From: Octopus vulgaris
Taxonomy: Eukaryota
NCBI GenBank assembly: GCA_951406725.2
Contig: OX597820.1
Span: 25,916,001-25,980,000 of the forward strand
DNA: 64,000 nt
Reading direction: 5' to 3'
Positions 1 to 64,000 of the stretch are shown piece by piece. Position 1 is the first letter of the stretch. Each line of letters begins with the position of its first letter. The notes under the pieces were generated by a model, which was given only the letters and a program-made list of their open reading frames with translations, searched no databases and was not told the DNA's origin. The position numbers and the translations under genes were made by a program.

Positions 1-466
1 CAGCAATTCTGGGACATGGGATAAATGGATTACATTGACCCAATGTTCAACAGGGAAGCAGGGTAAGTTGATTATATCGATCCCTCAGTTCAGTTGGTAC
101 TTATTTTATTGGCCCCTAAAAGGATGAAAGGCAAAGATGACCTTGGTGGAATTGGAACTCAGAATGTAAAGATGGACAAAATGCCACCAGGTATTTTGTC
201 TGGTGTTGCTAATAATTCTGTCAGCTCGCCATTTTTTGATTATTTTAAAACAATAATTAATTTAAATTGATTAATTTAAATTTTGATTAATTTAAAACAA
301 TAAGCATCATGATTAATTAAAATTTTTATTGATTTAAAACAGTAAACATCATGATTAATTTAAAACAATAAGCATCATAGTTGGCAGTGTAATCTGAATG
401 TTAAAAGGTTAAACATATACAAAAACAGAGAATTTTGAAAATGTTTGCTCCATGAGATTATCTTAC

Positions 467-497
467 CTTCTTGGGAGTTGATACCGGTTGCCGATAA
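467..497 (-). CDS. Possible isolated 31-nt internal exon of a neighbouring gene (YRQPVSTPKK in one frame)
   Basis: Minus strand reads ctttgctgcattcag|TTATCGGCAACCGGTATCAACTCCCAAGAAG|gtaaga; good donor, open frames, unique sequence. No partner exon found. Confidence 0.3.
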
Positions 498-543
498 CTG
501 AATGCAGCAAAGATAATTTACAATAATAATTAACACTGCTGAA

Positions 544-830
544 AGTGGCTGTGTTGTAAGTAGCTTGCTTACAAACCACATGGTTCCAAGTTCAGTCTCA
601 CTGCGTGGCACCTTAGACAAGTGTCTTCTACTATAGCCTCGGGCCAACCAAAGCCTCGTGAGCGGATTTGGTAGACAGAAATTGAAAGAAGCCCGTCGTA
701 TATATGTATATATAATATATATGTATGTGTGTGTGTGTATATGTTTGTGTGTCTGTGTTACTGTGTTTGTCCCCCCCACAAATTGCATGACAACCGATGC
801 TGGTGTGTTTATGTCCCCGTAACTTAGTGG
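544..830 (+). mobile_element. tRNA-derived SINE, family A (representative copy)
   Basis: A-box tggctgtgttgtaag, B-box-like ggttccaagttcagtc, ccttagacaagtgtc core, internal (TA/TG)n; many copies in the window (e.g. 5780-6102, 29536-29790, 42395-42790, 63505-63872). Confidence 0.85.
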
Positions 831-1190
831 CACAGTAACCTTGCTGGAGCAGTCCATCCAAAAATTATAGTCAGTTATGTTGACCTCACCTCAGTGTTTT
901 GATATGCATTTAATTGATCTCAGTTTACTGAATGACTAAGTTCACCTATGTAGTGAGTTACAAGCATGTAGGAATTTATATTATAAGGCATTAACACTAG
1001 TACACACACACATGCAAATATATATATATATATATATATATCACGTGATCACATGACCGACCAGGCTATCAGATGTTGCTACACATCGCTGGTCACAATG
1101 CGCTTCGCATTGTTTTAGCCTTCAAATGACGCTACCCCGCTGGCTAAGCGAGCAGGCCAATATATATATATGTACGTACACACACACACA

Positions 1191-1243
<53 letters not shown>

Positions 1244-1759
1244 TAAAACACCCCGTGTAAAAGCGCATGTGCAATGCCATGTAAAATTGCTTGTGTGGTG
1301 TCATAAAAGCACCCAGCACACTCTGTAAAGTGGTTGGCATTTGGAAGGGCATTCAGCCATAGAAACCATGCCAATTCAGACTGGAGTCTGGTGCATGGTC
1401 CAAACCCCACTCCCACCTCCCACAGCTTACCAGCTCTGGTTACACCATCCGACCCGTGCCAGCAAAGACTAAACAGACATTAAATGATGATGATGGTGAT
1501 GATATAGTTTGTGTCTTGGGAAGGTCATTATGTCAATAATAATAAACACATGCACTGGTTCAATATCACTTCTTTATTGTAAGTCAAATTTCTTAAATAT
1601 CTTAGGCAGACTTTAAAGAGGGAAAGCATGTCATTGATGATGTCAATGGATCGCAATGAAAGGCCTTTGACAAACAAGCAACAGATTGATTCTTGAACTA
1701 ACACATTAAACAAACAATCAGTTACTTAGTTAGATTGACTAACAATAAAGAAATGATAT

Positions 1760-2841
1760 TGTTACGGACCACCTGCCGTCGCTCGGTCGATCGGCGAGAA
1801 AGCTCGCCACGGGAGAGGAGAGAGAGACAACAACAACTACAACAGCAGCCGCAAGAAGAGACACAAAGACAGAGGCAATCGAGAGAGACACAAAGAAGGC
1901 AATTGGCTCACATTTAACGTACTAGTTTATATGACTATTAATTGTTACAACATCAAATACATATCAGATACATTTAAAGAGGACACGTCGAATTAAACAA
2001 CTCAATACATCATACAGGTATACCACAGATCAAAGCATTTAAACTGTCCAGTAACAACACATCAAATTCAATAACAACAGCATTTCAAGAGTACACGTCC
2101 GGAGACAACAGTTCTGTTTCAAATCACATTAAAGTTACAGTTCAAAGGACATTAAAGGCCTAACAGTTCAATGTTCATTACACAGTTCTCTTTTGCCTTA
2201 ACACAACTCTGTACACAATGTCTTTACACAGTTCACATTGTTCTTTTCACTGTCTCTTTTCTTTTACAGTCTCTTTACATCGATTCTTTTTCCTTCTTTT
2301 TCTTCACATATCAATACACAATTCACGTACCTTAGTTCCTACTATAATAGCCAATGTCTCATACTGTACCTCATCTCTCTTAGCACCGCTAAATCCAACT
2401 TGCTAACCTGCTTGCCCTGAATACCAAATCCTGGCCGCTAAATCCAACCGCTCGCCTTGACTTCCAAATACCGACTGTCAAAACCTCTTGCTCTGTCACT
2501 ACTCCCAATCTCTCTTAGCACTCACTCTCTCCCTTGTCAGCTCCTCAGATTCCTTAATCTGTCTTCCTCTTTCACATTCTCTATCATCCTCTCGCTTGTC
2601 AGCTCCTCAGATTCCTTAATCTGTCTTCCTCTTTCACATTCTCTATCATCCTCTCGCTTGTCAGCTCCTCAGATTTCTTTAGTCTTTCTCTTTCACTGTC
2701 TCTCACACACTGAACTTTAATTCACCTGACAGGGTCGGGGAGCCTCCACAGAGCTAATTAATCAACCCGCATCTGGCAGAACAATGGATTCATTGCCAAA
2801 TGTAGGCCGCCGTCAACTGTCCTTAAGCTGAACCCACAACA
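1760..2841. mobile_element. Solo LTR (probably Gypsy-type)
   Basis: Begins TGTT, ends AACA, flanked by a 4-bp ATAT duplication (1756-1759, 2842-2845); no coding capacity; internal ~63-bp tandem duplication at 2533-2675. Confidence 0.75.
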
Positions 2842-3550
2842 ATATTAAACCAGTGTATGTGTTTATTATTATTGTTGTAATGATCCTCCCATGACACAAG
2901 ATTTGTTTAAACACGCAAATTCACATAAAGAATCATGCAAACCAAATACAAAAATGTAGTATACATATCATCATCATCTTCATCACTTGATGTTCACCTT
3001 CTATGCTGGCATGGGTGGGACAGTTTGGTAGGAGCCAGCCAGGCAGAAGCCCACACCAGACTTCTGTGACTGTTTTGGCAGGGTTTTTACAGCTGGATGC
3101 CCTTCCTAACACCAACCATTCAGCAGAGTGAACTTAGTGCTTTTTATGCGGCACAAGCACAGGCAAGGTCAGTTTTGGCAAGGTTTTTACAGCTGGATGC
3201 CCTTCCAAATGCCAACCACTTTACAGGGTGGGCCAGGTGCTTTTAAGGGTCACCAAGTATTTGCAAGACAAAAGAAACTGCTTTTGAGAGAGGAAGGAAC
3301 ATTGGAGAAGGTAATCATGTGTCAGATGATGAAAGGTTATAGTAAGACAGAAATAGGTGTCTTGCTGTAGTGGAGGTACAAGGTTACCCAGTTGGGTGGG
3401 GAGGGATCAGGAATGAAGACAGAAACAGGTGCACTGCTGCAAAGGAAATACATGGTTACCCAACCTGAGGAAAATGTAGGAGAAGGAGAGAGAGTAGGAG
3501 ACAGCAGGATAGAGATGGTGGCAAAGTGCTGGGCATACTCAAAAGGGGCA

Positions 3551-3557
<7 letters not shown>

Positions 3558-3583
<26 letters not shown>

Positions 3584-4605
3584 TAATTCATTTATTGGCC
3601 ACAAGGGTTAACAAAAATCAATTAAAACATAAAGGGACAAAACACAGGATGAAAGTTACAAAGGGTTTTGTCCGTTTGAAAAATGTTTGTGTACAAAAGC
3701 AGGATAACAACGAAATGTAAGTAACAATTAAAACTCCCAATAGGGGGAGCCACTTCGAAAGGTTACTCGTGGAAAAAACCCATAAAAGCCACGGGAGCCT
3801 GGTCAAAAGAGAGAGCCCCTTTCTCCTTTTATATTTCCTTTTAATTTTTCACAGGTGTATCCTTAGAATTGGTCCATTCATACTGGCCATTCTTGCGACA
3901 TTCACCCACCTTTCAATAAACTTGCTACCAGACAGCACTTCCCTCTCTACTCTCATCTTCCTTTTCAAGTGAAACTTGAAAAAGTTGATGAGGCCTTGGC
4001 CAAAAAGGAAAGTGTCTGACCTTAGCACTTTCAAACGGGTCCACCATATCACCTCTTTCCCTACAGCCACTGCCTTGCCCTCCTAGTTAAAGGAGGTCGG
4101 CGGGACAATCCTCACTATGGATTCAGCTGATAGCCAGATCCATCCTATATGCAACAGTAGCTGTTCGACATAAACCCATAGTTCAGCAATACTTGGGCAC
4201 TGGATGAGTGCATGCAGAACAGTTTCGTCATCCTGGGCACACCTCGGGCAGGCCCGTCTGACGGCACTTCAGAGTCGGTAGAGTTTATCCCGAACAGGCA
4301 GAGCCCCTCGGTAGCACTGCCAGGCGAGGAACCTTTGGAAATTATCCATTGGCCCCGGCCCGAAAGTTCTCCCGAACAGACTGTTTAGCTTGTTATCGTC
4401 AACGCCTAGAGTTTCCCCGAGAATGTCGTCACACTTTTCTTCCACTAACCCTCTATAGAATGCTAGAGTGGAACCACTACCAATCACATTGCCTGCTTGG
4501 TGGAGGGCGGAGAGAGCTTGATGGCACTCAAGGTGCCAAGCACCCTTTCTCGGTCTGCGTTTGATCCAAGACTACAACTCTGTCAAAGATACGAGCAGCG
4601 GAAAG
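3558..4605 (-). mobile_element. 5'-truncated L1/Tx1-like LINE 3' fragment (zf-RVT region, 3' UTR, (ATT)n tail)
   Basis: Translates LAWQCYRGALPVRDKLYR followed by CPRC...DETVLHALIQCP, then FFKFHLKRKMRVERE..FIERW; interrupted; trinucleotide tail at 3558-3583. Confidence 0.75.
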
Positions 4606-6645
4606 TCACATAAAACATAAAGAATATTCCCCTTTTCAGTTGTACCTGTTACTCTTTTACTCTTTTACTTGTTTCAGTCATTTGACTGCGGTCATGCTGG
4701 AGCACCATCTTTAGTCGAGCAAATCGACACTAGGACTTATTCTTTGTAAGCCTAGTACTTATTCTATTGGTCTCTTTTGCCGAACCGCTAAGTTATATAT
4801 ATACATCTTTTATCTTTTACTTGTATCAGTCATTAGAGCATGTTGTGGCACTGCCTGGAAAAACTTTAGTCAAATAAATTGAATCCAGTACTTAATTTTT
4901 TTATGCCTGGAAATTATTCTATTAGTCTCTTTTACAAAGAATAATACACTTTAGGGCTTTTCTCATTGTCTTTTTAGATCTCTGTAAACTAAGAAAACAA
5001 AACATTCATAAATTATTCAAATGAACTGTGGCACCGGATGGTACCTGTTGAATTGTGTGACTGAAAGTTAAGTGTCATTGTCAGTAATATTGTTGTGCAG
5101 GGGTTTCTAGATGTTGCTGAACCTCAGATCTCCTCTTTCTTCAAGGTGTTGCTTATCTCAGTCTACATTTTCAAATGTGTCCCTTTTTTTTTTTCAAAAC
5201 AGTAGCATGTAATTTGAAGGCAATTTGCCTGCTGCTGTTAATCAGTTGATCTATCAAGTAGAACATCTTTTTTTCTTCATTAGCAATGCTTGAAAGTAAG
5301 CCATTGACAAATGAAACATCATATATGTTGACTGCGGCAAGTTATAGAAACATGTTATAGAAAACTAGCATTGTCATTAAGCAGAAATTTAGTTACACTC
5401 TAGTGAGCTATCAGATTAATTCCCACTGAAGTTGATTAACAATTCAATACTTCCTTAATCAATGAATAAATAGCAGTCATGTATTGCAGTTAACTTGATC
5501 TACTATTCAGCTCATAAATGTTTAAAAGGAACATTAACCACATCATTTTTGCTGTTCTTGGAGGGTCACTAAAGGCCATGGGTACAGCATTTTTCCTCTT
5601 GATCTAAATCAGTGAAAATAACTTTAAAAATAGATCATCATCACCACCACCACCACTACCACCACCACCACCACCATCATCATCATCAATTAATGGCTGC
5701 TTTAACATGGTTTCAATAGTTGGATAGCCTTCCTAATACTAAACACTTTACAGCATATACTTGGTGCTTTTTCAGTAGCACCTTGGGCAAGTGTCTTCTA
5801 CTATAGCCTCAGGCTGACCAAAGCCTTGTGAGTGGATTTGGTAGACGGAAACTGAAAGAAGCCTATCGTATATATGTATATGAATGTGTGTATGTTTGTA
5901 TGTCTGTGTTTGTCCCCCAACATAACTTGACAACCGATGCTGGTGTGCTTATGTCACATAACTTAGCGGTTCGGCAAAAGGGACCGATAGAATAAGTACT
6001 AGGCTTCCAAAGAATAAGTCCTGGGGTTGATTTGCTCGACTAAAGGCAGTGCTCCAGCATGGCTGCAGTCAAATCACTGAAACAAGTAAAAGAGTAAAAG
6101 AGCATTTGTTACTTAAATACATGCCACCCTGCATTAGTTCCTTTAACTCATTTTTGTTTAACCTTTTAGTATTTAAACTGACCAGGTTCAGCCTCTCACA
6201 CCTACCCTAGAATTTTATTCTAAAAGTAAACACTCACATTATCATAAATCCAAGTGTATGAGTTAATGCATAATTAATCCAAAACATGAATAAATAAACA
6301 TTACATTTGACTGAATTACCTGAATGATATGTAAGGTAAGGTAAAGTTACCTTCTTGAATTATTCTGACTCATAAGGAATGGTTTCCTTGTTTCCATGGC
6401 ATATAAATTTCCCACCTGGATGGGATGCTGGCCAGTTGCAAGATTACTCATTTTTGCCAAATAGAGTGGACTAGAGCAATATGAAATGAAGTGTTTTGCT
6501 CAAGAACACAATGTACCACCCAGTCCAGGAATTGAAACCACAATCTTATGATCATGAGTCCTAATAATTTAAACATTATTAAACTTACAAATTTATGAAT
6601 GCCATCAAAATAATAAACTGAAAACAACAAACTGTTATATTTTAA

Positions 6646-6850
6646 CCCTTTCATTACTGTATTTATTTTGAGATGCTCTGTGTTTCTTTCAATTACTTTA
6701 AATATAACAAAGAATTTAGTAAAATAATTTAGTTATCATTCAACTAGTGTTAGGAAAATATATTGTGACTAAGGTTTGGTGGAAGATTTTTATTCAAAAC
6801 TTATGAAAATAAGACATTTGTACCCAGAGCCTGGGTTGGTAATGAAAGGG
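6646..6850. mobile_element. piggyBac-type MITE
   Basis: TTAA|CCCTTTCATTAC ... GTAATGAAAGGG|TTAA. Confidence 0.8.
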
Positions 6851-7126
6851 TTAATCTTTTTCATTTCATCATGGAAGTAAAACTAAGAAGTAAATTAATT
6901 ACCACATTCCATATATTCCTTTACACATTGCTACACAAACTACCATTGCTCATTAAGTTTGTGTTAATAAAAGTACAGTGCTGGTAATGTCAAAAGGTTA
7001 ACTATAATGTACCATCACAACTGCTTGTCTTTCTGTCTGTCATGTGAACCAGTCAAGTGTTTTTGGTGCCCAAGCAGCTGTATTTTTGTTAACAATTTTT
7101 TTACTGCTATTATCTTCTACTTAATA

Positions 7127-7395
7127 ATTTTAATGAAATGTCAAACGGTTTACATTGCTTTTTGGTGGAGACCTTATAAAATATTTCTTACTCATGACAA
7201 AAGATTTTAATATCAGTATTTTATTGTAGTATTAATTATAAATAGCTGTGAATTATTTCAGTAATTTTGATGAAATGTCAAACAGTTTAAATTGTTTTTA
7301 GTCAAGACAATACAAAATATTTCCTCATACATGACAAAAGACTTTAATATTATTTTTAAAAGTATTATTACTTATAAACAACTGTGAATTACTTT
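7127..7395. repeat. Diverged ~135-bp tandem duplication
   Basis: aatttt.atgaaatgtcaaac.gttta...catgacaaaaga.tttaatat...ctgtgaatta occurs twice. Confidence 0.75.
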
Positions 7396-8766
7396 TTAGT
7401 ATAACAACCCAAATTTTGACCTGGTCTTATGCAAATAACTTACAAACACATCACATATTGACTGATGATTTACGTCTTATATAACCATACCTTTGTGCTA
7501 TCTGGTTTTATTTATGTCACAGGTTTCAGCGTGACTTGGTACTTTTCGTTATATGAAAGGGATATATAAATATATATTACAGTTCAAAGATAAGGTTCCG
7601 AACACAAAACTTTTAACTATTGAAGTAACCACTGTTACAGGTGGTTTGAATAGAAATGACCTTCAAAGACAGACATAAGCATGTTTTTTTATATTTTTTT
7701 CATTCTCCCCCCCCCCCCTATAACCAGCTTATTACTTTATAGAGATAAGCCCACCTAGGCAAGTCATAAGTAAATCTTTCATTGTAATCAAACTAGTTTG
7801 GTGGGATGAACCAGACGTTTATTAATGAAAAGTTTGTTCAGTTCTGTTCAGATGGTGAAAAGAATTGTATTAATGTTGAGTGTCTGTCATGTCAAAGATT
7901 TATATTTTGGGTGTTTTAAGAGTACACAGAGAACTGTAAATATGTCTATAAAATGTTGCATCACTAAGATTTTAACCAGCTTTTATTAATGAAATTTACT
8001 TTTTTTATTTGAAATTACTTTGAACTTTATTGTAATAGGTAACTCTATGGAATCACCGGAATTAATGAATGTCACACATTCTTCTAGTCTGATGACAAGT
8101 GTATATGTGTTTATGTGTGTGAATGTGTGTGCGTGTGTATGTGTATGTTATATATACAGATATATATGTATGTATGTATGTATGTGTGTCAGGTCACTTT
8201 CGAGTGTTACTGGTAACATGTAACCCAGTACAACCTATTGCATGGTCAGGTCGTCGGCGACTAAACCAGCAAGCCCACCAAGCTTGCTTGGTGAGGAAGG
8301 TGTTTATTGGACACCCTGCGGGATGGAAAACAAAACCCGTCAAAGGGCGGAGGAACTCTTGAGAATCAACGGCCATCCAATAAATGTTTTAAGGCTGTAT
8401 CATGTGCGAGGACATAGAAATAATAGGACTGAGTACCCGATCGCGTGGTTAAGCCATTGGGAGTGAAGGACTCCTAGCCTTTGTTAGGGCATCCTTCTAG
8501 GAGAAGGTAACTCAGGTAACTGGGATAACGCCGACATAAAACCTGTGGCTCAGTGATTACCGATGATGTTGACTTGTTCTTCTTTTCGGATTATGGCTAC
8601 TGTTGCTTAGTGAGTGGGACTGACTCAGTGCACAGCCTTTCCTCACTTTAAAAAAATCTTCTTACACAGGCATTGCACGATAACAACATTGATTAAGCTT
8701 CGTGCAATGGCCATACTCGATAACGAGGGGGCAGCCACCATGTATGTATGTATGTATATATATGTA

Positions 8767-9060
8767 TCTATATCTATTTATATAAAAACTGAGAATGTGT
8801 GTCTGTCTGTCTGTATGTGTGCATCACTAAACTCAAGAACCACCCAACCAGTTTCATTCAAATTTTACATATGCCTTACTTAGGGTCCATGCAGTGTCAT
8901 GGGCCAAAGAAATTTTCAACTTCTAGCCTCATGTGAGCCAGGTGCAATCTCTTATCTCTTACACTATTTCTGTATTACATCTCAAAAGTGAAACAATAAC
9001 ATCTCAATTGTAATGTGAGATAATATCTTCAGTTTTAATAGGTTTCACTGTTAATGCTTT
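8767..9060 (+). mobile_element. Helitron-like 5' fragment
   Basis: tctatatctatttatataaaaactgagaatgtgtgtctgtctg...caaccagtttcattcaaattttac resembles the 5' ends of the other two copies; no 3' CTAG end seen. Confidence 0.4.
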
Positions 9061-10631
9061 CACTTTGTATAAAAAAGAAAAAAAAAATTCCTGCTGGCAT
9101 GGCTGTGTGATTAAGAAGTTTGCTTCAAAACCATGTTTAGGGTTTCAGTCCCACTATGAGAATGCTGTCAACTGATGTCCTGTACTATAGCTGCAGGTTG
9201 GCCAGTATCTTGTAAGTGAATTTGAGCAAACCTGTTGTATCATGATCATCATTTAGCATCCATTTCCAGACAATTTGACTGGAAATGATAAACCAGTGAG
9301 CTGTACCAGGCTCATGTCTGGTGTGGCTTGGTTTCTATGGCTGGATGCCCTTCCTAATGCTAACCACCCGAAGAGTTTAGCAAGTGCCTTTTACATGTCA
9401 CCAGCAGCACTGTCCATGTCAATGATTTCACTTGGCTTGACATGTCTTTTAAAGCAAAGCAGATTGCCAAAGGTCTCAATCACTTGTCATTGCTTCCTTA
9501 AGACTCAAAATCTGAAGATTATGTTTCACCACCTCGTTCCATGTCTTTCTGGATCTACTTTCTTCCACAGGCTCCCCATGCATATATGCATGTATGGACA
9601 GATGTATATATGTATGTGTGCATGTGTATAAGTGCGTTCATATACTTCTCATCTTGATGTGCATTTGCTGATTGTAAAACGAAACATCCTCACTGTTCAT
9701 GCAGGTAGTGTCATTTGCTTGCAGTTCACTATGAAAGCAAGTCTGCACTTCTTGACATGTTGTACAATCTTCATAAACAAAAGGCTTGTTGGAATGGTGT
9801 TGTTTGTTTCTAGTTCTCCACATAACCATGTCCAGGATGTTTGTTGTTTGATAGACTGGAAGATTATTATATAACTTGGAAACAGGTGAGGGTTGGTACC
9901 AAGGAGAGCATCCAGCTGTAGAAAATTCTATCACACACTTATTGCAAAGGTCCTTCAGTTTTTCTAAGCCCTGTAAAAGAACTCGGAAGATTAGGCCTCC
10001 AACCAGGCTTTTCACAATGCCCTTAAAGCCAGGAACTGTTCAGCACCCCCTAGTATATACTCTAAGTTCTTGTGAATTTTATGACCACACACACACGTCT
10101 GGTCATGCATATTGTTGTGTGGACGCCCCCAGATGATGAAGTAGGCTAGCCCAATACGTAGATATAGAGGGAGAAGTCTAGACGAGTTGAGTTGAGTAGA
10201 AGTCATCCAAACGTGCAACATAACACATATCAATGTACTTTTAGTTCTTGTAGATAGTGAATCAAATCAACTCCTATATACATGTCTTTAACTTGTCCCT
10301 TCCCATCACATTTTCCTACCCACTTCCTCTGCAAAATTTTAGAAATTTTTATATATTTCTAAATAAGATTCTTTTCATCACAAACTTCTATTATATTTTA
10401 TCTTTTACTTGTTTCAGTCATCGGACTAGTCATCTTGGAGCACCACCTTGAAGGGTTTAGTTGAACAAATCAACTCCAGAACCTACTTCTTAAGCCTGGT
10501 ATTTATTCTATCAGTTTCTTTTACCAAGCCTCCAAGTTATGGGGGACATAAACAAACCAAAACAGGTTGTCAAGGTGCTGTTGAGTAAAAACCAAAAAAA
10601 AATACACATGTATGTAGGTATACACACACAT

Positions 10632-10736
<105 letters not shown>

Positions 10737-10798
10737 AAATGGTAAGACAACAAAAGAAAGAAAGAGACCTCGATATTATGTAAATAGAGGAATTTATC

Positions 10799-10889
10799 TG
10801 TAAATGTAATATGTGACAATTATTCGGTAGCCATGATAAAACTTGGTTTTATCATGGCTACCGAATAATTGTCACATATTACATTTACA
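10799..10889. repeat. Perfect 44-bp hairpin with 3-nt loop
   Basis: tgtaaatg...gataaaac (10799-10842), loop ttg, gttttatc...catttaca (10846-10889). Confidence 0.95.
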
Positions 10890-10973
10890 TATATATATAT
10901 ATATACACACACACATACATACATACACACACAGAATCACAATTTATAAGACTTCATTATCCTGTATTATCAT

Positions 10974-11015
10974 AACTGTCTGATGATTGGTCAGGTGAAA
11001 CTTGGAGTAACAGTT
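10974..11015 (+). ncRNA. Minimal type I hammerhead ribozyme motif
   Basis: AACUGU-CUGAUGA-uuggucaggu-GAAA-CU ugg AG-UA-ACAGUU: perfect 6-bp stem I, canonical core, 3-bp stem III, GUA triplet; stem II weak. Confidence 0.65.
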
Positions 11016-11359
11016 TGAGGATTTTTTTCAGGTTTAATAAAATTGTATGTATGTATGACAATCTGGTTTCAGTTTCCATCTACCAAATCCACTCACAAGT
11101 TTGTTTTTTTTTTCGGTGGCTCCAGACCTATAGTAGAAGACACTTGTCCAAGGTGTCACACAGTGGGACTGGACTTGAAACCACATGGTTGGCAAATGAA
11201 ACTTGTTAACTGCACATTTATGTGCCTATAATTTTTACTGTAAAGAGTAACATGACTACCCACATTCTAGAAGTGTGAGTGTGATCAGGTAGGGTGGGAA
11301 AGAGAGTCTAGCCATGTCAGTACATTCCTTTCTACTCTAGGTTATTGTTGTTGTTGTGA

Positions 11360-11828
11360 GCCCCTTCAGTTATGAATGGCCATGGGATTGCACGTAGACA
11401 GTTACCCTCCGAGGTACAAGTCTGGGCAAGGTTGTTTATGGAAGACCAGCAGTCGCCCATGCATACCAGCCTCACCTCTCCACGCCACTGATGTTATCCA
11501 AGAGAAAGGCAAAGGCCGATACAGCTTGGCACCAGTGATGTAGCTCATTTATTAACATGCAAGTGGCTGAGCATTCCACAGCCACGTGTACCCTTAACGT
11601 AGTTCTTGGGGAGATTCAGCATGACACAGAGTGTGACAAGGCTGGCCCTTTGAAATACAGGTACAACAGAAACAGAAAGAAAAAGTGAGAGAAAGTTGTG
11701 GTGAAAGAGTACAGCCGGAGCCTTGTGGAGCTTTAGGTGTTTTTGTTCAATAAACACTTACAATGCCCGGTCTGGGAATCGAAACCGCGAGTCCACTGCC
11801 CAAACCACTGGGCCATTGCACCTCCACT
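11360..11828 (-). mobile_element. Composite of two tRNA-derived SINEs
   Basis: tRNA-like head gtggaggtgcaatggcccagtggtt...gtttcgattcccagac; the 3' part is shared with 57350-57712. Confidence 0.7.
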
Positions 11829-13547
11829 TTACTCTAGGTACAAGGCTTGAAACTGTAGGGGAGGATGCTAGTTGATTACAATTGACCTCAGTGCTCAACT
11901 GGTACTTATTTTATTGACTCCCGAGTGGATGAAAGCTAAAGTCATCCTTGACAGAATTTGAAATCAAAACATAAGGACAGACAAAATACTCAGTAACATT
12001 CTGTCTGACACAGAAACAATTCTACCAGCTCACTGCCACCCATGTCAGTATATTAAAAGCCAATGTAAATGCATATTAAATGTGGATGAACAATTCTGAT
12101 ACAAAAATGAGATAAAACAAAGTAAAATAAATTGTAATTAAAAATATTTATTCCAAATAAAAAATATATATATATTTATCTAAAAGACAAAGCACCATAA
12201 ACAAAATATTATTTTTATATCGTTTTTAATTGTAATATCAAAGTCGGAATATATTTTTAAAATACTGTTTCAACCTTTCTGATGTTAGCCTGCTTGGAAC
12301 CACCCAGTTAATCTGATACAATCTTTCGTTTTTTAGATTGATTTAAATGTTCAAATACCAGTTTAATAGTGACTAAGCGTTTTTACAAAGTTCATTATTT
12401 TTCTAAATTTAATTGAAACAAATGCAGTGTATTTCACCGGAAATATGGTAACAGAACGGTTATTAATAAAAGGCACTGAAAATTTCATATAAGTTTCCCC
12501 CACAATTGTGTGTGCATTATTAAATGTAGGGAGTGAGGAGGATAAACTACTCAGAATATCAACTCCCGTTCAGTATCTGTTGTTGTTATTATTATTATTA
12601 TTATTATCATTATTATTACTATTATTTTTTCTTCTCAGAGCTCTTGATTTTACTTGCTCCAGCTAATTCTCTAAGAGCAGACAGCAACCTGTTGTCAAAG
12701 GTCTCACAGGGTTTCCTTCTACGATACTTAACACCCAAATACCAATTCTTCTTCTTCTTCTTATTATTATTAAAATTTCATATATTTGAAAAATATTTAA
12801 ATATTTGGAATAGTAATGTAAATCAATGGCATGCAAATGGTCTATATGAGAAATAAAGGTTCTGAGCTCAAAAGGATACGTGCATATGTTTACAAAAATA
12901 TTTAATAAAAATACATGAAGACTGCTTCAGAATATACTGATCAAAACCACAAAATTGTTTTTAATTTAGGCAGAAGGTCAGCAATTTTAAGCTGTAGAAG
13001 TTAGTCAATTGCATAGACTCCAGTACTAGCCTGTCTCTTTAGTTTATTACCCCCAGAGATGAAAGTCAAAGCCGACCATGATGAGGTTTTGAACTTGGAT
13101 TGTAAAAGGGCAGAACAAACACTACAAGACATTCTTCCCAATGCTTTAATTATTCTGCCAGCCCACTGCTCTTAAAATGGTGTCAAAATATTAAAAATTG
13201 AATACAGAAAATGAGGGGATACAAAAAAAACAAGAAAATGCGACACAATTTTTACCTAATTAGCAGCCCTAATTACTCAGTAAATTATAGTTTAGATGAA
13301 GCATTTCAAATAATAAAAGAAATAAACACAAAAGACATTCCAAGGAAAATTTTGAAAAACAAAAAAAAATTTATCAGTATATTTTCATATTATTATTGCT
13401 AACTTTTCCTGTGTTTCTACCACATTCAAAGTTTACATTTGCTTACAGATAAACAGAAACTGTTTTGTTTTGTTTTTTAACATTATTTCTTGTTTTTGAA
13501 GTGCATTCCAGAAAGAAAAAAACTGCTCCACTTTGTATGGAAACATA

Positions 13548-13643
13548 TTACTGTTTAATCTTCAAATAATGGTTCACCATGCTTTGGTAATGTTCCTGCT
13601 GTCCAGAACTGACTGTTGGCTCACCATGTGATATGATGTATTC
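13548..13643 (-). CDS. xylA: xylose isomerase terminal coding exon 15 ([31 protein letters not shown])
   Basis: TTCAG acceptor, TAA stop at 13550-13548; SGxQE C-terminal motif. Confidence 0.93.
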   Translation of the reverse strand, partial: EYIISHGEPTVSSGQQEHYQSMVNHYLKIKQ

Positions 13644-16600
13644 CTGAAGTAGAAAACAAAATATATATATTAAAACCTTTTTGGTGCTAACCTGCTCCAA
13701 ACGACCCTTAGTTCATCATCATTATGTAACATCTGTTGTCCATGCTGGCATGGGTTGGACAGTTTGACCAGGGCTGGTAAGCTGGAAGGCTGCACCAGAC
13801 TCCAGTCTGATTTGACATGGTATCTACGGCTGGATGCCCTTCCTAATGCCAACCACTCTGAGAGTGCTTTTATGTGCCACCAGCACCACAGCCATTTGTG
13901 TGACACCATTATCTGCCATGACTGCGATTTTGCTCAGCTTGATGGGTCTTCTTCTCAAGCACCAACATAATGCCATTAGTTCTAATCATAAATCATAAAA
14001 CTGTCTGTTTTAAGATATTCAAGTTGTCAGGTGATTTTTAAAAAAAATAAATCCTTTGTAAGATCCTACCGATAATTCACTCATTGTGAGAATGCATATC
14101 CAAAGCAATTTGTTATTTTCAGCAGTTTACAGACAAAGCTAAACCCATAAATATAGTGACAGACAAAACACACACACACACAAAAAAAAGGAAAAACAGA
14201 AACTGACAAAACGAAAGGTCAGGTTGACTATGAATAACAGTTCTCATAGTCAGATTATAAAGTGTAAAACAGAATTTTTTTTGTCTTTTTCTTTACTTCT
14301 GTATTTAGATTATAATCTATTTTGTCTGTCATTATATCTATGGGTTTAGTTTTGCTTGTAAACTGCTGAACATATCCCACTGCTTTGGGTATGCAGTCTC
14401 ACAATGAGATTTCAGAGTTAACTTCTTTACCCGACATCCCCACCTTTTCGTTACCCACTTGCAGACAACTAATTTGTCATCAATACTTTATGATACACAT
14501 ATATACACATACATATATATATATACACACATGCACGCATACATACAGATACATATAGCTACATACACACATAGATACATACATACATTAAATACGTGCA
14601 CGCACACACACACACACTATATATATATACACATGTGTATGTGTGGAGGGCGTGCGTGTATGCATGAGTGAGTATGTATTACTCTTGTTTACAATTTCAG
14701 TGTTCAGTAGAGCATAACAAAACTAAATCAAAATAAATTGTCCAACTGATGTGTAACAGAGTTGACAACTATAATGTTACATTTTTCTATGGAATGGGAA
14801 AATAATCAGAAAAAGTAATTGCTTCTGTTATTAAAAAACAGCAATTATAATAATAAAATGTCAGTATTGACAGAGAGAATGTATTTGATAAAGAAAATAT
14901 TAATGATTTTCATTATAAAATAATTTCCATATTCGACTAGAGTTGTTTACAGTCCATTTTATGTCCTTTATATCCTTCTGTATAGAAGTACAGAAAAATA
15001 TAAAGGACATAAAACGGAATGTTAAACCAGATACTGTTTTACAATCTACACCGGTATGGTTCAAAGGTCATATCCGAATATGCTTCATGGATCGAAAATA
15101 TGAATATTTTCGATGTATTTCTGTCTGAAATCATAAGTTGGACTAAACACTTCCCTTCCTGCACATCATAAAACTATTTTTATAGGTTTTCAATGTTCAT
15201 AATTTAGTGGTATGCATGAGTGTATATCATAGAAATAAATACAGTAAGTGGAGTTGATACTATACCAGTTAATGCTGAATAAAGACATGAATCAAAGAAT
15301 TTCCGAAAATTAATATGAAATATAATAATAATGGTGATGATGTCTTCAAAATTTATTCAGTCGTGAAAAATTATTTGAGAGAACTTGAAGCCTGTTGTAT
15401 ACTTACTTCCAATTCCTCAAAACTTGTGTTACCATCAGTGATTTTTTTCCCAATCCCAGAATCGAAAGAACTGTAGCGTTCCTGTAGAAAAAAAGAATAA
15501 TGTGATATATCATTCATTTAGGGAAAGACTAAGCTACAAAAGTCAGATGTTAAGTATATTTAACAAAGAAGAAAAGCCGAGAGTAAAAGATTTGCGCATG
15601 TTCTGTGATGTGAAGATCAGATGTGCGAGGATTCCTGACTGCAAGACAATGTACTAGAGACAATTTTGAGAAGGCTGTGCGAAATGATAATGCCATTACT
15701 AACAAGAAAAAGGTATGGAAGTATTATTATAAGAAAAAGGTATGGAAGTATTATTATAAGAGGTTGTGGTGAACAAAATCGATCAACATCAATGGAAATC
15801 GTAGCTGTGATACCATAAGAGAACCATCCGAACGTGGCCATTGCCAGCGCCGCCCCGACTGCCTCCGTGCCAGTGACACGTAAAAAACACCATCCAATCG
15901 TGGCCATTGCCAGCCTCACCTGGCCTCCATGCTGGGGGCACGTAAAAACCAAAATCCGATCGTGGCCATTGCCAGCCTCGCCTGGCCTCCGTGCCGGTGG
16001 CACGTAAAAAGCACCATCCGATTGTGGCCGTTTGCCAGCCTCGTCTGGCACCTGTGCCGATGGCACATAAAAAGCACCCACTACACTCATGGAGTGGTTG
16101 GCGTTAGGAAGGGCATCCAGCCGTAGAAACATTGCCAGATCAGACTGGGCCTGGTGCAGCCTTCTGGCTTCCCAGACCCCAGTTGAACCGTCCAACCCAT
16201 GCTAGCATGGAAAGCGGACGCTAAACGATGATGATGATGATGAATTGTTCATGAGGTGTTGTTACATCATTCATACACAGCCACATGCAAATGCCTTGCA
16301 ACGCTCGCGATCATACTGGGTCACCAAAGTTGCAAGGCATTTGTGTGTGGCTGTATGTAGATGATGCAACAATATCTCACAAACATTTAATAACTTTTTT
16401 CATGTGATGTCTGGATGCTGATTGTTCCATAACCTGGCCACTCACAAGAACAAGAAGTTGTGATGCCATGGTTTTAACTTAGGAAGAGCATCCAGCTGTA
16501 GAAACTCTGCCAGATCAAGATTGGTGCCTGGTGCAGCCTACTGGTTCACCAGCCCTCAGTCAAAATCGTCCAACCCATGCTAGCATGGAAAGCAGACGTT

Positions 16601-19600
16601 AAACGATGATGATGATAGAAATATATTATCCTTGTGCCATCACCCTTCTTTACTGCTACTCATCACTTACTTTCTTTTGTTTATTAACATTATCACTCTT
16701 TATTAACATTCACCACACTTTCTCATACCATCACTAACTTGCTCTCATCATTATCCATTTTTATGGCTTTCTTTCAATCCTTTACACACACACACACACA
16801 TTACACATTCTTCTATTACTTTATTAACATACATTGTTCTCCCTCCCTCCCATTACTCTCCTCATTTCCTTTTCCCCCTATTACACTGCACTCACTGCAT
16901 TTCTAGTCAGTCTCCTTATCAACAAGCAAAGTGTCTCTTCTATTACTATTTCCTTTGCCAACCTATTGCTCTTATCACTGTTCCTCTATTATACTCATAC
17001 TTAGCCTTCAATTCACCTTTTGGCTTTGTTTGCCTTGAATGAATGAAGTCTTTTATAGAGTAGAGAGGACATTTTAGCCTTCTCAAGAGCAAAACAACTT
17101 CTCTAGTCCTGGTGCAAGGAGGAGGAGGAGGAGGAAAGTGGAGCAAATCCAGGAAACAACACTCCTTGGAAGTGCAAAGAGTCTTAGTTCATGGGAAATG
17201 AACAGCTGCTTTACTAATGACACCTCCAGCAACAAATTGTGTATCTTAAATATAATGATAGTAATAACTATAATGATACAGCTTTTAAATATCTAAAATC
17301 AGCTTTAAAATTCATCTCCTGCTTTTTTTAACAACACACACACACATAATTGAATACTTGTGATTCAAGAATAATAAACACTAAAAACACTAAAAAACAC
17401 TAAAATGGTAAGCAAGTGATAGCATAGAATTGATCCTTACCTTAACAGCAGCAGGAATAACACCATCAGTCAGAATTTTGGCAGCCACTAATAAACCTTG
17501 AGCAAATGTATCCATGGCTCCTGAATAAGTAAAAAAAAAGGTTTTATTTGTTTTAAATCTCTGAGCGAGCGATATACAGTAACAGTACCGAATAGTAAAG
17601 TTTATATGTCAACAGAATGTGGCAGTCCTATATAACATCGTCCTTTATAGAACTGCCACATTCTGTCGGCATATAAACTTTACTGAGGTTTTATTTGTTT
17701 TTGTGTACTAAGTATTGTAAAAATTCATGTGTAATATGTTATCATGGTATAAAACACAACTCGATTTATCTTCTTGGCTTTTATTTGTTTCAGTCATTGG
17801 ACCATGGCCATGCTGGGACACTGCTTTGAAGGGTTTAGTTGACCAAATCAATCCCAATATCTATTTTTTCAAACCTAATATTTATCATATTGGTTTCTTT
17901 TGCTGAACCACTAAACCACAAGGATGTAAACAAACTAACACTAGTTGCCAAGTAGTGGCAGTGGTGCTCAAACACAAAGACATACACATATATATATGAT
18001 GGGCTTCTTTTTATTTTCTGTCTACCAAATCCACTCACAAAGTTTTGGTTGGTTTGGAGCTATAGAAGACACTTACTCAGAGTGCCACACAGTGGAAATG
18101 AAAGGGATCTAAATTATCTTATAAAAAAAAACAACATAATACCATGTATAAAACACAGTATTGCATGACTGCATACAGAGTCTGTGCAAGCAAGTCTCTT
18201 TTCATAATACCAAAGTTTATTGAAAGGAAAACCTACTGACTTGGGATCAATATAGCTTGGCACAAATGTCTTTGATACAAAGATTCAGAACAAATACTAC
18301 AAGGCACCTTGTTTGACCTTCTAGCAATACCACCAATCAACAACCCTGGGCTGGTACTTTTTTATCAATCCCAAAAGATAAAAGACAAAGTGGACTTCAG
18401 TGGGATTTGAACTCAGAATGCAGATGGAATAAATATTACAAGGCATCTTATTTGACCCTCTAGCAGTCCAACCAATCTACCAGTTTCATTCCTACATTTT
18501 TTTTATATCAATTCCAAACGATAAAAAAAGAAAAGTTGACTTCAGTGGGATTTGTACTAGAACATGCTCTAATGGCTCTGCCAGTTTGCCACCTTAAAGT
18601 TCACCTCTTGGAGCACAGTTGCAAGAAAAAACACTTTCTCTCTCTATCTCCCTTCCTCCCTCCTTCAAACATACACATAAGGATTGCTAACATTTTGGGA
18701 GATTAAGGGGCAGATATTTGTCAGTTTGAAGACCAATGGGTATGGGTACTAGATAAAATAACAAAAGACAGGATTGAATGACAAGAGACAACTGTAAATC
18801 TCTCTCTCTCTCTACCTTCATTAATAAGACAATATTGATATTGTATAGTCAGATGGTAACAAAGAACTTGAAAAATGTCCAGATCAAAGACAAGTATACA
18901 CACCAATGTGAGAAATGAACATATCATTCAAATGTGTTGACTCTCGGCGTACTTTACAATCAAAGTTCAGACCTCCAGGCTGGAGCCCACCTTGCTGCAA
19001 GACTGTCTGAAATATAATGAGAAATCATTAGAAAAATTATAATGAACAAAATTATTGAAAATATTCTACAATATTATAATCTGAGTTTTCTCTTATAATT
19101 CCATTTACATTCCATTCACATATCAGCAGAGGTATGGCAGTATGATTGAGAAGTTTGCTTCCCAATCATGTGGTTTTGGATTCAGTCTGATTGTGTGACA
19201 CCTTGAACAAGTCTCTTCTACTATAGCCCCAGGCTGACCAGAAGCATCATCCAGCAATAGAAAAAAATCTACCTCAACAAATTCCGTCTGACCCATGAAA
19301 AAGTAGACACTAAAATGATAAATGATTAGCCATGCCATATGGCTGTGACTGCTGAGGGCATGCATAGGTTTGAAAGAAATGAAGCTAGTATGCTCTGCTG
19401 GATGTGGAATATCAGTGTGCAGACATGACAAAGTGTAAGCACCTTGAGAGAAAAGTTGGACATAAGAAGCATCAGATGTTGTGTGCAAGAGAGATGACTG
19501 TGCTGGTATGGTCATGTATTGCGTATAGATGAGGACAGGTGTGAAGAAGTGTCACACCCTAAAAGTGGAGGGAATGTGTGGAAGTGGTAGACCCAGGAAG

Positions 19601-22600
19601 ACATGGAACGAGGTGGTGAAGGATGACCTTCGAACGTTGGGCCTCATAGAGGCAATGAAAAGTGACTGAGACCTTTCGAGATATGCTGTGCTTGAGAAGA
19701 CCCAGCAAGCCAAGTGAGATTGTAGCTGTGGCCCATTTAAAAGTATCCTTCAATCATCAGGTAAAATGCTGTGCTTGAGAAAACCTGTTCAGTCAAGTGA
19801 AATTGTAGTTGTGGCTGATGCCAGTGCCACCTGACTGGCACCCATGCTGGTGACACATAAAAGGCACCATTCAAGCATAGTTGATGCCAGTGCTGCCTGA
19901 CTTGCCCTTCCCCACTTGCCGGTGACATGTAAAAAACACCCACTACACTTTTGGAGTGGTTGGCGTTAGGAAGAGCATCCAGCTGCATAAACCTTGCCAG
20001 ATAAGACAAGCCTGGTGCAGCCTCCTGGCTTGCCAGTCCTCAGTCAAACCGTCCAACCCATGCCAGCATGGAAAGCGAATGTTAAATGATAATGATGATG
20101 ATATATATCATCATCATTTAATGTCCACTTTCCATGTTAACATATACAGATATATATACACAGACACATGACAGGCTTCTTTCAGTATTCAAATTCAACT
20201 AACAAAGCTTTGGTTAGTCTGGAACTATAGTAACAAGACACATAGTGGGATTGAACCCAAAACCATGCAGATAGGAAGCAAACTTTAATCATACAGCCAA
20301 ATTATGAACCAATTTCACTGCTTATATCATAGACCTTGTGTAAAGAAGAAAAAACAAAACAAATTCAATTTCAAACAAGTCCGGTGCTTACTTTCATAAC
20401 AAATGCTGTGTTTTTAACATCCATTGGAAATTCATCTGTATCCCAACCAAGTTCAGGGGATCCTGTGTTGGAATCAATTGAGCCCAGCATACCAAAACTG
20501 CAAATAAGAAAGACAAAAAAAAACACAAGAATGTGTACTATTATTTCTGATATTATCATCATTTAACGTCCATTACACATGCTGGCATGGGTTGGATGGT
20601 TCAACAGGAGCATGCGAACCAGAGGACTGCAGCAAACTACAGTGTCTGCTTTAGCACGGTTTCTACAGCTGAACACCTTTCTTAATACCAACCATTTTAC
20701 AGTTTGTAGTGAGAACTTTTTATGTGATACTGTTATTAGTGAGGTCACCAGGTAGCTTGCAAGACAAGACTCATATCAGCTGAGTGAGGAGTAGTATTGA
20801 GGGAGTTGGCCTTATGCCAGCTGATGAGAGATAAAGTATGACAGAGAGACAGGGACAGATGTTTGACTGTAAGGAATGTTCAGTTGGCTATTCTCCACAC
20901 GTATATTGTTGTTGTTTAGCTCCAGATTAGCTCTAAATCAAGCAAATTTAATAATAAAAATAATAATGAAATTATTGTATACAGTGCTCAGGTGCACCAC
21001 AACTTGTCAAAAGTGCATATAAAGCATATGCAGTAATGTACAAATGTCTGGAAAGTGAACAGTGTATGAATCAGATACATTCTTGCGTGTGTATGGAGGG
21101 GAGAAAATCAGGTGTAGTGTTGGCAAATCTCAGGAAGAGTGGAAGTTTTGAAGGATGCAGTGCTCCGACAACTAACAGCTGATGCTGGCAGTTTGTTCCA
21201 TGCTTCAGCAACTCTTAGTGTGAAAAAATGTTTCTGAAAGTTATGGGAGCTGTTTGACAGGTTCATAGTCATAATCTAAAGATTGTATTTATTTTTTCGG
21301 AAATAGCATGACTGTGAGGTGCAGGTATGGATGTGTAGTTAAGAAGTTTGCCTTGCAACCATCTGGTTTCAGATTCAATCTCATTGAGTGGCATCTTCTT
21401 GAGCAAGTATCTTCTATTTGGCCTATTCATTCATTGTGAGTGGAATCATTGTGATTGTAAACAAAGTCACCTTTCACACAAAAATGGCCTCAAGTAGACA
21501 GACAGACAGAAGTATTGTGATGGTTTCTGCACAGTTTCATCTACCATATTTTATTCATAAGCTATTGGTCAATCTGATGTTATGGTAGAAAGCACTCGCT
21601 GAAAGTATCCTTGCAGTGGGATTGAACCTGTGATCATTTAACTGGGAAGCAAACTTGTTAACCACACAGCCATCAGATGATCAAATAAATAGAAATGGAA
21701 AATAAAAGTTACTTACGATGAAGCCATAGCAACATCATGATCGTAACAATGTCCGGCTAATGTTGTGTGATTTGGTTCAATGTTGAGCTGAGGAAGAAAA
21801 TAAAAAAAGAAATTTAAAAAGTAGTTTTCTACTCAGATATAATTTTTTCTCAGTTATTTTTTACTTGTTTAAGTCATTGAACTACGGCCATGCTGGGGTA
21901 CTACCTTGAAGGTACCACAACACTTGTTTTTATTAGTCTCGTGCTTTTTCTGTCAGTCTCTTTTGCTGAACCTCTAGAAGTTGTGGGACATAAACAAACC
22001 AACATTGGTTGTCAAGAGGTGGGGTGATGACAAATACAGAGACACACACAGACATATATATACACACAACCAGACATGCAAGCTTCCACACAGTTTCCAT
22101 CTACCAAATTCATTCACAAGCTACTGGTCAGCCTGAGGCTATAGTAGAAGACATTTGCCCAAGGTGTTGTGCAGCAAGACTGAACCTGGAACCACATAGT
22201 TGGAAACAGCTTTTTAACCACATAGCCATGCTTGCACTGAGTCAATAATGAATTAATCATATCTACACAATGCTTCTAATAGCTTAAAATCTGAGACAAA
22301 TGCAGACATGAAAGATGATGATGATGATGATGATGATAATTGTCATATCTATAAATTAGATCCTTTCATCTAAATATTAGTAGCAGGAGATGTCTAATCA
22401 TCTAACTTTGAGTAAAAAAATGTTGTGGCTTAGTCCCAGCTCAGCCCTGGTAACATAGACCTAAGATTAAAGACATTCCAGCTGTGACCTTCTCATCTTT
22501 ATTTTTGGACAGTGTAACAAATATATCCTTTACATTAAGACAGCAGGTATTCTAACGATTTCATCAGTTCACCATCCTAGATTGATATTTCATAAAGGTA

Positions 22601-25600
22601 AAAAACAAAGACAACCATAACAGGGTTTGAGATCAGAATATATGTGCAAGGGTGTATACCACATATGTGCAAGGGTGTATACCACACTGCATTTCACCTG
22701 ATGCTCAAATCATCAGCATCATCATCATCGTTTAACATCCGTTTTCCATGCTAGCATGGGTTGGACGGTTCAACTGGGGTCTGGGAAGCCAGGAGGCTGC
22801 GCCAGGCTCCAGTGTTTGCTAATTTGCCACCTAATTTTAGATTATTTTAGTGAGGCATTAAATACTTGCAGAATATTGGACTTGGTTCATTTTCATCATC
22901 GTTTAATGTCTGTTTTCTATGCTGGCATGGGTTGGACGGTTTGAGAGGAGCTGGCCAGCCAGAGAAGCACCCAGTTCATGAAAGAAGTGGTTGGTGTTAG
23001 AAAGGGCATCCAAGTCATAGAAACCATACCAAAGCTGATGCTGAAGAATGATGCAGTTCAAGGACTGCATCCTTGGATCCTGTCAAACTGTTCAATCCAT
23101 GCCAGCATGAAACATGGATGTTAATGATGATGATGATGACTGGAGTGAGATGCCAAAGGAATGAGAAAGAAAAGCAGATTACCTTAAAGTGTTTTTCCAA
23201 TCCAAAATGCTTCAAAAATGCTATCACAGTCATGGCATCTGCAAAAATTAACGATACATTGATATAATCATCTATTTTCAATAAATTTCTTTCTATAATA
23301 GTATCAGTAGGAGTAATTAATCTAGGACACAATTTAAAAATGAATTATATTACTCTTCCTTTTCTACAACTGGAATCTCTTCCTGTTATTAAACATCACC
23401 TGTTTTCAAACAAGGTAATATTTCCCACAGCCCTTTGAATATGAACATAGACATGTTTTCACGAGAGAATGCAAACAAATGACACTGCTTGTATGATGGT
23501 AACATACTTATTTCTTTACTACCCACAAGGGGCTACACACAGAAGGGACAAACAAGGACAGACAAATGGATTAAGTCGATTATATCGACCCCAGTGCGTA
23601 ACTGGTACTTATTTAATTGACCCCGAAAGGATGAAAGGCAAAGTCGACCTCGGCGGAATTTGAACCCAGAACGTAGCAGCAGACGAAATACCGCTAAGCA
23701 TTTTGCCTGGCGCGCTAACGTTTCTGCCAGCTTACCACCTATGATGGTAACATACCTTTACAGTTAGCATGCAGTGTCAAGAATAGGAGGTATGAAAACA
23801 CACACACAGAAAACAGTCATCTTTCAGCTTCTTTCAACAAAATCCATTCATAGGGCTTTGGTCAGCCCAGGACTATTGTAGAAGACACTTCTCCAAAGTG
23901 TCACACAGTGGGCGTGAACATAAAACAGATAGAAAATTTTGGATGGGCATGGTGGATTTAATATTAAAGGGTTAAATGAAGTTAAAAGCCTGTGTGTATT
24001 TCTGAAAGGCTAATAATGGTCTATATTTGTCTTCCATGCTGTAAAGTAAATGAACACTCACCATAATCATATTGGTGTGAAGTTGGTTCCTTAGGTTTAG
24101 GCTCCAAAAGAAACTGGCATTTCAGGCCTATTTTTTCCTTGTAAGCTAAAATTATAAAATGGGTAAAGTTTCAAATAAAACAACATCAGAATAATGAATT
24201 TTCCTCAAAAATAGCTCAATGAATTATTCTCCTACATTCTTGGAATTACAAAATAGAAGATCAGCTACTAGGAATGAAAAAGAAAAAGTTAGTTTGAGAG
24301 GAATTTAAATTCAGAGTGAAGGTATATAACTATATATAGCTAAACATTTTATCAAACATTACTGTTATCTGTCTTACTAATAATGAATATATTAATGTAA
24401 AAAATTTTTAAAAAAACAATATTAATGTAAGAAATCAATAATAATATACTTTTACAATCTAATGCGTGAATAGACAAGAATTAATTAAAGAACTTAATAC
24501 AAGTTATACAAATAATTAAGTGAAGTATAAACCAGTGTGCAAGGTGATTCCTTCCAGAAAAACCTATTTTGTAAGATCCTTCCTACTTGTCAAAGGAAAA
24601 CCAATTTTATGAATTTTAGACTATAAAGAGCTCTTTAAGGAATGAATAACTATCCATCTATCTTTGCACACTGTTCCTGTGAGGGTAATGGGGATAGAGT
24701 CCTCAGGCACCTCCTCCATAAACTCCTACCAGGATCAACTGTCTTTACACTTTCTGACTGGATTCTCAAGCATGAACCGAAACTATGGATATTATTCAAT
24801 GATCTCATGCTAGGTCTACCCTTAGATTTCCTGCCAGTCACTTTGGCTTGAAGAATCCATTTTGCAATTCTTTCCTGCAACATTTTAATCACATGTCCAT
24901 AGTACTGGAGCTGTGACTTCTCAAGGCTGAGATGTAACAACCTGATCTGGAGAGACTCCTTGATCTTCAAGCTACGTAATGTTACTCCAGAGATCCTTCA
25001 AAAGAACCTCATTTCAGTTGCAAGTATTCATGATCCTACACTTTTGGTCATTATCCAACATTCACAACCAGTTCATGTAAACTGAACTGAAGATAGTGAA
25101 GCAGGCTTTTTATCAACCTCTCCTTTTCTCAGGATCAAATGCTGAAGCTAGACCATTTTGCAGTTCTAGCATTCACACAAAAAATTATAGATTTAAAACA
25201 CATTTTGATATTTTTAATAATATGACGTAAAAATTATATCTTGAGAAACATGCAGTGAAATGATAATTACCAACAGCCATTTTGAAGAAATTTGCCATGT
25301 GTGTCAGTTCAGCAAGAATATTAGTGTTGAGTAATGTCTGGAATCCTTCTCGTCCACCCCAGAATACTTTAAAAGAAAGAAAAAAAGGTAAAAAACAGAA
25401 AATTTATTACAGCAACAATTCAAAAAAAAAAAAAAGGAACCCTGCCCTGCTATAGTTGAGACAGAAAAGAAATATCATTACAATTATAGAAGTCCCTTCC
25501 TAATGCCAACCACTCCGAGAGTGTAGTGGGTGCTTTTACGTGCCACCGGCACGAGGGCCAGTCTGGCAATACTGGCAATGGCCACAAAAAAATCGTGTTT

Positions 25601-28600
25601 TTTTTTACGTGTCACCGGCACAAGTGCCAGTAAGGCGACGCTGGTAACGATCACGCTCAAATAGTGCTTTTTACGTGCCACCAGCACGAATGCCAGTTAG
25701 CTGCTCTGGCAACAATCACACTCGGATACTTTATAATTACAATTTGTAAAGAGAACAGTAAAAATATGCAAGATTTTTCTAATGTTCAACATGTAACAGG
25801 TATCATTTTTGTTATCCAAATTCCAGTAGTGGCACTTTGTTTCTTTGTTAGAAACCAGCTCGTTCTTTATAGGAAGAATTCAAAGCATCAAAAGAGAAAG
25901 AAAGATATATACAAACATACATACATACACACAACGGCCTTCCCCAACAGTTTCCATCTACTCACAAGGAATTGGTCAATCCAAAGCTACAGTAGAAGAC
26001 ACTTGGCCAATAGGCTGTATTGTATAATGGGATCAAGTCCCAAGCAGTTGTGAAATGAACTTCAGAAATACATGGTAATTAATGTCTGCACCTAAATTAT
26101 GCCTAAATTAATGAAGAAGTAAGAAAATGAAAGAGAAAGAAAAAGGAAGATAAAGTAAAAGAAGGAAAAGGAAAAGAAAGAAAAAAGAATGAATGAAAGG
26201 AGAAACAAAACAGAAAAAATATATAGGGAGAATAAGAGAGGAAGGTTTGTTCCTTCTTGAGCCATGCCTGGCTCATAGGGCTGGTTTCCCAATTTCCTTG
26301 GCGTATAGGTTCCCCACCTGGATGGGGCGCCTGTCCATTGCAGGTGAGCTGCAAGATGCAGGAGGAAAGAGTGAGAGAAAGTTGCGGTGAAAGAGTCAGC
26401 AGAAGTTTGCCATTACCTTCTACCAGAGCTGTGTGGAGCTTCAGTGTTTCACTCATAAACACACACATCACCCAGTCTGAGAGTTGAACCTGCGATCCTT
26501 CAACTGCAAGTCCGCTGCTCTAACCACTGGGTCATGTGCCTCCACAAGAGAGGAAGGAAGAGAGGGAAAAAAGAAAGAAAAAAGATACTCCAAGAAAGAA
26601 CTTGAAACTGTCTTTTTTTTCCGTACAACTGAGATTTCTTGTTTACAAATGTACCTTCTAATACTGTTAAATATAATCATGTACACTTCACCTACCAAAG
26701 TTTTCAGCGCCCAGCTTCTTGGCAATTTCTAATCCTTTTTTCACTTGAGCAGCAGCATAAGCAAAAACATGGGCATTGGGACTAGTGCTTGCACCCGTCA
26801 TATACCTAAAATGGTAAAACAAAACTTTCCATTAGACATAAATACAGACACAAAACCAAAAAGTATGATATGATGATACATAGATTCTTCTATTGACAGG
26901 TGCTAAACCAAAGTTACTAGTATAAAGCAGACATGGTTAATAATAATAATTCTTTCTACTAAAGGCGCAAGGCCTGAAATTTTGGGGGAGAGGACTAGTC
27001 AATTACGTCGACCCCAGTACTCAACTGGTACTTCATTTATCGATTCTCAAAAGGATGAGAGGTAAAGTCAACCTCAGTGGGATTTGAACTCAGAATGCAG
27101 CAACAGGTGAAATGCCGTTAAGCATTTTGTCCAGTGTACTAATGATTCTGCTAGCTCACCGCTTTAATAATAATAATAATGATGATAATAAAAAAAAACA
27201 GACAAAGCAATCTGAAATTCTGCAGGGAGTTCATAGAATCTTTTCTTTTTTATGTATTTCAGTTATTGGACTGCAGCCATACTGGAGCACTGTTTTGAAA
27301 GTTTTAGTCAGATAAATCAACTTCTGCATGTATTTTTTTTAATGTCTGGTACTTATTCTATCGGTCTCTTTTGCCAAAAAAGTAAGTTACAGGATGTAAA
27401 CAAACCAACGCCAGTTGTCAAGTGGTGTGAGAGGATAAACACAAAGACACATATATATTCATATATGACAGGCTTTCACAAATTCACTCAAGGCATTAGT
27501 CCACCAGGGTTACAATACAAGACACTTGCTTGAAGTGCTATGCAGTGGGACTAAACCTGAAACCACATGGTTGCAAAACAGGCTTCTTAACCACACAGCC
27601 ATGATTGCACCTAGCCATTTACCACAAGGTATGGGAAGTCTAACTTTCAATACTGTCTCTGATAACAATGATCCCAGTACTTCATATGATACAAATCTTA
27701 TCTTATCTTTATATATTTGATGGCTAGGTGCACCCCAGCATAAAGGGGCATAACTCAAACAGAATAAATATGACAAGTTACTGGTACATTATCAGTGCTT
27801 TTATTTCATTACTATAATGTACCATAGAACATGTCTATGGATTTATTAGCCAACACTGTGTTATGAGGGTGCCAAAGAGGAATCAAAACAGATGTAGAAT
27901 TGTTCTTTAATTTTCCGTCAACAAATATATTGTATATATGTATTGTTTACAATCATAGCACACAATATTGGCTAAAAAATCTTTAGATATGTTCTATAGA
28001 GTATTATAGCAATGAAACAAAACCCTTAATGCACCAGCAATTAAGTGTTCAATCTAGCTGCCAAGAAAAGTGTTAAATATACAAATTGGTCTCTGCAGTT
28101 TATTTTAATCTATAACATTAGTAAGTTTACAGGCAGTATGTTTGTGAATAGTGAAAGGGGGTACACAGTTGCTGACAACAATTCCAATAAGAGTCATCAA
28201 AACATATGTATAACAGATCTTTGAGAGGACCTGACTCCCTTAAGTTAGCTGAGCCCATGCTCAAAGTGCTAAATACTGAAAAATAATGAATGTGAATCTG
28301 TCTACATTTGTGATAATTTATGATCTTTTTTTTTTCTTTTACTTTATTGAGATTAGTTACCACCCTTAGATTTAATTGAAAATGGTTAAATTAAAAATGA
28401 TAAAGAATGAACATACTGTATAAATAGATGTAAAATATATGTATAATGAATTTATTCAGTCATATAGCCATGCATGTTTCTAATTGGCCAAAGTATATTT
28501 CTCAAAATGTTTGCATTTATTGAAAATCTCTGATCTGATATTTAAATGATCCACAGATTTATTAACTGAAACAATCTCATACTCATTAACCTTAACTATT

Positions 28601-29977
28601 TATATGGTTACAACTGGAATATTTTTGATCACTGATTTGTTTGATCAAAGTTGACTTAGGCTAAATAATATCAACAATAACATTGAAAAGAATTTTCCAT
28701 TTCTAAAATGATTGTACTTACCGGGGATGCGCAAACAAGTTGCATGTAGCCCAGAGCAGCTTCACACCAGTTTTTTTCTGAAGTTCCTGAGCAAGATCTG
28801 TTAGCTCATCTAAGTTTTTATTTGTTTCCTCCAAAGTAGAACCTTCAGGAGCAATGTCTCTGATTCACAGAAAGATTGAAAGTTTGTTTCAATAATTGAA
28901 AATCTGCATTTAATCTCAAATTAAAAATCATAGAAATCTTTTGAGAATATTTTGTTGATTTAAATTCAAGAATTTTATTGAAGAAGGCTTTTGTGCCACA
29001 CAAAATACCTGAATGCAAAAGGTAATACAAGGTCAGGTTAAAGGTTTCACTATCTTTAGACACAATCATCATCATCTAGGGAAACATCATCAAGTTTCCC
29101 ATGCTGGCATGGGTTAGACAGTTTAACTGAGACTGGTAAGCCAAAGAGCTGTACCAAGCTCCAGTTCAATTTACCTTGGTTTCTGCAGCTGGATGCCCTT
29201 CCTAACACCAAACACTCCAAGAGTGTAGTGGGTACCTTTTACATGTCACCAGCACTGGCCATGACTATGATTTCACTTGGCTTGATGCGTCTTTTTGAGC
29301 ACAGTAAATTGTCAAAGATCTTGATCACTTGTCATCGCCTCTGTGAGACACAACATCCAAAGATCATGCTTCACCACCTCATCCCATGTCTTCCTGGGTC
29401 TACCTCTTCCATATCTATGTGTGTGTGTGTATCTACTTGTTTTGACACAGCATGATATACGGAAATGAGTGTCATTCATTTCCAATATTCTACAAGAACA
29501 TATCTAGTAATGAGGAAATATTAACTTGCATAATAGGCGCAGGAGTGGCTGTGTGGTAAGTAGCTTGATTACCAACCACATGGTCCAGGGTTCAGTCCCA
29601 CTGCATGGCATCTTAGGCAAGTGTCTTCTACTATAGCCTCAGGCCGACCAAAGCCTTGTGAGTGGATTTGGTAGATGGAAATTGAAAGAAGCTCGTCGTA
29701 TATATGTATATATGTGTGTGTGTGTGTTTACGTCCCCTTAACTTAGCAGTTCGGCAAAAGTGACCAATAGAATAAGTACTAGTCACTGGATTGCAGCCAC
29801 ACTGGGGTACCACCTTGAAAGGTTTAGTTAAACTAATTGACCCCAGTACTTATTTTAAAATCTAGTACTTATTCTATTGATCTCTTTAGCTCAACTGCTA
29901 AGTTACAGAAATGTATACAAATCGACACCTGTTGTCAAGTGGTGGTGGAGGACAAACACACATATATATATACATAC

Positions 29978-30024
<47 letters not shown>

Positions 30025-30266
30025 GAGGCATGTAGCTTAGTGGTTAGGGTGTCAGCATCATGATCGTAAGATTGTGGTTTCAATTCCTGGACCGAGCGAA
30101 ATGTTGTGCTCTTGAGCAAAACACTTCATTTCACGTTGCTCCAGTCCACTCAGCTAGCAAAAATGGGTAACGCTGTGATGGACTGGCATCCATCCAGCTG
30201 GGGAACACATATGCCATTGAAACCGGGAAACTGGGCCCATGAGCCTGGCTAGGCTTTAAATGGGTG

Positions 30267-30309
<43 letters not shown>

Positions 30310-33300
30310 GACAAGTTTCCACACAGTTTCCATCTACCAAATTCACTCACAAGTATTGATTGACCCAGGGCTATAGTTGAAGACACTTGCCCAAGATGAC
30401 ATTCAGTGGGACTAAACCCAAAACCATGTGGTTGCTCAGAGAGCTTCTTAACCACACAGCTGTGGATTCATCATAGCAGAAATGCTTTTGGTCATAGTTA
30501 TACTCATCCAGGATGAACTAAAGCTAAACAACAGGCTGTTGAGGATTTGCAGATACTATATAATAATACATTATACCTGTCATGGAAACACCAGTGTTTT
30601 ATGCCCAGCTTGCTGAAAAATTCAAAAGCTGCCCTTAATCTTCGCTTAGCATTTGCTATTGTGTTGCTGTTGTCATCCCATGGTCGGAATAAGGTTGGAA
30701 ATCCAAAAGGATCCGCTCCTAGTAAAATAAATACATACTGGGTAACAGTTCATGAAGTCTTTTCAGCATTAATGAAACAGTCTTACTCTACATTTGGTAT
30801 TCAAATACTATTTTCTCTCACTAGTTTTGCACCAATGTGCTCAAAACTCTTTGTTTGTAATTGTGTGTGTGTGTGTGTGTGTATGTGTAAATATAACACC
30901 AGGAGGTTTGAGAGCTGTTATGCACATTTAGGATTACGGCCATTTGGAAACTTTCTTTATATAGCATTAATTTCAGCACGCAAGAAATTATGCATACACA
31001 TTTGCATTAATATGTATGCTCGGCATTCATCATCATCGTTTATCATCTGCCTTCCATGCTGGCATGGGTTGGACAGTTTGTCAGGAGCTTGGACCTGACT
31101 TCTGTGTCTGTTTTGGCAGGTTTCATATGGCTGGATGCTCTTCCAAACACCAGCCATACAATACAATTGTATATTCACAAATTAATGCAAATAAAGAAAG
31201 CTAGCTCTTCAGATCACCAAAACATCATGGCAACATCAACAGTTCAACTCTAAATATACACAAAATTTACTCTTTATATAAACAATGTATGTACAAAATT
31301 ACATTGGTTTGGTCAGTAAAAGGTAAGCATTCTAGTCAAAATATATTGTGTTGCTGTTATTACAAAAAATTTTCTTTACATATGAACACCTTCATATCAA
31401 ATAAAGTAAAAAACAAGGAACTCACCATACTTAATTTTAACAAGATAACAAAACGAAAAAAAGAGATAGTTAAAGATAGCATGAAGTAGAAATAAAATAA
31501 GGAAAATATATAAAAATATAAGCAAATAATGTAAAAGAATTTTGTACCAAAGTAATTATATAGATGGGTGATTGGGGGACAAAACAGCTGGTGAATTGAA
31601 GATTCTCCAGAATTCATGGCTGTATGCATAAAGGCAGAGAGGTCAAACCAATACCAAGAAATTGTGTTCAACAACAACAAACTTCTATACGAAGCCAACA
31701 ATAATAGTCCTTTCTACTATAGGCACAAGGCCTGAATTTTTGTGGAGGGAGCCAGTCGATTTGATTCACCCCAGTATGCAACTGGTACTTAATTTATCAA
31801 CCCCCAAAAGAATGAAAGGCAAAGTTGACTTTGGCAGAATTTGAACTCAGGACATAGTGTCGTGCGAAATACCACTAAGCACTTCGTCCGGCGTGCTACC
31901 ATTTCTGCCAGCTTGCTGCCTTGAAGTCAACAATAATAATAGAAACATAATGTACGTGACTGAGATTCTTATCTTATACTGACCAAATAAATCTAATTTT
32001 GTCTAGTTCTGGCCTTCCATATCTGAAGTGGTCTTTCATACTTGAATCTCAAAAGTAACATTAGTCTTCTTTGTTTTTATTTATTTTTTTTTTTGCACCA
32101 GTGAGTATTTTGCTAATCTTATCATAAAATATGTCAGCACTAATCTTATAACATCGAATTATTCAGGAAGTTTCCTTTCACACTCAGAGCTGCTGAAGCA
32201 TGGAACAAACTACCTGCATCAGTTGTTAGTTGTCGAGATATTGCATCCTTTAAAACCACCATTCTTCCTGAAATTCGCGAACACTACACCTGATATCACC
32301 CCTCCAAACGCATGCACACACGTATATCATGACTTGAAACATTGTTCTATCCTGACTTTTGTACATAATTCTATGTACTGTGCATGCACCTTTAATGAGT
32401 TATAATGCACCTGGGCACTATACACAATAATTTTCTTCTTCTTCTTCTTCTTCTTATTATTATTAAATGTTTGACTTTTGCTTTACATTTGTACAAGTTG
32501 GCTCCAAGTCTCACCCAGAGACCTCAAGAGACAACAAATTGGAAGTTTATGTTGGTATTATGCCTAGGGTGCCATATATTTTGTTTTGTACTTAGTGTTG
32601 TACTAGTGAATGTCTAAAAAACCATACGAAAATTATGTTTGTTTTAAAACTTGAGATTACATAGAAAGTATTTTGCGTAGGATATGAGCAGTTCCCATGA
32701 GCACTATCTTTTGAATTTCTGCCATTTTGGGGTTTCCTGGTATCTGAATTAGGTAGCAATCAGCCCTTTTTGCTATCATTCCCAGGGCACCTACGACAAC
32801 AGGTATTGTTTTAGTCTTCAGGTTCCACATTTTGCTGATTTCTATTTCAAGGTCTTTATATTTGCTCAGTTTTTGGTAGGTCTTGATAGATATGTTTATA
32901 TCAATTGGGACAATCATATCAATGAGGAGGCATTATTATTATTATTATTATGATCAAAACAGATTTAGGAATTTTAAGACACGTTAGAATTAGTTAAGAA
33001 ACTTTGTTCAGAATTATATTCTCCCATACTGACCTGTTCCACGAAATGTGTGCCAGAAGCAGACAGAAAACCTCAGCCACTCTTCCATTGTTTTTCCATA
33101 AACAACCTATTAAAATAAAAATATATGTTTATGTTATTCTTTTACTTGTTTCAGTCATTGGATTGCAGCCATGCTGGGATTACATTCATTAAATATTGAT
33201 TCATTTTAAATTAGTTTGTAGTAATTTTTGTCTGGGGAGGTACGTTTAATCAAATCAAGCCTACTATATTACAATACCACACTATCTCCACATCTTTGAT

Positions 33301-36300
33301 GTGTTTTATTTTTCCCTACATCCTGTGATGCACCTGGACACATCATCAATGATATTTCCTGGAGTCATTAGGAGTTTTGGGTTTTTCAACATCAGATACC
33401 TTCATCCAAGCAATTAGCACTACCCTGATAGCACTTCCCCTTCAAGGACTCACAACCTTGGCTACCTCCACAGCTAACCTGATGGCCTTTTCTCTACTTG
33501 CCCCTGTGGTACCAAGCATGCTGTAGGCTCTGAAGAGGGACTCTCCTGAAAACCCTAGATGGAATCAAACCTTGCTTGTCACCCTTTCCTTTGCAATAAC
33601 TGCACATGTTCAGCATATTTTCTCCTCCACTCCTCATTGGTCTCCAGTAGAAGAGGTTAGCCCAAGATCAATAATTACCCATGCCAACATTTTATTGTAT
33701 CACACAATTTCAGGGTCATATCTGAAGCCTAAAATAGGGATAACAAGAGCAGTAAAATACTGACTAGTGCAAAAAAAAAAAAAAAATGTTACTTCTGAGA
33801 TTCAAGTATGGAAGACAACTTCAGATATGGAAGGCCAGAACTAGACAAAATTAGATTTATTTGGTCAGTATAAGGTAAGAATCCCAGTCAAGTACATTGT
33901 GTTTCTATTATTATTGTTGACTTCATCTAGAAGTTTATTGTTGTTGAACACAATCTCTTGGTACTGGTTTGACCTCTCTGTCTTTATGTTAAAGATAAGT
34001 AGGGTCACCTCGTGTGCTTGGATATACAGTACATTATCTAATACAACAACTTACTATTCCAGTGAAGTTATCACCCAGTATTCTTGAAATATTTTTTATA
34101 AGTGACAGCTACCCATTAGTTCTAATGGTGGTGGTTGCTTGGTTGCATGTTAACTCATATAATCTATGACCAAAGGTATCCTAACTGTAACCGTCCCGTC
34201 TTTTTAGAGGTAAACATCATTTTTAAACATCCATGCATTGGACAAAGTTTATTAAGGTAGATTTTCTACAGCTGGATGCCCTTCCTGTCACCAGCCCTCA
34301 CTGTTTTCAAGCAAAGTAATATTTCCCTGTGGCCAGATATGTCTATGCAGAATATTGGAAATGAATGATACAGCTTGTATGACAATGAATACACATCTAT
34401 TATGTTGTCAAGAGAAGGTGATGATAAGATACACACACTCAAACATATACACACACATATATGATGAACTTTGTCCAATTTCCATCTACCAAATCTACTC
34501 ACAAGGCATAGGTTGGCCTAGGGACATGAAAGAATACACTTGCCCAAGGTGCCCTCAATGGGACTGAACCTGAAACCATGTGGTCACAAAGCAAGCTTCT
34601 TAACCACACGGCCATGCCTGTGCCTATAAAAATAGAATAAAATTTGTACAAAAGTTCTTTGCAATCTAAAGTAGTTTATGATGATAATGTGAAAAAGTTT
34701 TGCTTTGTGACAGAATATGTGAACTATGATTTCTTGAGTACATGTAAACCTGAAAAATTATCAAGATAATTTTGTCAAGTATCTCATGGCTCCTAAAAAT
34801 AATTTGAATTTAGAAAAAAAAGATTAGATTATCTGAAGTATCCACTTTAAATAGTGCATGGCGTCAATGAACAAATTCTGTTTTTGCACATTTTGAATAT
34901 GCACAGAATGGGTATATATATACTAAGCAACAAACTAAGGAAAGGAATCCTTCAAAGTGGTGCGTAAAACATCCAATTCATTGGTACATCAGTTGAATAC
35001 CACGTAAATATGGGTATAATATGGTGACTCAGGCACTTCGGCCGTTCGGACTTAGCTTGAATATAAATTTAGTAAAGTGAACATGTATTTGCAAGCTCAT
35101 TTTAATTTCTGCCAACATTCAAGTATGTAATTGAAGCCCATAACTTGGGCTCCTTTCATTGAGCCTGGTCACAGTTAATTTTTTTTTTTGTTCAGCATCT
35201 GGCAGTCATTTTAGAGATGCCCTGTGTCAAAAAATATCATTTGTAGCAGACGTTCTCTCGACATTGCTCACACATGCCTGACTTGGGCTCAGAAGTTATA
35301 GCCTAAGTTGTTATTTATATTTATAAAAATTAAAAGTAATTCAAATGCAATGTTTTCTTCAAACAATAAATTTCTATAGAGATTAGGATTTAAATTCCAA
35401 TCTATGAAAAGTTTACGTTCTACAATTTTCTTAAAGGAATGAAAAATTATCCAACAACTCAGGCTAAGACAAATGAGATTGCAAGATGTAAAAGACGAAC
35501 TAGCATCTCTTGTCAAGAGTACAAGCGACAACCAGATTGCTGATGTTTGTTGTGCACTATGCTGTCTTTATTTGATAACAGTTATTCTGTGCATCTGTGC
35601 ATAATGATCAGTTGTGTTTTGCAAGGTAGCTTTATTTTTACCCTGAATGGAGAAAGACATAGTGCTAGATATAAAAAAAAATAAGCCATTTGGGGCTAGA
35701 AATATTGTGGAAAAACATCAAATTCTTCAAGCAGGCATATGTCTTATGCAAAATCTGTGAAGAGACCAAGTGACGAAATCTGTGACGAGCCCAAGTGAAG
35801 CTGATGACCTGACGTCATCTCTGGTGTATATATATATATTAGGTCATCTCATAGATAATGGGGTTTTTTATACTTTGTTTATTTTTCGAAATTAAGATAA
35901 ACAAAGTTCTTTTTTAATCTAAAATATACTCTCCCTCATTTTCTACACTGCTCTTCCATCTATCTTGTAGACTTTCAAGGCCCCTCCTGCCAAAATTCAC
36001 TTGTCCATGACATATCTCCAGTACTGTTCTGAACTTGTCTACAGAATTCATATTTTTGCCATCCAAATGATTTCGAAGACAGCAGAATAAATGATAATCA
36101 CATGGGGCAATGTCCAACGAATACGGTGGGTGGGGCATCGTTTCGCATTCAAAATGCTCCAGCTTTAGGAATGTCATCCTCGCTGTATGTGGCCGAGCAT
36201 TATCCTGATGGAATAACACCTTTCAGTTTGGAACCAAAGATGGCCGTTTTTCTTCTAGCACTGACTTAAGCTGCTAAAGCTGCTCACAGTAGATCTCCTT

Positions 36301-39300
36301 TGTTATCATTTGGTTTGGATTTAAAAGTTCAAAGTGGACTAAACCTTTCATATCCCACCAAACAGATAACAACACCTGAAGTGCAATTAGACTCAGATAG
36401 TTTGTGAGGAACCCAATTTGCTGAATTTACTGATGTCACGCAGGTGTCGATGAATGGTCGAATGATCAAATCCAAGCTTTCCTGCTAGTTCCTCAACAGT
36501 TACGATGGGATTTTGTTCCACCAGGGTTTGCAGAATGTCCTTGTCAAGCTCCATGGATCTTCCAGGACGAGGCTCATCTTCTAGGTTGTAGTTTCGGGCT
36601 CAGAATTTCTGGAACTACCATTGACACTGGCTTATGCTTATTGTCCGATCCCCATATACTGTATTAATATTCCTCGCACTTTCTTTTGCTTTGTTGTCTT
36701 TATTGAACTCATAAAGTAAAACATCCTGAATGTGCTCCTTTGTCACTTCCATCATAATTTTGAAAAAATAACTGCTAAAATCGAACTGCACTCTTCAAAA
36801 CTTGCACTAAGAATAAGCACAAGGTAAAATTACTACCTGATTTTATAGTAAATTGATGCAGGTGATTTATCTCATCCTCCTCTGACTTTTAGTTCATGCA
36901 ATTGAAAAAAAACAACACATTGTTTATGGGATGACCCAATATATATATTTGTGGATTTGCACAGATGGGAGATGACATTATGTTGGGCAAATGTTTTGTA
37001 GAATTTACCTTTGTTGGATTGTAGTGTTTAAACACCATAGTTTCAGCAGGTCCAGCATCAGGTTGGAATGGTATTTTTTCAATACCTGAAGTATGATAAA
37101 AAATATATTTTTAAATAAAAATCAAAAAATTCTCAGACAAACATAACATTCTTAAACATAGGATATCATAGGAAGTAAGTGTGTAAGATATGTTATTTTC
37201 TGCTGACTAGTTTAGAAGCAACAGTTCCTTCATTGAAATCCTGTCAAGACCAGTGTAACAATTTATCCATCCAAGACTCATAAAATATAACTCCCAGATT
37301 AACAAAATAAAGGAAGGATGAGCCAAGCAAGTGATACCAAACAGACAGGTGCTTAACATAGCGGTAAAATCGTTTTGGTTTTCAACATCACCCCAGTTTG
37401 TTGGGTGTTTACCAGCAGAGAAGTGTCTCACATAAAAACTGTGAATATGCTTAAGAATCATGAGCTAAAAATCTGGTCTTGGTAATGAAATAACTGTGGG
37501 TCAAACCTTTTGGTACCATATTTTTCTTAAACTACTCTGCCATTGTTTTAACTAAGTTTGAAAAAGTGAAATACTTAGTAAAATAATTTTGTCATTATTA
37601 AGCAAGTGTTTAGAACACAAACTAACATGAAATTTTGATAGATTTAAATTAGGTCATTTTAAAATAAAATTTGTATCATAGAACTAGGGGCCATCTCTGG
37701 TTGGTTGGTATCAACAGGGTTAAGAGTGTTGCAATCAAAGTACCCAAGGCTGCCTTGGATTTGATGACAATGTCATTCATAATAAAATATTAATTTAACA
37801 TTGAAAACATGCAACATAATTTTATGTGAGAATCTTTCATTAGGTTAGTTAGGTTCCAAACATCAGTTTAAAATTTTGTTTACTAAATTCTTGATTACTT
37901 TCAAAATTAAGTTATAAACACAAGTAGTATGAGAGAACATACGAAATGACCATTGTGCATTTTCTCATGAAGACAGTGGCTTGAGGAATACGATAAACCA
38001 AGTTGAACACATACACTCACACACATGAAATTCTGACTGCAAAGGTATTGTGTCATTACAAATATGACATGAAAGAGTTAATTAGACACAGTAACTTTAG
38101 TTAATACAATCAGTTTTAGTATATCACTGAAATAAAATGTTTCATTGCTTGAAATCCAACATTATTTCCACCAACTCAGTTCCATGAAACAAGTGCAGAA
38201 CTGAAACCAAAGACTAGCTGAATTGCATGTAATAAAACAGCTTATTGGTTCAGTCTACAGGATCTAATATGCTATGATATTCAACTCAGTCATGTATGAT
38301 GACAAAATTGTGATTTATCACATAAGCACAAAGCTTCAGTTTTATAGGAAGCAGAGAGATGTGATGTTCATTACTTTCTTTCTCAGATTCTTTATATAAT
38401 GTGTCTACAGGTGTTAGCATTCAGGAACCTCCATGTCAAAGATTGAAAATTCATGATTTTCCTTGAGAAAGATACAATAGTGATTTCCCATTGCCTTTTT
38501 TCTAGTTCATTTACCGTTTACTCTGTTAGTTTCCTGCTCACCCAAGCTTACTGTTGAAGCACAAAGACTGATTAATGTGACATCAGGGTATGTTCACACA
38601 CTGGTGATCCTAATGACACATATTTAGGGACCATCCCTCTCATGACATTATACACAGGACTATCTTCTACTATTCAACCAATAACTAGTATCCTTAACAG
38701 GTACCACCACTTCAAGCTAGAGTGAGCCTAGGAACAGTGGTAACTAAATAGTAACTCTGTACTCTCCTAAATCTCCCAAGATGGAGTTTCATTACTGGCT
38801 GCAGTTTAACCCTTTCGCATTTAAATCAGCCATATCTGGCCCAAATGTTCTGTTTTATGTTCAAACTGACCAGGTCTGGCCTCTCACACTTACCCTACGA
38901 TGTCATTCTAAAACTAAACAATTACATTATCATAATCTCAAAACTACAAGATAATACATAATTAATTTAAAACAATGCAAAATAAGCATTAGGCCTCAAG
39001 GAGGCAAAGTGGCCGAGTTCCTCTGGAGCATTGGGCCTCAAGGAGGCAAAGTGGCTGAGTTCCTTTCGAGTGTTGGGCTTCACGGAGGCAATGACTGAGA
39101 CCTTTGGCATTATGTCATGCTTGAGAAGACCCATTAAACCAAGTAAAATCACAGTAATGGCAGATACTGTTGTCACGCAAATGGGCCTCGTTCTAGTGGC
39201 ATGTAAAAGCACCCATTACACTCTCAGAGTGGTTGGCGTTAGGAAGGGCATCGAGCCATAGAAAACCATGCCAAATCATCTGGAGTCTGGTGCAGCCTTC

Positions 39301-41467
39301 AGCTTACCAGCCCCAGTCAAACCCATGCCAACATGGACAACAGACGTTAAATGATGATGATGAATCTAAATGCTAAAGGATAAGTGTCTTTCACAGGACA
39401 TTACAAAAACAATTAGTGATGTAAGAAAACCAGTTCTGATTGAGAACTGAAAACATAGTGACAGACTTGAACACATAACAATGAAATGTCTTATGTAGGT
39501 CTCTCCAAAAACCTAATACAAGCCTCGTATAACATGACCCTTTTATATTCTTCGATAATGAACCCTGAGACTTTATGGGAGAAAAGGATTAGATAAACTC
39601 CTAAGTTTTCGTTACAAATCTTAAAAAACAAAAGAAAAAGGAACAAAGAAACTTTTATACATCTGGACGATTGAATAACGATCTGGGTTTCCTAACAATT
39701 TTTTTAACAGAAAAATTAATGAAATCCATTATAAATGTGAAAAAAAAATTAATGATCCGTAATTAAGTGCGAGTTGTCTACCTTTAGGTTAAATAGCTAA
39801 CCCAGACATTTACAGGCAATTTGTAACGTGAACAAAGTGACATTTAATGACTAACAAGAGATACAAAACCGGGTGATTTGCCGACGATTCTAAGTACTTG
39901 TCATTACCAACAACATGAATTTGCATAGTTTTTAAAGTTCACCATCTCATTGAGAAGTTATGTTTAACCAGACGTCAACCCCGACTTGGCAACCCTACAA
40001 TCAAAGGTGGTCCAGTCAGACCAAAACAGTCTTTTTTTTAATGAGATTATACTGCCCAATGTATTTCTTATTTAAAACAGTACGAATATGATTTGAGGAT
40101 AATTTGGCTGCTATTTCTTGCAGATCGACAGAATATGTATAATAGGGGTGAAGGACCCACCATCAACATGGAAATAACCCTCAAATTAAATTCTCTTAAA
40201 ATCTATATAAAAAGACCTTAAGACAAAAACAGTAATTTAACATACGTTTCATAGCAAGTAAAGATAAAATTAAAGATCCGCTATTTTACTCAGTACAAAT
40301 GGACCATAACAAGTTCTTATGCACCCGAAATCTACTCCGGGTGCTAACAATGTTCACTACTCTTGGCGTAGAGACACCGAAGATGTTTCAGAAACGAATG
40401 TTAAAAGTGGGTGGTTATTACATCTACATAATTAAAGATGGAATTTAGAGATCTTATTTTAAAGTCGCTGCGGTTAGGATTGAAGGAGTAAAACAAGTTT
40501 AGTTAAAGGCGACCATTACCATCTATCTTCTTTTTATTGAAGATGTATAGACAACAAAATTTAACGACTACGAATGGTGGATTAAAAGAACCGTGGGAAA
40601 ATGCTGGTAGTTTAATAGCTCCAGAATTTACGTTGTGCGTGCAAATCACGCCAGGATCAACTTTGTCTTCCATATTTCCTGGGCCGGTAAAATAAAGTGC
40701 TGCGAATGATTTGATATTTCTACGAAGCATCCTAGATATAAATGTAATTATAGCACAAAGCGAGAAGACGAAACTAGGTCGACAGTTGGATATTTAATTA
40801 AATTAAATAATTATTATTATTATAGCGAACAGAAATACTGAGGCGTGATGCTAATGCCCTTCCGAATGGCACTAATAACAACAATAATAAAGCAATTTCT
40901 GAAATTAGGTACTAGCATGACATGGGATAAAAATTAAAAAGAAACTATACTGCCAACGTTTACGCCTTTTGATGCGTTTGGCAAGGCCGTCTTAACAGCG
41001 TTAAAGGTTCGTGGACAACTCAGCGCACTGGGCCTTATTTATTTGTTTATTGACAGCAAGCTACAGCATACACAAAATAAAGTTAGACCTCCGTGAGGCC
41101 TCGGACAACTGTCCAGGTGCCCGTGTCTAAAGATGGGTACTGGTCTTAGGAATATTTTTTTTTAAATCAGTAACTATTTGTTAAAGTATATCGAAACAAA
41201 CAAACCGAGAATTGCTATAAGTACATTACGATAATTGAAAATCATTTATAAATAAATATAAGAAATCAATGAAATATTACAAAGAAACATAAGAATCATA
41301 AAGGGTTGAGTGCTATAAATGTAAAAGAGTATTTAAAATTTACTGTATAAAAACATAAAAAACTTTGATAAAATCATATTACCAGGGAAGAAGACTGCAT
41401 CGGGTTTATCATAGCTCTCAGAGCAAATTGATTTTTTATCGGCGCTTGTTGGTGCGAAAGAAGACAT
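13548..41467 (-). CDS. xylA: Class II xylose isomerase, 15 coding exons, 1392 nt CDS, 463 aa
   Basis: Manually spliced minus-strand exons all have GT..AG boundaries and matching phases, giving MSSFAPTS...FFPGIEKIPF...[12 protein letters not shown]...DPFG...CFHDRDIAPEG...FWGGREG...[16 protein letters not shown]...[12 protein letters not shown]...GSIDSN...GWDTDEFP...[13 protein letters not shown]...[11 protein letters not shown]...SSGQQE...IKQ*. These are the signature motifs of class II xylose isomerases. Confidence 0.96.
14080..14408. mobile_element. Old MITE-like element with ~90-bp diverged inverted termini
   Basis: ctcattgtgagaatgcata...gacagacaaaa pairs with ttttgtctgtc...tatgcagtctcacaatgag. 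Confidence 0.7.
14942..15150. repeat. MITE-like element with internal perfect 17-bp hairpin
   Basis: ttttatgtcctttatat (14957-14973) pairs with atataaaggacataaaa (14998-15014); weak outer inverted ends. Confidence 0.55.
15407..15481 (-). CDS. xylA: xylose isomerase exon 14 ([25 protein letters not shown])
   Basis: CTACAG acceptor, GTAAGT donor, 75 nt. Confidence 0.94.
15775..16242 (+). mobile_element. RTE 3'-UTR-type repeat with internal ~60-bp tandem array and (GAT)n tail
   Basis: About four copies of cgtggccattgccagcctc...ggcacgtaaaaagcaccatccga, then ggagtggttggcgttaggaagggcatccagc...aaacgatgatgatg. Confidence 0.75.
16246..16384. repeat. Imperfect ~57-bp-arm hairpin
   Basis: ...catacacagccacatgcaaatgccttgcaac pairs with gttgcaaggcatttgtgtgtggctgtatg... 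Confidence 0.75.
17441..17520 (-). CDS. xylA: xylose isomerase exon 13 ([16 protein letters not shown]...VK)
   Basis: TTCAG acceptor, GTAAGG donor, 80 nt. Confidence 0.94.
17555..17685. mobile_element. 131-bp hairpin-containing insertion with 16-bp target-site duplication
   Basis: aggttttatttgtttt at 17539-17554 and 17686-17701; internal inverted repeat 17594-17684. Confidence 0.7.
18904..19006 (-). CDS. xylA: xylose isomerase exon 12 ([23 protein letters not shown]...SHI)
   Basis: TTTCAG acceptor, weak GTGTGT donor, 103 nt; NFDxKxRR motif. Confidence 0.93.
19325..20100 (+). mobile_element. RTE-type LINE 3' fragment with (GAT)n tail
   Basis: Decayed [24 protein letters not shown]...[15 protein letters not shown], then the 3' UTR shared by many short copies in the window. 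Confidence 0.75.
20392..20497 (-). CDS. xylA: xylose isomerase exon 11 ([24 protein letters not shown]...MK)
   Basis: TTGCAG acceptor, GTAAGC donor, 106 nt; visible in ORF 20371..20562(-). Confidence 0.96.
20950..21253 (-). mobile_element. CR1/L2-type LINE 3' fragment
   Basis: Minus strand reads [19 protein letters not shown]...SFK, typical of the CR1 ORF2 C-terminus, then a short UTR and ATT-rich tail. Confidence 0.7.
21717..21787 (-). CDS. xylA: xylose isomerase exon 10 ([23 protein letters not shown])
   Basis: CTCAG acceptor, GTAAGT donor, 71 nt; E-x-x-H metal ligands. Confidence 0.95.
23183..23238 (-). CDS. xylA: xylose isomerase exon 9 ([18 protein letters not shown])
   Basis: TTTGCAG acceptor, GTAATC donor, 56 nt; visible inside ORF 23015..23332(-). 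Confidence 0.93.
23508..23739 (-). mobile_element. tRNA-derived SINE family B with 16-bp TSD
   Basis: Core gcctttcatcctttcggggtcaattaaataagtaccag; TSD tatgatggtaacatac at 23492-23507 and 23740-23755. Confidence 0.85.
24062..24145 (-). CDS. xylA: xylose isomerase exon 8 (YKEKIG...[14 protein letters not shown])
   Basis: TTTTAG acceptor, GTGAGT donor, 84 nt; metal-binding EPKP motif. Confidence 0.95.
24640..25170 (-). mobile_element. RTE-type LINE ORF2 C-terminal fragment
   Basis: ORF 24650..24970(-): [17 protein letters not shown]....GRKSKGRP. Confidence 0.7.
25271..25366 (-). CDS. xylA: xylose isomerase exon 7 ([14 protein letters not shown]...MAV)
   Basis: AAG acceptor, GTAATT donor, 96 nt; WGGREG motif. 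Confidence 0.95.
26696..26805 (-). CDS. xylA: xylose isomerase exon 6 ([23 protein letters not shown]...ENF)
   Basis: TTTTAG acceptor, GTAGGT donor, 110 nt. Confidence 0.95.
27778..28040. mobile_element. Old MITE-like inverted repeat (~90-bp diverged arms)
   Basis: tttcattactataat..atagaacatgtcta..ttagccaacactgtgttatga pairs with tcatagcacacaatattggctaa..tagatatgttctat..attatagcaatgaaa. Confidence 0.65.
28722..28859 (-). CDS. xylA: xylose isomerase exon 5 (DIAPEG...[12 protein letters not shown])
   Basis: CAG acceptor, GTAAGT donor, 138 nt. Confidence 0.95.
30577..30718 (-). CDS. xylA: xylose isomerase exon 4 (ADPFG...WCFHDR)
   Basis: TAG acceptor, GTATAA donor, 142 nt; contains the catalytic His of FHDRD. 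Confidence 0.95.
32455..32932 (-). mobile_element. Dong/R4-like LINE 3' fragment (restriction-like endonuclease end) within (TAA)n
   Basis: [30 protein letters not shown]....[10 protein letters not shown]; TAA repeats on both sides. Confidence 0.75.
33034..33106 (-). CDS. xylA: xylose isomerase exon 3 ([24 protein letters not shown])
   Basis: TAG acceptor, GTCAGT donor, 73 nt; WLRF..WHTF motif. Confidence 0.95.
33320..33720 (-). mobile_element. Decayed Hero/R2-group LINE 3' fragment
   Basis: Minus strand reads [26 protein letters not shown], followed by a UTR ...aatgactccaggaaatatcattgatgatgtgtcc; family assigned from recalled similarity. Confidence 0.45.
35839..36939 (-). mobile_element. 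Decayed mariner (DD34D) transposon in xylose isomerase intron 2
   Basis: Imperfect TIRs ttaggtcatctcatagataatg / cattgtttatgggatgacccaa in TA context; transposase remnants MEVTKEHI..., [33 protein letters not shown] with stops and an internal deletion. Confidence 0.9.
35914..36752 (-). pseudogene. mariner transposase pseudogene
   Basis: In-frame stops in the N-terminal HTH part; only the C-terminal 101-aa ORF 35914..36219 stays open. Confidence 0.85.
37009..37085 (-). CDS. xylA: xylose isomerase exon 2 ([26 protein letters not shown])
   Basis: TTCAG acceptor, GTAAAT donor, 77 nt; FKHYNP motif. Confidence 0.92.
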
Positions 41468-42300
41468 GATCAGAGACGAGCAGTCAATTAACAAGAAATT
41501 TAAAACTTGTTTAAAGAAGTGAAGTGATAATAAAAGAACAAGGGAGGTAACTAGGGTACTAAATATAAAATCTTAAGTTCTCTTTCTCTGATAGCATTAT
41601 CACAAAGTTGGGGGTGGGGCATAGTTGTTTAGATCTAACTCAATACTTGACTTGTACTTGACTTTTATCGACCCTAGTAAAATGAAATGTCATGTCGACC
41701 CCGACGAAAATTGAACTCGGGAAGTTTTATATATTCGTTTACTTTTGACTAGATCGCAGTTATAAAAGTTGCTGTTGTTGGTACTAAACCTGCCTGTGAT
41801 CTGCTCCTGGGTCTATGGCATAAATGTTCTGTTTAAAACGATCTAAATTATTACCTTCCATCAAACTTTCGTGTAAATTTATGTTTCAAACACCAGCTTC
41901 AAAATGACAAAGTTGTTTTGCTAAATTCTTTATTGTTTTCGAAATTAAGTTAAACAAAGACAAAAATACGATAACGAAAGCGTTAACCACACGCTAATCC
42001 TTATTGAACACACATACTAAAAGGCTTTCCAACTGTGATCAGTCCGTCTTTTGAGGTGTATCAAAAATAATTTATGTTTTAGACGCCTATATTTTATGAT
42101 TCAGAGAAGATTTTTAGCAGTCTGAAAGGTTGTGTTGAAAGTAAAGGTTCCCCAACGAGTTCGTTAGGGAGGTATTAGATCCATTGAAATCCATAAAGCG
42201 TTAAACAAAATGCTTTGCAGTATTTAATTAAGTCCATTTTCGTGTTCGAATCACACCGAAGTCATCAGTCATTTTCCCTGAGGTTAAAATAAGTACCTGT
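39500..42300. promoter_or_regulatory. CpG-retaining region around the first exon; probable promoter and 5' end of the xylose isomerase gene
   Basis: CG dinucleotides are visibly more frequent here than in the gene body, judged by eye and not counted; the region centres on exon 1. Confidence 0.5.
41383..41467 (-). CDS. xylA: xylose isomerase coding exon 1 ([28 protein letters not shown])
   Basis: ATG at 41467, open frame ending FFP-G then GTAATA donor; phase 1 matches exon 2; FFP(G) is the usual XI N-terminal motif. Confidence 0.85.
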
Positions 42301-43028
42301 CAAATACTTGGGGTGATATCAGAAAATCTGTAGCTTTTGGCCTAAGTGAGGAACTGATGTGTTTCAAGAGGGAAGAATATATTTCAATGCTGTGAGTGGC
42401 TGTGTGGTAAGTAGTTTGCTAACCAACCACATGGTTCCGGGTTCAGTCCCACTGCGTGGCATCTTGGGCAAGTGTCTTCTGCTATATCCCCAGGTGGACC
42501 ACTGCCTTGTGAGTGGATTTGGTAGATGGAAACTGAAAGAAGCCTGTCGTATATATGTATATTAATATATGTATGTGTGTGTGTGTGTCTGTGTTTATCC
42601 CCCTAGCATTGCTTGACAACCGATGCTGGTGTGTTTACATTCCCGTAACTTAGCAGTTCGGCAAAAGAGACTGATAGAATAAGTACTGGACTTACAAAGA
42701 ATAAGTCCCGGGGTTGATGTGCTCGACTAAAAGGCAGTGCTCCAGCATGGCCACAGTCAAATGACTGAAACAAGTAAAAGAGGAGAAGAGTAAAGTGAAT
42801 GTGAAGTGAAATGGAAAATGACTTTGTAGAACGACCATGCGAAGGGAGAGGTGACGAATGAATGACTCCTTTAATACACCACATGGTTGCTTACAATAAA
42901 AGCAAAAATGGATAAATGAGTAAGTGTGCCAGAAAAGAAAAGAAAGACAACACAACCGTAGAATGTTAAGAGAAAGGTTTTATTTAGGTGTTAGCAGAGT
43001 GTGTGTCTGTGTGTGTGACATAAATACG

Positions 43029-43451
43029 TCTTCTCTATATATAAACGGCAGTTTGTCTGTCTGTGTGTCTGTCAGGTTGTACCCTCACCCTGACCACGGC
43101 TTTCAACCGATTCTGATGAAACTTAACACACATATAGTCCAATGTTATAATTCAAAACTAACGCAGCGAAAATTTTGAAAAGTTCCCCCAGTTCTGAAAA
43201 AATCGATAAATTCGACATGGGGGTCGAGAATCTAAGCTTTTTATATGCGACACATTTTCTGTTGTAGTTTTTGCAACTTGCAATCGGGAGACAGCTAGGA
43301 ACATCGTATACACAGAAGTATTCGAGTGAAGAGAAGACATTGCAACCTACACATGCACCTTCGTTCCCTAGAGGGAAAGAAATAGATTGGGATTAGTCGT
43401 TGCCTACTAGGGGCTCTTACATACCCGGGCAACGTCGGGCTATGCTGCTAG
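43029..43451 (+). mobile_element. Non-autonomous Helitron-like element
   Basis: 5' TC start, 3' CTAG followed by T, subterminal hairpin cccgg-gcaacg-tcggg (43424-43439); first ~190 bp shared with the 53188-53559 copy. Confidence 0.75.
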
Positions 43452-44556
43452 TATATAATAATAATAATAACAAAAGACAGGCCGTCATGCATACATAATG
43501 TGTATGTGTGTACAAACAAGGGTGTATGTATGTGAGATAAAATACAGAGCATAGAAAGAGTCTATAACAGGACGCTAGAAGTTCAGACACAATGAAGATA
43601 AATACCAGTGGTGGAATTTCAAGCTAACTAAATATTGATAGCATTTACCAATATTAACTGGTTTTCCCTGAGTCTTTATTCTAAGATGATTTGAAAAGAT
43701 GTGTAGTGAACACTAGTGAACTTCCTCTATCCATTATATAACCATATGTACATATGAATGTAGCAGGTAACAGCTAACATTTCGGCTCTGTTTTGGACCA
43801 TGTTGTGTCTACCACTCTGATTGGTTGGTATTGGTGCAATTTGTCTCTTACTCTATCACAACTTTCAAATAAATCACATGGGACAGTCTGTTCTAAACTC
43901 CATCTGAGCCTACTGTTAGCTATAAAAACTCATCTCCTCCTCATCTCAAAGTCTGTTGGTTCCAAACCTTCTAAGGTCTAACCACTGACCACATTACAGC
44001 AACCTCCATCTTCATTGCCACCATGATGCCTCTCACCAACATCGTCAACAACATCTCTACACAGCACCGACAACACTGCACAGGTTCTAACATATTGTTT
44101 GTGAGCTTCCTCATGGGGGTTAACAGCAAGCATACAACCCACACAGATGCATGTAGATATATGAATAAATGTTCAACCATTTCCATTTATCATTCAGCTT
44201 GTATATATACGTGTGGCTGGCATTAAAGACATTTAAAGTTACCACCTTGTTCCATGTATTTCTTTATACTGTGTTCCTGTCAAATGATATTATAGCCTTT
44301 TGAGTAGAGTCACATTAGATGGAATACAATCTATCCTTCTATAATGGAAGCCTGACGCAGCACACACTACAATTCCTTCTATAGATGGTCTGAAAAAGCT
44401 ATGGCTGCTATTCTTAGATTATTGAATGAGAAAATGCAAGACTGAAGAATTAAAGAACTGGTTAAGTGTCAGAAGTAAAAATACACTCAATGTGGATTTG
44501 AAGAGTAATGGGTGTGACGGTTAAGTGAAAATGAAATTGCTAAACAATTTCCTTAA

Positions 44557-44777
44557 CCCTTTAGCATTTAAACCGACCATATCCAGCCAAAAGTATTCTG
44601 CCTGTTTTATGTTCAAACTAGCCATATCTGGTCTCTCACACCAACCCTACAATACCTTTTAAAAAATTAACAGCTACCTCATCAAAATCTCATAGTTGCA
44701 AGATAATGCATGATCAATTCAAAAGAATGTGGATGAAGAAGCATTAATTTTGGTAGAATAATGCGAACACTAAAGGG
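44557..44777. mobile_element. piggyBac-type MITE
   Basis: TTAA|CCCTTTAG ... CTAAAGGG|TTAA; related decayed copies near 6160-6330, 37503-37722, 38807-39380 and 54970-55185. Confidence 0.8.
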
Positions 44778-45854
44778 TTAAATGAACAAGGGCTTACATG
44801 CAATGACAAGGCCGAATAAGAACTAAAAACTCTAGGTTGAGCTTGAATACTGGACTTCCTTCCTATCTTTTCGAGGACTCAGCATTGTAAGATTACAAAT
44901 ATTTATTCAGAGTTTTTAAAGGGAAAACATGCTGAGATTTGATCTGCTAATTTTTTTGTTTCCATATTTACACCTGCGAACTTCTTTCCTTTAAACTTCA
45001 CATGAAAACTTTCATTCAAGCACTATTTCTGATGTTTTCTAATGGACAATGTATTTGAAGTTTGTTTTCTTATTTGTTCACACTGAAAAGCCTTTTCCTT
45101 TAGCATACATTTTTTTTCCTTTCATATTTTTTACTTTGTTTTATACACACACTCACATTGATATGTATACAAATATACACTTTTGTGCATGCATGTGCAA
45201 ACATATTACAAGTATACATGTGACAGCAAATGGCTTTTTTCTGTTTTGCTTTTTCTTTGTTGATAGCAATTTCCACACTTTGCAAACTAGTTCATGTCAA
45301 ATATGTAGTAGCACATGTATAAAACCTTGCAACACAGCAGTGTTCAATTTTATGCAGTTCACTAAGCATAAAACCCAACATAGTAACATTTTATTTACAT
45401 TAATCTCAGCTCAGAGGTTTTCAAAAGTGATTTATCCACTGAGAAGGTTACCTAGTTTGGTGACAGCAAGGATGAGTAACCTGATAAAATCTTTAGGCAT
45501 TCATATACAAAGAAAGGAAAAATATCTTTGGCAGTTACACTCAACATGGATGGTATGTGATGATTGACTTTCCTATGGTGGCCATCAAGCAGTTTCTGAA
45601 CAGAGTACATCTTTATCTTTTACTTGTTTCAGTCATTAGACTGTGGCTATGCTGGGTCACCACCTCGAAGAATTTTAGTCAAACAAATTGACTCCAGGAC
45701 TAATTTTTTTTAAGCCTTGAATTTATGCTATCAGTCTCTTTTACTGAACTGCTAAGTTACAGAGACATAAGCATCACTAACACCAGTTGTCAAATGCTAG
45801 TGGGAGACAAACATAGATACTAATACACACACACACGGGTTTCTTTCAGTTTCT

Positions 45855-46081
45855 TATTTCTTTATTGCCCACAAGAGGCTAAACATAGAGGGGGCAAACA
45901 AGGACAGACAAAGGATTAAGTCGATTGCATCGACCCCAGTGCGTAACTGGTACTTAATTTATCGACCCCGAAAGGATGAAAGGGAAAGTCAACCTCGGCG
46001 GAATTTGAACTCAGAACATAACGGCAGATGAAATACTGCTAAGCATTTCACCTGGCGTGCTAACGTTTCTGCCAGTTCGCA
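45855..46081 (-). mobile_element. SINE family B nested in a family A SINE, 18-bp TSD
   Basis: gggtttctttcagtttct at 45837-45854 and 46082-46099. Confidence 0.85.
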
Positions 46082-46680
46082 GGGTTTCTTTCAGTTTCTG
46101 CTGACCAGATCCCCTCACAAGTCTTTGGTAAAAGGCACTTGTCCAAGTTGCCATACCACTGGATTGAACCAGGAACCATGTAGTTGGGAAACCTCTTACC
46201 ACATAGCCATGCCTATGGATCTTTTATTTTTAAGCTAGCTAATTACCCACAAGAAAAGGGAAACACCCATAAATTTTTTGCAAACCTTCCCAAACAGGTG
46301 AGACTGATATGATGGATCTTTAGATTGACAGACTATAAAGTTGATTTATGCAGTAAAACTGTGGATAAGAAGGGAGTTTCAGGAAAATGCAGCTCAAGGG
46401 AGAATTGACTGATTTAAGTGTTTTGTGTGAATTCAGTTGGGGAGATGAAACAAAATGAGAGTGATAGGAGGAGGAGACAAAAGTAAACAAGAAAAAATTA
46501 AATTTTTCACTCATGAAATCTAAATATTCATATTAGTACAATGAAATATTAAGATCTATCAATATACATATGTATGTGTGCATGTGTGTTTAATACATAA
46601 TACATACGAACATACATACATACATACACGCATACATACACATATGTATGTGTGTGTGTGTATATGTATGTATACATGTA

Positions 46681-46744
<64 letters not shown>

Positions 46745-46799
46745 AGTATGTATATAGGTAGGTAGGTATGTGTGTATGTATGTATGAGTGTATGTATGC

Positions 46800-46848
<49 letters not shown>

Positions 46849-46856
46849 TGTATATA

Positions 46857-46905
<49 letters not shown>

Positions 46906-46916
46906 TATATAGAAGG

Positions 46917-46967
46917 AGCTTCTACAGGACTAGAACTGTTTCATTCAAGAGAAATCTTCAGGAAGCT
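46917..46967 (-). ncRNA. Type I hammerhead ribozyme motif (intact GUA site)
   Basis: Minus strand AGCUUC-CUGAAGA-U/UUC ucuu GAA/U-GAAA-CAG uucuaguc CUG-UA-GAAGCU: stem I 6 bp, canonical core, short stem II, stem III, GUA triplet. Confidence 0.75.
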
Positions 46968-47392
46968 AGTTAACAAGAATTGTATTGGCATTTATACATT
47001 TAGGCAGGTTTAAAGGGGTGTTGGTGGGGGACTTTTTGGGGGTAGGCATAGCGCAAAGTATCATACTTGGGGGAGTGGTCAAGGAGTCAGGGTTAAATTA
47101 GATAGAAGAATAAATAAAAAAATAAATAAATAAATAAAAAAATAAAAAATAAAATATATATATATATAAAAAAAGGGGAAATAGAGTTTTAGGTAAATAA
47201 GGAGATTCTCACTTATACCTATGCACATATGTATACATATATACACACACACACAAACATATATACATATACATACACACATACATACACACACATATAT
47301 ATATACATATATATACACTTACACGTTGATTCGTTAGCTACTGCACGCATTTTTTTTCTCTCCTTCTTTCTGTGTTTTTCTCTCTCTGTGTA

Positions 47393-47430
47393 TCTTTCTG
47401 TTGAAGAGCGTAGGCTCGAAACGTTAAAGA
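47393..47430 (+). ncRNA. Hammerhead-like motif with deviant core inside a 204-bp insertion
   Basis: UCUUU-CUGUUGA-A-GAGC guag GCUC-GAAA-CG-UU-AAAGA: stems I and II and palindromic ACGU present, but A6 is U and there is an extra A. Confidence 0.4.
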
Positions 47431-47721
47431 CTTGTTTTATTTATATTTCCTGAGCGCCATACTAATACAATTGTTCGTTTGTTTTCCACCTGCCTTCGTC
47501 TTTTGTTTATTTTCATAAAGCTTCCCGTTATACATATCTACACATACACATATATGTATACATATACACACAGAAAAATTTATATACACATACACACACA
47601 TACTCACATACACGCATACACACACATATATCCACACACACACATGCACACACAGCAGCACATTAGTCCCTATATACACATATATACACATACACACATA
47701 TATACACACACATACATACAT

Positions 47722-47761
<40 letters not shown>

Positions 47762-48008
47762 GTGTACCTATGCTTACCTCCACATACACACATATATATA
47801 CACATACAAGTACAGACCCATTCCCTAATTTTAATTTTATTATCTTCAGTTTATTACTTTTGTTATCTTTGGCCGCTTGGCCAAGTAATAAACTGAAGAT
47901 AACAAAAGTAATAAACTGAAGATAATAAAATTAAAATTAGGGAATGGGTCTGTATTTGTATGTGTATATATATGTGTGTATGTGGAGGTAAGCATAGGTA
48001 CACATATG

Positions 48009-48041
<33 letters not shown>

Positions 48042-48602
48042 ATGTATGTATGTGTGTATATATATGTGTGTATGTGTATATATGTGTATATAGGGACTAA
48101 TGTGCTGCTGTGTGTGCATGTGTGTGTGTGGATATATGTGTGTGTGTATGCGTGTATGTGAGTATGTGTGTGTATGTGTATATAAATTTTTCTGTGTGTA
48201 TATGTATACATATATGTGTATGTGTAGATATGTATATGTATGTGTAAGTGTATATATATGTATATATATATGTGTGTGTATGTATGTGTGTATGTATATG
48301 TATATATGTTTGTGTGTGTGTGTATATATGTATACATATGTGCATAGGTATAAGTGAGAATCTCCTTATTTACCTAAAACTCTATTTCCCCTTTTTTTAT
48401 ATATATATATATTTTATTTTTTATTTTTTTATTTTTTTATTTATTTATTTTTTTATTTATTCTTCTATCTAATTTAACCCTGACTCCTTGACCACTCCCC
48501 CAAGTATGATACTTTGCGCTATGCCTACCCCCAAAAAGTCCCCCACCAACACCCCTTTAAACCTGCCTAAATGTATAAATGCCAATACAATTCTTGTTAA
48601 CT

Positions 48603-48653
48603 AGCTTCCTGAAGATTTCTCTTGAATGAAACAGTTCTAGTCCTGAAGAAGCT
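48603..48653 (+). ncRNA. Type I hammerhead motif, mirror copy with cleavage triplet GUA changed to GAA
   Basis: Same as the 46917-46967 copy except T->A at 48646 (U16.1). Confidence 0.65.
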
Positions 48654-48739
48654 CCTTCTATATAATAAATTAATTTTACTCTGCTATGTATTGAGTACCT
48701 TATTTACTGTGGTTAACCCCGAATCAACCCGGGACCTAC

Positions 48740-48776
<37 letters not shown>

Positions 48777-50189
48777 TGTATATATGAATGTATTCATATA
48801 CATACACACATACATATGTTTAGTACACACACTCATATACATATGTATGTATGTATGTAGGTAGGTAGGTAGGTAGGTATGTGTGCATGTATGTGTATAT
48901 GTATGTATGTATATGCTTATATATGCTTAATACATTTCTAGAATCTCTTGGGAGAAGTGAGCTGAGAAAGTAGCCGAGCTACATAAAGCACTGCCCAATG
49001 CTTACAGAGGAAGCAACTACACTAAATTGAGCATGTGATGTGAATGTATGATGACTCTATGAATTACCATAAGAAATTACACTGCTTTCAATTAGAAGTG
49101 TTGTTAGGAAAGTCTGGAAGGAAGCTGGTACACAAAACATTGATGACATAACACAGAATTTCAGCACAAATTTTTTTTATCAGTGCCTATAGGACACCAG
49201 TGACAGCAAATCATATGTCCTCAAATCATTATTTTATTCACTTCTCTAATTTATCAGCAACTTTGTCACTTTAATCTTTTGATTAACTTTAAGCTCTATT
49301 AGAGTTTGGACCTATTAAGGTGACAGACAAACAATCATTATTCACCAGAGCAACAAACTTCAGCCACAAACAACAACAACAACAAATGATTGATAGCAAA
49401 CACACAAATATGAATTGACAATTCATACTCGACATGTTCGGATTTTTGTATTTCTGTTGAAATCATATTTACTATTTTGGTGGAATTATTTCAATGGCAG
49501 GTCAGTAATGTTCCTTGTTTAGTTAACAAAGATTTCTTGATGTTGTCATAAGTATTGTTCGGTTATTATCATGATGTTTTCATAAACATATACATGTATG
49601 TTTGTGTGTGTGTATTCCATCTATATAGCTAGCATTATCTCTAACTTTGGGTCAAAATGCATAAGATACAAGTGCAAAATGCATAAGATACAAGTCCAAC
49701 ACACACAACTCCACAAATGTAGAATGAAGTTATGTATATTACAACTAATGAAATATTTTGCATATTATAGAAGTGAGTTAGAAATTGTCTGGTATGTGTC
49801 ACAGAATTTCTTTTTTTTTCATATGCTCAGTCCACCAAACTTTAGAACCTGGCTATGCCTCTGAGTCTCAGGCCTACCAAAGCCTTGTGAAAGGGTTTAG
49901 TAAAAAGAAACTGAAAGAAGCCTATGTATGCACATGTCTGTTTGTGGGGGTGTTTGTATGTAACCTTGTCTAGACATCACATGATGATTGTAAATAAGCA
50001 TTGTCGTCATACAAGCTTGGTTGTTTGTCTCCAGTCTTCCTTGAAAAACATGTCCAGTTATGAGAAAATATTACCTTGCCTGGAAGCAGGTGAGGGAAGG
50101 TGATAGGACGAGCATCCAACCATAAAAAATCTGCCTCAAAAAGTTCCATTTGACTCATGGGAGCATGGAAAAGGTTATGTTAAATGATG

Positions 50190-50243
<54 letters not shown>

Positions 50244-50621
50244 AATCAGTAACATACACACTCACATACAGTCACAATGCCAAATATATGTATGTATCTA
50301 TCTTTTCTCTTCAGAAACATAATGGCACTCTAGGGCCACAATAAAGTATTCCTTACTTTTTATGGTTTTGTTTTTTTACAAGAAACAAATGGAACTCGAA
50401 CATTTTGAGCATAATGGATCATTCCAAGAATCTTTCCGGGGTATGTTCTTATAACCATTTTTAGCATTTCAATAAATTTAAAATCCACCATTAGTATGCC
50501 ATCACATATAGAGTACATGCTCACATCTTAGTATATCTTCCAGTTCTTTATGCTCTGAGTTTGAATGTCACTGAGATCAACTTTACTTTCCATCTTTTTG
50601 AAGTCAATAGAATAAAATACC

Positions 50622-50842
50622 TATTTCTTTACTACCCACAAGGGGCTAAACACAGAGGGGACGAACAAGGACAGGCAAACGTATTAAGTTGATTATATCG
50701 ACCCCCAGTGCGTAACTGGTACTTATTTAATCGACCCCGAAAGGATGAAAGGCAAAGTTGACCTCGGTGGAATTTGAACTCAGAACGTAGTGGCAGATGA
50801 AATACTGCTAAGCATTTCACCCGGCGTGCTAACATTTCTGCT
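50622..50842 (-). mobile_element. SINE family B nested in an older related SINE, 18-bp TSD
   Basis: tcaatagaataaaatacc at 50604-50621 and 50843-50860. Confidence 0.85.
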
Positions 50843-51615
50843 TCAATAGAATAAAATACCATTTAAGTACTAGGGTGGATATAAGTGCCTACCCACTACA
50901 ACTGCCACCGTCACCACCACCACTGCCACTGCCAACATCACTGCTGTCACTGCCACAGCCACTGCCACCGCCACCATCACCCCGTCAGTCATCCCTACTA
51001 CCCTTAAAATTGCTGGCCTTGTGCCTAAATCAGAAATCAGTTTATTGTAGGATATGAAGTTTGGAATCTTAGAATGTAAGTCTACAGAAAGATCTACTTG
51101 CTGATCAGTAACACGAATAAATATGCCTCACCTAGCCTCCACATCCTAAGACAGTAATAAACATTTGAAAAGGTTTCTTGATGTATCCAGAAATGGCAGC
51201 CTAATTTATCTCAAAGATTGGCAGGACAGAAATAGAATAGACAATATCTAGCCCAGGTATTCATCATCATCAAGTAGATTTTAACACCTACTTTTCCATG
51301 CTTACATGGGTTTGAAAGAGTCTAACTGAGGTAGATTTTTTTACAGCTGGATGCTGTTTCTGTTGCCAACCCTCACCTGTTTCCAAGCAATGTAATATTT
51401 CTCCATACCCAGACATGTCCTCACAGTATGTAGTAAATGAATGATGCTGCTTGTATGACACTGACAATCACTTACAACTATCATGTGATACCACAGCAAC
51501 ATGACACAAACACACACACATATTCACACACACACACACACACATACAACAGGCTTCTTTCAGTTTCTGTGTATGAAATTCACTCACAAGGCTTTGGTTG
51601 GTCCAGAACTATAAT

Positions 51616-51851
51616 ATATTTCTTTACTACCCACAAGGGGCTAAACATAGAATGGACAAAGAAGGACAGACAAAGGGATTAAGTCTATTACATCGACCCC
51701 CAGTGTGTAACTGGTACTTAATTTATTGACTCCGAAAGGATGAAAGGCAAAGTCAACCTTGGCGGAATTTGAACTCAGAACGTAGCGGCAGACGAAATAC
51801 GGCTACGCATTTCGCCCAGTGTGCTAACGTTTCTGCCAGCTCGCCGCCTTT
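51616..51851 (-). mobile_element. SINE family B, full length, nested in family A
   Basis: Minus-strand head aaggcggcgagctggcagaaacgttagc, tail gtagtaaagaaata. Confidence 0.8.
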
Positions 51852-52314
51852 CTAGAAGTATAATAGAAGAGGTTCCACAAAGCGGGACTTATATTGGAAC
51901 CATGTGGTTAGGAAGTAAACCTCATTGTTATAAATTCAATATTGCAGGATATTATTAACTTTACCTTTCTTCACCATGGGTCAGTGAAATCAGTGTTAGT
52001 AATAAAATGAAATTGATTTAATTGTCATATACTTTACTCCACCACATCCCACCTCTTAAAAAAATCTGGACATATGGCAACTGAAAAAAGAAATCAATGA
52101 ATATTTATGATTTCTCTCTTTGTCCTACACACACTCTCCCCTTTCCTCCCCCCTCTCACTTTTACACTTTTTACTTTTTGTTTGTTTTTCTTTTCACTAG
52201 GACCTGAACCAAATTTAGCCAGGCAGTTATACGATGAGACGCCAATATTCATAATAGGAAGTAAGTTAAAAAGGATATTTTATACATGAAAATGAAATGT
52301 ACATGTATATATAT

Positions 52315-53187
<873 letters not shown>

Positions 53188-53190
<3 letters not shown>

Positions 53191-53559
53191 GCAGTATCGC
53201 CCGGCGTTGCTCGGGTTTGTAAGGGAAATAACTATAAAGCATTTTTAGAGAGTTATAGCCAAAAAATGGAAAAAAAATTATGGTAAATTTTTTTTTTAGT
53301 TAAAAAGGTCGAGTTGCGTCCCCAAGACAGTCTGTGGTTTGTGTTTCTGATTCTCTACCCCATGTCGAATTTATCGATTTTTTTCAGAACTGGGGGAACT
53401 TTTCAAAATTTCCGCTGCGTTAGTTTTGAATTATGACATTGGGCTATGTGTGTGTCAAGTTTCATCAGAATCGGTTGAAAGCCGTGGTCAGGGTGAGGGT
53501 ACAAGCTAACAGACACACAGAAACACACACAGACAAACTGCCGTTTATATATAGAGAGA
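53188..53559 (-). mobile_element. Non-autonomous Helitron-like element, same family, opposite orientation
   Basis: CTAG terminus at 53188-53191, hairpin cccggcgttgctcggg, 5' end tctctctatatataaacggcagtttgtctg. Confidence 0.75.
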
Positions 53560-55750
53560 TATATACAAGATAAGAAAATGGAGAAATACATCTAAATCAA
53601 ATATCAATTACCAGATAATACTCAATCACATACTTTATTAAACCACCACATAAGAGACTGTAGGGTTAGATATAAAAGCAGAACAAATCAGTGTACATAA
53701 ATGAATGTACATAAAAAAGTGTACATACATATATATATATATATATGTACACACATACGCACACGCACACAGTCACACACATACACACACGTGCACACGG
53801 ATAAGAGTTGAAATGCTCTTCTCTACTCGGAGACTGAGGCATATGCATTTTGATGCACCAGTGAGATGTATAAATGTGAATAATAAAATTACTTTTCATC
53901 TCTAAACATGCAGTTTGATAGAATGAAAATACACACATGCACACACACATACACACATACACACACACACACATACATGTACATGTGTATGTGTGTGAAG
54001 GTACATGTACAGGTATACATAAGAACATGTACATAACAGCCATCTTCTATTTAGTATTTTGCTGAACAAAAGAAAAACTGGTTTGTGAAAGAAAGAGCAA
54101 GTTTTTCAAAGAATTTTCAGATATTTCAGATTTTAGAAATAAATTCTTGCCATTATTTTAATCATTCCTTTGCTTATAAATCGCTATCACAAACAAAGTA
54201 ACTTTGATCAAAAACCAAATCCTGTTTACTCTGCATTGTCGAAATAAACCCAAATTTTCAATCTGATTTTAGTAGAGTTATTTCCCTTGTTGCTTGCATT
54301 TAAATTTTAAAGATTGGATAGGAGGAATTATTTTTTGTATTAATTACCTGAATTATCAAGTTAATTGGAGTGTTTCAACTTATAAATTATAAATGTGAGG
54401 CCCTACTGTTATTTGTATTTTATAGGCAGAATCCTATCTGAGATGTTTTCCCCTAGTGATATCGTTGTTCTGTTCGCAAAACACAATATAACACCAAATC
54501 ATGTGCAGAATTTTGGGAAACTTCTGCTTATTCTCACAATTCCATCTATGAAGAGCTTTATTATTACTATTCTGTATAACTCCAATTCCTCAATGTTACT
54601 TTTATATTAATTTGGTCATGTAATCAACTGCATCAAATAACTATAGATACAAATGCAGCATCTTAGAAGACTCCATATGGATGTATGTACATGATACTAG
54701 ATTTGTATGTAATACTGGGCTGGATTCATGTTCAGAACTCTTATTTATTTCTAGACAAAGAGCTGTAATGCTCTTTTGCTCTGCAACACTGATGCATGTA
54801 CATGAGCATGTAGAATCAGTGGTAGTAATACAGAGGTGAATATTAAAAGAAATTCTTCTGGGTTGATGAAAATAAGTACCAACTGAGCACCAGGGTCAGT
54901 GTAATGGACTTACTCCCTCCCCAAAATTGCTGGTCTTGCGCTAAAATTTGAAATCAATACTGAAAGCAATTAACCCTTTAGCATTTAAACTGGCTATATC
55001 TGGCCCAAATAATCTATCTTTTTTATATGTTCAAAGTGGCCAGATTCAGCCGCTCTTCCAACGTCATTCAAAAAATAAACAGTCATATCATTGAAATCTT
55101 GAGAGTACAAGATAATGCATAATTAATTCATAACAATGTGAGTAAATAAGCATTACGTTTGACAGAATAATCCAAATGATAAAGTGAGAGGAAGACAGAA
55201 AGTTATCCTCAGAATGTTACAAGTATTTGACCTGGTTCAAGTGCTGAGGGCACTGAAGGGTCAGATGATGATATTAAACAAAGCAATGACAGACGTCTAG
55301 TCTATAGAAGCTCTGTTGTTATAAACAATTTCATTAATATTATATAATGATTCTTATTAGGAGTGAGTACATAATGACAATGTAATGATTATATAATGAG
55401 AAGAGTTCATCAGTGGAAAATGATAGGAAATGAGTGAGTTTAACAATCAAGCATTCATAGAAACTATTGTATATTAAACAGTAGTTCCAGACTATATCAC
55501 TGATATTATTTCACTGACTAAAAAATACAATGTAAAAAAAGGTAAAGACAGAAGGTAGCAGTCAACTGCTGGATTTAGCTTTCTCTTCATGCATGAAAGT
55601 TTTTGATTGGTTGTGTGGTTAAAAAGTCAGCTTGCTAACCACATGGTTTTGGGTTCGTTCCCACTGCATGGCATCTACTGTAGCACAGGGCCAAACAAGG
55701 CTTTGTGAGTGGGTTTGTAAGATGGAAACTGAAAGAAGCACATCAGCTCA

Positions 55751-55783
<33 letters not shown>

Positions 55784-56460
55784 ATACGTGTGCATGTGTG
55801 TGTGTGTGTGAATTCAAGTGTGTGTGCATGTGTTTGTGGTTCCTTGTCTTGACATTGTGGTTCATTATCTTGTATAGTGCTCCACTAGCACAGATGCCAG
55901 TCATTGAATTTGATTTCGATTTTGATTTCATGGTACATATCAGTATTTTATTTTATTTATTTATTTTTAAACCCAAAACTTATATTTAATTTGTGAATTT
56001 TTTTCTTTAAAATATTTTTCCTTTTTTTTTTCTTCAATTTTTGTAATTTTATTTTCTTTTTCTTTTTTTTTATTTAATGGAATGGCAAAACTAATCACTA
56101 AATACACAGAGTAATACAACCAGCTGCCACATTTTAAATAAAGCTGAAACTACCAATAACTACAATGACATACCAAATCTAAATTGATATGTCTCTGTAC
56201 TTATGTGACATAAACATGTAGGTTTATATACAGCCAGGTGCAAGCATGGATATATGGCAATGGTTAAGAAGTTTCTTTTCCAACCATGTGGTTTGGGGCA
56301 GAGTAGCTTTGAGCAAGTGTCTTCTACTTAAGCTTTGTGAGTGGAATTGGTAGACAGAAAATAAAAGAAGCTACCCGTCATATATGTATATATATACATG
56401 TGTGTGTGTGTTTGACATGCTGTCATTCTCCTATTCTCATGTCAAACACAGACACGCACA

Positions 56461-56496
<36 letters not shown>

Positions 56497-56763
56497 TACA
56501 CATGTATAAATACATATGGATATTCTATTATCCTTTTACTTGTTTCAGTCATTTGATTGTAGCCATGCTGGAGCACCACCTTTAGTCAAACAAATCGTCC
56601 CTCCAAGACTTATTTTTTGTAAGCCTAGTACTTAATCTGTCAGTCTCTTTTGCTGAACCACTAAGTTATGGGGATGTAAACACACCAACATTGGTGATCA
56701 AAGTGATTGAGAGGGGACAAACACAGACACACACACAAATATATATATATATATATATATATA

Positions 56764-56996
56764 CAGGGTGTCCCAAAAGTAGGTTTACAGTTATTCAACT
56801 ATCTCTTTCACATTTATATATAAACAGTTTAGATCTTAATTATAAAAAAATATGAAACCATTATTCTATGCTAATTTACTTAATTTTGTCAAGCTCCCGT
56901 TTCAGTTTGTAAGATAGAAATTTAAATGTAATAAAATGTTAAAAGAAATTTAAAGTGCCTATGTGATAACTGTAAGCTTACTGTTAGGCCACCCTA
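56764..56996. mobile_element. Tc1/mariner-type MITE nested in the (TA)n of a SINE
   Basis: TA|CAGGGTGTCCCAAAAGTAGGTTTACAGTTA ... TAACTGTAAGCTTACTGTTAGGCCACCCTA|TA. Confidence 0.7.
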
Positions 56997-57147
56997 TATA
57001 TATATATAAATATATACGACGGGCTTCTTTCAGTTTCTGTCTACCAAATCCACTCACAAAGCTTTGTTAGGCCTAAGGTGCCACACAGTGGGACTGAACC
57101 CAGAACCATGGGGTTGGGAAGCAAGCTTCTTACCACACAGCCACTCC

Positions 57148-57346
57148 TACATACAAACATACATACACACACATACATACACACACATACATACATACAT
57201 ACATACATACATACATACATACATACATACATACATACATACATACATACATACATACATACATACATACATACAAACATACATACATACACACACACAT
57301 ACATACAAACATACATACATACATACATACATACATACATACATAC
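57148..57346. repeat. (ACAT)n microsatellite
   Basis: Directly visible; source of the HTYI/MYVC pseudo-ORFs. Confidence 0.95.
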
Positions 57347-58144
57347 TTGACTCCATCGGTCATGAATAACAATGGGTGCACCTATGAGGTTCCCCTCTGT
57401 GGCACAAGCCTGGGCAGAAAATTGCCTCAGCAGCGAAAGCACAACCTAGGGTTGTTTTTATGGAAGACTAGCAGTCACCCATGCATACCAGCAACCCCTC
57501 TCCACGCCACCAATGTTATCCAAGGGAAAGACAAAGGCCAATACAGCTTGGTACCAGTGACATCGCAACTCATTTCTACAGCTGAGGGAACTGGAGCAAT
57601 GTGAAATAAAGTGCCTTGCTCAAGAACACAGTACGCAGCCTGGTCCGGGAAGCGAACTCACAACCTCATGATCGTAAGCTCGACACTCTAACCACTGAGC
57701 CATGCACCTTCACACATACATACAAACATACATTCAGGTGTCCCAAATGAACCAACTTTGCGGCAGGAGGTGCAGATGAGGGCAGCTGCATCAAACTCTC
57801 TCATGCACTAAATGTCAATTGCTAAAAAGCATTCGTGAAGTAAAATTATGTAGCAACACCAAATGACGGTGCCCCAGCAGGGCCACAGCTCATGAGCTGA
57901 AACTAGATGAAATAAAAAAATAAATAAATACATGCATGCATACATACATACATACATACATACATACATACATACATACATACACTAGTGTAGCTAGAGT
58001 GTGTGCCATCCAGAGAGACCCTTCAGTTTGCTGCCTCCAGACCCCCTCAAAGTATACATGTTGCTTACAGCAAAAGTGGTGTCACCCCTATAAAAGTGTG
58101 ACCTGGAGCAGACTGCCCCTCTGCTCAACTCTCACTTTGTTAGT

Positions 58145-58179
<35 letters not shown>

Positions 58180-58412
58180 CATGTATACATACATGCATGT
58201 ATACATACATACCTACATGCATACATACATTCTACAGTTTTATTGCCTATTTTGTTTTTACCAAATTTTTTAGCCTCATTAATTATTTGCATGGTCAAAA
58301 ATGTGACATTCCTTAACATTGCAATGCATATTTTTAGAAACGTGCACCAAAAACTTTAAATGCCTTTGTAATAATAATACCATTTAATGCTGTCTGTCAC
58401 TTTCTTTCCTTC

Positions 58413-58476
<64 letters not shown>

Positions 58477-59044
58477 ATTTTCCTCTTACTTTCTGTGTTT
58501 GTAAATCCTCCATAAGTGAATTTAACAAACATATTAAGAGAGGAACAATTTAATATATAAGAAGAACAGATGTAGAAAGCAGTTTCATGTAATTCAAATA
58601 TAAATACATACATACACACACACACATGCGTACATACACAAGCACACATACATACATACATCCATACATATATACATATATGGTTTTTGTCACCATGTAA
58701 TACGAACTTACAATAAATCCTGTCTGCTACTTGATTTCTAACTCAGCAGTACTAAATGAAGGAGACAGATATATTATATTCCGCATAGAATAACACATTA
58801 CATTAATATTGCTATGAAATCTGTGAGACGCTCCCAAGAGTAGCAGAAAGACATAAAGAATATATACCATACATAGAAATAATCATTTGAACACCCATTC
58901 AGGGTGGAATTAGTGCTCTAATTACCAATACTTATACACATTTAATAACCTCCCCACACTTCCACCCCATGTGTAAATCGAGCCCTTAAATGTTTTTGAA
59001 AATATAATCCCTCATCTCATGTATCAGAGATCAACCCTTTACCC

Positions 59045-59433
59045 TTACTCTTTTACTCTTTTAATCTTTTATTTGTTTCAGTCATTTGACTGTGGCCATG
59101 CTGGAGCACCGCTTTTAGCCAAGCAACTCGACCCCAGGACTTATTCTTTAGAAGCCTAGTACTTATTCTATCGCTCTCTTTTACCGAACCGCTAAGTTAA
59201 GGGGACGTAAACACACCAGCACTGATTGTCAAGCGATGTTGGAGGGACAAACACAGACACACACACATATATATGACAGGCTTCTTTCAGTTTCCGTCTA
59301 CCAAACCCACTCACAAGGCTTTGATCGACCCAAGGCTATAGTAGAAGACACTTGCCCTAGGTGCCACGCAGTGGGACTGAACATGGAACCATGTGGTTGG
59401 TAAGCAAGCTACTTACCACACAGCCACTCCTGC
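59045..59433 (-). mobile_element. tRNA-derived SINE family A, near full length
   Basis: Head gcaggagtggctgtgtggtaag on the minus strand, tail (gagtaaaa)n. Confidence 0.85.
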
Positions 59434-59529
59434 ATTCTTGTTCATTATTCACTACATCTACCCTTCAACTCAAACCAATCTCTACAGTTATTACTTATTC
59501 TTCCCTATCTTCTCTCTGTATTTGTCATC

Positions 59530-59930
59530 AGGTATAGGAGTGGCTGTGTGGTAAGTAGCTTTCTTACAAACCATATGGTTCCGGGTTCAGTCCCACTGCG
59601 TGGCACCTTGGGCAAGTGTCTTCTACTATAGCCTCGGGTCGACCAAAGCCTTGTGAGTGGATTTGGTAGACGGAAACTGAAAGAAGCCCATTGTATATAT
59701 GTATATATATATATATGTGTGTATGTGTGTGTATATGTTTGCGTGTCTGTGTTTGTTCCCCTAATATCCCTTGACAACCGATGCTGGTGTGTTTATGTCC
59801 CTGTAACTTAGCAGTTCGGCAAAAGAGACTGACAGTATAAGTACTAGGCTTCCAAAGAATAAGTCCTGGGGTCAATTTCCTCCAGCATGGCTACAGTCAA
59901 ATGCCTGAAACAAGTAAAAGAGTAAAAGAG
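59530..59930 (+). mobile_element. tRNA-derived SINE family A, near full length, head-to-head with the previous copy
   Basis: ggagtggctgtgtggtaag...aacaagtaaaagagtaaaagag. Confidence 0.85.
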
Positions 59931-61026
59931 CCACTTCTTAAACCCTTTTTCTTCATTATATTTACAATTTCTCATTCTCCTCATACACTCTTGTTCTTCT
60001 GTGCCTACTTCTATTCTCCCTTTTTACACTTAGGGTCCACTATTTTATCTCTCCTTCCAGTTCCCACTCTGGTTTCTTCCATCCACTTTTACATAGCTTG
60101 GGTATCCATGCTGCTTCTCTGCAACAAGAAACCTGTTCTGTTCGGGATCTTACTTTCATTTGTAAATCTCCCATCTCCTTGCACAAAGCTACCTTCCTCT
60201 GTTGTAGCCCCACTCAATCAAAAAAAAAACTTAATCTTGCAAGCTGCATGGCGACCTCACTAGTGTTGGTGTCACACACACAAAAAGAAAAGTGTCCAGT
60301 ACACTCTGTAGAATGGTTAACATTCAGAAACGCATCCAGCCATAGAAACTATGCCAATACAGCCACTGGATCATCATCGAGTTCTTGAACTCATTGGATC
60401 TTGTCAGAGCCTCCCACCCACTCCAGCATGGAAGAAGGATGTTAAAAGATGATGATGATGATGATGACGATTATTATGATTATAATAATCATGGTGATAA
60501 TGAGGAAGATGATGACAGCAGTGATAATGACGATGATGATGAATCATGAATGCATGCTTCCTACTGTATATACATCTGTGTATATAAATACATTTGTAGT
60601 GGAAGTGTATTGGATCTGTTATGTATGTATGTATGTATGTATGTATTTATGTATGTATGTATGTATGTAAGTGTGTGTGTGTGTGTGTGTGTGTGTATCT
60701 ATGTACGTAAAGAGGTAATTAGAACATTAAATCCTTACTGTATGTATTATTGCTGATGTGTAAGACTAGGTTATTCTGACTGAACAGGATTATCATCAAA
60801 GCTATTCCAGCTGAGACCCTCCAGTTTTATTTTCTATTTTTATTTATTTTTTTTTCAGATACAGAGCATCTAGGATTGCATTATCCACAGTTTTCTTTTT
60901 TTTTTCTTTAAGATTGGGTGGGGTTGAGATTTGAGAAAGTTTTGTCTCATATTCTTAACCAATTAAGTGATTACACAGTGGTTCCATACTTATCAAGAGA
61001 AAGTAATAAGGGGAGATATATATCAT

Positions 61027-61108
<82 letters not shown>

Positions 61109-61309
61109 ACATAGTTCAAGACTAGCATTTTTGCTTGTTATAAAATCAGTGACTGTGTGTTCACTTGCCAATCTTGATCTGGCAGAGTTTCTACAGCTGG
61201 ATGCCCTTCCTAATGCCAGCCACTCTGAGAGTGTAGTGGGTGCTTTTATATGCCACCAGCATGAGGGCCAGTCAGGTGGTACTGGCAACGACCACGAAAA
61301 AATCGTATA

Positions 61310-61342
<33 letters not shown>

Positions 61343-64000
61343 ACATATTTCAAGACTAGCATTTTTGCTTGTTAATATCAGTGACTGTGTGTTCACTTGA
61401 AATATATATATTGTGAGCAGAAGCGAGCTACTGTTTTGTCTACTAGAGCAACTTTAGTAGACAACGTATCCACTACTGAAGAGTAGCAGACATAGCCTGG
61501 TCCTGCCACTAGAAGGTGGTAGGGTTTCGCTCCCCTGCTTGCAATTTATTAGATGCAACTCAGCATCATTAACCAGCTAGAGGAGATGTCCTCTTGGGGT
61601 TAAAAAATTGCACTAGAGTCTGTTTGAATGAACAGCCATGTTGAAATGGCTACGAATATTTCTTGATAGTACAACTACTGTGTTGATCTCTCAGAGAGAT
61701 ATGTATACATACAATAGGCTTCTTTCAGTTTCTGTCTACCAAATCTGCTCACAAGGCTTTGTGGTGAACCCGAGGCTATAGTAGAAGACACTTGCCCACG
61801 GTGCCATGCAGTGGGACTGAACCCAAAACATTGTGGTTGAGAAGTATGCTTCTTACCACACAGCCATGCCTGCATGTGTGTGTGTGTGAGAGAGAATCCA
61901 GATGCTTGTAACAAGATAGGCTCCTCTAAAGGAACCCCAGTATGCCAGATGGTAGTATTAACCTGGGTGATGGATTAAATAGGGACATGGCATGATTTGA
62001 ACTTGGACATGGCAGGATTTAAACAGAATAAATCCGATGGGGCCCAACATTCCTACAGTACAAAGAATTCTCTCCCTAGATTCATACTTTTATATTGATC
62101 CCTTAAAAGGATGAAAGATTGTTGGCTATGGCAGGATTTGAACTTGGAACACATAGAGACAAAAGATGAAGTATTCTGTCCAATGCTATGATTGCCAATA
62201 ATATTTCAGCTTCCATTAGTTTTAAACTAAGGTTAGTAAATGTAGCTTCGCTTGTCTCTCATTCATTCATCACTGATTCAGGATAACAAAATTCACTCAT
62301 TTGTGAACCATTTTATGCTTATCACAAATGAACCTGTGATAACATGGGTTGGTGATCAATTGAAGATTCTGCTAGTACTGCAAAAACATGCCCTAGTAAC
62401 CACCTACAATAATCAACTATCCAGAATGCCCTAACTATCATATTTGAACTGTATTTTATGTATTTGAACTGGGACCAGTTAACAGAATGAAATATGAAGG
62501 TATCTGATCCTAATAAGGAAGGCAGATGAGTGTATTCTTTACAGGAAAAGGTGGAGATGAACAGGAAAATTCACGATGGTAGAACCTTCACTGTTGCAAG
62601 CTGTAAGTTTGGCATCAATGAATCTCCAATTTATTCCATTTACAAAGTGCATGATAAGATTCATTTACCACTGTGCTAATTTGGAACCAAACACTCATAA
62701 TAAACAAAGACAGATGTACTTATTATACAACTTTAATCTTGGTCTTATACTTTTTCAACTGAAATAAAATCCACAACGAGCCAGACAGACAAAATAAAAC
62801 TTGCCTAATCAACAAAATGTTTCTATTTCCTTGGAGAAGAAGAATGGTTTTCAAATATGGCTAAATTTTATATTTCTTCTAAGTGGTGACCAGAAAATAA
62901 TGGGTGGAACCTAGAAGTAACGACTGAACTCTGTTTTTAAATTTATTTTTATTTTATATTATTTGTAATTATATCATCATAGTCTGAGCCTAGTTTTCAG
63001 TGCACTTGTATCAAATTCCTCACCAACTAGGACTCAAGTTACAGGATTTAGTTCAGGGTATTGTATTTATTATTCAATTCTTGAAGGATATATGTAATGC
63101 TCTACAAGTTGTATATAACTCTCAGTTCTTGAATGACGTACACGATTAGTTTCTTTTGTGTGTGTGTGTGTGTGTGCTGGCTTTTATATAACATAATAGT
63201 TGTAAATGTATGTTTGATGTCATAAAAGCAGTATCATTTTTCTTATTTCTTCTGTGAAAACATGCCTGGCCATGAGGAAATATTAACCTTACTTAGAAAC
63301 CGGGAAGGCCCGATGACAGGAAAAGCACTACCACCACAACCACCCCACATTTATTATAACCACCACCACCACCACCACAACCACAACCACAATCATCTCT
63401 AATCACCACCACTGCTAATATTTATCATCACCCCATTACTGCCACTGTTATGATTTCCTCAAATAGTTCACAGAAAGTTGGAAACCTGGCAGAGTTGTTA
63501 CAGCATAGGACACTGCCTTTTAGTCGAGCAAATCGACCCCAGGACTTATTCTTTGTAAGCCTAGTACTTATTCTTTTTTGCCGAACCACTAAGTTAGAGG
63601 GATGTAAACACACCACCATCGGTTGTCAAGCAATTTTGGGGTGAAAAACGCAGACACACAAACATACACACACACATACACACATATATATATATATATG
63701 TATACATATATACGATGGGCTTCTTTCAGTTTCCGTCTACCAAATCCACTTACAAGGATTTGGTCAGCCCGAGGCTATAGTAGAAGACACTTGCCCAAGG
63801 TACCACACAGTGGGACTGAACCCAGAACCATGTGGTTTCTAAGCAAGCTACTTACCACACAGCCACTCCTACGCCTATACTTACCACACAGCCACTCCTA
63901 AGGGTCATGGGTACTGCCCTTCTCTCCATGACTTAGGTCTGTCATGAATCCTAGGGCTTAGAAGGTTGGAAACTAGCCTGGTTTCAATGGCATATATGTG

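What the first reader, a model, noticed from the sequence alone, without database searches (positions are those of the whole stretch)
46839..48789. Young 1.77-kb fold-back palindrome with a hammerhead ribozyme at each outer end, flanked by a direct repeat
Seen: arms 46900-47869 and 47896-48670 are near-perfect reverse complements. Each outer end carries the same type I hammerhead motif pointing outward. The right arm continues ~70 bp further (to ~48740) and ends in (TA)n. A 23-nt direct repeat, cacatatacatgtatatatgaat (46839-46861 and 48767-48789), flanks the unit like a target-site duplication. Established: Penelope-like elements carry minimal type I hammerheads in their pseudo-LTRs and often form inverted terminal copies. 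Inference: this is a non-coding, ribozyme-tipped palindromic retroelement inserted in one event. A transcript from either strand could fold into a ~770-bp hairpin. It sits ~5.4 kb upstream of the xylose isomerase start codon.
Basis: partly seen in the sequence, partly recalled or inferred. Interest (0 to 1): 0.85.

Follow-up and report, generated by a model that had tools for sequence, protein, structure and literature searches.

The report
Two-armed Hydra-clade Penelope retrotransposon insertion
The palindrome is a truncated, head-to-head double copy of the end of a protein-coding Penelope-like jumping gene with thousands of copies in this genome, and its one-long-end, one-short-end build, repeated in every clean two-ended copy checked, suggests that two reverse transcriptases likely copy one RNA from two start sites into the two sides of a DNA cut.

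Summary
The palindrome and the 23-nt repeat are real, but this is not a separate non-coding element. It is a 5'-truncated, two-armed insertion of a young Hydra-clade Penelope-like family (713-aa RT+GIY-YIG frame, about 5.5 kb) that targets (TA)n. The two hammerheads differ: the left is intact, the right has a core U-to-A change. The left arm also carries a later 204-nt insertion.

Inverted copies with a tail at one end are published. What I did not find in print is the strictness. One end stops at site B and the other at site A, 70 nt further on, in 38 of 38 position-ordered pairs and 16 of 16 clean ORF-anchored copies; either arm may be longer. The partner arm was nearest or tied in 25 of 29 loci. 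A very common product (526 loci) is a ~200-nt double-hammerhead palindrome that stops at the ribozyme's 5' edge, often behind an extra, cap-like G.

Best reading: two coupled priming events on one RNA. A dead copy here, an informative family. The scan earlier noted similar mini-palindromes in a shark.

The parts
46812..46861 (+). Left copy of the 50-bp target-site duplication ((AT)13.5 plus the 23-nt core 46839-46861)
46862..46899 (.). Extra (AT)n between the duplication and the element end; absent after the right copy of the duplication; origin unknown (reiterative copying by the RT or later slippage)
   Evidence: inference
46900..47880 (-). Left arm: 3' UTR end of the element, ending at site B (no tail)
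46917..46967 (-). Type I hammerhead in the family state (6-bp stem I, 3-bp stem II with U-U at 10.1/11.1, 4-bp stem III, GUA triplet at 46925-46923); cleavage predicted, not shown
47325..47528 (+). Later insertion of another (TA)n-associated repeat family, opposite in sense to the arm, replacing 5 nt; holds a hammerhead-like core near 47395-47435 (untested)
47881..47895 (.). Inversion junction: short snap-back completing a 10-bp palindrome (47876-47885), then a templated copy of nearby arm sequence that makes the 23-bp tandem at 47883-47928
47896..48739 (+). Right arm: same 3' UTR end, ending at site A (with tail)
48603..48653 (+). Hammerhead with a core change T>A at 48646; predicted inactive
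48671..48739 (+). About 70-nt 'tail' between sites B and A; in full-length copies it continues into the 5' leader, with the ATG about 40 nt after site A
48740..48789 (+). Right copy of the target-site duplication

Best explanation
This is a truncated, head-to-head double copy of the 3' end of a Hydra-clade Penelope-like retrotransposon, likely made in one event when the element's enzyme cut both strands of a (TA)n target and two reverse transcriptases copied one RNA, one from site A and one from site B. Shown: family membership, the RT+GIY-YIG frame, (TA)n flanks, two fixed end points 70 nt apart, one of each per insertion, independent arm lengths, and arms that resemble each other more than other copies. 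Inferred: staggered nicks gave the 50-bp duplication; each target 3'-OH paired with the short AU-rich microhomology at A or B; both cDNAs stopped about 0.8 kb in and were end-joined with templated filler. Later the left arm received a second element and the right hammerhead mutated. Inferred for the family: the main transcript is capped and starts at the 5' edge of the hammerhead, so priming on that 5' copy gives two run-off cDNAs that join into the ~200-nt mini-palindrome. Long arms, as here, come from priming on the 3' copy or from a jump to it. Ribozyme cleavage is a minor route. This copy encodes nothing and is probably inert.
For: Family: 40 of 40 scored hits at 99-100% over 271 nt among 1020 candidates; exact A ends 2253, commonest B end 1294. 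ORF upstream of the same arm; intact in 1 of 13 ORF-start copies read (L108); model pLDDT 93, best solved match TERT at E 7e-9. One-tail rule: 38 of 38 outward-facing end pairs within 12 kb on the first 112 Mb of C1 are A/B (P 6e-13 if independent; 0.7 pairs expected by chance). 16 of 16 clean ORF-anchored copies are A/B (9 and 7 each way). 28 of 28 tail-selected copies with a whole inverted hammerhead have B opposite. Arm length: A longer 19, B longer 21, about equal 4 of 44. Partner arm strictly nearest in 22, nearest or tied in 25 of 29 testable loci; this copy 8 differences between arms against 15 to the best of 56 others. Sharp 5' stop: 526 loci joined at the stem I 5' edge against 9 just beyond it, 4 at the cleavage site, 6 joined through stem I. 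The same junction types recur in both subfamilies and both orientations. Seven small partial tandems jump at that same base, and G precedes it at 6 of 8 non-palindromic junctions where the native base is T (picked by hand from 28 rows). Contigs of four public runs end in (AT)n at sites A and B, and three show loose ends at the 5' stop. In vitro, an anole PLE cuts and extends both strands from two internal start sites and does not need hammerhead cleavage (PMC11167929).
Against: No experiment here. Arm likeness could also come from gene conversion or from one dominant source copy; 4 of 29 loci had a closer foreign arm and 15 of 44 could not be tested. Compound loci were set aside before the count of 16: L103 has A at both outer ends (with an internal B end), L131 has B at one end and another repeat over the other, L121 and L136 hold extra ends. 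Only the commonest B variant was listed on C1, so B/B pairs are under-detected. 11 of 40 tail-selected loci showed no inverted arm in the 8.5 kb read. Only 1 of 19 ORF-start copies begins exactly at the proposed start; one has 15 native bases more, one lacks the hammerhead and 16 extend 20 nt or more upstream, which needs read-through RNA or a jump. In vitro, no difference in start site between strands was seen, so coupling is not shown there. The cap reading rests on few junctions and on recalled knowledge. A loose test for target duplications did not beat its control (12 of 77 against 31 of 300); the strict one (7 of 77 against 4 of 600) was defined afterwards.
Confidence: 0.75

Rival explanations
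1. Self-priming or snap-back: one strand folds back at a small palindrome and copies itself (possibly on an antisense RNA, as proposed for rotifer Penelopes), and the endonuclease then resolves the ends, leaving the tail on one side.
For: This junction has a 10-bp palindrome; 4 of 44 long copies are about symmetric; many mini copies have a perfect palindromic centre; it explains matching arms. Proposed in PMC3846280 and PMC8557442.
Against: A cDNA folding back from A cannot give a B arm longer than the A arm, and one from B holds no tail to copy; B is longer in 21 of 44. Most junctions in unique sequence are blunt or share 0-2 nt (that script was unreliable at microsatellite junctions). Of 6 stem-I-joined copies only 1 has the orientation a snap-back from A would give.
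Confidence: 0.12
2. Two separate RNA-protein particles insert at the two sides of one break; arms look alike because one source copy dominates at a time or because inverted repeats convert each other afterwards.
For: Inverted repeats can convert each other (established knowledge, recalled); some neighbours are almost as close as the partner arm; one of 14 informative mini copies has arms with different subfamily marks.
Against: Independent particles would give A/A and B/B ends; none in 38 and 16 clean pairs. Conversion has not removed the 204-nt insert or 7 other differences here.
Confidence: 0.08
3. One reading: a self-contained non-coding palindromic retroelement that is transcribed, trimmed by its two ribozymes and moved as a unit.
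For: It has no ORF; the ~200-nt palindromes are numerous (526) and could in part be re-copied; the family did spawn a 271-nt hammerhead tandem array.
Against: No second copy with this junction or these arm lengths among 44 two-armed loci; the right core is broken; on either strand the sense ribozyme is made last, after its complement; mini junction types recur in both subfamilies, as expected of fresh assembly each time.
Confidence: 0.04
4. Assembly artefact from a fold-back read.
For: Near-perfect inverted arms in a microsatellite-rich region; no spanning long reads were seen.
Against: The arms differ by 3 substitutions, 3 small indels and a 204-nt insert; the ends differ in the family's A/B way; the flanks are not mirrored; hundreds of loci share the plan.
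Confidence: 0.01

Closest known systems
Hydra clade of Penelope-like elements (Craig et al. 2021, PMC8557442), e.g. Hydra-1_Obim, Penelope-13_HM
   Same: RT with C-terminal GIY-YIG; RW(K/R), DKT, CxCx5C linker, CxxC and CxH around E and N; (TA)n target; 3' hammerhead with the U-U core variant; Penelope-13_HM is listed with a 5'-truncated inverted copy.
   Different: A different family from Hydra-1_Obim (other hammerhead and protein, compared by eye). About 5.5 kb against 'generally <3 kb', because 2.5-3.8 kb of microsatellite-rich 3' UTR lie between ORF and hammerhead (29 copies). Tail about 70 nt against 30-40.
PLE inverted pLTR and 'tail' (D. virilis Penelope, A. vaga Pen2a; PMC3846280, PMC2377424, PMC8557442 Fig. 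2 legend)
   Same: Inverted 5'-truncated copy next to the main copy; tail often at one end only; internal promoter in the pLTR.
   Different: Here the rule is counted and strict, the two arms are interchangeable, and the data argue against the published self-priming and EN-resolution readings.
Poseidon of Anolis carolinensis in vitro (Frangieh et al. 2024, PMC11167929)
   Same: Both strands cut and extended; two internal RT start sites bounding the tail; AT-rich target; hammerhead cleavage dispensable.
   Different: There the start sites lie inside the ORF and are said to lack homology to the target. Here they lie before the ATG and each has a short AT microhomology to (TA)n. Coupling of the two sites was not reported in the parts read.
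Animal non-LTR retrozymes (PMC7229834, listing only; bioRxiv 10.64898/2026.07.22.740005)
   Same: Non-coding, type I hammerhead, linked to PLE pLTRs; the 271-nt array on C8 looks like one.
   Different: Retrozymes are head-to-tail tandems; the window's copy is head-to-head and has no tandem units.

Membership tests
EN+ Penelope-like element (family level) | Single ORF with telomerase-like RT and C-terminal GIY-YIG nuclease | tested here: met
   L108 713 aa; YRDD and the nuclease Y, Y-G, R, H, E, N kept in 104 of 104 relatives; best fold match TERT. Pfam gave no RT or GIY-YIG hit on the 492-aa part; PDB by sequence 0 hits. The window copy itself lacks the ORF.
EN+ Penelope-like element (family level) | Partial tandems (pLTR), inverted 5'-truncated copies, tail at one end | tested here: met
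Hydra clade | RWK and DKT motifs; GxKF/Y not conserved | tested here: met
   RWR38-40 (K in 72, R in 31 of 104 relatives) and DKT116-118; no GxKF/Y seen by eye
Hydra clade | CxCx5C linker; CxxC and CxH beside the conserved E and N; no CCHH | tested here: met
   C567, C569, C575; C667, C670; C695, H697 kept in 103-104 of 104; the one Cys inside the GIY-YIG core is kept in only 6
Hydra clade | Hammerhead near the 3' end; (TA)n insertion | tested here: met
   AT runs of 8 nt or more at both ends in 72 of 77 two-armed copies
Hydra clade | Placement in an RT tree with named Hydra sequences | not tested
   Published proteins were seen in part in the supplement and compared by eye only
Hydra clade | Generally short (<3 kb); descriptive, not defining | tested here: not met
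   About 4.8-6.1 kb between hammerheads in ORF-start copies
Type I hammerhead ribozyme | Conserved core and three stems | tested here: met
   Met for the left copy; not met for the right (U16.1 changed). No covariation test: 39 of 39 copies read were identical.
Type I hammerhead ribozyme | Self-cleavage | not testable with these tools
   Indirect hint only: two partial tandems join exactly at the predicted cleavage site (L197, L208)
Non-LTR retrozyme | Head-to-tail tandem units each with a hammerhead | tested here: not met
   The window copy is one inverted pair; met only by the array on C8

The most novel reading that the evidence does not exclude
Penelope-like elements integrate by coupled twin priming. 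One RNA is held by two RT-nuclease subunits that must use different start sites, so every insertion is born as an inverted pair with one tail. The RNA is capped at the hammerhead's 5' edge, so a very common product is a double 'strong-stop' palindrome, and long copies, pLTRs and retrozyme-like arrays arise by jumps from that capped end or by rolling on ribozyme-made circles. The RT may also add (AT)n reiteratively, like telomerase, before committing: 2 of 7 informative sites have 24-40 extra AT bases between duplication and element.
Probability: 0.45. Interest if true: 0.8.

Novelty: new member of a known kind. Interest (0 to 1): 0.55.

Why it matters
How PLEs make their inverted repeats and one-sided tail is named as open in PMC8557442. 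This family is young, has thousands of near-identical ends and one intact ORF that models at pLDDT 93, so it turns that question into direct tests: which strand starts where, on which RNA, and where the transcript begins. It would also explain a class of ~200-nt hairpin repeats that could be filed as MITEs, link them and a retrozyme-like array to one parent, and point to many potential double-stranded RNA sources. The locus itself is probably a dead copy.

Tried and rejected
Rfam: no hammerhead model hit. Strict hammerhead descriptor: 0 hits in the window. Folding short stretches: z between -0.83 and 0.43, uninformative; one constrained energy was off by one base and was redone. Genome search with the 204-nt insert found nothing, probably because very common words are skipped; its family was seen instead in 11 other places of 925 kb held. 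Pfam and PDB sequence searches did not name the ORF. Dimer prediction (residues 1-490, two copies): no answer, score 0.00, alignment not used; no evidence either way. Sequencing runs: no RNA holder listed, all contigs, so nothing on expression, cleavage or RNA ends; the thousand-fold depth step over the hammerhead-tail part is not a copy number and is not used. The BLAST junction caller failed at microsatellite junctions and was replaced by k-mer mapping. The arm test failed for this locus and was redone. Loose target-duplication test not above control. Earlier-findings look-ups by sequence and by place gave nothing. Rejected: template switching as the source of the 204-nt insert (it lies in the opposite sense); cleaved RNA as main template (4 against 526 junctions); microhomology alone as cause of the mini junction (the same 4-base palindrome at the cleavage site and a 6-base one just upstream are hardly used). 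No empty allele or spanning long read could be examined. Eight literature searches listed no paper whose title or abstract start reports the A/B coupling or these mini-palindromes; most listed papers were not opened, and subscription papers (Arkhipova 2006, Cervera and de la Pena 2014) were not seen.

Full report
OBSERVATION. The arms align with 766 matches and 3 mismatches, three indels of 2-4 nt, and a 204-nt block (47325-47528) that only the left arm has. The 23-nt repeat is exact, occurs twice in the window and extends to 50 bp; about 38 nt of extra (AT)n separate its left copy from the element. Both ends carry a type I hammerhead fold with three stems. The left one equals the family sequence. 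The right one has T>A at 48646, the U of the A15.1-U16.1 pair (numbering recalled); 39 of 39 other terminal copies have T and the altered 28-mer occurs 6 times genome-wide. Rfam does not detect the motif; its U-U at 10.1/11.1 is in 14 of 26 Hydra rows of a published table. The xylose isomerase gene is on the minus strand with a candidate start at 41467; nothing ties the insertion to it.

WHAT IT IS. The 271-nt end piece drew 1020 candidates in G000; the 40 scored are 99-100% identical. In 10-kb stretches around 39 of them the same arm continues upstream through a long microsatellite-rich region into an RT+GIY-YIG frame. An ORF-anchored search (38 of 40 hits fetched; two left out as overlapping loci already held) gave the plan: hammerhead, site B, 70-nt tail, site A, ATG, 2.1-kb ORF, 2.5-3.8 kb 3' UTR, hammerhead. 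One of 13 ORF-start copies read has an intact 713-aa frame (L108); many of the others break at the same places, which may be real or assembly error. Its motifs match the Hydra clade as described in PMC8557442 section 11, and its model (pLDDT 93) is closest to telomerase RT. It is not Hydra-1_Obim (by eye). That the host is an octopus-like cephalopod is my recollection from the repeat landscape, not a tool result. The 204-nt insert belongs to another (TA)n-flanked repeat family (11 other places in 925 kb held) and lies in the opposite sense, so it arrived later.

THE ONE-TAIL RULE. Copies end at A (2253 exact) or B (1294 for the commonest form), each joined to (AT)n through a short AT microhomology. 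On the first 112 Mb of C1, 100 A ends and 65 B ends form 38 outward-facing pairs within 12 kb; all 38 are A/B. In the ORF-anchored set 16 of 16 clean two-ended copies are A/B, 9 one way and 7 the other. Four compound loci (L103, L121, L131, L136) and five with an unseen far end (L105, L109, L114, L115, L122) were set aside first; L103 and L131 could be read as exceptions. All 28 tail-selected copies with a whole inverted hammerhead have B opposite, as does the short arm of L048; 11 of 40 showed no second arm. One locus is in both the C1 and tail-selected sets. The tail arm is longer in 19, shorter in 21 and about equal in 4 of 44, which a simple fold-back cannot give. The partner arm is nearest or tied in 25 of 29 testable loci; here 8 differences against 15, and both arms share a variant near the junction that the five other copies shown lack.

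THE MINI PRODUCT AND THE RNA START. Of 30 B ends taken in position order, 19 belong to 155-270-nt palindromes of two hammerheads with A at the other end; 11 had no partner within 1.5 kb, six of which pair with an A end further away. Genome-wide, 526 loci join at the 5' edge of stem I, 9 up to 30 nt wider, 4 at the cleavage site and 6 through stem I; 1948 hammerheads keep native upstream sequence. Junction types recur in both subfamilies and both orientations, and the arms agree in subfamily mark in 13 of 14. Among 59 places where the tail runs on into the leader (17 single loci and one array examined), seven are small partial tandems that jump at that same base and two jump at the predicted cleavage site. 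G precedes the edge at 6 of 8 non-palindromic junctions where the native base is T (I dropped native-like, partner-templated and stem-I rows from 28; five junctions one base later have G in 2). An extra G is the recalled mark of a reverse-transcribed cap, so I infer that the transcript starts there. An internal pLTR promoter is shown for Drosophila Penelope (PMC2377424). Against a single start: only 1 of 19 ORF-start copies begins exactly there. Contigs from four coded runs show the A and B boundaries, three the 5' stop; they say nothing on expression.

TARGET DUPLICATION. Most targets are pure (TA)n and hide it. A loose test gave 12 of 77 against 31 of 300; a stricter one, set afterwards, 7 of 77 against 4 of 600, lengths 14-50 bp. 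In two of the seven, this locus included, 24-40 extra AT bases lie between the duplication and one end; reiterative copying is a guess, later slippage the alternative.

MECHANISM. Shown: structure and counts. Inferred: both strands of (TA)n are nicked with a stagger; two RTs on one RNA prime at A and B; the cDNAs stop independently and are end-joined, here with a short snap-back and a templated copy. This fits the in vitro behaviour of an anole PLE (PMC11167929) and goes beyond it in the coupling. A dimer prediction gave no answer. A transcript across the locus would form about 760 inter-arm pairs and would bury the ribozyme, but no transcript is shown.

LITERATURE SEEN. PMC11167929: parts 1-2 of 4 of the text. 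PMC8557442: outline, passages, sections 11, 12, 15, supplement part 2 of 59 and two term searches in it; the rest of the supplement may hold related families. bioRxiv 10.64898/2026.07.22.740005: part 1 of 5, supplements closed. PMC3846280, PMC2377424, PMC6155905, PMC13282606: passages only. PMC7229834: listing only. Inverted copies and a one-sided tail are in print; the strict coupling, the run-off palindromes and the cap mark were not found in eight searches of an incomplete library.

VERDICT. A new family of a known clade; this copy is an ordinary, probably inert product. The interest lies in the family-wide rule, which makes an open question about PLE integration testable. Interest 0.55.

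Noticed in passing
G000:C8:91475200-91483500 (L193): Two-armed tandem array of a 271-nt unit (hammerhead, tail, ORF start): 5 units one way and about 26 the other, A end left, B end right, units mostly 0-3 differences apart with a ten-unit higher-order repeat; a mini-palindrome abuts its right end. Looks like a retrozyme being born by rolling-circle copying.
   Followed up: partly
L197 (G000:C15:44664138-44664287) and L208: Partial tandems whose junction falls exactly at the predicted hammerhead cleavage site; a hint of cleavage in vivo.
   Followed up: partly
G000, 526 loci, e.g. L168-L182: About 200-nt double-hammerhead palindromes, a very common product of the family.
   Followed up: yes
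window 47325-47528; also L039, L129, L130, L137, L063: A second abundant (TA)n-flanked repeat with a hammerhead-like core and a palindromic stem III; its parent was not found.
   Followed up: partly
L037:5068-7534 (-): A different element with a similar RT frame and a weak GIY-YIG match (E 0.0018) and asparagine-rich stretches, nested in the microsatellite of this family's arm.
   Followed up: no
window 17515-41467 (-): Multi-exon xylose isomerase gene; candidate ATG at 41467, 8 kb upstream of the next exon motif found.
   Followed up: partly
window 45855-46072 and 50622-50841: Two copies (82-92% alike by block) of a short interspersed repeat flank the locus 4.8 kb apart; a similar repeat interrupts L061.
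   Followed up: no
window 35914-36222 (-): 102-aa frame resembling the C-terminus of a mariner transposase (recognised from memory).
   Followed up: no
window 53020-53130 and 53780-53890: A ~110-nt direct duplication flanking a repeat inserted in a (TA)n tract (seen by eye).
   Followed up: no
L033 (G000:C13, around 24.16 Mb): Second case of extra (AT)n (24 nt) between a target duplication and the element end, here at the A end.
   Followed up: partly
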